Virus record (IMG/VR): IMGVR_UViG_2667527789_000016 | Direction: 5' to 3' (one strand) | From: a virus | Lineage: Duplodnaviria > Heunggongvirae > Uroviricota > Caudoviricetes | Length of the DNA: 4,955 nucleotides | Shown: one piece after another, positions 1 through 4,955 of the stretch | Layout: each line of letters starts with the position of its first letter | Position numbering within the stretch: the stretch's first letter is position 1 | The notes under the pieces: model-generated | What the model was told of the DNA's origin: nothing | Databases searched by the model: none | Seen by the model: only the letters and a program-made list of their open reading frames with translations | Made by a program: the position numbers and the translations under genes

Positions 1-1425
1 GTGGAATTATTCAGATTCACTAAAGTAAAAATTGCAGAACTGCCAACGCCGGAGCATGGGCAGGCCGAATATGGTGATACGGAGGTTAACGGGCTGCGTG
101 TCCGTGTAGGTTCGTCAGGTGTGAAAAGTTTCTGCATTTCCCGTAAGCGTAACGGAAAATTTATTCGTGCAACGCTGGGGCGTTTTCCTGATCTGAGTGT
201 GGACAATGCCAGGGCTAAAGCTATGGAGCTTCTCGGAGAAGTAGCCACAACGGGGATAAATCCGAACACAGCGAAACGCATGAACAACAAGGCCATGATA
301 ACGCTGAGTGAGGCACTTGAAGCCTACATAAAAAATCGTGGCCACCGTCTTAAACCCGCCACAGAAAAACAGTACCGCAGCATATTACAGAATTATTCCG
401 GTGACTGGATGGCGCATACCCTCGCTAGTATTTCCCGCGAACGTGTGGAACAACGGCATAAGGCCATCACTGATGGGGCTGTATGGTTCGGTGCTGATAA
501 AACCACGTTACGGGCTGGTGTTGGTACAGGAAGCAAGGCACAGGCCGATTTATGGGCGCGTGCGCTGCGTGCTGTGTGTCGGTTTGCGCATGATCATTAC
601 CGTGATGATGCGGGTAATACTCTTTTACCGGATCCGCCGACTCTGGTACTGAGCACCAAACGCCAGTGGCACGGAACGGTAAGAAAAACGGAACGTATCC
701 GTCTGCATGATTTTCCCCGTTGGTTTGCTGCTGTAGCTGCTGTACGTGACCAGGGCGAACAGGAAAGGGATGATATAGCGGTTACGGTATGTGATGCCGT
801 GGAAATGGCGCTTTTTACCGGACTGAGAAAATCAGAAATTTTTGGCCTTACGTGGGATCGCGTGAATATGGGCGGTCGTTTTTTCTGGATAGACACCACG
901 AAAAACGGGGATCCGCTCGAATTGCCGATTACTGATACGTTGCGGGAAATGTTCCGCCGCAGGCTGAAAATAAAAAACGCTGATGATGTTCTGGTGTTTC
1001 CTGGTGTGAAGGGAGTGATTCAGGAGACACGGCACATCATAGACCGGATAAGCGCGGCTACCGTTCCAGAGTCGAACGATGAAATGCTCTCCCCTGTACC
1101 ATTCAAATGGCACGATGCGCGCCGGACGTTCGGGACGGTTGCCGAACTGGTGGGCGTGGGTAATTACATCCTCAAGCGCCTGATGAATCACCGCACTATG
1201 CGAAGTGCTGACGTAACGCAGGGGTATTTACATTTTGGTGCTGATGAACTGCTGGAGCCAGCGTCACGGATAGAACGGGCAATTCTGGAGCATGCCGGGC
1301 TGGTGGAGAGTAAAAAATCTATCGATGCGCAATTGCTTTCTGCACTGGAGAGCATGGACGATGATGAAAAACGCCAATTAATTTTCAAAATCATAAACAA
1401 AAATTTAGAGGTATCGTCTAAATGA
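1..1425 (+). CDS. int: Tyrosine site-specific integrase (phage/P4-type, N-terminal arm-binding domain plus catalytic domain); possibly 5'-partial, GTG at position 1
   Basis: 474-aa ORF. The N-terminus (FTKVKIAELP...GLRVRVGSSGVKSF...RATLGRFPDLSVDNARAKA) resembles the arm-type DNA-binding domain of phage integrases. The C-terminal half carries the catalytic signature: R in TGLRKSE, H-x-x-R in KWHDARRTF, and a candidate catalytic Tyr in TQGYLHF. The true start may lie upstream of the window. Confidence 0.9.
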   Translation: MELFRFTKVKIAELPTPEHGQAEYGDTEVNGLRVRVGSSGVKSFCISRKRNGKFIRATLGRFPDLSVDNARAKAMELLGEVATTGINPNTAKRMNNKAMITLSEALEAYIKNRGHRLKPATEKQYRSILQNYSGDWMAHTLASISRERVEQRHKAITDGAVWFGADKTTLRAGVGTGSKAQADLWARALRAVCRFAHDHYRDDAGNTLLPDPPTLVLSTKRQWHGTVRKTERIRLHDFPRWFAAVAAVRDQGEQERDDIAVTVCDAVEMALFTGLRKSEIFGLTWDRVNMGGRFFWIDTTKNGDPLELPITDTLREMFRRRLKIKNADDVLVFPGVKGVIQETRHIIDRISAATVPESNDEMLSPVPFKWHDARRTFGTVAELVGVGNYILKRLMNHRTMRSADVTQGYLHFGADELLEPASRIERAILEHAGLVESKKSIDAQLLSALESMDDDEKRQLIFKIINKNLEVSSK

Positions 1426-2042
1426 AAGTTTGGGATGTAGTAGATGATGATACAAGAATTGAATTATATGATTATCTTGATCAAGTCGAAAAAGAAATGA
1501 GCGAGCATATATATGAATTGAAAGATAAATTTAAATATTATAGAAAAGCCGAAAGGAAAAGAATAGCAGCAAAGATTGATAAGAAAGAATATTTAGCGTT
1601 AGACAAAACAGGGGAGATAAACATAGGTCATAGTGCTAATGTATTTCTGAAATCCATCTTAATACTAGAGCTACTTGGATATAAAAATACTGCTGAGGAT
1701 CTTTCATGGGTATACAAAAGAGCCTGTATAGCCTCAAAAGGTGGTGGCAAAGTTATTAGATTAATATCTGATGGTGTTATCAAAAGAAGAAGAAGTGAAG
1801 CCGCCTCCGGCCCCCGCCACCATTTACATGATGAGATAGTCGCCATCATGAAAGCCACATGGAAGAAAGAACCAGCACTATCCAAAACAAAAATGATTGC
1901 GAAGCTGTCGCGTCGATATGAGGGCCGGATAAGCGAGGAAACAATCAAGTGCTGGATAAAAAGTGAAAAACTAGCCCCGCCGCCACCACCTGACAAAAAG
2001 TACAAAAACACCGAACTGGTGATCCCGCCAGAGTACGCATAA
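1422..2042 (+). CDS. Hypothetical protein, AT-rich cargo gene (206 aa); C-terminal part resembles a short HTH-like segment followed by a PPPPP tract
   Basis: ATG at 1422 overlaps the integrase stop (ATGA, 1422-1425); GAGG at 1408-1411. The first ~380 nt are very AT-rich (about 30% GC by eye) against roughly 50% in flanking genes, then composition returns to GC-normal near 1800. No recognisable family from sequence alone. Confidence 0.6.
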   Translation: MKVWDVVDDDTRIELYDYLDQVEKEMSEHIYELKDKFKYYRKAERKRIAAKIDKKEYLALDKTGEINIGHSANVFLKSILILELLGYKNTAEDLSWVYKRACIASKGGGKVIRLISDGVIKRRRSEAASGPRHHLHDEIVAIMKATWKKEPALSKTKMIAKLSRRYEGRISEETIKCWIKSEKLAPPPPPDKKYKNTELVIPPEYA

Positions 2043-2055
2043 AAAATTTTTTATC

Positions 2056-2086
2056 AGCCAGGGTAAAAGCAGCTATTCCCCTGGCT
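2056..2086. other. Hairpin (8-bp stem AGCCAGGG / CCCTGGCT, 15-nt loop) just downstream of the cargo ORF stop; possible weak terminator
   Basis: Inverted repeat 2056-2063 / 2079-2086. Preceded by AAAAAATTTTTT (2041-2052), which would supply a U-run for minus-strand reading, but there is no strong T-run after it on the plus strand. A direct repeat TTCCCCTGG sits at 2076-2084 and 2095-2103. Confidence 0.25.
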
Positions 2087-2175
2087 TACCTGCTTTCCCC
2101 TGGGAAAATCAGCTTTTCACCTTACCGCCCTCACAGCAAAAACCTAAAGTAGCTCACGGTAACAATAGGTAATAC

Positions 2176-2388
2176 GTGGAGTTACTTGTGAACCTAATCA
2201 ATTCTCAAGAAAAAATGACCCGCAAAGAAGCCGCCGAGCATTTGGGGGTAAGTGTCCAGACTCTTGCTAACTGGGCGCATACTGGCAAGGTAAAAATCCC
2301 TTTCCATAAGCTGGGGCGCAAAGTGCTGTATATGCGCTCTGATCTCGATACTTATCTTGCATCCACTCGCAGAACGCAGACAGCGTAA
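2176..2388 (+). CDS. Small HTH DNA-binding protein of the excisionase/AlpA/Vis type (start may be the in-frame ATG at 2215)
   Basis: The sequence TRKEAAEHLGVSVQTLANWAHTGKVKIPFHKLGRKVLYMRSDLDTYL fits the excisionase-family HTH pattern (helix-turn-helix, then a Gly-Arg wing, then an acidic DxxL motif). It lies immediately downstream of the integrase, as in many integrative elements. GTG 2176 has a weak AGG at 2168-2170; ATG 2215 has no clear SD. Confidence 0.75.
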   Translation: MELLVNLINSQEKMTRKEAAEHLGVSVQTLANWAHTGKVKIPFHKLGRKVLYMRSDLDTYLASTRRTQTA

Positions 2389-2408
2389 GGGGGGAGCGAT
2401 GCACATAA

Positions 2409-2434
2409 CAAAAAGCGCCCCGTTACCGGAGCGC
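2409..2434 (-). other. GC-rich hairpin (GCGCCCCG-TTAC-CGGAGCGC, 7 of 8 bp) with a U-run on the minus strand; terminator-like in minus orientation, possibly also serving the upstream plus-strand gene
   Basis: Stem 2415-2422 / 2427-2434. The plus strand has CAAAAA (2409-2414) before the stem, so the minus-strand RNA has stem followed by UUUUUG. Contains the CGCCCCGTTAC motif repeated at 2891-2923. Confidence 0.35.
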
Positions 2435-2530
2435 CCTTGCGAACAATTAACCTGCTGCGAAAAAATTGGATCAGTGCAGGGGAATTATATCAACTGTGTG
2501 AAGAAGCGCCACAATTGCCGGATAACAGGC

Positions 2531-2558
2531 AAAGAAAAGGCCACCTGTCACGGTGGCC
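2531..2558 (-). terminator. Rho-independent terminator of the minus-strand small gene
   Basis: Stem GGCCACC (2539-2545) / GGTGGCC (2552-2558) with a 6-nt loop. On the minus strand the stem is followed by TTTTCTTT (complement of 2531-2538). It sits about 30 nt downstream of the stop of the 2769..2590 gene. Confidence 0.55.
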
Positions 2559-2589
2559 AATGTGATCAGTGTGGTGGTTTGCTGGTGGA

Positions 2590-2769
2590 TTATTCCGCTT
2601 CTTTGGTCTTGCGGCGCTGGCGGCGTTTTATTTCGCCGCGCATGGCAGTAACGATAAATTGCGCGTCTGTTTCGTTTTCTTCTTTTACCAAATTCATTTC
2701 ACTTAAAACGTCTAGAGGTACTCTAGCTGTTTTTTGTTGTGACTTGTTGTTTGTTGTACCTGTTGGCAT
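2590..2769 (-). CDS. Small basic protein (59 aa), putative DNA-binding regulator of the element (candidate repressor); function unproven
   Basis: ATG (complement of 2767-2769) is preceded by AAGGAG at 8-nt spacing (complement of 2778-2783). Protein is MPTGTTNNKSQQKTARVPLDVLSEMNLVKEENETDAQFIVTAMRGEIKRRQRRKTKEAE with a strongly basic tail. It has its own terminator (2531-2558) and is divergent from the plus-strand operon. The longer 117-aa ORF (to 2943) would run through the operator and hairpin region and is not favoured. Confidence 0.6.
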   Translation of the reverse strand: MPTGTTNNKSQQKTARVPLDVLSEMNLVKEENETDAQFIVTAMRGEIKRRQRRKTKEAE

Positions 2770-2795
2770 CTCTGTTCTCCTTACTGTTAGGTGGT

Positions 2796-2835
2796 GTTCA
2801 GTATACGGAGAAAAAAAAATAAAAAAAGACTTGAA
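2796..2835 (-). promoter_or_regulatory. Candidate promoter for the minus-strand small gene (-10 TATACT, T-rich upstream tract)
   Basis: Minus-strand TATACT (complement of 2800-2805) lies about 30 nt upstream of the ATG. A long T-tract on the minus strand (plus-strand A-run 2809-2827) could act as an UP element. No good -35 hexamer, so this is weak. Confidence 0.3.
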
Positions 2836-2880
2836 GTGCAAGTCACCTAAAAGTAATCTAGATTTCAAGGTGACTTGCAC
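2836..2880. promoter_or_regulatory. Operator-like perfect inverted repeat GTGCAAGTCACC-N21-GGTGACTTGCAC with a perfect palindrome AATCTAGATT in the spacer
   Basis: Arms 2836-2847 and 2869-2880 are exact reverse complements (12/12). The spacer holds a 10-bp perfect palindrome at 2855-2864. It lies in the divergent intergenic region between the small regulator gene and the plus-strand operon. Confidence 0.45.
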
Positions 2881-2883
2881 CAA

Positions 2884-2923
2884 AAAGGCAACGCCCCTTA
2901 CTGTTGGGCCAGTAACGGGGCGT
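2884..2923 (-). other. Long GC hairpin (13-bp stem with one bulge, 6-nt loop) followed by a U-run on the minus strand; terminator-like or leader RNA structure
   Basis: ACGCCCCTTACTG (2891-2903) pairs with CAGTAACGGGGCGT (2910-2923). The plus strand has CAAAAAGGCA before the stem, giving UGCCUUUUUG after the stem on the minus strand. Shares the CGCCCCGTTAC motif with 2415-2434. Confidence 0.35.
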
Positions 2924-2959
2924 CTAACCACAAACGATAGCAATAGTATCGAGGTAGCT

Positions 2960-3166
2960 ATGTTAAATCATATCACACACCCGCAAGGGCGGGACTCACA
3001 CAACCTGAATAAATACATCTGGCGTTTTATCGCCCTGAGCACGGCACAACCGCGCGTAATCCACATCGAGGCCACCAGCGAACAGGAAGCACGCCAGCAA
3101 TCCCCGGCTGGCTGCGTGATGGTATTCGCTGCCCGTATTCGCCAGGAGGTAGGCCATGTGCAATAA
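2960..3166 (+). CDS. Hypothetical small protein (68 aa), first gene of the plus-strand operon
   Basis: ATG 2960 with GAGG at 2951-2954. It is the in-frame tail of the 2357..3166 ORF after excluding the part that overlaps the regulatory region. Its stop overlaps the next gene start by 11 nt. Confidence 0.45.
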   Translation: MLNHITHPQGRDSHNLNKYIWRFIALSTAQPRVIHIEATSEQEARQQSPAGCVMVFAARIRQEVGHVQ

Positions 3167-3395
3167 AACCACACCGGACGCAGCAGCCGCCGCGCTCACT
3201 ACGCTGATGCACGCGCTTATTGATATTTCTGTTATTGCTGACATGGCGCATAAGCACGCCACCAGTGAAACAGAATATGCAGGGGCTTTCGTTCCTCATT
3301 CGCTGGCGGTTATGCAACTTAGTGCTGATATGGCTCTGAATGAGGCCAAAGCTATCCTGATTGCTGATTGTGAAAATGGGGGGGGTTATGCGTGA
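3156..3395 (+). CDS. Hypothetical small protein (79 aa)
   Basis: ATG 3156 preceded by AGGAGG (3144-3149) at 6-nt spacing. Overlaps the upstream and downstream ORFs in a coupled arrangement. Confidence 0.55.
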   Translation: MCNKTTPDAAAAALTTLMHALIDISVIADMAHKHATSETEYAGAFVPHSLAVMQLSADMALNEAKAILIADCENGGGYA

Positions 3396-3609
3396 TGATC
3401 GTTTTAATTCCCTGAAACAGGAATTTTCCGGCGTTCCTGATGATGCGGCTGATGCGCTTTCGTCAATATCTGAAATTATGCGGGTGGCTTTTTTCTTTCT
3501 TTGCACTGATGAGCACAGAGATACAGGGCTAAATATTCTTGATATTGCCGCTAACTATGCTGATTTCGTGACAGAGGTTATTTTAAGAAAAGCGACGGAC
3601 GGGGATTAA
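3388..3609 (+). CDS. Hypothetical small protein (73 aa from ATG 3388; alternative starts at 3376 or TTG 3361)
   Basis: ATG 3388 overlaps the stop of the upstream ORF (ATGCGTGA) and follows a G-run (3378-3385). The stop at 3607-3609 is one nt before the next start. Confidence 0.5.
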   Translation: MRDDRFNSLKQEFSGVPDDAADALSSISEIMRVAFFFLCTDEHRDTGLNILDIAANYADFVTEVILRKATDGD

Positions 3610-3610
3610 T

Positions 3611-3844
3611 ATGCGTGATATTTACCACGAAACAACAGATCGCGTATTTCTTGCACTTTCTCACAGTGAAAATATGATGGAAATATTGCGCATATGGCTT
3701 GAAACACTTGGCGACAATGAACGCGACAAACAAAAATCAAGAATTGTCACGGCATTAATAACGCTTCTTGAGCCTGTAATAATGGAAATACAAGAAATAG
3801 ACCAATTGCACGACAGATATAACGAACAGCACACCGGAGAATAA
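3611..3844 (+). CDS. Hypothetical small protein (77 aa)
   Basis: ATG 3611 preceded by GGGGA (3601-3605). Shares the initiation context GGGG-TTA-ATGCGTGAT with the preceding ORF. Confidence 0.55.
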   Translation: MRDIYHETTDRVFLALSHSENMMEILRIWLETLGDNERDKQKSRIVTALITLLEPVIMEIQEIDQLHDRYNEQHTGE

Positions 3845-3849
3845 AAATA

Positions 3850-4149
3850 ATGAAACTTAAATATTCTGGCTTAACTGCCAGTGGCAACACTCACCCTAAA
3901 TTTACGCGCGGTGATATTTACCGCGACCAGTACGGCGGCACGGTAATGATTAAGGGCGTGGCGGGACGGTGCGTAACTTACCGCCGTGAAGGTTACGAAT
4001 ATGATTGCGTGATGCCTGTTTATCAGTTCCGGCGTGATTTTTCTCTGGTACAGACCGCGCCGCATAACGTGCCCACCAGCAACGCCAGGGCACGGGCAAA
4101 CATCCAGAAGCTGAAAACCATGATTAACGGATTCAGGGGTAAACAATGA
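3850..4149 (+). CDS. Hypothetical protein (99 aa)
   Basis: ATG 3850 with GGAG at 3836-3839. Its stop overlaps the start of the downstream ATPase gene (ATGA at 4146-4149). Confidence 0.55.
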   Translation: MKLKYSGLTASGNTHPKFTRGDIYRDQYGGTVMIKGVAGRCVTYRREGYEYDCVMPVYQFRRDFSLVQTAPHNVPTSNARARANIQKLKTMINGFRGKQ

Positions 4150-4955
4150 AACTGGCACCGAACGTAAAACGATTACCGAAAGACAAATACACCGATGCGA
4201 TTATTTTTGCGGGTATTGATGCTCACTCATTCGCAGAGCATTACATCATTGCACAGGCCAAAAAAGCAGGCGATCCAGTCCCTCCCGTTTATCTGGGGCG
4301 TTATCAGTTAAGCGAACTGGATAACCTCCAGATTGTTGATGATGGGCGATACAGGGCGACGGTGATACGCGCCGGAAATATTGAAGAGCCGCAGCTGTTA
4401 ACCATCGCCACGAAACTGGCGATCGCCGGAGTCCAGGAGGCGCGGCTACTTTCTGAAAATTTCGAATTGCTGGAGGAATGGAGCGACCAGCTTCCACGGC
4501 TTAGGGAGGCATGGGAACGCGGGGAAAGCCTGGTCATGAAAAAAATCCCCCAGCGAAAAACCACGCTACCGATGAGCGTTGGATCTACCGGATACGACAC
4601 ACAGCTTGATTACGTGGTAAAGGGGATTATTCCGGCATCGTCGCTTTGCAGCATATACGGGGCGAGCGGTTCCTATAAATCATTCCTTGCCGGATCGTGG
4701 GCGTGTCACGTTTCCACGGGCCGCCAGTGGGGAGGCCGCAGGGTGGCGCATGGCGCTGTTCTCTATGTGGTTGGTGAAGGCGGTATCGGCGTTCCGCGTC
4801 GTGTAAAGGCCTGGGAGGTTGTGCACGGTGAGCAGGTGAAAAATCTGTATCTGGTAAACCGTCCCATCTTTCCGGCTGTCCCGCTTGATGTTGATGAACT
4901 GATTATTGCTGCCAGTCAGGTGGAGAGGGAAACAGGTAAACCTGTTCGCATGATT
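4146..4955 (+). CDS. RepA-like AAA_25 family P-loop ATPase (putative replicative helicase of the element), 3'-partial, preceded by an uncharacterised N-terminal domain of about 125 aa
   Basis: ATG 4146 with AGGGG at 4135-4139. The open frame runs to the window end (270 codons). Residues DYVVKGIIPASSLCSIYGASGSYKSFLAGSWACHVSTGRQWGGRRVAHGAVLYVVGEGG match the RepA/AAA_25 pattern (a 'DY/WLVKGLLP...' motif, then a Walker A-like GxxGxxKS, then '...VLYV..E'). Family assignment is from memory of that pattern, not a search. Confidence 0.8.
   Translation, partial: MKLAPNVKRLPKDKYTDAIIFAGIDAHSFAEHYIIAQAKKAGDPVPPVYLGRYQLSELDNLQIVDDGRYRATVIRAGNIEEPQLLTIATKLAIAGVQEARLLSENFELLEEWSDQLPRLREAWERGESLVMKKIPQRKTTLPMSVGSTGYDTQLDYVVKGIIPASSLCSIYGASGSYKSFLAGSWACHVSTGRQWGGRRVAHGAVLYVVGEGGIGVPRRVKAWEVVHGEQVKNLYLVNRPIFPAVPLDVDELIIAASQVERETGKPVRMI

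What the first reader, a model, noticed from the sequence alone, without database searches (positions are those of the whole stretch)
1422..2042. Low-GC cargo gene wedged directly against the integrase
The ORF at 1422..2042 starts inside the integrase stop codon (ATGA). Its first ~380 nt are far more AT-rich than anything else in the window, and composition snaps back to GC-normal near 1800, inside the same ORF. This is the signature of recently acquired cargo at an integrase-proximal variable site, the kind of position where satellites and islands are known to carry anti-phage or anti-defence genes. The 206-aa product has no family I can recognise; its C-terminal third (KTKMIAKLSRRYEGRISEETIKCWIK followed by PPPPP) looks like a small HTH-like module.
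Basis: partly seen in the sequence, partly recalled or inferred. Interest (0 to 1): 0.6.

Follow-up and report, generated by a model that had tools for sequence, protein, structure and literature searches.

The report
Integrase-coupled two-module satellite gene
The AT-rich gene abutting the integrase is not foreign cargo but the resident, undescribed "integrase-overlapping" gene of a family of enterobacterial phage satellites, probably a DNA-binding control protein whose front half is swapped between elements like a cassette.

Summary
ORF 1422..2042 starts in the integrase stop (ATGA). A 441-nt block (1354..1794) has GC 0.31 against 0.49 elsewhere, and composition recovers near 1800 inside the ORF. 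The cargo or defence reading does not hold. The 206-aa protein belongs to a compact, unannotated Enterobacterales family (112 representatives among 1.84 billion proteins). Its members always sit in one slot: P4-type integrase, then this gene (start -3 to +17 nt from the int stop), then an AlpA-like HTH_17 gene, in PICI, cf-PICI and P4-like satellites. The AT-rich front half is a family-wide trait. The protein has two modules. The C-module (about 85 aa) is conserved, basic and winged-helix-like. It is co-inherited with the intergenic DNA downstream, which carries a palindrome and repeats about 20 nt apart. The N-module is acidic, helical and hypervariable, and reassorts freely with C-modules. 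The recombination breakpoints lie in the integrase tail (about 1357) and the interdomain linker (about 1800). The closest described thing is "iolg", the integrase-overlapping gene of Vibrio PICMI satellites. I propose a DNA-binding accessory protein or regulator of the int-alpA switch. A helper-phage-sensing repressor is the most novel reading not excluded.

The parts
1..1425 (+). Tyrosine integrase (474 aa; Arm-DNA-bind_3 plus Phage_integrase). Its last ~17-22 codons belong to the swapped AT-rich block and carry the ribosome-binding site of the next gene.
   Evidence: Pfam E 9e-14 and 8.5e-14; annotated in NZ_AP042564; tails compared.
1357..1800 (.). AT-rich exchanged cassette (GC about 0.31): the integrase tail plus the N-module of the 206-aa protein. 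The left breakpoint is in the conserved DDEKR motif of int and the right breakpoint is in the interdomain linker.
   Evidence: DNA alignment with strain 47-1826; composition; blastn segments 1-1373 and 1783-2388 against L002.
1422..2042 (+). Integrase-overlapping gene: 206-aa member of an unannotated Enterobacterales satellite family.
1422..1787 (+). N-module (aa 1-122): all-helical, including a ~42-residue helix. It is hypervariable, and this allele has no relatives outside its own 90% cluster.
   Evidence: AF2 model, pLDDT 83.6; N-identity mean 29%; N-domain-only search; N-modules acidic in 88% of members.
1788..2039 (+). C-module (aa 123-206): conserved and basic (+8 here). It has three helices (aa 133-149, 155-165, 172-181), then a PPPPP linker and an LVIPPEYA tail. 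Residues T146 and L199 are invariant; G86, W147, P151, S154, W178, P186 and V200 are at least 90% conserved.
2056..2086 (.). Near-perfect palindrome (15-nt arms, 87% complementary) 14 nt after the stop codon. It is either a candidate operator or a terminator-like hairpin without a T-run.
   Evidence: the repeat finder I2; the terminator scan did not call it.
2069..2124 (.). Direct repeats about 19-21 nt apart: GCAGCTATTCCCCTGG, CCTGCTTTCCCCTGG and a degenerate TCAGCTTTTCACC. These are candidate binding sites, allele-matched to the C-module.
   Evidence: TTCCCCTGG twice at 2076 and 2095. The pooled lag analysis over 9 allele classes peaks at 20 nt, z 3.93 against a 99% family-wise null of 3.31. 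The window alone is not significant on copy count (P 0.11). Co-inheritance table.
2147..2187 (+). Inverted repeat or leader hairpin whose 3' arm contains the alpA Shine-Dalgarno sequence (GGAG) and abuts the start codon.
   Evidence: RNA fold -13.9 kcal/mol, z -2.65. An equivalent hairpin with different, still complementary arms occurs in other alleles.
2188..2388 (+). AlpA-like HTH_17 gene. The probable start is GTG 2188 (an ATG in strain 47-1826). The record annotates ATG 2215 and the longest ORF starts at 2176.
   Evidence: Pfam HTH_17 E 4e-13.

Best explanation
ORF 1422..2042 is the resident integrase-overlapping gene of the int-X-alpA 'integration zone' of an enterobacterial phage satellite (PICI/cf-PICI type). 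It is not cargo. It is made together with the integrase through ATGA translational coupling. Its conserved, basic, winged-helix-like C-module is proposed to bind the allele-matched palindrome and ~20-nt-spaced repeats that lie between its own stop codon and alpA. That would set the state of the int-alpA switch, by controlling alpA expression and/or by assembling with Int and AlpA on DNA. The acidic helical N-module is a separately exchangeable specificity or oligomerisation domain. It is replaced as an AT-rich cassette by recombination between the integrase tail and the interdomain linker, and this is what produces the composition step inside the ORF. Shown: the family, the fixed slot, the two-module mosaic, co-inheritance of the C-module with the downstream DNA, and the family-wide AT bias. 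Inferred: DNA binding, the binding sites, the regulatory role and its sign.
Confidence: 0.55

Rival explanations
1. It is an excision or integration cofactor that acts through protein contacts with Int and/or AlpA at the attachment sites, as proposed for PICMI IOLG. The downstream repeats would be irrelevant to it (for example AlpA or terminator elements).
For: The anatomy is identical to PICMI iolg. Deleting iolg abolishes PICMI115 excision and transfer, and the authors propose an Int-IOLG-AlpA excision complex (PMC10803314, read). Translational coupling to int suggests matched amounts. The integrase tail is co-swapped with the N-module.
Against: The conserved part is a basic, HTH-like module rather than an obvious protein-binding one. 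The repeats do not follow AlpA or Int. In PICMI115, int alone complemented the int deletion, and the iolg deletion was complemented only with int plus iolg together, so the requirement for IOLG itself is not cleanly separated. Homology to any PICMI IOLG is untested.
Confidence: 0.2
2. It is an interference or exclusion protein. The variable N-module would bind and neutralise a helper or competitor phage protein, and the gene would be kept next to int only for constitutive expression.
For: The N-module is hypervariable and exchanged between elements, as expected for a surface in conflict with phages. Satellites are known to carry interference genes (PMC6092414).
Against: This does not explain the strongly conserved basic C-module or its co-inheritance with the downstream DNA. 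PADLOC and PHROGs give no support. In the held literature, interference genes characterised in E. coli PICIs lie elsewhere in the element (PMC6092414).
Confidence: 0.1
3. One reading: it is recently acquired cargo, an anti-phage or anti-defence gene at an integrase-proximal variable site.
For: Low GC, an abrupt composition step, an orphan N-terminal sequence, rarity of this allele (2 of 5,426 complete E. coli genomes), and a highly diverse interval.
Against: The slot holds the same family across genera. The AT bias is family-wide. The whole 2.5-kb head is equally recent across backbones. There is no defence-model hit. The described dynamic zone lies after alpA (PMC10111431).
Confidence: 0.07
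4. It is a non-functional or mis-called ORF: a chance reading frame or decaying remnant across a recombination scar.
For: There is no annotated function anywhere, and a shadow ORF exists on the other strand (1628..2011).
Against: The frame is intact in 13 distinct alleles. Invariant residues are spread over the C-module. The AF2 model is confident (pLDDT 83.6). There are 112 diverged representatives of conserved length. Where the island is decayed (L023), the gene is broken together with int.
Confidence: 0.03

Closest known systems
iolg / icg (integrase-overlapping or integrase-contiguous gene) of Vibrio PICMI satellites (Barcia-Cruz et al., Nat Commun 2024, PMC10803314)
   Same: A gene of unknown function between int and alpA on the same strand, overlapping the int stop (ATGA is the commonest overlap), in a small int-alpA-primase phage satellite. 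It is highly diverse between elements (13 families among 35 PICMI subfamilies).
   Different: The host clade differs (Enterobacterales vs Vibrionaceae), as do the satellite types (PICI/cf-PICI/P4-like vs minimalist PICMI). No sequence relationship has been shown. Here a single family fills the slot across genera, with a defined two-module architecture and matched downstream repeats, none of which is described for PICMI. The functional data (loss of excision) exist only for PICMI115.
SaPI Stl / Gram-positive PICI Rpr master repressors
   Same: Encoded next to int in a phage satellite. A DNA-binding module is joined to a highly variable domain. In Stl the variable part recognises helper-phage proteins, and allelic diversity sets helper specificity (background in PMC6092414).
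   Different: Stl is transcribed divergently from the operon it controls and has its HTH at the N-terminus. Here the gene is co-directional with alpA and the HTH-like module is C-terminal. There is no sequence similarity, and neither repression nor phage-protein binding has been shown. [quoted passage not shown]
AlpA / P4 Vis / Xis-TorI type recombination directionality factors (HTH_17, Phage_AlpA)
   Same: Small DNA-binding proteins of the same module that bind direct repeats near int and act in excision and/or transcription.
   Different: The protein here does not match HTH_17, Phage_AlpA or excisionase profiles (one of 31 members gives E 0.019 to PF07825). It is 3 times larger and has an extra variable domain. 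A genuine AlpA-type gene lies immediately downstream.
Second HTH of Tc1/IS630, IS481 and ISNCY transposases (Pfam HTH_32, HTH_Tnp_Tc3_2)
   Same: These are the only recurrent, weak sequence similarity of the C-module (aa ~124-193): a three-helix, basic module.
Bro-N network proteins of the PICI 'dynamic zone' (PMC10111431)
   Same: DNA-interactive satellite proteins that evolve by domain swapping.
   Different: They occupy a different zone (after alpA) and have different domains. The family here has no Bro-N, AntA or KilAC match.

Membership tests
PICMI-type integrase-overlapping gene (iolg) | The start codon overlaps the integrase stop (1, 4 or 13 nt; ATGA most frequent) | tested here: met
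   ATGA at 1422-1425. Across the family the start lies -3 to +17 nt from the int stop.
PICMI-type integrase-overlapping gene (iolg) | Lies between int and alpA, co-oriented, in a satellite with an int-alpA-primase core | tested here: met
   Integrase at 1-1425, HTH_17 at 2188-2388, DUF4222 and an AAA_25 primase downstream. The same order is seen in all loci examined.
PICMI-type integrase-overlapping gene (iolg) | Needed for helper-induced excision and transfer | not testable with these tools
   Needs genetics; data exist only for PICMI115 (PMC10803314).
PICMI-type integrase-overlapping gene (iolg) | Sequence homology to one of the 13 PICMI iolg/icg families | not tested
   No IOLG sequence could be obtained. 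The supplements hold only AlpA, and loci fetched with that AlpA were not PICMIs and gave no hit to the family profile. All named members in 20 sampled clusters of this family are Enterobacterales.
Anti-phage defence or anti-defence cargo in a satellite hotspot | Matches a known or candidate defence protein model | tested here: not met
   PADLOC: 0 families at E up to 0.1.
Anti-phage defence or anti-defence cargo in a satellite hotspot | The slot is filled by unrelated genes, or is empty, in closely related elements | tested here: not met
   Of 9 loci reached via int or alpA, 7 have an intact member, 1 a decayed remnant, and 1 (Aeromonas) none in the ~660 bp before its contig ends.
Anti-phage defence or anti-defence cargo in a satellite hotspot | Confers phage resistance or blocks a defence system | not testable with these tools
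   Needs a phage challenge experiment.
Pfam HTH_32 (PF13565) homeodomain-like HTH | Score at or above the gathering threshold (33.7 bits) | tested here: not met
   19.6 bits for the full protein and 21.5 bits for the C-module; only 2 of 31 members match at E up to 0.05.
Winged-helix / HTH DNA-binding fold (structural class) | A three-helix bundle with a recognition helix, superposable on solved wHTH domains | tested here: inconclusive
Stl/Rpr-type satellite master repressor | Encoded next to int and transcribed divergently from the controlled operon | tested here: not met
   The gene is adjacent to int but co-directional with alpA.
Stl/Rpr-type satellite master repressor | Operator sites lie between the repressor gene and the controlled gene | tested here: inconclusive
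   A palindrome at 2056-2086 and ~20-nt-spaced repeats are co-inherited with the C-module. They are weak per allele, and binding is not shown.
Stl/Rpr-type satellite master repressor | A variable domain binds a helper-phage protein, which lifts repression | not testable with these tools
   Hypervariable, reassorting N-module shown; no interaction data.
Recombination directionality factor (HTH_17 / Phage_AlpA / excisionase) | Profile match to an RDF family | tested here: not met
   No HTH_17 or Phage_AlpA hit. One of 31 members gives E 0.019 to PF07825. The neighbouring gene is the HTH_17 protein (E 4e-13).

The most novel reading that the evidence does not exclude
The protein is the missing repressor-sensor of Gram-negative PICIs, a functional counterpart of SaPI Stl. 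It would be made constitutively with Int. Its C-module would sit on the repeats upstream of alpA and keep the satellite silent. Its hypervariable N-module would be the receptor for a helper-phage protein that releases it. Cassette swapping of the N-module would then retarget a satellite to new helper phages without touching its DNA-binding specificity, integrase or AlpA.
Probability: 0.2. Interest if true: 0.85.

Novelty: new member of a known kind. Interest (0 to 1): 0.5.

Why it matters
How helper phages switch on Gram-negative PICIs is an open question. [quoted passage not shown] Current descriptions of the integration zone list only int and alpA (PMC10111431). This work shows that a third, conserved gene with an HTH-like module sits between them in many enterobacterial satellites. 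It has a domain architecture (constant DNA-binding part, freely exchanged variable part) and matched downstream DNA repeats that make it an obvious candidate for that control point. It also gives the Vibrio 'iolg' concept an enterobacterial counterpart in genetically tractable E. coli elements. Practically, it warns against reading low GC next to an integrase as cargo, and it supplies a family profile for satellite annotation.

Tried and rejected
- Foldseek against viral structures gave nothing (all E above 1). The afdb50 library was unavailable.
- A profile search of PDB sequences with the C-module found nothing significant (best E 0.17).
- The search for related loci with the broad alignment failed because no stretch was conserved enough.
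- The one genome-contig scan, run with the integrase, returned only two loci.
- I tried to obtain a genuine PICMI IOLG. The paper's supplements hold only AlpA. The viral-contig scan found nothing. The six metagenome loci were not PICMIs and did not hit the family profile. Homology to PICMI IOLG therefore remains untested.
- RNAalifold on a MAFFT alignment of the alpA leaders predicted no structure, because the allele-specific arms were out of register. I replaced it with per-allele folding against shuffles.
- The simple copy-number test for the intergenic repeats was weak. I rely on the pooled lag test instead and mark the sites as candidates only.
- EcCIMP1_002, the gene between int and alpA in EcCIMP1, is described as about 10% the size of UvrB. 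I judged it too small to belong to this family, without comparing sequences (PMC11773190).
- P0129 (484 aa, repeated HTH, no integrase called on its short contig) was rejected as a member.
- No Rfam family covers the region.
- No homologue of the protein exists in 50,697 phage records, and the best integrase match there is 30% identical.

Full report
**Observation.** The window opens with a 474-aa tyrosine integrase (1..1425; Arm-DNA-bind_3 plus Phage_integrase). The ORF at 1422..2042 starts with an ATG that overlaps the integrase TGA as ATGA, and a GAGG lies 9-12 nt upstream. GC is 0.511 in the integrase body, 0.313 in ORF positions 1422-1795 (GC3 0.216), 0.494 in 1796-2042 and 0.485 in the rest of the window. 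The lowest-GC 441-nt window of the whole sequence is 1354-1794 (0.306), against a minimum of 0.381 elsewhere. The description is therefore correct, with one amendment: the AT-rich block begins inside the last ~22 codons of the integrase, not at the ORF start.

**What the composition step is.** The DNA occurs in full in only 2 of 5,426 complete E. coli genomes. A third genome, strain 47-1826, has a 206-aa ORF at the same place in a differently composed island. The two loci are about 95% identical at DNA level up to about 1357. They are essentially unalignable from there to about 1800. They are then 93-97% identical through the rest of the ORF, the intergenic region and the next gene. At protein level the C-terminal ~85 residues are about 93% identical and the N-terminal ~120 about 25%. 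The step in composition inside the ORF is thus a recombination boundary at a domain junction.

**A family with a fixed address.** A word-indexed search found 24 clusters. An exhaustive profile search of 1.84 billion representatives found 112 (77 at E up to 1e-10), nearly all 186-280 aa. None carries a Pfam domain or a name other than 'hypothetical protein'. All named members in 20 sampled clusters are Enterobacterales: Escherichia, Salmonella, Klebsiella, Raoultella, Citrobacter, Enterobacter, Hafnia, Pantoea, Yersinia, Serratia, Rahnella and Pluralibacter. Pfam, NCBIfam, PHROGs and PADLOC give nothing above any cut-off.

Every true member whose context I fetched, including the weakest profile matches, lies immediately after a 471-497-aa integrase of the same type and before a small HTH_17 gene. 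DUF4222 and a primase lie further on, and one member sits in a P4-like backbone with Ash, the epsilon 'Derepression' protein and an alpha-type primase. The start lies -3 to +17 nt from the integrase stop.

The non-circular test uses 9 loci reached through the integrase or alpA rather than through the gene. Of these, 7 carry an intact member (186-266 aa). One, a heavily frameshifted island, carries a remnant. One, from Aeromonas with a 62%-identical integrase, has no member in the ~660 bp before its contig ends. The identical 206-aa protein heads at least eight mosaic backbones. These have two primase types, three capsid modules and two chromosomal sites, and window block 1..~2558 is at least 99.4% identical in all of them. 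The gene is therefore part of the int-alpA head module, not cargo.

**Low GC is a family trait.** In all alleles the N-terminal part has GC 0.29-0.39. The neighbouring integrase is at 0.49-0.52, or about 0.40 in four loci. Low GC therefore cannot date an acquisition in this island. Why it persists is unexplained.

**Two modules that reassort.** Alignments show a C-module with invariant T146 and L199 and at least 90% conserved W147, P151, S154, W178, P186 and V200. It ends in a proline-rich linker and an LV(I/F)P tail. The N-terminal part is almost free to vary apart from a helix around G86. Among 19 close members, mean identity is 29% for N and 72% for C. The window's C-type occurs with five N-types, two N-types each occur with three C-types, and N and C identities are uncorrelated (Spearman 0.08). 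The window's N-module alone finds only its own cluster among 5.8 billion clusters.

**The DNA downstream.** Immediately after the stop codon the window has a near-perfect palindrome (2056-2086) and TTCCCCTGG twice, 19 nt apart, with a degenerate third copy. Other alleles have their own repeat sets. A simple copy-number test is weak: 3 of 9 allele classes reach P of 0.02 or less, and the window gives 0.11. A lag analysis pooled over nine allele classes peaks at 20 nt, with z 3.93 against a family-wise 99% null of 3.31. Six of nine classes have their best lag at 19-21.

The pairwise table gives a double dissociation. Islands with 94-99% identical Int and 93-95% identical AlpA but 26-27% identical C-modules have unrelated intergenic DNA (window vs L003/L021). 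Islands with only 50-78% identical Int and 65-79% identical AlpA but 67-72% identical C-modules keep the GCTATyCCCC repeat core (window vs L007/L009). C-module and intergenic DNA are co-inherited (86/96%, 93/95% and 98/93%) while the N-module is exchanged independently. Physical linkage is a confound, so I treat the repeats as candidate binding sites only.

**Literature.** The closest described entity is 'iolg', the integrase-overlapping gene of Vibrio PICMI satellites. It overlaps int (ATGA is the commonest overlap), lies between int and alpA, falls into 13 unrelated families of unknown function, and its deletion abolishes excision and transfer of PICMI115. The authors propose that Int and IOLG are constitutive and act with phage-induced AlpA (PMC10803314). 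It is the only paper in the held library that uses the term. For enterobacterial PICIs, the integration zone is described as int plus alpA, with the dynamic, domain-swapping zone placed after alpA (PMC10111431). AlpA is an activator whose helper-dependent induction is unexplained, and a global repressor is 'unclear' (PMC6092414). The cf-PICI paper does not discuss the slot. I could not obtain a PICMI IOLG sequence, so homology is untested.

**Mechanism.** The best-supported reading is an integrase-coupled, sequence-specific DNA-binding accessory protein or regulator of the int-alpA switch, with a constant DNA-binding module and an exchangeable N-module (confidence 0.55). The rivals are:
- a pure recombination cofactor acting through Int/AlpA contacts (0.2);
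- an interference protein (0.1);
- defence cargo (0.07);
- a non-functional ORF (0.03).

The most novel reading not excluded is an Stl-like helper-sensing repressor of alpA (probability 0.2). The PICMI phenotype (loss of excision) argues against a simple repressor. However, that family is unrelated, and the deletion was complemented only with int plus iolg together.

**Verdict.** The cargo or defence interpretation is not supported, while the HTH guess and the idea of horizontal exchange are partly right. This is a new, unannotated family occupying a slot already recognised in Vibrio satellites, with added structure (module reassortment, matched repeats) that makes a long-standing question about Gram-negative PICI induction testable.

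Noticed in passing
window 2147-2187 (and the equivalent position in L003, L004, L007, L009, L010, L012, L017, L020): The alpA leader carries an inverted repeat whose 3' arm contains the Shine-Dalgarno sequence and abuts the start codon. The arms differ between alleles but stay complementary (AGTAGCTCCG/CGGAGCTACT, TATCACCG/CGGTGATA, AGTGACTCCG/CGGAGTTACT). The ~18-nt loop (about GTTGTTAATCAnTAATACA) is more conserved than the arms. RNA folding beats shuffles in 7 of 9 alleles (z -2.65 to -6.2). It could be an RBS-sequestering hairpin or a DNA operator around the promoter.
   Followed up: partly
L004 6937-6970, L025 2873-2906, L020 5713-5750: In these alleles the arms of that inverted repeat read TATCACCG ... 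CGGTGATA (TTATCACC ... GGTGATAA in L020). From memory this is the consensus half-site of the lambda CI/Cro operators. Here the arms are 18-20 nt apart rather than forming a 17-bp operator. Lambdoid phages are known helpers of E. coli PICIs. This is a recalled resemblance only and was not tested.
   Followed up: no
window 2176-2215: The alpA start codon is ambiguous. The longest ORF starts at GTG 2176 and the RefSeq record annotates ATG 2215 (57 aa). GTG 2188, which is an ATG in strain 47-1826 and lies 7 nt after GGAG, fits the other alleles best.
   Followed up: partly
window 1-2558 versus 2559-4955; L001, L026-L033: The int-X-alpA head (1..~2558) is at least 99.4% identical in eight or more islands that then diverge. 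They differ in their post-alpA genes, primase type (AAA_25 vs D5_N/DUF5906) and capsid modules. The window equals the annotated record NZ_AP042564 only up to about 2605, so its backbone is a different mosaic. The real variable zone starts after alpA.
   Followed up: partly
window 1357-1425 (integrase C-terminus): The last ~17 residues of the integrase, after a conserved SMSDDEKRxLLF motif, differ between alleles and are exchanged together with the N-module of the next gene. This could reflect only the embedded ribosome-binding site and overlap, or a functional pairing of the Int tail with the N-module.
   Followed up: partly
L014 1649-2347 and L015: A weak-scoring family member (E 3.9e-5 to the profile) sits in a P4-like backbone (Phage_ASH, Derepression/epsilon, DUF5375, Zn-ribbon/Toprim/DUF927 primase). 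The family therefore spans PICI, cf-PICI and P4-like satellites. P4 itself showed no homologue in the phage collection.
   Followed up: partly
L023 (E. coli A33) 778-2734: This island is decayed. The integrase, DUF4222 and primase genes are frameshifted, and the slot holds two small ORFs, one of which (2456-2734) is a C-module remnant of the family (E 1e-17).
   Followed up: partly
L016 966-2420 (P0129): A 484-aa metagenomic protein with four repeated HTH-like stretches matches only positions 151-195 of the family profile (E 9e-5) and is not next to an integrase. It is probably unrelated, but it hints that the C-module core is a generic HTH unit.
   Followed up: no
window 1628-2011, minus strand: A 127-aa ORF lies antisense to the gene. 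It has no support and is most likely a shadow ORF.
   Followed up: no
cluster of P0032 (member P0134): One member of an otherwise E. coli cluster is labelled as a Bifidobacterium longum MAG protein. This is probably a mis-binned enterobacterial contig.
   Followed up: no

Follow-up and report, generated by a model that had tools for sequence, protein, structure and literature searches.

Three minus-strand terminator hairpins in the control region of a phage-inducible island, two of which appear to close small RNAs absent from Rfam

The island and its control region

The window analysed here, by which we mean the whole stretch of 4,955 nucleotides, is the left end of an Escherichia coli phage-inducible island (a PICI-type satellite), as judged from the annotation of its relatives and from HMM matches. 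PICIs carry an integrase gene, an AlpA-type regulator and a replication gene, to which cf-PICIs add capsid and small terminase genes, and they span about 10-17 kb. The window has the regulatory region of such an element, with int, an HTH_17 gene and an AAA_25/RepA helicase gene, and the right end of the island lies beyond it; in the nearest relative, the island goes on with primase, SSB, major capsid, decoration protein and small terminase. The genes follow one another in the order int, orf206, AlpA/Vis-like HTH, YlcI/YnfO regulator on the minus strand, Icd-like, DUF4222 and RepA helicase. The HTH gene, annotated in relatives as a helix-turn-helix protein, is the last of the rightward int-orf206-HTH block, and the Icd-like gene is the first of a rightward operon (Table 1).

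Table 1. Genes, signals and RNA elements of the control region, in window coordinates
Feature	Position	Strand	Basis
AlpA/Vis/excisionase-like HTH gene	2176..2388	+	Pfam HTH_17 4e-13; NCBIfam excisionase family 4.4e-11
Terminator T1 (hairpin 1)	2406..2438	-	12-pair minus-strand terminator in scan, tail TTTTTGTT
Candidate sRNA-1, ~70 nt	2406..2477	-	Predicted start near 2477, ends at T1; block conservation
Shared 14-mer CGCCCCGTTACCGG	2416-2429; inverted copy 2909-2922	unstranded	Real but specific to this island
Extended -10 promoter TGATATAAT, predicted driver of sRNA-1	2484..2492	-	Consensus and conservation
Terminator T2 (hairpin 2), stem 2539-2558	2531..2558	-	Terminator scan; -15.7 kcal/mol fold
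YlcI/YnfO-family regulator gene, 60 aa	2590..2772	-	NCBIfam NF041551 5.3e-17
Putative rightward promoter: -35 TTGAAG 2831-2836, -10 TAATCT 2854-2859	2831..2880	unstranded	Hexamers read from the sequence
Terminator T3 (hairpin 3), stem 2891-2923	2880..2923	-	13-pair stem and interrupted U-tail UGCCUUUUUGG
Candidate cis-antisense RNA 'as-icd', ~80 nt	2881..2961	-	Complementary to icd-like AUG, SD and 5' UTR; ends at hairpin 3
Conserved single-stranded linker	2924..2934	-	Minus UUUGUGGUUAG; plus CTAACCACAAA
Small hairpin H4, CGATA/TATCG stem, 7-nt loop 2940-2946	2935..2951	-	Covariation
Icd-like (host cell division inhibitor-like) gene	2960..3166	+	NCBIfam NF033153 6.4e-20; same annotation in relatives
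Extended -10-like TGATATGAT, predicted as-icd promoter	2967..2975	-	Within icd codons 3-6; conservation

The putative rightward promoter lies within an operator-like inverted repeat (2836-2848 / 2868-2880) whose 13-bp arms match perfectly, and its hexamers were not among the matches of a strict promoter scan of the window. Relatives swap the YlcI/YnfO regulator for other small minus-strand genes (HicB-like ones and hypotheticals), while the operator and regulator of the window are also present in four of them (L053, L057, L068 and L090). Of 5426 complete E. coli genomes, 1362 (about a quarter) have a whole or partial match to the control stretch (2390-2960), 127 of them over at least 80% of it, and versions of the icd leader occur in seven further enterobacterial genera. 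A search of a phage database returned as sole relative the 'phage' vB_KppS-Ant, itself a cf-PICI-like element.

The stretch 2399-2569 was considered as a coding sequence and rejected: it has no HMM match, its substitutions among relatives are mostly non-synonymous, and the ATG is absent in several of them. The label 'partial Icd-like' that PGAP gives to its equivalents stems from over-long ORFs running through into icd. Long read-through ORFs in this region are annotation artefacts, and 'partial Icd-like' calls beside the HTH gene should not be taken as genes.

Terminator hairpins on the minus strand

Three hairpins had been proposed from the sequence-only reading of this DNA, all of them terminator-like on the minus strand, and all three are present where it placed them: hairpin 1 as a core stem at 2415-2434 that can be extended to 2411-2438, hairpin 2 with its GGCCACC/GGTGGCC stem at 2539-2558, and hairpin 3 at 2891-2923. 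Ahead of each stem, the plus strand carries the A-run that had been described (2409-2413, 2531-2538 and 2882-2886). Each element has the structure of an intrinsic terminator, with a GC-rich stem-loop followed on the minus strand by a U-rich tract, and the dimensions are those of the class, namely stems of 7-14 pairs and loops of 4-6 nt.

In hairpin 1, where the plus-strand A-run encodes the U-tail, the RNA fold is far more stable on the minus strand (-20.4 kcal/mol, z -3.4) than on the plus strand (-11.0). The same holds for all 13 distinct variants of this hairpin, with a mean difference of -8.7 kcal/mol; they contain two to four G·U pairs on the minus strand and none on the plus strand. Its stem is retained through compensatory changes, with GCGC/GCGC, GCGGC/GCCGC and CCCAG/CTGAG versions among the relatives. 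The conserved block starts exactly at the U-tail of T1 in islands with five different upstream contexts, and T1 sits about 20 nt before the end of the convergent AlpA/Vis-like gene. Hairpin 2 is placed 31 nt past the regulator's stop codon and has the minus-strand tail TTTTCTTTG / UUUUCUUUG. Relatives vary its loop and keep its stem, including by compensatory GGCGACC/GGTCGCC variants, and one variant (L032) pairs on the minus strand only, through G·U.

Hairpin 3 is missing from the strict terminator scan because its minus-strand tail, TGCCTTTTTGG, is interrupted. Some intrinsic terminators, rrnB T1 for example, carry interrupted U-tracts, and in this respect T3 resembles the rrnB T1 type; it does not differ in kind from other intrinsic terminators, its tail simply being interrupted, as UGCCUUUUUGG in the window or UUUCGUCGUUUC in relatives. 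Every variant has a U-rich tail, with a mean of 5.7 U per 10 nt. In the window, hairpin 3 folds with -26.4 kcal/mol (z -3.0) on the minus strand and -21.7 on the plus strand, and 42 of 43 distinct variants are more stable on the minus strand, by 5.5 kcal/mol on average. An alignment of 65 sequences has 95.7% of its cells paired and double changes at 13 of the 19 pairs; none of 500 shuffles reached this pairing and covariation, and control stems slid along the alignment were only 34-52% paired. The strand asymmetry is pronounced: there are 141 G·U pairs on the minus strand, as against no G·U and 194 non-pairs for the same columns on the plus strand, and an independent set of 36 sequences gives 83 versus none. 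Hairpin 3 is also able to fold on the plus strand, with -15 to -22 kcal/mol.

The covariation analysis across homologous elements, which had been proposed as a check, hence bears out the terminator-like character of the three hairpins on the minus strand, through strand-asymmetric G·U pairs and compensatory changes in relatives. These alignments show the minus-strand RNA fold to be under selection and the stems to be kept by compensatory change; judged from sequence, all three elements are minus-strand intrinsic terminators, and the folds favour the minus strand for T1 and T3. No Rfam family was found at any of the three hairpin regions, either in the window (both strands, E<=10) or in 20 related loci at the gathering score, the only hits (isrD and MicA among them) being terminator look-alikes below threshold.

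The icd leader and candidate small RNAs

Hairpins 1 and 3 appear, from their conserved surroundings, to close small regulatory RNAs, neither of which matched an Rfam family in the window at E<=10 or in the 20 related loci at the gathering score. For hairpin 3, the candidate is a cis-antisense RNA, as-icd, which would fold with -33.0 kcal/mol (z -4.8). A covariance model of the leader (R1) detects it in each related locus tested, upstream of icd and on the minus strand, and nowhere else; its matches include a locus on which it was not trained (L013, 51.7 bits) and 80 new loci. Next to T3 lies the linker, in which T39, G40, G41, T42, A44 and G45 are invariant over 65 sequences from eight genera, and then the small hairpin H4, which abuts the Shine-Dalgarno GAGG of icd (2951-2954). 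H4 is 100% paired, with compensatory changes at three of its five pairs (for example CGATA/TATCG versus CGTTA/TAACG). Its stem is fixed and its loop is hypervariable, with 14 loop variants among 57 otherwise near-identical leaders; in other families, the loop bears the anti-SD sequence CUCC. The layout is thus that of a sar-type unit, small, closed by a terminator and opposite the ribosome-binding site of its target, in that H4 and T3 face the SD, AUG and 5' UTR of icd. For the window alone, folding also predicted an outer helix that joins the linker to the 5' end of as-icd, which finds no support in the alignment fold.

The leaders vary in a combinatorial manner: the 14 H4 loops and 23 hairpin-3 types were seen in 44 combinations, with the rest of the leader fixed. 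In two-copy islands, the copies are unlike each other in seven of seven cases, and up to six islands reside together in one E. coli genome.

The predicted as-icd promoter lies within the icd gene itself. A minus-strand TAnnnT occurs at icd nucleotides 13..8 (with TGn) or 19..14 in 18 of 18 distinct icd 5' families; TGn stands beside TAnnnT in one family, and in one locus (L071) AATCAT has become AACTAT, so that the minus strand now reads TATAGT. The hexamer overlaps conserved His-Thr/Ile codons, and its conservation could partly be protein-coding constraint. This promoter was not among the matches of the strict promoter scan of the window.

The candidate RNA at hairpin 1, sRNA-1, lies in a block (2407-2558) that is 82-99% conserved over some 30 distinct island variants and in which substitutions ignore the frame of the plus-strand ORF. 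Between T2 and T1, this block holds a nearly invariant TGATATAAT and a conserved core of 45 nt. ATTATATCA is retained in 22 of 23 distinct full-length variants, the exception (L056) reading GTTATATCA, and six of seven divergent rows have TATAAT or TAAAAT at this position (L093 is without). As with as-icd, the strict scan of the window did not list the predicted promoter among its matches. A crude duplex scan for a trans target of sRNA-1 within the window found no duplex with a better energy than shuffled RNAs gave. The idea that hairpin 1 is a paralogue of the icd-leader element was rejected, as model R1 with filters off gave no match in 2400-2600; with filters off, it found none in P4 either.

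Readings of the control region

The similarity between hairpins 1 and 3 that had first drawn attention to this region, a 14-mer with an inverted copy at 13 of 14 positions, is real. With at most one mismatch, it has two matches in the window against 0.01 expected, which none of 200 shuffles reached. A near-copy that had also been listed, ACGCCCCTTACTG at 2891-2903, is present as well, and it is merely the other arm of hairpin 3 rather than a separate element. The motif had been seen as bracketing the regulator module, and this did not survive comparison: among 35 distinct combinations of hairpin 1 and hairpin 3, the window alone has the pair, the best matches of the others being 6-10 nt long (median 7), and no other locus among the 94 has paired motif copies. 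On this comparative basis, the 14-mer shared by T1 and T3 is a one-off coincidence with no function of its own, which arose because two GCCCCG-type GC-rich terminator stems happen to share TTAC in this mosaic. As the motif is not conserved and the module occurs in a single orientation, two of the three readings offered at the outset, an inserted or invertible cassette and long-range RNA pairing in the style of P4, fail.

That the inverted 14-mers could delimit a cassette, invertible or excisable, with the regulator and its promoter was a natural thought for a module of about 480 bp flanked by an inverted repeat, all the more so since the mosaic breakpoints of relatives fall near 2407, 2588 and 2900-2923. 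It is scarcely credible now: homologues of the module have the same orientation relative to icd in 56 of 56 matches, no relative keeps the repeats at the ends, no invertase lies nearby, and recombination in conserved flanks accounts for the breakpoints, with hairpin-3 types, H4 loops and operators assorting independently. Pairing of the motif copies at long range in RNA, setting immunity like seqA/seqB/seqC of P4, might take the form of the left RNA's terminator hairpin invading hairpin 3 of the icd leader, or of pairing between both minus-strand RNAs. P4-type satellites do use long-range RNA pairing, and the complementarity is well beyond random expectation within the window; yet a match longer than 10 nt exists in just one of the 35 combinations, one and the same hairpin-1 block occurs with at least three hairpin-3 types (in the window, L001 and L079) without co-variation, and both motif copies are locked in stable stems. 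The C4/CI RNA family (RF01695, with its targets RF03163, clan CL00128), in which a long closing stem surrounds two hairpins, had no match on either strand of the window at E<=10 and none in the 20 related loci, while P4, as positive control, scores 74.9 bits with RF01695 against a gathering score of 45. Co-varying target boxes of the C4 type (a1b1/a2b2, seqA/seqC) were likewise not found, the sole long-range match being the unconserved 14-mer pair. We regard this pairing as very improbable, the comparative data having largely refuted it already. The broader intuition of RNA-based control in a P4-like position was a fair one, since P4 has its C4/CI RNA, on the sense strand, exactly between the Vis/AlpA-like gene and the icd-like ORF; an RNA of the C4/CI type is not what lies here.

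Of the earlier readings, 'tandem or insulating terminators' came closest, and what it missed are the separate small units at hairpins 1 and 3. We consider it probable that 2400-2975 is a lysogeny/induction switch of the PICI type, whose minus strand is organised into three short tandem units, each with its own intrinsic terminator. In the leftward direction, the promoter TGATATGAT (2975-2967), within the first icd codons, would give rise to an RNA of about 80 nt, antisense to the AUG, SD and 5' UTR of icd, that folds into H4 and the long hairpin and stops at T3. The YlcI/YnfO regulator gene would then be transcribed from the operator region and end at T2, and the invariant extended -10 TGATATAAT (2492-2484) would drive a second small RNA, about 70 nt long, with its end at T1. 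From sequence conservation, we infer that both promoters exist and that the ends of the RNAs are the predicted ones. The antisense RNA would pair with the icd leader, probably via initial loop-loop contacts, and block translation of the toxic Icd-like protein; with a leaky protein repressor, the replication operon further downstream would be damped as well, by polarity. A further effect of the terminators would be to keep leftward transcription from entering the operator (T3), the regulator gene (T2) and the int-alpA block (T1).

A more frugal account would make hairpin 3 a pure insulator that keeps pervasive or read-through antisense transcription, from wherever in the rightward operon it starts, out of the operator and regulator gene, with no dedicated promoter or regulatory RNA, and T1 and T2 a tandem double stop for the regulator. 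In a plain terminator, the minus-strand fold would be under selection just the same, the distance of about 100 nt from T2 to T1 suits a back-up terminator, and the promoters are predicted only and missing from the strict scan. We nevertheless find it unlikely, as the roughly 45 nt from T3 to the icd AUG hold an invariant linker and another hairpin that covaries, the stem of H4 is fixed while its loop is hypervariable, the -10-like hexamer keeps a fixed distance in every icd 5' family, and a mere spacer between T2 and T1 would have no need of the near-invariant promoter and the conserved core. Hairpin 3 may instead act in the sense icd leader, given its plus-strand fold: as an mRNA stabiliser, an attenuator, a protein-binding site, or a reduced C4/CI-like RNA that is processed out. 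It does lie in the predicted 5' UTR, where P4 and P1 have their C4/CI RNA just upstream of icd, and a conserved TCTAACCA follows it. The plus strand, however, has the non-pairs where the minus strand has G·U pairs, an asymmetry replicated in the independent set; nearly all variants are less stable on the plus strand, no U-tract follows the hairpin there, and neither RF01695, which detects P4, nor RF03163 has a match in the window at E<=10. A sense role is, in our estimate, decidedly unlikely.

Finally, we would like to place the proposed three-unit switch into the context of known RNA-controlled systems. The C4/CI RNAs of P1, P7 and P4 occupy the same position in the immunity region, directly upstream of the icd-like gene and downstream of the Vis/AlpA-like gene. 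They belong to the sense strand, are released by RNase P from the transcript of the operon and have separate a/b sites as their targets; in these systems, the icd ribosome-binding site is masked by the regulator, and differing loops result in heteroimmunity, as between P1 and P7. In contrast, the selected fold is here on the opposite strand, and a protein repressor module is present in addition. In its layout, the candidate as-icd resembles more closely the sar RNA of the immI region of P22, which was reportedly proven experimentally by Liao, Wu, Susskind and colleagues in 1987: both are short cis-encoded units that are complementary to the ribosome-binding site of the target, are closed by an intrinsic terminator in the intergenic stretch upstream of it and adjoin small repressor genes of an immunity region. 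The leftward promoter of sar lies where its target gene begins, as is predicted for as-icd. The likeness is one of layout, with no homology expected; the target is ant in P22 and a satellite icd-like gene here, the hairpin and loop of as-icd are hypervariable among relatives, and as-icd is predicted while sar is proven. Mirror-image stem-loops in sense and antisense, with conserved stems and variable loops, are shared with CopA/CopT of R1 and RNA I/II of ColE1. Loop variation sets specificity in these plasmid antisense systems, which control replication primers or rep translation, whereas a role for kissing and specificity is conjectural here. Extending the comparison, we tentatively put forward, as a possibility that we hold to be rather doubtful, that enterobacterial PICI-type satellites gate their icd-like/replication operon by a cis-antisense RNA, with H4 and hairpin 3 as kissing-loop specificity determinants whose loops diversify and recombine to avoid cross-repression of co-resident islands. 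Such heteroimmunity would replace the C4/CI immunity of P1 and P4 at an identical genomic position but on the opposite strand, and the second RNA of about 70 nt by alpA would be a further, undescribed layer.

How PICIs and cf-PICIs of Gram-negative bacteria are silenced and switched is poorly understood; the literature that we searched on PICIs, AlpA, Icd-like proteins and YlcI names AlpA and unnamed repressors, and we found no antisense or small-RNA control in it. If the predicted RNAs are not real, three ordinary terminators and a chance repeat remain. If they are real, phage satellites of a very common class would gain an RNA level of control and a mechanistic link to the immunity of P1 and P4, in which icd is also guarded by RNA but on the other strand.

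Minus-strand hairpins and a repeated 14-nt motif

The three GC-rich hairpins first noticed in the sequence-only reading are all present, each with an A-run ahead of its stem on the plus strand, and a consensus terminator scan lists hairpins 1 and 2 (T1 and T2) as minus-strand terminators. RNA folding gives hairpin 1 −20.4 kcal/mol on the minus strand versus −11.0 on the plus strand, and hairpin 3 (T3) −26.4 versus −21.7. Relatives were drawn from one genome per species (8 loci, from Cedecea, Citrobacter, Enterobacter, Rahnella, Superficieibacter, Intestinirhabdus, Rosenbergiella and Escherichia ruysiae), from IMG/VR (160 loci) and from E. coli genomes. The minus-strand fold is stronger in 13 of 13 distinct versions of hairpin 1 (mean 8.7 kcal/mol) and in 42 of 43 of hairpin 3 (mean 5.5 kcal/mol). 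All 13 hairpin-1 versions have two to four G·U pairs on the minus strand and none on the plus strand, with clear compensatory variants (GCGC...GCGC, GCGGC...GCCGC, CCCAG...CTGAG); hairpin 2 has a variable loop in relatives, a retained stem and compensatory GGCGACC/GGTCGCC versions. At the hairpin-3 position, a hairpin stands 5' of every icd-like gene, its sequence highly divergent and its pairing retained. When 65 distinct sequences were aligned, 95.7% of cells were paired and two-sided changes occurred at 13 of 19 pairs; none of 500 shuffles did as well on even one of five measures, and pairing in slid controls was 34–52%. The paired columns contain 141 G·U on the minus strand; on the plus strand there are 0, and 194 non-pairs. 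Because G·U reads as C·A on the opposite strand, this asymmetry marks the minus-strand RNA as the selected molecule, and it was replicated in an independent set of 36 distinct sequences (83 versus 0). Every version of hairpin 3 has a U-rich tail 3' of the stem, with interruptions (UUGCCUUUUU and UUUCGUCGUUUC are examples), like that of the well-known rrnB T1 terminator. The three minus-strand RNA hairpins, each with a U-rich tail, are under purifying selection for pairing. The stronger minus-strand folds, the G·U pairs confined to that strand in hairpins 1 and 3 and the compensatory variants in retained stems therefore bear out the suggestion that they are terminator-like, and make it highly probable that all three are minus-strand intrinsic terminators.

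The same reading had singled out a 14-nt motif at 2416–2429 that recurs inverted, with one mismatch, at 2909–2922. The match is real, and shuffles predict 0.01 such matches; as an element bracketing the regulator module, however, it is not conserved. When hairpin 1 and hairpin 3 of one island are taken together, 35 distinct combinations occur, and the 14-nt match is confined to that of the window; the best matches elsewhere span 6–10 nt (median 7) and reflect the GCCCCG base common to GC-rich stems, and no other fetched locus has a second copy. Near-identical hairpin-1 blocks occur with at least three different hairpin-3 types (window and the related loci L001 and L079). The closest relatives of the regulator–operator module (L053, L057, L068 and L090; 88% over 2590–2880), in which the window's type of operator and regulator recurs, have a further, different hairpin 3. 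Long-range RNA pairing between the copies, in the style of P4, finds no match beyond 10 nt in the other combinations, one kind of hairpin-1 block goes with several hairpin-3 types, and the window contains no C4/CI-type RNA, with P4 as control scoring 74.9 bits for CI RNA. An inserted or invertible cassette with inverted-repeat ends fares no better, as the repeat is absent from relatives and the regulator module has one orientation relative to icd in 56 of 56 matches. Since the motif is not shared by relatives and the module keeps its orientation, we reject both long-range pairing and the invertible cassette. The 14-mer is best regarded as a side effect of the way the mosaic was assembled and very probably lacks a function; what had been flagged are ordinary terminators and a chance repeat.

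Features of the window and their positions
Feature	Position	Strand	Remarks
Tyrosine integrase gene	1–1425		
orf206	after integrase		unknown 206-aa protein; start overlaps integrase stop (ATGA, 1422–1425)
HTH_17/excisionase-like protein	2176–2388		70 aa, AlpA/Vis kind
Hairpin 1 (T1)	2415–2434	minus	core; extendable to 2411–2438
sRNA-1 (predicted)	2477 to ~2408	minus	~70 nt
−10-like TGATATAAT	2492–2484	minus	
Hairpin 2 (T2)	2539–2558	minus	
YlcI/YnfO-family protein	2590–2772	minus	60 aa
Weak fourth terminator-like hairpin	2828–2844	minus	6 pairs, then long T-run (plus GAAAAAAAAATAAAAAAAG, 2808–2827)
Putative rightward promoter	within 2831–2859	plus	−35 TTGAAG, 17-nt spacer, −10 TAATCT
13-bp inverted repeat	2836–2848 / 2868–2880		GTGCAAGTCACCT / AGGTGACTTGCAC
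Hairpin 3 (T3)	2891–2923	minus	
as-icd (predicted)	about 2960 to 2882	minus	~80 nt
H4	2935–2951		
Icd-like protein gene	2960–3166		
Three small ORFs, DUF4222 protein gene, start of RepA/AAA_25 helicase	3' of icd		in this order

Two candidate RNAs ending at T1 and T3

T2 lies 31 nt past the stop codon of the YlcI/YnfO regulator gene and is its terminator, and T1 is predicted to close a separate unit. The U-tail of T1 opens a block that extends through T2 (2407–2558) and is 82–99% conserved in about 30 distinct versions; it is preceded by five unrelated upstream sequences, and conservation begins exactly at the T1 tail. It is one of two conserved small blocks that have −10-like elements at fixed distances. 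Here the element is present in 22 of 23 distinct full-length versions, and six of seven divergent rows, their 5' part otherwise unrelated, have TATAAT or TAAAAT in its place. From this block and its promoter-like element we predict a minus-strand RNA, sRNA-1, whose 5' third varies, whose core (GCAGCAGGUUAAUUGUUC) is conserved and which ends in T1. The alpA transcript lacks its own plus-strand terminator, and sRNA-1 would be antisense to any read-through from it; no target within the window stood out. Many relatives, such as L002 and L003, carry a palindrome (GTGGCG-CTT-CGCCAC, 6-bp arms) at the equivalents of 2496–2514, overlapping the −35 area of the predicted promoter; it is degenerate in the window and could be a regulator binding site. 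Many also have a 72-nt insertion directly past T2 (L002, about 3164–3235; L004), corresponding to 2558/2559 in the window.

T3 is the terminator of the stretch facing the icd leader. An invariant linker (minus UGGUUAGA) and another, short hairpin, H4, occupy the interval from T3 to the AUG. H4 is 100% paired, with compensatory CGATA/TATCG versus CGTTA/TAACG versions; some families have an anti-Shine-Dalgarno CUCC in its loop, and in the window's family its stem abuts the Shine-Dalgarno sequence (SD). All 18 distinct icd 5' sequences have a minus-strand TAnnnT at icd nt 13–8 or 19–14. The 13–8 class has TGn before the hexamer (TGATATGAT, 2975–2967, in the window), and in one sequence AATCAT is mutated to AACTAT and thus reads TATAGT. 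Linker, H4 and TAnnnT together lead us to predict an antisense RNA, as-icd, complementary to the AUG, SD and 5' UTR of icd, with a fold of −33 kcal/mol (z −4.8). Its covariance model matches the minus strand of all icd leaders searched, those at loci outside the training set among them, and has no match on P4 or the hairpin-1 block. In L013 (LR881103), the match (8890–8976) falls within a CDS annotated as 'hypothetical protein' (8182–9156).

Judging from these conserved elements, we lean towards T3 and T1 closing dedicated regulatory RNAs with predicted promoters. Neither unit has a family in Rfam 15 or a description that we found in the searchable literature; the candidates would nonetheless belong to a well-known kind, the cis-antisense and small RNAs of phage immunity regions. 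In P22, sar acts on ant as we propose for as-icd on the icd leader, and C4 of P1, which acts on icd and ant, has a functionally comparable effect. The CI RNA of P4 sits between the Vis gene and P4's own icd-like ORF, so P1, P4 and these PICIs each place an RNA element immediately 5' of an icd-like gene. The P4 ORF (L094, 8170–8365, minus; MATTLTPSHPEFVFVFAAV...AARLPVVEVSRA), directly 3' of this C4-family RNA, is unannotated and lies within the historical 'cI gene product' CDS.

A mosaic satellite

The window is the left end of an integrated PICI-type phage satellite. Its best match among complete E. coli genomes (98.7% identity across 65% of the window) goes on to primase, SSB, major capsid, decoration protein and small terminase, and is a capsid-forming PICI; none of these genomes has at least 80% of the window as a single piece. 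The region is a mosaic, because relatives share it as blocks with borders near 2407, 2588 and 2900–2923, and in E. coli up to six places per genome match the control region. Orf206 ends in a proline run (APPPPPDKK; 1971–1995), has only a weak HTH_32 match and is swapped for other genes in relatives. L013, a 16.5-kb record deposited as 'Escherichia phage vB_KppS-Ant', resembles a capsid-forming PICI in gene content (int, primase, capsid, portal, terminase, tape measure protein).

We rejected the plus-strand ORF at 2399–2569 as a gene, given no HMM match, non-synonymous substitutions and an ATG missing in several relatives. PGAP labels its equivalents 'partial Icd-like' (L001 11399–11569, L002 3004–3237). 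On the plus strand, a 269-aa ORF (2357–3166) is open across the entire regulatory region; it shares the icd frame and is antisense to the regulator gene, and its counterpart in L003 (2915–3943) has 342 aa. The PGAP pseudogene calls arise because reference proteins include such read-through ORFs into icd.

Proposed control of icd and diversity of its leader

The perfect 13-bp inverted repeat brackets the putative rightward promoter and probably serves the YlcI/YnfO regulator as its operator. The weak fourth hairpin overlaps its left arm, upstream of the regulator gene. We propose that this embedded promoter drives the rightward operon, which extends from icd to the replication genes, and that the small regulator binds the repeat. 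The antisense RNA would pair with the leader of any transcript escaping repression, masking the SD and AUG of icd, a gene with a P1 homologue that blocks cell division, and would lower expression of the genes behind icd via polarity. T3 would keep antisense transcription away from the operator, and T2 and T1 would prevent leftward transcription from entering the convergent alpA–int block.

Across 57 leaders of the window's family, H4 stems and linker are almost invariant, and yet the 7-nt H4 loop (2940–2946) comes in 14 versions and hairpin 3 in 23, in 44 combinations; hairpin-3 types assort independently of operator type. The loop's hypervariability bears the mark of diversifying selection or of frequent patch recombination. 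In seven islands (L095, L103, L142, L164, L166, L172 and L173) the leader element occurs twice in tandem, and the hairpin tops of the two copies differ in all seven. In L095 (copies at 555–642 and 1422–1509), a truncated icd' (MAIKEHSLLFIHTQTPRKRNNPFHS*) comes after the upstream copy, and next come further minus-strand regulator genes, a second set; it looks as though new regulator modules had inserted into the icd 5' end. Loop differences set specificity in antisense-controlled plasmids and in P1 versus P7; by analogy, it is a reasonable reading that the diversity of the H4 loop and hairpin 3 might serve heteroimmunity among these islands.

Follow-up and report, generated by a model that had tools for sequence, protein, structure and literature searches.

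Introduction

The locus analyzed here raises the question of which factor, if any, keeps the replication genes of a Gram-negative phage satellite silent while the element is integrated. The existence of such a repressor was called unclear in the 2018 paper on EcCICFT073, and the difference from the Gram-positive PICIs was called a mystery by Fillol-Salom et al. According to Mageeney et al. 2023, the interval concerned is a dynamic Bro zone, in which immunity RNAs are found. It was furthermore reported that over-expression of AlpA alone induces the excision and replication of EcCICFT073 (PMC6092414), so that any such repression can be bypassed. Our search of the literature found no reported repressor of Gram-negative PICIs.

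The window (the whole stretch of 4,955 nt that was analyzed) contains a leftward gene for a 59-aa protein, which a preliminary description of the sequence had put forward as a candidate master regulator. We consider this protein a candidate for such a repressor, which had been believed to be absent from Gram-negative PICIs. More specifically, comparative sequence analysis and structure modelling suggest, with a probability of about 0.7, that it is a small ribbon-helix-helix (RHH) protein acting as sequence-specific repressor of the rightward promoter of a PICI-type satellite.

The satellite element and its leftward transcription unit

The ORF listing and family scans identified the window as the left half of a PICI-type enterobacterial phage satellite (Table 1). 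The layout is that of the Gram-negative PICIs: int, alpA and the replication module are co-directional, and the morphogenesis genes of the right end are found in close relatives on E. coli chromosomes, where SSB, capsid/protease and terS continue the element. Since at most 65% of the window is present at a single place in any complete E. coli genome and none of the phage records matches it, the element is a mosaic. Three small ORFs lie between the Icd-like gene and DUF4222. The Bro-N gene is a mere remnant in the window; the putative operator sites are nonetheless intact.

Table 1. Position and strand of the features discussed in the text, and the basis on which each was assigned
Feature	Position	Strand	Basis and remarks
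Tyrosine integrase (int)	1-1425	+	ORF listing, family scans
ORF of 206 aa, unassigned	1422-2042	+	ORF listing, family scans
AlpA/excisionase-type HTH_17 protein	2176-2388	+	ORF listing, family scans
Intrinsic terminator of the leftward unit, GGCCACCGTGACAGGTGGCC followed by TTTTCTTT	2531-2558	-	Terminator scan and fold
59-aa YlcI/YnfO-family CDS (MPTGTTNNKSQQKTARVPLDVLSEMNLVKEENETDAQFIVTAMRGEIKRRQRRKTKEAE)	2590-2769	-	ATG 2769-2767, TAA 2592-2590; pI 9.7
Shine-Dalgarno AAGGAG	2777-2782	-	Read from the sequence; 7 nt before the ATG
Putative O3 position, CTGAACACCACC	2790-2801	-	Degenerate third motif copy right after the -10; TGA...CAC flanks kept, centre different
-10 hexamer TATACT of the 59-aa gene's promoter	2800-2805	-	At a distance of exactly 36 nt from the ATG in 67/76 unique related regions
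A/T tract between the back-to-back promoters	2806-2830		Read from the sequence; kept A/T-rich in related loci
-35 TTGAAG of the rightward, Icd-directed promoter	2831-2836	+	TTGAAG in 54/76 and TTGAGG in 12/76 unique loci, at a fixed position
Putative O2, GTGCAAGTCACCT (reverse complement AGGTGACTTGCAC)	2836-2848		Inverted-repeat arm; subtype-specific motif at a fixed position
-10 TAATCT of the rightward promoter	2854-2859	+	17 bp from the -35; TAnnnT 17-18 bp from the -35 in 74/76 unique loci
Putative O1, AGGTGACTTGCAC	2868-2880		Perfect inverted-repeat arm; would lie at ~+3 to +14 of the rightward transcript
Structured leader	2892-2951	+	Hairpins and covariation
Icd-like gene, first in the operon proposed to be repressed	2960-3166	+	NF033153, E 6e-20
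DUF4222	3850-4149	+	Pfam; synteny across loci
RepA/AAA_25 helicase, runs off the window end	from 4146	+	Pfam AAA_25; synteny across loci

All signals that the preliminary description had listed for a leftward unit, i.e. start and stop codon, AAGGAG, TATACT with its T-rich tract and the terminator, were indeed recovered on the minus strand. The terminator begins 32 nt past the stop codon and has a GC stem of 7 bp (hairpin GGCCACC-GTGACA-GGTGGCC, then the T-run; 2558-2531). A second hairpin (2438-2405) is present between alpA and the 59-aa gene, and according to the terminator scan both have their T-runs on the minus strand only. The leftward promoter has a good -10 and no recognisable -35, and transcription of the 59-aa gene would start near 2793. 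A consensus scan called no sigma-70 promoter above threshold in 2000-3200, the leftward and rightward promoters included.

A comparison with close alleles of the 59-aa gene yielded ratios of synonymous to non-synonymous codon differences of 10:2, 13:4, 15:4 and 6:2; we regard the ORF as a real gene that is evidently under purifying selection. In EcCICFT073 and similar relatives a second small ORF is found between the YlcI/YnfO gene and the same terminator hairpin, and on this comparison the one-gene leftward unit is specific to the element of the window.

Protein family and predicted fold

The 59-aa protein matches the NCBIfam family NF041551 (YlcI/YnfO) with 61.7 bits versus a cut-off of 30 (E 5.1e-17), its residues 9-50 covering the whole 42-position model, and the E. 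coli orthologues are labelled as YlcI/YnfO family by PGAP. NF041551 is listed as function unknown, as is PHROG 949, which the protein also matches, and the literature yielded no functional study of YlcI, YnfO or DUF3950. The last is the Pfam name carried by K-12 YlcI; for the 59-aa protein itself Pfam-A gave no family at E up to 1, DUF3950 included. We collected 112 homologues from a large protein collection. The family is small: it forms 87 clusters (50% identity) in a set of 1.84 billion proteins, and all named members originate from Enterobacterales. One member is already annotated as CopG-family by one source. The satellite clade within the family (59-61 aa, with the pattern NNKSQ...FIVTA..GEIKRRQRR) gave no match when 50,697 phage records were searched by tblastn.

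The suggestion in the preliminary description that the protein is possibly of the ribbon-helix-helix type gained support from the structure prediction that it had proposed. The AlphaFold2 model, based on an alignment of 44 sequences, has a mean pLDDT of 83 and comprises an extended segment (residues 12-18) followed by helix A (19-28) and helix B (35-58), which is how the monomer model of an RHH protein is expected to look. In other words, the monomer model displays the strand-helix-helix arrangement, about 45 residues long, of the ribbon-helix-helix (MetJ/Arc) superfamily. Moreover, the weak, sub-threshold matches obtained with distant family members were solely to RHH families (RHH_1, PSK_trans_fac and CB_ParB_C). 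We consider an RHH fold most likely, as modelled. A search of the PDB with the family profile yielded a weak match to 3no7 (E 0.2), likewise of the RHH kind, PDB sequence searches with the 59-aa protein gave no match, and Foldseek returned nothing significant from the PDB and BFVD. In a comparison by hhalign the probability was 15% for Arc and <1% for Mnt.

The divergent promoter region

The two promoters are arranged back to back around an A/T tract; ahead of the ylcI -10 it is rich in T, and ahead of the Icd-directed -35 it is rich in A and UP-like. The TTGAAG of the latter lies 29 nt upstream of TATACT, on the other strand, and its complement TTCAAG is found at -65 from the ATG. The rightward -10 is weak in the window (3/6 consensus), and the rightward transcript would start near 2866.

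The inverted repeat at 2836-2880, to which the preliminary description had pointed as a likely target of the protein, is real and has perfect 13-bp arms (2836-2848 and 2868-2880). Its arms constitute two of three subtype-specific, operator-like sites that extend over both promoters. The underlying motif is 11 bp long and has the form GTG-N5-CAC, in which the centre is locus-specific. The general layout, with fixed positions, consists of one site in the spacer abutting the rightward -35, one just past the rightward -10 and one directly after TATACT. The first corresponds to O2 in the window. At the O3 position the locus-specific motif is present as a near-perfect copy in most other subtypes. 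The orientation of the distal site varies, inverted in some subtypes and direct in others, as would fit a near-symmetric site that is bound by a symmetric dimer.

Counted over the 120-nt upstream regions with one mismatch allowed, at least 3 copies of a 10-mer were found in 61 of the 74 unique regions versus 1 of 370 dinucleotide-preserving shuffles. Besides O1 and O2 there are no further copies of the motif near int, near alpA or elsewhere in the 4955-bp window. The designation as master regulator thus holds up for the word regulator only. The master part is not borne out, since the window contains just two strong sites, both of them at the Icd-directed promoter. Judged from the distribution of the sites, the protein would be a local repressor, acting on a single promoter region, and a master role would go beyond what the sites indicate.

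Related loci and the specificity of the motif

We fetched 95 related loci from genome and viral-contig collections, the named sources of which represent 18 genera, from Escherichia to Photorhabdus. A divergent Icd-like gene, scored as one detectable with the Icd-like protein of the window, is present in 64 of the 95, mostly at a distance of 185-220 bp, and DUF4222 and a primase or RepA gene usually come next. The pairing of the leftward unit with an Icd-like/replication operon is thus widely kept, in line with the earlier description of a self-contained unit divergent from the plus-strand operon. In the other loci the first gene is a different one, but the leader is the same. A protein identical to that of the window also occurs in satellites that have a different integrase and are inserted beside prophage portal and terminase genes; in these, an intact Bro-N gene lies between alpA and the 59-aa gene. 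The exact variant of the window is present in 9 of 5426 genomes.

EcCICFT073, recognised from c1499 and c1500, its genes for capsid and decoration proteins, carries the same unit. Its YlcI/YnfO gene C_RS30120 is divergent from an Icd-like gene, and the region between them carries two GGTGTGGCCCAC sites as well as TGTCCCCCAC after TATACT. The locus tag is out of series with those of the neighbours, which suggests that the gene was added at re-annotation.

The loci were classified into protein subtypes on basis of residues 11-18, i.e. the predicted strand, and at least 8 pairs of protein and motif were obtained (Table 2). The centre of the motif differs in step with residues in the N-terminal arm and the beta-strand of the protein. 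In the alignment of the family, residues 2-6, 12-14 and 17 and the surface of helix A are variable, whereas N7, K9, S10, R16 and P18 are invariant and helix B is nearly so. On the sequences, the variable strand residues would correspond to the variable motif centre and the invariant residues to the constant GTG/CAC flanks, as for an RHH protein reading its operator.

Table 2. Protein subtypes and the motif found at the corresponding loci
Residues 11-18	Motif
QQKTARVP	TGACTTGCAC
QMTTVRIP	TGAAATACAC
QL(F/T)TVRVP	TGAAACACAC
QKLQARAP	TGGATTCCA
QQLNARFP	TGAATCGCAC
QKMSARVP	TGGCACCCAC
TQIASRVP	TGCTAACCAC
QALKARVP (EcCICFT073)	TGTGGCCCAC

The gene and the sites are linked, and part of the association between protein and motif arises from co-inheritance alone. 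Since linkage by itself would yield some association, we examined mosaic loci. One Icd allele (at least 86% identity to that of the window) was found beside four YlcI subtypes that each have a different motif, and one AlpA allele (at least 93%) with three motifs. Conversely, the subtype of the window keeps its motif beside Icd alleles of 45 to 94% identity. Moreover, all three sites of a locus change together, though they are 22-45 bp apart. BLAST comparison showed that the exchanged block spans 2588-2935, that is, the gene and the intergenic region, and encodes no other protein. In these sequences the motif centre follows the YlcI allele and neither the Icd nor the AlpA allele. In one locus (L002) the same slot is occupied by a different RHH-like protein of 63 aa, which PGAP assigns to the HicB family, and this locus has its own GTACGTAC repeats.

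Proposed mechanism and alternative explanations

The design is that of an immunity repressor, because the gene is divergent and has its own promoter and terminator, and because the repeated sites that cover the promoters are allele-specific. At O2 and O1, dimers of the protein would reach into the major groove with their beta-ribbon, and occupancy of these sites would occlude RNA polymerase at the rightward promoter. In this way the homologue of a division inhibitor would be kept silent together with the replication genes while the satellite is integrated. Binding to the third site, after TATACT, would result in negative autoregulation, presumably weak in the element of the window. More speculatively, occupancy of O2 might also aid transcription of the 59-aa gene itself, like lambda CI at OR2, because O2 is located ~42 to 53 bp upstream of the inferred start of a promoter that has no -35.

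The repression could be lifted by an antirepressor of the helper phage. Another option, which is speculation, is that AlpA drives rightward transcription that continues, antisense through the 59-aa gene, into the operon. Such read-through from alpA is possible because both intervening hairpins terminate the minus strand only, and it would reconcile the presence of a repressor with the induction of EcCICFT073 by AlpA alone.

The alternative that survives best, which we nevertheless judge unlikely, accepts that the protein binds the sites and sees in it a Cro- or Arc-like feedback regulator or switch component instead of a maintenance repressor. In that case its synthesis might follow induction and serve to switch off or time the early operon, or its chief role might be activation of its own promoter. 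RHH proteins have been recruited for both roles in immI of phage P22, where Mnt is the maintenance repressor and Arc acts in transient feedback. The position of O2, at an activator-like distance from the start of a promoter that lacks a -35, speaks for this alternative, and so does the induction of EcCICFT073 by AlpA alone. However, the gene has a promoter and terminator of its own and its transcription leads away from the early operon, as is the case for Mnt, Stl and CI and not for Arc and Cro. In addition, sites in the spacer and over the +1 of the rightward promoter represent a geometry of repression.

Even less probable in our estimation is that the gene is accessory cargo, moron-like or antitoxin-like, and that the repeats are bound by AlpA, by the Icd-like protein, by Bro-N or by a regulator of the helper phage. 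The mosaic loci argue against this, for the motif follows the YlcI allele when Icd and AlpA are constant and stays constant when Icd changes, while the block that is exchanged encodes no second protein. For Bro-N in particular, the sites are intact in a window that has only a remnant of the gene. A cargo gene of the antitoxin kind would also be at odds with the lack of a toxin gene next to it in the window and with the terminator right after its stop codon. A type II antitoxin was rejected for the window, which has no downstream minus-strand ORF and no protein that matches a toxin family. PADLOC reported no defence family in the window, only generic HTH matches of AlpA.

Very improbable, finally, is that the repeat at 2836-2880 acts as a nucleic-acid hairpin (a minus-strand terminator or insulator, or an RNA element) and that the basic protein does not bind DNA in a sequence-specific manner: although the terminator scan calls a minus-strand hairpin with T-run at 2844-2828 and the arms are perfectly complementary around a variable spacer, in the largest subtypes these positions are occupied by direct repeats, which cannot form a hairpin, while the T-tract is still there, the protein's own promoter has a third copy at a distance of 45 bp, and the predicted fold is RHH. 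The direct repeats of the other subtypes rule out a hairpin as general explanation of the inverted repeat.

Comparison with known systems

The proposed repressor would belong to a known kind, that of small RHH repressors with their operators, and the functional assignment within this kind would be the new part, as far as can be judged from sequences and models. Within its own family it resembles K-12 YlcI (prophage DLP12) and YnfO (Qin), which are likewise small prophage-borne members of NF041551, K-12 YlcI being RHH-like (IRFPNQMIEQ...). K-12 ylcI, however, is located beside cos and nohD of the lambdoid prophage DLP12 and does not have the three-site geometry.

The RHH protein Mnt of phage P22 is similarly divergent from the operon that it represses. 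Arc and Mnt each have one 21-bp operator that is bound by a tetramer, whereas here three separate sites of 11 bp are found, in direct or inverted orientation. The plasmid regulators of the Omega and CopG type are among the closest working analogues, but the type of element and the regulated genes differ. In the case of Omega (pSM19035) the operators consist of contiguous 7-bp heptads, in contrast to the 11-bp sites at distances of 22-45 bp observed here.

Another of these analogues is lambda CI with its operators OR1-OR3 at PR/PRM. In both systems three operators, putative ones here, serve two back-to-back promoters, two of them on the lytic side and one at the promoter of the repressor itself, and in both the immunity specificity varies between relatives. 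CI differs in being an HTH and not an RHH protein, in being four times larger and in its induction via RecA-mediated cleavage.

With the master repressors Stl and Rpr of the Gram-positive PICIs (SaPIs) the protein shares the position of its gene, divergent from the satellite operon for excision and replication (PMC6092414), and would share the regulatory logic. Stl and Rpr are, however, helix-turn-helix proteins of larger size, related to it neither in sequence nor in fold, and their derepression by proteins of the helper phage has been proven. Moreover, in the element of the window int and alpA are situated on the opposite side, co-directional with the putatively repressed operon.

It is tempting to extend the proposal to the family as a whole: YlcI/YnfO-type RHH proteins could be the missing maintenance repressors of the Gram-negative PICIs, among them EcCICFT073, their specificities could define immunity groups, and helper phages could neutralise or bypass them and not only activate alpA. 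We advance this tentatively, at odds somewhat short of even. If true, a DUF-type family of thousands of enterobacterial genomes would gain a function, and the quiescence and induction of Gram-negative PICIs would become directly testable. It would also imply a natural series of at least 8 repressors of 59-61 residues with matched 11-bp operators, useful for work on the RHH recognition code and as a source of compact orthogonal regulators.

The leader RNA of the rightward operon

The rightward transcript would start with a structured leader. Pairing between 2416-2429 and 2909-2922, which are complementary at 13 of 14 positions, was considered and rejected, as by eye it is not kept in the leader of EcCICFT073. 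An RNA of the P1 immI-type c4 or P4 CI kind was likewise rejected: neither C4 (RF01695) nor isrK was detected at E up to 10 in 2380-3000 and up to 1 in the window. Searches of Rfam with the whole window and with 2380-3000 gave no family for the leader, only terminator-like sub-threshold matches.

The leader is composed of a bipartite hairpin (2892-2922), a conserved tail TCTAACCAC and a second hairpin (2935-2951) that ends just before the Shine-Dalgarno sequence of the Icd-like gene. The tail motif was found in 97 of 98 loci. The hairpins show clear covariation: both sides change in 14 of 16 pairs and 89% of the cells are paired, a level reached by 0 of 500 shuffles.

Structured leader of the Icd-like operon

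The Icd-like gene, which opens the rightward operon, is preceded by a structured leader that is shared with relatives of the window in loci L005-L099 and whose elements are listed in the table. When the window and these relatives are considered together, compensatory changes occur at 14 of the 16 pairs of the fold and the paired cells amount to 89%, a level of support that was attained by none of 500 shuffles. A comparison with Rfam returned no matching family for the leader, C4 and isrK included. In phage P1, icd is directly preceded by the c4 RNA. Because of this analogous position the Icd-like leader may represent a c4/CI-like processed RNA, or else a translational control element.

Coordinates of the features discussed in the window and in related loci
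Feature	Location	Strand	Remarks
206-aa ORF	window 1422-2042	+	start overlaps integrase stop
C-terminal remnant of a longer ORF, MHITKSAPLPERPCEQL...	window 2398-2569	+	between alpA and 59-aa gene
Structured leader of Icd-like operon	window 2892-2951	+	relatives in L005-L099
Bipartite hairpin of leader, conserved	window 2892-2922	+	
Invariant tail UCUAACCAC	between the 2892-2922 and 2935-2951 hairpins	+	
Second leader hairpin	window 2935-2951	+	directly 5' of Icd-like SD
RHH-like 63-aa protein, differs from YlcI/YnfO	L002 9827-10018	-	slot divergent from Icd-like gene
YlcI/YnfO gene of EcCICFT073	L102 9474-9653 = NC_004431.1 1380473-1380652		

Remnant ORF and its complementarity to the leader region

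The remnant corresponds to a longer plus-strand ORF that exists, without annotation, in EcCICFT073, and at the equivalent position an intact Bro-N gene (192 aa) is found in satellites with an identical 59-aa protein. Its counterpart in L002, the closest relative of the left part of the window, is labelled by PGAP as a partial Icd-like pseudogene. The remnant contains two terminator-like hairpins on the minus strand (2438-2405 and 2558-2531). On the plus strand, its segment 2432-2441 is complementary at 10 of 10 positions to 2982-2991, a hairpin within the Icd-like CDS, and segment 2416-2429 is complementary to the leader hairpin at 2909-2922 (13/14). Since the latter match is not kept in the leader of EcCICFT073, as compared by eye, it may be due to chance or be specific to a subtype.

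Variants of the divergent unit

The model Gram-negative PICI EcCICFT073 carries both the YlcI/YnfO gene (C_RS30120) and the Icd-like gene (C_RS30125), under tags numbered out of series with those of the neighbouring genes. A 57-aa ORF (C_RS30800) lies 3' of its YlcI gene, ahead of a terminator that EcCICFT073 shares with the window. The 63-aa protein of L002, named HicB family antitoxin by PGAP, has its own upstream repeats, GTACGTACGTAAC / GTTACGTACGTAC, and a 58-aa ORF downstream. The satellites of L103-L107 encode a 59-aa protein identical to that of the window together with a different integrase (413 aa). Their insertion site adjoins truncated prophage portal, gpW and terminase genes, and they resemble the helper-embedded PICIs described by Mageeney et al. 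2023. The first divergent gene of L107 is of the Ash family, in place of the Icd-like gene.

Other ORFs in the window

An open frame of 269 codons (2357-3166, plus strand) runs antisense through the 59-aa gene and then in frame into the Icd-like CDS; the PGAP annotation of the relatives holds no equivalent gene, and the frame is probably an artefact of an open antisense frame. The 206-aa ORF could not be assigned to a family with confidence, HTH_32 (E 0.0013) falling below the cut-off, and PADLOC gave no match. Its GC content is 38.5%, versus ~50% in the neighbouring genes. The satellite may carry this ORF as accessory cargo.

Follow-up and report, generated by a model that had tools for sequence, protein, structure and literature searches.

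The central paradigm of gene control in Gram-positive PICIs is a master repressor, Stl, that is relieved by helper proteins. Gram-negative PICIs are recognised by an integrase gene followed by alpA, a replication module, the lack of lysis and tail genes and, often, capsid and small-terminase genes. Dual control by a protein and an RNA is exemplified by pMV158, where the repressor CopG and the antisense RNAII together set the copy number. Ribbon-helix-helix (RHH) proteins have a beta-alpha-alpha fold, the N-terminal strands of which pair in the dimer to read the major groove. To our knowledge no function has been assigned to the YlcI/YnfO family, a part of the E. coli y-ome, and our literature search found nothing relevant on it. 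Gene expression and induction of the PICIs EcCICFT073 and EcCIMP1 require AlpA (PMC6092414; PMC11773190). Later surveys described AlpA, Bro-N proteins and the C4/isrK RNAs, but not the YlcI/Icd-like module (PMC10111431).

The DNA analysed here, a viral stretch of 4,955 nucleotides (IMG/VR record IMGVR_UViG_2667527789_000016; the window), comprises the left part of a phage satellite of the PICI type. It encodes a tyrosine integrase (1-1425), an excisionase/AlpA-type HTH protein (2176-2388) and, listed between these two, a 206-aa ORF. The leftward gene of a 59-aa protein of the YlcI/YnfO family (2590-2769, minus strand) is separated by a 190-nt gap from a rightward operon, which starts with an Icd-like gene (2960-3166, plus strand; NCBIfam phage_ICD_like, E = 6e-20) and continues with a DUF4222 gene and a RepA/AAA_25 helicase gene. 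Thus int, the AlpA-type HTH and the RepA/AAA_25 helicase of Gram-negative PICIs and cf-PICIs are all present, and the window ends before the late region. Relatives with the same left part carry genes for SSB, major capsid, decoration protein and TerS and lie beside tRNA genes. Annotations of the Icd-like protein conflict, PHROGs giving a transcriptional repressor (phrog_6196, E = 4e-43) and NCBI a host cell division inhibitor. The segment from alpA to the stop of the ylcI-like gene (2399-2569) is annotated as a truncated Icd-like pseudogene in the near-identical locus L001. Within it, 14 nt of a hairpin at 2411-2438 are 93% complementary to part of the terminator of the antisense RNA described below (2909-2922), and the segment may be the relic of a second or inverted icd/antisense module.

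The gap between the divergent genes contains an inverted repeat and, nested within it, a palindrome. Both had been reported in the initial annotation and both were found where it had placed them. The arms had been described as 12 bp with a 21-bp gap; their perfect complementarity held, while a repeat finder extended each by one base inward to 13 nt, GTGCAAGTCACCT (2836-2848) and AGGTGACTTGCAC (2868-2880), 100% complementary across a 19-nt spacer. This is the longest spaced inverted repeat of the whole window. Dinucleotide-preserving shuffles, 300 of the whole window and 3000 of the 190-nt intergenic region, gave arms of at most 11 nt, and because none reached 13 nt the repeat is well above chance. 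The 12-mer has no further copy in the window even with up to 3 mismatches. Exact copies of the repeat are carried by 11 viral contigs and by 10 E. coli genomes. In each of the eleven contigs, where the loci span 5.6-14.6 kb and in several cases the entire contig, and likewise in locus L094, its 11-mer core occurs exactly twice and nowhere else. Chance symmetry of AT-rich intergenic DNA, for which nothing speaks in the case of the outer repeat, is contradicted by the shuffles and by the exact conservation, and its probability is practically nil.

Because a strict sigma-70 scan of positions 2300-3200 called no promoter, the promoters were defined by comparison of relatives. The comparative set consisted of 91 loci encoding relatives of the 59-aa protein (L numbers) and several annotated E. 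coli elements, with 66 distinct sequences. All of the about 90 relatives share a single layout between the leftward ylcI-like gene and the rightward Icd-like/replication operon. Rightward from the ylcI-like start follow a Shine-Dalgarno sequence, a site O3 together with the leftward -10, an A-rich tract, a -35, a site O1, a -10 and a site O2. The -35 of the rightward promoter P_R is TTGAAG (2831-2836, plus strand; TTGAAG, TTGACG or TTGAGG in 63 of 66 distinct relatives), and O1 begins with the last G of this hexamer. The -10, TAATCT (2854-2859, plus strand), lies 17 nt past the -35; TAnnnT was found 16-18 nt past the -35 in 65 of the 66 distinct relatives against a background of 5%. The -10 of the leftward, ylcI-like promoter is TATACT (2800-2805, minus strand) and reads TATACT, TATATT, TATAAT, CATAAT or TATGCT in 66/66. 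These conserved hexamers on both sides bear out the earlier placement of the repeat in a divergent promoter region. Between the back-to-back promoters lies an A/T tract, A9 T A7 (2811-2827), A-rich in all lineages, which may act as an UP element or a bend. The -35 region and part of O1 form a 6-bp hairpin on the minus strand (2828-2844; GACTTG/CAAGTC) that runs into T7AT9 and scored as terminator-like. Its pairing is specific to the operator class of the window and likely incidental, the A/T tract itself being conserved.

The nested palindrome AATCTAGATT (2855-2864), a perfect 10-bp dyad, overlaps the -10 of P_R. The window contains 5 palindromes of 10 bp compared with a shuffle mean of 5.3, as expected of chance symmetry, and the chance of finding one in that 21-nt stretch is about 0.011. 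In the nearest relatives with identical arms the spacer is AACCTAGATT or unrelated (gtagcataaccctcaa), and the palindrome is broken or absent. Thus it is the hexamer TAATCT plus four bases that mirror it by chance. The suggestion that the inner dyad serves a second regulator had to be given up, since it is not conserved and coincides with the -10 that is; nothing marks it as a site of its own.

O1, the left arm, has the core GTGCAAGTCAC (2836-2846) and occupies the spacer between the -35 and the -10 of P_R. O2, the right arm, has the core GTGACTTGCAC (2870-2880) and extends from about +2 to +14 relative to the predicted start of P_R (about 2866). In every lineage a GTG-N5-CAC site follows immediately after the -35. 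The 11-mer core of O2 is positioned 10-11 nt past the -10, as in the class of the window, or abuts or overlaps it (-3 to +1), and this applies to 66/66 distinct relatives. All sites fit GTG-N5-CAC or, in some classes, TGG-N-CCA, and their centre is lineage-specific; examples are GTGCAAGTCAC in the window, GTGCGATTCAC, GTGGGCCACAC, GTGGATTCCAC, GTGTAAGACAC, GTGTATTTCAC, GTGGCATTCAC, GTGGTGTTCAC and GTGGAGCACAC in other classes and TGGTACGTACCA in L093. The candidate O3, GTGGTGTTCAG (2791-2801), overlaps the leftward -10 and the predicted start (about 2793) and is degenerate with 6/11 matches to O1. The position of this third site is conserved and it ends in CA(G/T) across relatives. Of the 16 lineage classes, about half have an O3 that agrees with O1 at 9-10/11; in the others, the class of the window among them, the agreement is 3-8/11. 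Although it matches its own O1 and O2 at only 6/11, the O3 of the window has exactly the sequence of the operator in L011, which belongs to a distant class (GTGGTGTTCAC); this divergence could be the trace of a recombination event, or a sign of autoregulation that is weak or has been lost.

The orientation of the sites is not fixed. Loci L025 and L026, which encode a protein with the same strand signature (RQKTARVPL), carry two copies of GTGCAAGTCAC in the same orientation, with their centres 22 bp apart. Each arm is therefore an autonomous site. Direct repeats were also seen in the GTGCGATTCAC, GTGGTGTTCAC and GTGGGCCACAC classes, and so the inverted repeat of the window is a pair of pseudo-symmetric sites arranged head to head. 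A single dimer bridging two half-sites, as an inverted repeat at first suggests, is ruled out by the direct-repeat lineages. The distances between the centres of the 11-mer cores cluster at 22-25 bp and 34-36 bp; in the window 34 bp between the cores correspond to 32 bp between the 13-nt arms. An operator of this kind, with two to three short sites in either orientation in or beside the core promoters, is what would be expected of an RHH repressor.

The direct repeats also tell against the view that the repeat is not bound by a protein but forms an RNA or DNA hairpin (cruciform, terminator, attenuator or processing site). The perfect 13-bp stem would be very stable, and the small 6-bp hairpin with its T-run is predicted nearby on the minus strand (2844-2828). 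Yet the sites are direct and unpairable in L025, L026, L003, L006, L011, L029 and the class of EcCICFT073, the arms change between lineages as whole units together with the protein and not by pairwise compensatory drift, and the 19-22-nt loop contains the conserved -10. A rightward transcript would contain O2 only, since P_R is predicted to start between the two arms. Arms that are complementary in all homologues and transcribed together, as in a terminator or attenuator, were not found. We consider a hairpin role exceedingly improbable.

As candidate binders the initial annotation had named the 59-aa protein and the Xis/AlpA-like protein or a helper-phage factor. The sequence of the repeat tracks the first. 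Operator class agreed with YlcI-like clusters at 80% identity with an ARI of 0.89 and an AMI of 0.91, and with the signature of YlcI-like residues 11-19 with an ARI of 0.91 (13 signatures, 11 operator classes); thus, as in RHH proteins, the specificity residues of the predicted beta-strand covary with the operator. Operator class and Icd-like cluster were nearly independent (ARI 0.07). The Icd-like gene is as near to O2 as ylcI is to O1, yet it does not covary. This argues against a CI/Cro-type switch with the Icd-like protein as a Cro-like partner on the same operators, which the divergent promoters with their shared multipartite operator of three sites, resembling lambda OR, and the Icd-like matches to phrog_6196 and phrog_1743, both annotated as transcriptional repressor, would have suggested. 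L013-L016 have the same arms with Icd-like proteins that are only 45-52% identical, whereas L079-L086 have different arms with Icd-like proteins 91-95% identical. We rate such a switch as very improbable.

AlpA was assessed in the same manner. It is needed for expression and induction of EcCICFT073 and EcCIMP1 (PMC6092414; PMC11773190). Some target near the operon must exist, and the repeat could be this target with AlpA (2176-2388) activating the rightward promoter. However, the repeat is not inherited with AlpA. In L001 the int/alpA segment has 98.7% DNA identity to that of the window, but the small protein encoded there is HicB-like instead of YlcI-like, and the place of the repeat is taken by another perfect inverted repeat of 13 nt, GTACGTACGTAAC / GTTACGTACGTAC. 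Conversely, L094 has the repeat and ylcI of the window with a different integrase and, in the position of AlpA, a protein without BLASTP similarity to that of the window. L037 and L062 encode an AlpA that is 95% identical and belong to other operator classes. Moreover, sites in the core promoter spacer and over +1 are positions of a repressor, not of an activator, and no copy of the site is present near the alpA promoter, which is reportedly autoactivated by AlpA. AlpA is thus quite improbable as the binder of the repeat. E. coli E47 (H2), a complete element in which the same operator had been expected, proved to have a YlcI of another class with another operator.

A host or helper-phage protein might also bind the repeat, its association with the ylcI-like gene being genetic linkage only. 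PICI induction depends on the helper phage (PMC6092414), and sequence data cannot fully part linkage from function. On the other hand, more than 10 operator classes, each with its own beta-strand signature, occur in one host species and island family, unlike what a common host factor would produce, and the recombination boundaries lie outside the unit of gene and sites on both sides. For LexA (SOS) the box was sought as the 16-mer CTGT-N8-ACAG and as TACTG-N10-CAGTA. The candidate TACTG...CAGTA at 2782-2803 was rejected because it has 12, not 10, intervening bases (between CTG and CAG, 2784-2801), and the arms of the repeat do not resemble a LexA box. We regard a host or helper protein as unlikely and the 59-aa protein, on the strength of the covariation, as the likely binder of the sites.

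The homologues of the 59-aa protein have 57-62 aa with an invariant helix B (AQFIVT...EIKRRQR), while variation is concentrated at residues 2-6, 11-14, 17 and 19. A profile of 41 homologues was compared with P22 Arc by hhalign, the Arc sequence having been checked against the PDB. The strand and helix A were aligned with E = 2.9e-4 and a probability of 41%, pairing Q12, T14 and R16 with the DNA-reading residues Q9, N11 and R13 of Arc. Pfam gave no match for the protein of the window even at E = 10, PDB searches with the protein and with its profile returned nothing usable, and Foldseek with a predicted monomer model found no match. The protein is probably an Arc-like RHH repressor. Downstream of the ylcI-like stop a hairpin with a T-run resembles a terminator (2539-2558, minus strand). 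An Rfam search of the whole window gave only a sub-threshold isrD-like match at 2533-2573, which reflects the terminator shape alone.

Taken together, we think it probable that O1 and O2 are operator copies for the divergently encoded 59-aa YlcI/YnfO protein, which as an Arc-like RHH repressor would silence the replication operon. Bound to O1, the repressor would fill the spacer of P_R between TTGAAG and TAATCT, and bound to O2 it would cover the transcription start. Occupation of both sites, perhaps cooperative at a distance of 32 bp or about three helical turns, would exclude RNA polymerase and keep the Icd-like/replication operon silent while the satellite is integrated. The weaker O3 over the leftward -10 would provide negative autoregulation. 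Specificity would reside in the N-terminal arm and the beta-strand with Q12, T14 and R16, and with more than 10 specificity classes gene and sites would therefore form a portable immunity cassette. Repression might be overridden by AlpA or the helper phage; for AlpA one may speculate about read-through from alpA across the convergent repressor gene.

A second layer of control is predicted next to O2. A cis-antisense RNA of about 80 nt (2881-2960, minus strand; ends predicted) would cover the start codon and Shine-Dalgarno sequence of the Icd-like gene in a SymR-like layout. Its predicted terminator hairpin (2890-2925, minus strand) is followed by a U-rich tail reaching to the edge of O2, and a candidate -10, TATGAT after TGA, lies inside the first Icd-like codons (2967-2972, minus strand). 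In an alignment of 30 sequences (A2) T21 and T26 never vary and A22 hardly does, despite differing Icd-like N-termini. The fold of the hairpin was more stable on the minus strand in 49 of 52 distinct relatives, with summed energies of -1313 kcal/mol compared to -1007 kcal/mol on the plus strand. G-U makes up about one fifth of the hairpin pairs when the minus strand is folded, where the plus strand would have A-C mismatches, and because of these G-U pairs the RNA was assigned to the minus strand. Next to the hairpin is a conserved CTAACCA (plus strand; UGGUUAG in the RNA). The minus-strand alignment of the 30 sequences showed a 5' segment pairing with the UGGU of UGGUUAG, a small hairpin with an anti-Shine-Dalgarno sequence, a 13-bp terminator and the U-rich tail. 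Compensatory changes were present in 9 of 17 pairs. Paired cells amounted to 96.7% as against 85.6% in shuffles, none of 500 of which reached the observed value, and to 34-53% when the partners were slid.

The antisense RNA is absent from Rfam 15, the window gave no match to SymR, C4 or isrK, and the literature search found nothing relevant on an antisense RNA of Icd-like genes in satellites. On the antisense strand SymR was matched below threshold in L007, L006 and L011 (33-36 bits, gathering score 61). A focused Rfam search of 2860-3010 gave non-significant matches only, the best being the R1162 antisense RNA with 16 bits and E = 1. This R1162/IncQ match (2889-2961, plus strand) shares GCG(C/U)CUAACCA...GAGG...AUGGCU, and the replication gene of the satellite (4146-4955) encodes an IncQ-type RepA helicase (AAA_25); the two may reflect a shared ancestry of leader/countertranscript control. 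A direct repeat of 13 nt with a single mismatch, CCTTACTGTTAGG / CCTTACTGTTGGG (2779-2791 and 2896-2908), was considered as a means for the leader RNA of P_R to pair with the ribosome-binding site of ylcI. It is probably due to chance because L013 and L094 keep the 5' UTR with a different hairpin sequence.

The same ylcI/icd module was found in the prototype EcCICFT073, where the YlcI-like protein C_RS30120 belongs to the QALK class (that of the window to the QQKT class), O1 and O2 are both GTGGGCCACAC and O3 is GTGGGGGACAG. The locus is L097 8474-9053 (E. coli CFT073, NC_004431 1380473-1381052), and its ylcI-like and Icd-like genes carry the late-added tags C_RS30120 and C_RS30125. The annotation on which the published functional studies originally relied may have lacked both. 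The module was matched in 1338 of 5426 complete E. coli genomes, i.e. about one quarter. Some relatives have Rfam matches to C4 antisense RNA above threshold (L013 883-1087, L029 883-1087, L074 994-1192), L074 also to isrK; c4-a1b1 in L013 and L029 reached 45.5 bits, just under the gathering score of 46.7. These matches are on the minus strand of the loci, which is the plus orientation of the window, 400-600 nt right of the ylcI start and downstream of the Icd-like gene; they have no counterpart in the window. The rightward operon thus exists with and without P1/P4-type immunity RNAs.

It is possible, and we put it forward tentatively, that YlcI/YnfO is the master or immunity repressor of Gram-negative PICIs including EcCICFT073, with a three-operator switch, more than 10 exchangeable specificities and the new cis-antisense small RNA as a backup. 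AlpA would then override or bypass a block, e.g. by read-through from alpA, and would not be a simple activator. A pair of repressor and operator is ordinary in kind, but neither this class of elements nor the YlcI/YnfO family has a described case, and the control layer is undescribed for phage-parasitic islands of E. coli. The analysis provides a concrete candidate repressor with mapped candidate operators, also in the tractable prototype EcCICFT073, and with it a first hypothesis on what YlcI/YnfO proteins do. Satellites that share a cell may fall into 'immunity groups', and an unannotated, predicted antisense RNA has come to light that would guard a putative cell-division inhibitor.

Among the known systems Arc/Mnt of P22 immI is similar in that a small RHH repressor (53-83 aa), as the 59-aa protein would be, is encoded beside back-to-back promoters with operators in the core promoter, and Arc shares the sequence similarity in the strand and helix A noted above. 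Arc, however, binds one 21-bp operator as a dimer of dimers, while the family of the window has two to three separate sites of 11-13 bp, 22-36 bp apart and in either orientation. Furthermore, immI belongs to a phage and the present locus to a satellite. With CopG and RNAII of pMV158 the locus would share the dual control of a replication operon by an RHH repressor at the promoter and a countertranscript over the leader or ribosome-binding site of the downstream gene. Yet CopG is the first gene of the repressed operon whereas the ylcI-like gene is divergent, and the predicted antisense RNA would target the Icd-like gene, not an initiator. Lambda OR is similar in the divergent promoters, the three operators of graded similarity, a probable autoregulatory site and exchangeable immunity cassettes. 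In contrast to CI the putative repressor is probably not an HTH protein and has no SOS-cleavable domain, and the window has no analogue of Cro because the product of the first rightward gene does not covary with the operators. As in the SaPIs, phage-inducible islands in which the leftward gene of the repressor Stl/Rpr diverges from the operon for excision and replication (PMC6092414), the ylcI-like candidate repressor is encoded leftward, but Stl proteins are large HTH proteins relieved by helper-phage proteins, of which none is known for the satellite of the window. Finally, the predicted RNA resembles SymR/SymE and the c4-icd-ant system of P1 as a short cis-antisense RNA near the start codon and over the ribosome-binding site of a potentially toxic gene. 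It differs from C4 of P1, which is co-oriented and acts in trans, and true C4/isrK elements are located elsewhere in some relatives (L013, L029, L074) rather than in the window.

Follow-up and report, generated by a model that had tools for sequence, protein, structure and literature searches.

PICIs of the EcCICFT073 type are islands of about 10-15 kb with a specific attachment site, which carry a packaging/capsid module and have neither lysis nor tail genes. E. coli PICIs move virulence and defence genes, and they are found in about one third of complete E. coli genomes. All the E. coli PICIs analysed encode RgdR, and the helper phage has been reported to induce alpA in EcCICFT073, the one island of this kind for which induction and transfer by a helper phage have been demonstrated (PMC6092414). 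The RgdR family has also been studied experimentally: C1493 of strain CFT073 activated type III secretion and repressed motility, and single residues altered RgdR activity (PMC3378721). Our literature search found no paper that dissects the genes between alpA and the replicase of E. coli PICIs.

Two further systems are relevant for comparison. The left operon of phage P4 comprises vis, eta/kil with the CI RNA, epsilon, orf151, orf106 and alpha, and is controlled by CI, a C4-family RNA, and by seqA; the eta/kil precedent and the "Bro zones" of PICIs have been described (PMC10111431). The immI operon of phage P1 comprises the c4 RNA, icd and ant1/2, the small Icd being its first, translationally coupled ORF.

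The left arm of an EcCICFT073-type PICI

The sequence analysed here, 4,955 nt from IMG/VR record IMGVR_UViG_2667527789_000016 and referred to as the window, represents the left arm of a PICI of the EcCICFT073 type, a satellite related to EcCICFT073 and phage P4. From left to right it contains an integrase, an AlpA-like regulator, a divergent YlcI/YnfO gene, an operon of five small ORFs and a RepA-type helicase. The genes that flank the small ORFs are:

1-1425, same orientation as the operon: integrase, with Phage_integrase and Arm-DNA-bind_3 matches
2176-2388, same orientation as the operon: AlpA-type regulator (alpA) of the HTH_17/excisionase family, stop codon at 2386-2388
2590-2769, minus strand: YlcI/YnfO-family gene (ylcI), 59 aa, basic (NCBIfam NF041551, 5e-17; phrog_949, 1e-18)
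4146-4955, plus strand: 5' part of a RepA-family (AAA_25) replicative helicase gene (PF13481, 4.5e-21; phrog_2850, 2e-100)

The helicase gene is the last of the coupled series and continues beyond the edge of the window; the copies in relatives are annotated as "helicase RepA family protein". As in PICIs, the left end has an integrase and then an AlpA-type regulator, both in the direction of the operon, and synteny with the CFT073 and O157 islands places the element's own replicase downstream of a small-ORF block that includes RgdR. The closest relatives (L001, L002, L084 and L140) carry capsid, decoration or terS genes; their integration sites are tRNA-Pro, the vicinity of ssrA, the roxA-phoQ interval (CFT073) and the position after roxA (O157).

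EcCICFT073 and the O157:H7 island OI-51/CP-933C present the same series as the window: int, alpA, the divergent YlcI/YnfO gene, an Icd-like gene, small ORFs, DUF4222/RgdR and a replicase. This architecture, identical to that of EcCICFT073, agrees with the suggestion of the first-pass annotation that the block lies in the early region of a satellite, and the identities to the CFT073 copies are 95% for ORF1, 57.5% for ORF2, 78% for ORF3, 84% for ORF4 and 90% for ORF5. CFT073 differs in having an extra small ORF between the Icd-like gene and ORF2 and a primase-type replicase, whereas the O157 island shares the RepA-type helicase but has ORF2 and ORF3 fused by a tract of seven G (G7). Unlike both islands, the window has another integrase, another alpA allele and an extra low-GC gene (1422-2042).

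The likeness to P4 is one of layout: an AlpA/Vis-type gene precedes a long frame that ends in a small Icd/Kil-family protein, a promoter lies inside the long frame, and several small genes follow before the replicase, which is a primase in P4 and a RepA helicase in the window. In contrast to P4, the window has neither the CI RNA nor seqA, and carries the divergent YlcI-type gene and a putative operator instead. No significant similarity was found between ORF2-5 and P4 epsilon, orf151 or orf106, the ORF2-epsilon comparison being a weak lead. The P1 operon resembles the window in beginning with a small Icd protein; unlike P1, the window has no c4 RNA, no downstream antirepressor gene and different following genes.

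Five conserved and translationally coupled genes

The five ORFs of the block are arranged as follows:

2960-3166, plus strand: ORF1, 68 aa, pI 9.3, SD GAGG at 2951-2954; Icd-like/Kil-like
3156-3395, plus strand: ORF2, 79 aa, pI 4.75, SD AGGAGG at 3144-3149; predicted helical hairpin
3388-3609, plus strand: ORF3, 73 aa, pI 4.3, helical
3611-3844, plus strand: ORF4, 77 aa, pI 4.8, two-helix hairpin in an AlphaFold2 (AF2) model
3850-4149, plus strand: ORF5, 99 aa, pI 10.1, RgdR-family (DUF4222)

The first-pass annotation had described these ORFs as a coupled plus-strand operon upstream of a replication ATPase, whose gene starts at 4146, and the overlaps and gaps that it gave are exact when read directly from the sequence. 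ORF1 and ORF2 overlap by 11 nt, an arrangement that recurs in 40 loci; the ORF2 stop and the ORF3 start both lie within ATGCGTGA (3388-3395); ORF3 and ORF4 are separated by 1 nt. The 5-nt gap between ORF4 and ORF5 is kept in 74 of 76 loci, and the ATGA overlap between ORF5 and the ATPase gene in 75 of 76.

Conservation was followed in a set of 80 IMG/VR loci retrieved with ORF3. The gene order is the same in all 80, with intact ORFs, and lengths are narrowly kept: ORF3 has 73 or 77 aa in 80/82 loci, ORF4 77 aa in 80/81 and ORF5 99 aa in 74/78. Pairwise dN/dS values are 0.35, 0.46, 0.38, 0.29 and 0.33 for ORF1 to ORF5, and the remaining five frames across the block are closed in most relatives. 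The five ORFs are thus genuine genes, conserved and coupled in translation, and the reading as a real, translationally coupled operon stands. A 159-aa antisense ORF (3027-3506) was rejected as a gene because it is not conserved among relatives. Exact copies of all five proteins are present in public collections; from the complete-genome matches we used the existence of exact full-length matches only, and the identity-band counts were set aside because partial matches and clonal oversampling confound them.

ORF1 belongs to the Icd/Kil family and closes a long stop-free frame

The statement in the first-pass annotation that none of the five proteins is recognisable is wrong: ORF1 and ORF5 belong to named families, and ORF2-4 match PHROG families of unknown function. 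ORF1 scores 71 bits against the Icd-like model NCBIfam NF033153 (cut-off 25), compared with 52.6 bits for P1 Icd and 73.9 bits for the P4 Kil region; phrog_1743 is common to ORF1 and the P4 Kil region, and pairwise alignment with P1 Icd gives 37% identity over 43 aa (E 4e-6). By these similarities, ORF1 is a member of the Icd/Kil family, homologous to P1 Icd and P4 Kil. A tblastn search of phage records with ORF1 returned a single match, and a PDB sequence search returned none.

The ATG of ORF1 is an internal start inside a longer open frame, which we call eta-like:

2399-3166, plus strand: eta-like frame, 255 aa, with ORF1 as its final 68 codons; its start lies 11 nt past the alpA stop

This frame is open already from 2294 and has an SD, GGGGGGAG, at 2389-2396. 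It crosses ylcI in antisense and then the promoter, operator and leader described below; within the window it reads against the convergent ylcI gene and two terminator-like hairpins. Among related loci, its start context lies directly after AlpA-like ORFs. In this frame, 37 of the 72 related loci lack any stop over the 250 codons that precede ORF1, while the other two frames contain 12-14 stops. When the gene-free spacer between ylcI and ORF1 is considered, the eta-like frame has no stop in 22 of the 37 unique sequences, against 0/37 and 1/37 for the others; the frame is broken in the remaining 15 spacers and is thus not indispensable. The longer frame that ends with ORF1 is kept without stop codons, and we infer that it is translated.

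ORF1 is also the first gene 3' of a putative promoter located inside the longer frame, so that the context is of the Icd/Kil type. The RNA that accompanies it in P4 was not found: an Rfam scan of the window for a C4/CI antisense RNA gave no RF01695 or isrK match even at E<=1, while the same kind of scan finds both in P4 and in five of the PICI loci examined, and a blastn search of related loci shows that 15 of them still carry a P4-type C4/CI RNA before the Icd-like gene. No other Rfam family was found in the window, the sole match being the terminator-like isrD at E 0.5.

A candidate repressor, its putative operator and a structured leader

The interval between ylcI and ORF1 contains three regulatory features:

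2831-2859, plus strand: putative sigma-70 promoter, TTGAAG, 17 nt, TAATCT, supported by positional conservation
2836-2880, unstranded: putative operator, a 13-nt inverted repeat without mismatch, GTGCAAGTCACCT / AGGTGACTTGCAC, its arms 19 nt apart
2891-2938, plus strand: leader RNA, a hairpin (2891-2924) followed by the near-invariant motif UCUAACCA(C/A)(C/A)AAC

A strict consensus scan missed the promoter because its -10 box is weak. Across operator variants that otherwise differ, a TTGAc/a box holds its position, as does a TAnnnT box 16-18 nt further downstream, and from this positional conservation we infer that the operon has its own promoter. Since it lies inside the eta-like frame, it would be analogous to P4 PLE. 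The 13-nt repeat extends over the spacer of the promoter as well as the predicted start of transcription, and it is allele-specific: its half-sites accompany the YlcI allele of the window in 3/3 loci and occur in 0/54 others, and they are tied to the YlcI allele, not to the ORF1 allele. On our reading of its sequence, the YlcI/YnfO protein is a candidate ribbon-helix-helix repressor of the operon promoter; a PDB sequence search with it gave nothing. A minus-strand terminator lies at the ylcI gene (2558-2539). Other alleles at this position are annotated as HicB-family antitoxin.

The leader hairpin has a supporting MFE fold. In an alignment of 27 sequences, 98.6% of cells are paired against 84% in shuffles and 5 of 8 pairs show compensatory changes, values that none of 500 shuffles reached. 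The leader matches no Rfam family, and no antisense partner of its invariant motif was found within the window. A long-range complementarity between 2416-2429 and 2909-2922 was compared by eye with one relative (L002), which has the same left arm and a different leader hairpin; the complementarity is therefore probably due to chance.

ORF5 is a member of the RgdR family

ORF5 reaches 82.1 bits against Pfam DUF4222 (PF13973, cut-off 27) and is 90% identical over 99 aa to C1493 of CFT073 (L084, 9946-10242). Its translation contains R20-G21-D22 (RGD), K35 and R61. On this similarity, ORF5 is assigned to the small basic regulators of the RgdR/DUF4222 family; nothing was found for it in a PDB sequence search. 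A scan of genome contigs with ORF5 returned Shigella flexneri and E. albertii only, and so it says little on the breadth of its distribution. RepA proteins that appeared in its 90% cluster contain no ORF5 sequence and were discarded as a clustering artefact.

Three acidic orphans and the working of the operon

ORF2, ORF3 and ORF4 are acidic helical proteins restricted to Escherichia, orphans that have no informative match in either fold or family. ORF2 corresponds to phrog_5146 and the N-terminal half of phrog_2512, ORF3 to phrog_24341 and the C-terminal half of phrog_2512, and ORF4 to phrog_2196 (1e-38); Pfam and NCBIfam gave nothing for any of the three, and neither did PDB sequence searches with ORF2 and ORF3. 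ORF2 has 275 homologues in E. coli, and ORF4 has 11 matches among 1.84 billion cluster representatives. The AF2 model of ORF2 has helices at 9-37 and 39-73 with a pLDDT of about 65; that of ORF4 is confident (pLDDT 91.7; helices 2-32 and 37-75), and Foldseek searches with it against PDB and BFVD returned generic two-helix hairpins only, none at E<=0.001. A shared origin of the three proteins was rejected because hhalign probabilities are below 1%.

We consider it probable that the early (replication) operon of an EcCICFT073-type PICI is represented here by its promoter-proximal half, with a layout that mirrors the P4 left operon, and that it works in the following manner. At rest, the divergent YlcI-type repressor, sitting on the 13-nt inverted repeat, would keep the operon promoter shut. 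A helper phage would switch alpA on, as shown for EcCICFT073, and ribosomes moving past alpA could restart at the ATG at 2399 and translate the eta-like frame; as P4 eta has been shown to do, this translation would shield read-through transcripts from termination. Start/stop coupling would then carry expression along the chain to the helicase. The Icd/Kil-like ORF1 may block division or be toxic, effects that have been shown for P1 Icd and P4 Kil, and the basic RgdR-like ORF5 would bind DNA and retune host transcription in the way established for ECs1581 and C1493. What the three acidic hairpin proteins do is a guess: most likely they bind host or helper proteins.

It is tentatively possible that ORF2-4, and even the whole block, are counter-defence or helper-manipulating effectors, such as an epsilon-like derepressor or inhibitors of host defences, and not general take-over factors. 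These three proteins are small, acidic (pI 4.3-4.8) and helical, and they occur as several diverged, freely reassorting alleles, as expected of proteins aimed at variable external targets; ORF2 moreover occupies the place of epsilon in P4, and its invariant PH...D..LNE motif aligns weakly with that protein (hhalign E 0.002, probability 13.6%). However, this similarity is under any accepted threshold and there is no PHROG in common, PADLOC has no matches for the five ORFs, dN/dS is below 1 throughout, and the helpers of E. coli PICIs, which are lambdoid, are reported to induce alpA rather than to be derepressed by the island (PMC6092414).

A more doubtful explanation is that the block and the replicase form an abortive-infection (programmed cell death) module, in which an Icd-like killer is triggered by proteins of an incoming phage. 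A prophage locus in strain ECOR61 is reported to arrest growth when a phage accessory gene is expressed (preprint 10.1101/2023.04.06.535777), and a long Icd-like frame of this kind is present in the window too, the likeness to the ECOR61 locus being drawn from its description. Nevertheless, the effect of the ECOR61 locus was weak when reconstituted, and the window carries a RepA helicase, not a primase. Such a module is compatible with, and not exclusive of, the P4-like early operon.

The position of the block directly upstream of the replicase, to which it is translationally coupled through the conserved ATGA, would also suit accessory factors specific to that replicase, for instance a protein that loads the helicase, binds the origin or partners a primase. 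The distribution of alleles makes this very unlikely. Allele classes of ORF1-5 show no association with the replicase type (RepA-helicase at 99%, the 68% class, or primase), with an adjusted mutual information of 0.01-0.06, nor do the small-ORF alleles covary with one another, and one and the same ORF5 allele is found before all three replicase types. The alleles of all genes reassort freely as independent modules, and the idea of replication accessories is weakened for ORF2-4 because their alleles do not covary with the replicase.

A variable poly-G tract joins and splits ORF2 and ORF3

The junction between ORF2 and ORF3 contains a homopolymer:

3378-3385, plus strand: poly-G tract of eight G (G8) at the ORF2/ORF3 junction, doubling as the SD of ORF3

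In 115 pooled loci, the tract is G8 in 48, G7 in 29, G9 in 25, G10 in 4, G11 in one and interrupted in 8, and its length is polymorphic within eight groups of sequences that have identical 200+200-nt flanks. G7 and G10 join ORF2 with ORF3, G8 and G11 split them, and with G9 ORF2 is extended at its C-terminus; among the proteins, fused forms of 150-152 aa are common, and so are forms of 86 aa and of 79 aa. Complete genomes have the G7 state annotated as one CDS and the G8 or G9 state as two. The fused state occurs in 23 of 78 IMG/VR loci, and it is also that of the O157:H7 island in which RgdR was studied. An AlphaFold2 model of the fused protein (pLDDT 52) was unusable.

These data show what characterises simple-sequence contingency loci: a homopolymer of at least 7 whose length varies between otherwise identical sequences and alters the reading frame. 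As in the poly-G contingency loci of Neisseria and Campylobacter and in Klebsiella rmpA, tract length changes faster than the flanks. The difference lies in the outcome: no phase silences ORF3, because it has its own start, and split, extended and fused forms are toggled instead. A run of G with overlapping start and stop (CAGGGGGGTTTATGA) is also found at the icd/ant1 junction of P1. We regard it as unlikely that the tract at 3378-3385 is a true satellite contingency switch, in which slippage would toggle a two-part early protein between split, extended and fused states; neutral slippage tolerated in all frames accounts for the tract data equally well. As for a fused product made from the split G8 state by programmed ribosomal frameshifting or transcriptional slippage, a G-run is not known as a classical slippage motif of E. 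coli.

That ORF2 and ORF3 are a single gene of about 150 aa, of which the window holds a frameshifted and inactive copy, would fit the fused forms in IMG/VR, the checked O157:H7 island and phrog_2512, but is highly improbable given that the split state G8 is the commonest (48/115 loci), that ORF3 keeps its own ATG with a G-rich SD in 82/82 loci and occurs on its own in 11-14 loci, preceded by an unrelated gene, and that both halves are under purifying selection in the split forms.

Significance for E. coli satellites

The five-ORF block is a conserved early operon of an already known E. coli satellite type and is largely ordinary; current views are not overturned, and our results serve mainly as an experimental map. 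The gene models of the operon are now fixed. Its first gene is linked to P4 kil/eta and P1 icd, its last small gene is identified as the virulence regulator RgdR, on similarity to C1493, and the middle three are narrow, freely reassorting orphans. The handles offered for experiments are the candidate YlcI-type repressor with its putative operator, the structured leader RNA, the "translate-through" frame kept free of stops and the mutable G-tract, which can fuse two genes.

The exception to this otherwise ordinary finding is the variable poly-G tract that joins or splits two genes. A second variant feature, less novel than a poly-G switch, would be the combination of a stop-free eta-like frame with a protein repressor that would replace the CI RNA of P4. 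If the tract were a true switch, the toggled function could be helper or host specificity, given the position of ORF2 and its faint likeness to the epsilon motif, and populations of the island would be heritably heterogeneous in an early function.

Gene content of the window and type of island

Our study identified the following features in the window:

1-1425, tyrosine integrase
1422-2042, low-GC gene (206 aa, ~30% GC), ATGA-coupled to the integrase
2176-2388, AlpA-like gene (HTH_17/excisionase family)
2769-2590, minus strand, YlcI/YnfO-family gene with its own terminator at 2558-2539
190-nt spacer between ylcI and ORF1
2831-2859, putative operon promoter, from the positional conservation of its boxes
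2960-3166 (ORF1), 3156-3395 (ORF2), 3388-3609 (ORF3), 3611-3844 (ORF4) and 3850-4149 (ORF5), plus strand, the five small ORFs under study
4146 onwards, 5' part of an AAA_25 RepA-family helicase gene

The order of genes matches that of the prototype Gram-negative PICI, EcCICFT073 (int, alpA, a minus-strand YlcI/YnfO gene, an Icd-like gene, four small hypothetical ORFs, a DUF4222 gene and primase), and the O157:H7 island OI-51/CP-933C, found at the CFT073 island's site, likewise shares its gene order with the window. Protein identities to the CFT073 copies are 95% for ORF1, 57.5% for ORF2, 78% for ORF3, 84% for ORF4 and 90% for ORF5. The annotated relatives are islands of 10-15 kb with capsid, decoration or small-terminase genes, from which tail and lysis genes are absent. 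In megablast searches, 1809 of the 5426 complete E. coli genomes match parts of the window, and the element is a mosaic, since not one of them covers at least 80% of it. The protein of the 1422-2042 gene has only a weak HTH_32 match and a PPPPP motif, and its cluster has 40 members at 90% identity, with E. coli, Shigella and Salmonella among the sources; the gene is probably cargo of a variable int-alpA slot. Over residues 1-121 of the helicase (4146-4508), identity to the N-termini of primase-type replicases from other islands is 40-48%, which suggests a common N-terminal domain of ~120 residues on different enzymatic bodies.

Conservation and coupling of the five ORFs

The first-pass annotation had described five tightly packed ORFs, each with a plausible SD, and had argued from their plus-strand coupling that they are coding. 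Its coordinates, overlaps and gaps all proved correct on the sequence, and a purine-rich SD is present at every start. Its placement of a real feature stands, but its statement that none of the proteins is recognizable does not, as two of the five belong to named families. Among the 80 IMG/VR loci fetched with ORF3, the order ORF1, ORF2, ORF3, ORF4, ORF5, replicase is intact in all 80; the ORFs have nearly invariant lengths and ATG starts, and their junctions are kept as types. Pairwise Nei-Gojobori dN/dS values are 0.35, 0.46, 0.38, 0.29 and 0.33 for ORF1 to ORF5, and stops interrupt the other frames in most relatives. ORF1 and ORF2 overlap by 11 nt in 40 loci, and in the other loci at least one extra small gene is inserted at this junction; ORF3 and ORF4 overlap by 8 nt (ATGCGTGA) in 47 loci and are separated by 1 nt in 32; the 5-nt gap between ORF4 and ORF5 is found in 74 of 76 loci, and the ATGA overlap of ORF5 with the replicase in 75 of 76. 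Judged by this conservation, the five ORFs are real, translationally coupled genes, and their layout is that of known satellites. A long antisense ORF (3027-3506) was rejected as a gene because it is not conserved in the relatives.

ORF5, a protein of 99 aa with a pI of 10.1 and an RGD at residues 20-22, carries a DUF4222 domain (82 bits) and is 90% identical to CFT073 C1493. It has been reported that its O157 orthologue ECs1581, named RgdR, activates LEE1 and type III secretion, represses motility and binds DNA without specificity, that C1493 has the same activity, and that single residues (20, 35) alter the outcome (PMC3378721).

ORF1 and the eta-like frame

ORF1 matches the NCBIfam Icd-like model with 71 bits (cut-off 25) and is 37% identical to P1 Icd over 43 aa. 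The P4 CDS that bears the old annotation "cI gene product" has an Icd-like domain at residues 85-132 (73.9 bits) and has phrog_1743 in common with ORF1; its C-terminal Icd-like part is P4 Kil. In P4, Kil is a truncated Eta, eta contains a constitutive promoter, and translation of Eta blocks termination so that the upstream promoter reads through (PMC10111431, citing Forti et al. 1999). The window shares this geometry, with a long frame after alpA that ends in ORF1: ATG 2399, 11 nt past the alpA stop and preceded by GGGGGGAG, opens a frame of 255 codons, 187 of them (2399-2959) 5' of the ORF1 start. The ORF1 frame has no stop over 250 upstream codons in 37 of 72 related loci, against 12-14 stops in the other two frames. 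Within the ylcI-ORF1 spacer, gene-free on both strands, it is stop-free in 22 of 37 unique sequences, and the other frames in 0 and 1 of 37. These stop counts argue that the open frame is no fluke; since its translation resembles antisense junk, what is selected seems to be translatability and not the peptide. In relatives (L002 14399-14569; L140 4655-5248), NCBI labels the stretch corresponding to 2399-2569 an "Icd-like pseudogene missing its C-terminus"; this stretch makes up the N-terminal portion of the eta-like frame. A terminator-like hairpin at 2411-2438, conserved among loci, lies inside it.

Rfam detects both isrK (seqA-like) and C4 (CI RNA) in P4, whereas neither was found with it in the window, CFT073 or the O157 island. 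Of the PICI loci scanned with Rfam, five have both just 5' of their Icd-like gene, and a blastn search of related loci detected a C4-like sequence in 15. Because the window-type leader and the first 17 ORF1 codons precede the isrK/C4 segment in the C4-bearing loci, the window-type ORF1 looks like the form without that segment. In a minority of the related PICIs, L009 (2748-2933), L012, L031, L033 and L081, the two RNA genes lie between a window-type leader and the Icd-like gene, and L033 has two C4 copies plus a c4-a1b1 target match.

Promoter, operator and leader

A TTGAc/a box with a TAnnnT box 16-18 nt downstream keeps its position across otherwise different spacer variants. A strict consensus scan did not call the window promoter at 2831-2859, because its -10 is weak. 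The repeats that cover the promoter differ between spacer variants; the window has a perfect inverted repeat of 13 nt there (2836-2848 and 2868-2880). All three loci with a YlcI identity of 90% or more to the window carry its half-site twice, and none of 54 other loci carries it. These three loci differ from the window in their ORF1 allele, so the half-site tracks YlcI and not ORF1, which argues that YlcI and operator are one module. We take the window YlcI to be a ribbon-helix-helix protein, and other YlcI alleles carry a HicB-family antitoxin annotation; YlcI is the likely repressor of the operon promoter.

The leader (2891-2938) comprises a hairpin at 2891-2924 and then a near-invariant UCUAACCA(C/A)(C/A)AAC. 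Covariation backs the hairpin, with 98.6% of cells paired (84% in shuffles), compensatory changes in five of eight pairs, and observed values that none of 500 shuffles reaches. Hairpin and motif had no Rfam match, and an antisense partner was not found within the window.

A variable poly-G tract between ORF2 and ORF3

The end of ORF2 and the start of ORF3 read AATGGGGGGGGTTATGCGTGA, with a run of G8 at 3378-3385 in the window. Among near-identical elements the length ranges from G7 to G11, and it differs within eight groups having identical 200+200-nt flanks.

Length of the G tract by sample (number of loci)
IMG/VR loci and window (approximate): G7 20, G8 22, G9 13, G10 3, G11 1, interrupted 7
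52 metagenome contigs: G7 10, G8 27, G9 12, G10 1, interrupted 2
Pooled, 115 loci with 200-nt flanks: G7 29, G8 48, G9 25, G10 4, G11 1, interrupted 8

G7 and G10 place ORF3 in the frame of ORF2 and give a fusion of 150-152 aa, with G8 and G11 the two genes overlap at ATGCGTGA, and G9 lengthens ORF2 by nine codons. In isolate genomes, the window allele has the 79-aa form in 292 contigs, the 86-aa form in 155 and the 150-aa fusion in 113. Exact G7, G8 and G9 junctions also occur in complete genomes, where G7 is annotated as one CDS and G8 and G9 as two; the O157:H7 island examined has G7 and is fused. ORF3 keeps its own ATG in 82 of 82 loci, and is also found alone behind another gene that too ends in a G-run. 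The P1 icd/ant1 junction (phage P1 record, 3675-3692) has the same G-run and overlapping start and stop, CAGGGGGGTTTATGA. A sober reading is that the tract would serve as the ORF3 SD and be a slippage hotspot, in a layout that copes with every phase; the sequence data fit adaptive use of the polymorphism and neutral slippage equally well. A literature search on homopolymer tracts in PICIs found no paper.

ORF2 to ORF4 and the reassortment of alleles

The remaining three proteins are all acidic (pI 4.3-4.8). They have no relatives in Pfam, NCBIfam, PADLOC or PDB, their PHROG matches are limited to families without assigned function, and nearly all homologues returned by searches are E. coli or Shigella proteins. 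A profile search with ORF4 found 11 clusters among 1.84 billion representatives, and its predicted two-helix hairpin (pLDDT 91.7) had only generic Foldseek matches. A common origin of the three was rejected, as they are unrelated to each other in hhalign comparisons. ORF2 sits at the position of P4 epsilon, and there is a faint alignment between its invariant motif and epsilon (hhalign probability 13.6%), a likeness that we treat as a lead and not a finding.

Each of the six genes has two to four diverged alleles, and the allele classes of all pairs, replicase type included, have an adjusted mutual information of ~0, which counts against replicase-specific accessory roles. The pattern fits independent modules recombining at conserved junctions. 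ORF3 (3388-3396) and ORF4 (3611-3619) start alike, with ATGCGTGAT, and deletion forms between these repeats exist, suggesting that modules recombine at the junction motif. The database proteins P0173 and P0294 resemble such deletions.

A probable P4-like early operon

The region is most probably a P4-like early operon with two entries: transcripts reading through from alpA would pass along the eta-like frame, and others would start at its own operator-controlled promoter. Translational coupling would then yield a Kil/Icd-like protein, three acidic binders, the RgdR regulator and the helicase. The ECOR61 locus, reported to be prophage-encoded and to arrest growth on phage accessory gene expression (preprint 10.1101/2023.04.06.535777), may be an operon of this kind that serves in abortive infection.

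Follow-up and report, generated by a model that had tools for sequence, protein, structure and literature searches.

PICI-type satellites are widespread, and their replication gene, routinely called a "primase", is among the core markers by which satellites are detected. In the enterobacterial element EcCICFT073, a segment with pri-rep and ori drives plasmid replication in E. coli, and the iteron origin lies immediately 3' of pri-rep (PMC6092414). Autonomous replication from gene plus ori has been demonstrated for EcCICFT073 only (PMC6092414). P4 is likewise a satellite with a P4-type integrase and AlpA-like genes; in its record, short repeats designated ori type 1 and 2 are marked both at ori and at crr, the cis-required replication region. 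A further reference system is RSF1010 RepA, a hexameric 5'-3' helicase of known structure (PDB 1g8y, 1nlf, 1olo). For an ATPase core of this kind the expected motif set comprises a motif 1a Glu, a Walker B Asp, a motif 3 His and an arginine finger (PMC8965321).

Here we analyse a stretch of 4,955 nt from a Caudoviricetes virus record (IMG/VR IMGVR_UViG_2667527789_000016), called the window below, which ends within the gene that the PICI literature names pri or pri-rep (Table 1).

Table 1. Features of the window, with the evidence for each assignment
Feature	Coordinates	Strand	Basis
Satellite tyrosine integrase (Arm-DNA-bind_3 + Phage_integrase), left end of the element	1..1425	+	Pfam; same gene in L006
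AlpA-type HTH regulator/excisionase, PICI regulation module	2176..2388	+	Pfam HTH_17, E 4e-13; PHROG excisionase/regulator families
DUF4222 gene	3850..4149	+	Pfam DUF4222, E 2.1e-23
Probable satellite replication initiator-helicase gene, codons 1-270 of 469 (810 nt, 5' part)	4146..4955	+	ORF and translation
N-terminal domain, residues 1-125	4146..4520	+	
IIFAG, predicted end of strand 1; A22-G23 invariant	4200..4214	+	Family alignment
RAG, predicted end of strand 3; A76-G77 invariant	4368..4376	+	Family alignment
Variable linker, residues ~126-150	4521..4595	+	Alignment gaps/variability; pLDDT 44-67
RecA-fold RepA-like ATPase/helicase core, first part; Pfam AAA_25 from residue 151	4596..4955	+	
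Walker A variant GASGSYKS, residues 172-179, with Tyr177 and Lys178-Ser179	4659..4682	+	
VGEGG with motif 1a catalytic Glu211	4770..4784	+	Motif naming after PMC8965321

Results

The replication gene and its locus

The helicase ORF starts with an ATG at 4146 and remains open to the end of the window, which cuts it just short of Walker B. Its start overlaps the stop of the DUF4222 gene as ATGA, and translational coupling of the two genes is thus probable. The full-length protein, which the initial annotation had proposed to obtain, is known from an E. coli copy with 99.6% identity (L001:9342-10751); it has 469 aa, as in WP_044868561.1, is annotated as "helicase RepA family protein" and is covered by phrog_2850 (E 3e-222). 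The suspicion that the replication module continues past the window proved correct, given that it goes on with the remainder of the helicase, a C terminus predicted to form a winged helix, an iteron origin and an SSB gene, in what is the standard Gram-negative PICI layout. Because the window stops at codon 270, the C-terminal domain and the origin are known from relatives.

The initial annotation had advised looking downstream for iterons or an AT-rich origin, and both are present in L001. Nine ARGTGGG iterons lie at L001 10753-10950, compared with approximately 0.05 expected per 200 bp; these 200 bp, beginning 2 nt past the helicase stop, contain all but one of the ten ARGTGGG sites present in 19 kb. 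They flank an AT-rich core of 32-37% GC, and an SSB gene follows beyond the iteron region after a small ORF. At the equivalent site of L004, a 58% identical relative, A(A/G)GTGCGC repeats are found together with a different C-terminal sequence of the protein. AlphaFold models the C terminus as helix-helix-helix-strand-strand (pLDDT 75-90), a predicted winged helix. Taken as a whole, the gene is very probably that of a PICI replication initiator-helicase whose iteron origin lies downstream.

The genes follow one another as int, AlpA-like, Icd-like, small ORFs, DUF4222, helicase, small ORF and SSB, matching EcCICFT073. The replication gene lies downstream of int and alpA, co-oriented with them in a small island bounded by the integrase, in the window, L001, L003 (EcCICFT073), L004 and L006, and in each of the four related loci (L001, L003, L004 and L006) DUF4222 is its direct 5' neighbour, irrespective of helicase type. 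A P4-alpha-type helicase takes the place of the helicase gene in satellites that are otherwise at least 98% identical. For L006, megablast similarity reaching to position 4222 had placed a recombination junction inside the N-terminal domain; this was ruled out by windowed alignment, in which identity falls at the start codon. The comparison of loci shows a small N-terminal domain joined to at least two unrelated helicase motors, with exchange as a whole-gene cassette. DNA resembling window positions 3800-4955 (helicase part and DUF4222) occurs in 1,243 of 5,426 complete E. coli genomes. No primase family was matched by any upstream ORF of the window that was scanned against Pfam and PHROGs, in agreement with the earlier remark that no separate primase is evident there; Rfam gave nothing in the window at gathering thresholds.

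The ATPase core and its Tyr/Phe P-loop

The first reading of the gene as a RepA/AAA_25-type ATPase holds. Pfam AAA_25 (PF13481) matches residues 151-256 of the window fragment (E 4.5e-21, 75.8 bits, cutoff 27) and the full-length protein at E 5e-44 (150.6 bits, same cutoff). The non-canonical Walker A is equally real: GASGSYKS departs from GxxxxGK[ST], and in the alignment with RSF1010 RepA (PDB 1g8y) GSYKS stands opposite GGAGKS, so that Tyr faces the second glycine of Walker A and Lys-Ser is kept. RSF1010 RepA is the sole solved structure matched by sequence, through the ATPase core and with low sequence similarity (E 0.01 with the single sequence, 6.7e-4 with the profile). The alignment also pairs the motif 1a Glu (VGEG with PAED), the Asp of Walker B (LDTL) and the motif 3 His-His (HHSGK with HHASK). 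In the family alignment E211, D273 (Walker B), H312/H313 (motif 3) and R323, a candidate arginine finger, are invariant; of these only E211 is inside the window.

The second Walker A glycine is nearly universal among P-loop NTPases, and in other proteins of this kind, such as Ras with the G15A change, its replacement abolishes the binding of nucleotide. Here Tyr occupies the position in all 120 of the close homologs listed. Related sequences are numerous, a homolog search giving 36,954 hits. Among representatives of 50%-identity clusters, position 177 is Tyr or Phe in 83/144 and Gly in 47/144; Tyr/Phe accounts for 54 of the 58 closest representatives that align at the P-loop, and Gly reappears in more distant ones. 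The Tyr P-loop is also present in proteins with an intact Zn_Ribbon_Prim plus Toprim_3 primase (P0118 and P0121). With the Tyr/Phe and Gly groups pooled, the Walker A Lys and Ser, the motif 1a Glu, the Walker B Asp, His-His and the Arg are each at least 90% conserved. Only two positions co-vary weakly with Tyr/Phe versus Gly, HMM 165 (Pro versus Glu) and HMM 387 (Leu versus Ala/Cys), and neither has a clear structural meaning.

The Tyr177 P-loop is thus a trait of a large helicase clade as seen in sequence alignments, and not a local oddity. As such it gives no ground to exclude the protein from the AAA_25 helicases. The idea that the replication module is unusual finds no support in this comparison, since the Walker A variant is the norm of its clade, which goes most of the way to what the initial annotation had named as its own refutation. 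The full-length AlphaFold model, built on 19 sequences, has a mean pLDDT of 67 with a poorly modelled ATPase core and a pLDDT of 26-45 around the P-loop, and was left out of the P-loop analysis; Foldseek of this model against PDB gave weak Rad51/RadA/KaiC matches only.

The N-terminal domain

Neither Pfam nor NCBIfam has a model that matches residues 1 to ~150, even with the threshold relaxed to E<=1. To this extent the initial annotation was right to leave some 125 residues unassigned, but the region is not an orphan: it is a conserved domain also present in the experimentally studied EcCICFT073 Pri-Rep (WP_000761835.1, 584 aa), whose N terminus is 47% identical over 126 aa (E 2e-25). The linker that follows (residues ~126-150) is Glu/Arg-rich, differs in length among relatives and is modelled with low confidence.

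Searches of the full-length protein with Toprim, Prim-Pol and AEP models, and with Zn_Ribbon_Prim and Zn_ribbon_DnaG, gave no match. In residues 1-125 of the family alignment, no Cys or His is found among the invariant or at least 90% conserved columns, and the only invariant acidic residues of the domain are D43 and E110, both away from the ends of strands 1 and 3. When Toprim equivalences are assigned from the predicted secondary-structure topology, A22-G23 would sit at the catalytic Glu-Gly of Toprim and A76-G77 at its DxD, so that Ala-Gly is found both after strand 1, where a Toprim has Glu, and after strand 3, where it has DxD. We describe the region as a domain conserved in enterobacterial PICI replication proteins, of alpha/beta type and with a putative Toprim-like fold.

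In hhalign comparisons the N-terminal domain reached a probability of 0.4% when set against 22 aligned Toprim domains taken from the fused relatives and a non-significant 1.2% against P4 alpha, and a profile search of PDB gave nothing under E 0.27; a Toprim ancestry is thus without sequence-level proof. When the model of the N-terminal domain was compared with BFVD by Foldseek, one uncharacterised 112-aa phage protein was returned (TM 0.59/0.68), the rest being noise. Searches with the domain as a single sequence and then as a profile retrieved nearly exclusively short, partial Enterobacteriaceae proteins, a set poorly suited to counting architectures; the record name of one of them, P0291, by itself hints at a DUF927 fusion. 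Where cluster representatives of the same helicase clade are extended by 90 residues or more at the N terminus, Toprim, Prim-Pol and DnaB-N domains are among the extensions, and the domain described here occupies the place of a real primase in related proteins. On balance, we lean towards a Toprim-derived, non-catalytic domain.

Discussion

We propose, with a probability of roughly 60%, that the ORF is the 5' part of a Gram-negative PICI initiator-helicase with the following three-part protein and mechanism. The N-terminal domain of ~125 aa would be followed by a RecA-fold, RepA/DnaB-like and presumably hexameric helicase and by a C-terminal winged helix. The winged helix would bind the iterons (AAAGTGGG repeats) right after the stop codon of the gene; the protein would assemble there, melt the AT-rich centre and unwind DNA with ATP, assisted by the satellite-encoded SSB, the product of the gene just downstream. 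Primers would be supplied by the host primase DnaG and not by the protein itself. The N-terminal domain would have a non-catalytic role, for example in primase recruitment, ssDNA binding or ring architecture; human Twinkle has an inactive primase-like domain for which a comparable role has been suggested. That the domain recruits DnaG specifically is a tentative suggestion, and one that we consider rather doubtful.

The replacement of so conserved a glycine invites the view that Tyr177 blocks nucleotide and leaves the protein without ATPase activity, as an origin binder or adaptor that only marks the origin and recruits host DnaB; the AlphaFold prediction, which lacks a confident model of the P-loop region, leaves room for it. 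We regard this as improbable. The family retains Lys-Ser, the motif 1a Glu, the Walker B Asp, His-His and the candidate Arg finger throughout, and the variant extends over many clusters at 50% identity, among them proteins fused to intact primases; this wide spread together with the kept catalytic residues is hard to reconcile with decay of the ATPase. The protein is probably an active NTPase despite Tyr177. Far less credible still is that the gene is non-replication cargo, whether a repair ATPase resembling RecA/RadA or a component of an anti-phage defence system. Pfam loosely places AAA_25 in presumed DNA repair proteins, weak NCBIfam RadA matches were seen (E 2.6e-4), and one clade member has a primase domain of the TOTE conflict-system type. 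The RadA matches, however, score 20 bits against a cutoff of 259, PADLOC finds no defence family, the gene holds the fixed position of a replication gene and is exchanged with a P4-alpha-type helicase, and in relatives an iteron/AT-rich origin and an SSB gene lie directly 3'.

Two further readings concern the N-terminal domain. It could be an active, minimal and unrecognised primase, making the protein a true primase-helicase as the label 'DNA primase' and the name pri imply. The lack of invariant acidic residues at the metal-binding strand ends of a Toprim, of a conserved Cys/His set of zinc ligands and of any match to Toprim, Prim-Pol or AEP models, in a domain of just ~125 aa, speaks against this, and the label itself may stem from the helicase part of P4-family models; we give this reading little credence. 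It would be less surprising, if still unlikely, for the domain to be unrelated to Toprim and to represent a small alpha/beta interaction or regulatory domain of enterobacterial satellites, with the DUF4222 protein or a factor from the host or the helper phage as examples of what it might bind. Our preference stays with the initiator-helicase carrying a non-catalytic, Toprim-derived N-terminal domain.

A full-text literature search found no paper on this P-loop variant or on the domain architecture of PICI Pri. It is conceivable, and in our estimate unlikely, that two things hold jointly, namely that the Tyr/Phe P-loop clade binds or senses nucleotide in a structurally distinct way and that the N-terminal domain is either a DnaG-handing ex-primase adaptor or a cryptic minimal primase. 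In either version of the latter, the enterobacterial PICI 'primases', which have in common a small N-terminal domain without a recognisable primase active site, would not be primases in the usual sense, and these satellites would rely on host priming, unlike P4. Cleaner annotation and a prediction of dependence on host DnaG follow from the domain reading, and the Tyr/Phe P-loop amounts to a natural experiment on one of biology's most conserved glycines. Neither point alters the overall view of satellite replication, and the wider impact is thus modest.

Comparison with known systems

The replication module is of the ordinary Gram-negative PICI type in a RepA-type variant, with two modest undescribed details. 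Human Twinkle and T7 gp4 have no detectable sequence homology to the protein, carry canonical P-loops and lack a winged-helix origin-binding domain; the likeness to them is one of design, an analogy and not evidence of membership. RSF1010 RepA, which shares the ATPase core, has the canonical GGAGKS and no extra N- or C-terminal domains, and in RSF1010 a separate RepC opens the origin and a separate RepB' primes (in part after PMC8965321, citing Scherzinger).

In P0118 (680 aa; P-loop GPSGSYKS) the helicase and C-terminal domain are 72% identical to the protein described here, and P0121 (699 aa) combines Zn_Ribbon_Prim, Toprim_3 and AAA_25. Fusions of this type have an intact primase N terminus of ~340 aa with EGYATA and DND, whereas the protein here has a 125-aa domain with neither.

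The similarity of EcCICFT073 Pri-Rep to our protein ceases to be detectable past residue ~126. Its helicase part is D5_N + DUF5906 + Pox_D5 (SF3, P4-alpha type), in contrast to the RecA-fold AAA_25 found here, and beyond the N-terminal domain it is 41% identical to residues 324-756 of P4 alpha. D5_N, DUF5906/SF3 and Pox_D5 match both EcCICFT073 Pri-Rep and P4 alpha, and none matches our full-length protein at E<=1. P4 alpha itself differs in having a Zn ribbon plus Toprim_3 primase at its N terminus and an SF3 helicase, neither of which is present here, but it follows the same one-polypeptide plan: an N-terminal module, a helicase and a C-terminal origin-binding winged helix.

Results

The replication gene and its satellite context

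The RepA-like ORF starts in an ATGA overlap with the stop codon of the preceding DUF4222 gene. Residues 151-256 of the window fragment match Pfam AAA_25 (E 4.5e-21), in agreement with the RepA/AAA_25-type ATPase of the initial annotation, and residues 1-150 are covered by no model in Pfam or NCBIfam; the initial annotation had left about the first 125 of them unassigned. A separate primase had not been evident upstream, and no primase family was matched among the scanned window ORFs.

Features of the window and positions of DUF4222 genes in related loci
Feature	Position	Strand	Remark
P4-type tyrosine integrase	1-1425	+	
206-aa ORF, no assigned family	1422-2042	+	overlaps integrase stop
AlpA-like HTH	2176-2388	+	
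ORF, YlcI/YnfO-family label by synteny with relatives	2590-2943	-	phrog_949 match, C-terminal 59 aa
68-aa ORF, Icd-like label by synteny	2960-3166	+	phrog_6196 match, PHROG label "transcriptional repressor"
Three small unknown ORFs	3156-3844	+	
DUF4222	3850-4149	+	
RepA-like helicase ORF	ATG 4146 to window end, open, 270 codons	+	ORF and translation
P-loop GASGSYKS	residues 172-179, nt 4659-4682	+	
DUF4222, L001 (NZ_CP031916.1)	9046-9345		
DUF4222, L003 (EcCICFT073)	13946-14245		
DUF4222, L004 (metagenome locus)	5681-6004		
DUF4222, L006 (NZ_AP042564.1)	7803-8102		

The 206-aa ORF lies in the lowest-GC part of the window (36-39% vs ~50%) and is, from its low GC, possibly recently acquired cargo; it has no PHROG family, its sole match is a sub-threshold one to HTH_32, and its L006 counterpart is annotated hypothetical. 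Relatives annotate YlcI/YnfO or HicB-antitoxin-like genes at the minus-strand ORF, and an Icd-like cell-division inhibitor at the 68-aa ORF. A 269-aa TTG ORF at 2357-3166 (+) is probably spurious; the same region holds no Rfam RNA at threshold.

The suggestion that the module continues past the window was borne out by DNA of E. coli O45:H2 FWSEC0003 that is 99.6% identical to window 3800-4955, in which the gene has 469 codons, differs by one residue over the first 270, is annotated "helicase RepA family protein" and is followed by an iteron region and an SSB gene. DNA similar to window 3800-4955, a query that takes in the DUF4222 gene too, is present in 1,243 of 5,426 complete E. coli genomes. 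The full-length protein matches AAA_25 over residues 151-318 (E 5e-44) and phrog_2850 (function unknown) from end to end, and RSF1010 RepA helicase is its only solved relative by sequence.

The gene order in the 99.6% identical copy is int, HTH, Bro-N, YlcI, Icd-like, small ORFs, DUF4222, helicase, small ORF, SSB and capsid gene. This order is the same in EcCICFT073, a characterised phage-inducible chromosomal island (PICI), and in the general Gram-negative PICI plan (PMC6092414, PMC10111431); the window therefore covers the left-hand half of a phage satellite of the PICI type, with the RepA-like ORF as its replication gene. The satellite with the 99.6% identical gene (L001, 5063-15077) interrupts a lambdoid prophage within its large-terminase gene and is flanked by N-terminal (4059-5063) and C-terminal (15077-16207) terL pieces, a position consistent with what PMC10111431 terms a "helper-embedded PICI". 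This satellite has its own ClpP-like protease/major-capsid fusion gene, with an annotation similar to that of the host prophage. At L004, tail-assembly chaperone, tape-measure, capsid, S78 protease and portal genes lie 3' of the replication module (7864-13404); because of these structural genes, this element resembles a capsid-forming PICI or small phage more closely than a minimal satellite.

The Walker A variant

Tyr177 aligns opposite the second P-loop glycine of RSF1010 RepA, and the non-canonical P-loop noted initially is therefore, by alignment, a real deviation. G[AP]SGSYKS occurs in 120 of 120 homologs among the matches listed, down to 56% identity. An exhaustive profile search returned 36,954 relatives, and the best 149 representatives of 50%-identity clusters were tallied, 144 of them aligning at the Walker A lysine. 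Tyr or Phe occupies the second-glycine position in 83 of these and Gly in 47, with a few carrying Leu, Cys, Arg, Met, Ala or Thr; in ranks 1-60 the Tyr/Phe share is 54 of 58 aligning representatives, and a Gly majority is confined to more distant ones. Carriers of the Tyr/Phe P-loop include the homologs P0118 and P0121, with intact Zn-ribbon and Toprim primase domains, and Prim-Pol N termini are also present in the set. With reference to the RepA-type helicase catalytic residues listed in PMC8965321, the Walker A Lys-Ser, motif 1a Glu, Walker B Asp, motif 3 His-His and one Arg are at least 90% conserved when the Tyr/Phe and Gly groups are pooled. The AlphaFold model is unreliable around the P-loop (pLDDT 26-45). 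We conclude from sequence conservation that the Tyr/Phe P-loop is a clade trait of predicted, apparently functional helicases. In the E. coli homolog P0045 (563 aa), an annotated lambda head-decoration domain (PF02924) is fused to AAA_25, probably a gene-fusion or annotation artefact.

The N-terminal domain

The N-terminal domain is 47% identical (E 2e-25) to residues 1-126 of Pri-Rep, the EcCICFT073 replication protein, which differs beyond that point in carrying D5_N, DUF5906 and Pox_D5. After this domain, Pri-Rep shares 41% identity with phage P4 alpha (residues 324-756), whose first 320 residues are instead a Zn ribbon and Toprim primase. All four combinations of the two N termini with the two helicase types exist: Zn ribbon and Toprim primase with an SF3 (P4-type) helicase in P4 alpha and with a RepA-like helicase in P0118 and P0121, and the ~125-aa domain with SF3 in Pri-Rep and with a RepA-like helicase in the gene under study. 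Profile homologs of this domain come exclusively from Escherichia, Shigella, Klebsiella and Enterobacter; at 50% clustering a single representative has the whole N-terminal domain and helicase architecture, and the domain is therefore narrowly distributed. It is also fused to SSB (233 aa, PF00436) or a PerC-family regulator (199 aa) in the homologs P0314, P0319 and P0389, which are probably deletion derivatives with the helicase removed and the 5' end of the gene joined to a downstream gene.

The DnaB N-terminal domain is a primase-docking domain. Among representatives of the same helicase clade whose N-terminal extensions reach 90 residues or more, it is present in 24 of 52 mid-length forms, and Prim-Pol in 13 of 46 long forms. 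Given these and the Toprim extensions, the N-terminal slot typically holds a primase or primase-binding module. The ranked list for our N-terminal domain places Aquifex DnaG first (7.2), followed by B. subtilis DnaG and T7 gp4 primase (6.6 each), Leishmania HGPRT (6.4), which has a generic Rossmann-like fold, and Twinkle (6.3). Invariant Ala-Gly ends strands 1 and 3, where, by our reading of the topology, Toprim has Glu and DxD, and the domain has no conserved Cys/His zinc-ligand set. Neither Foldseek against viral models nor any of three profile comparisons supported a Toprim call. On balance we favour, with a probability of about 0.6, a Toprim-derived or Toprim-like domain incapable of catalysing primer synthesis. 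"DNA primase" labels on such proteins are uninformative about this domain.

The predicted origin and the C-terminal domain

The initial annotation had proposed a search for iterons or an AT-rich origin 3' of the gene. In the 99.6% identical copy, 9 of the 10 ARGTGGG sites of the 19-kb locus fall in a 200-bp stretch starting 2 nt past the stop codon, where about 0.05 would be expected; one is inverted, and the centre they enclose has 32-37% GC. The same layout after the replication gene has been reported for Gram-negative PICIs (PMC6092414). At L004, whose protein is a 58% identical family member, A(A/G)GTGCGC repeats take this position, and the C-terminal ~70 residues differ from those of the gene under study. 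Residues ~400-469 form three helices and a beta hairpin in the AlphaFold model (pLDDT 75-90), which we read as a predicted winged helix. This domain may bind the iterons, a possibility supported by the joint change of the repeats and the C-terminal sequence between these two examples.

Exchange of the replication gene

Over positions 4001-8098 of L006, the satellite of strain OkiPb01694 is at least 98% identical to window 1-4145, which spans the genes from integrase to DUF4222. At precisely the start codon of the replication gene (4146), the match declines to ~60% identity over the N-terminal domain and to background thereafter, and the gene in place of the RepA-type one is a 584-aa SF3 (P4-alpha) type. 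The replication gene is therefore, as far as these alignments indicate, an exchangeable cassette, swapped whole between otherwise near-identical satellites, presumably together with its origin. In every locus examined, RepA-type or SF3-type alike, the DUF4222 gene adjoins the replication gene upstream and overlaps its start; its product may serve the module as a conserved accessory factor.

Discussion

A segment comprising the pri-rep gene and ori of a PICI works as a replicon in E. coli and does not need a helper phage (PMC6092414). For the present module we observed directly the domain composition, the conservation pattern, synteny and, in relatives, the iteron/AT-rich region 3' of the gene. 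In a possible mechanism, the winged helix would sit on the iterons, the RecA-fold core would form a ring, melt the AT-rich centre and unwind DNA, and host DnaG would supply primers. The N-terminal domain, presumed to be non-catalytic, might, by analogy with Twinkle, recruit primase, bind ssDNA or contribute to ring architecture, with DUF4222 and the satellite SSB as putative accessory factors.

The initial annotation had considered that the replication module might be unusual. This view found no support: the system is of a known kind, a Gram-negative PICI replication module, and its protein family is widely annotated. In the literature searched, we found no description of a RepA-like motor that follows this N-terminal domain in place of the SF3 one, of the missing primase active site in that domain or of the Tyr/Phe P-loop as a clade trait. 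All three refine a known replication module modestly and can be tested; they do not amount to a new kind of system.
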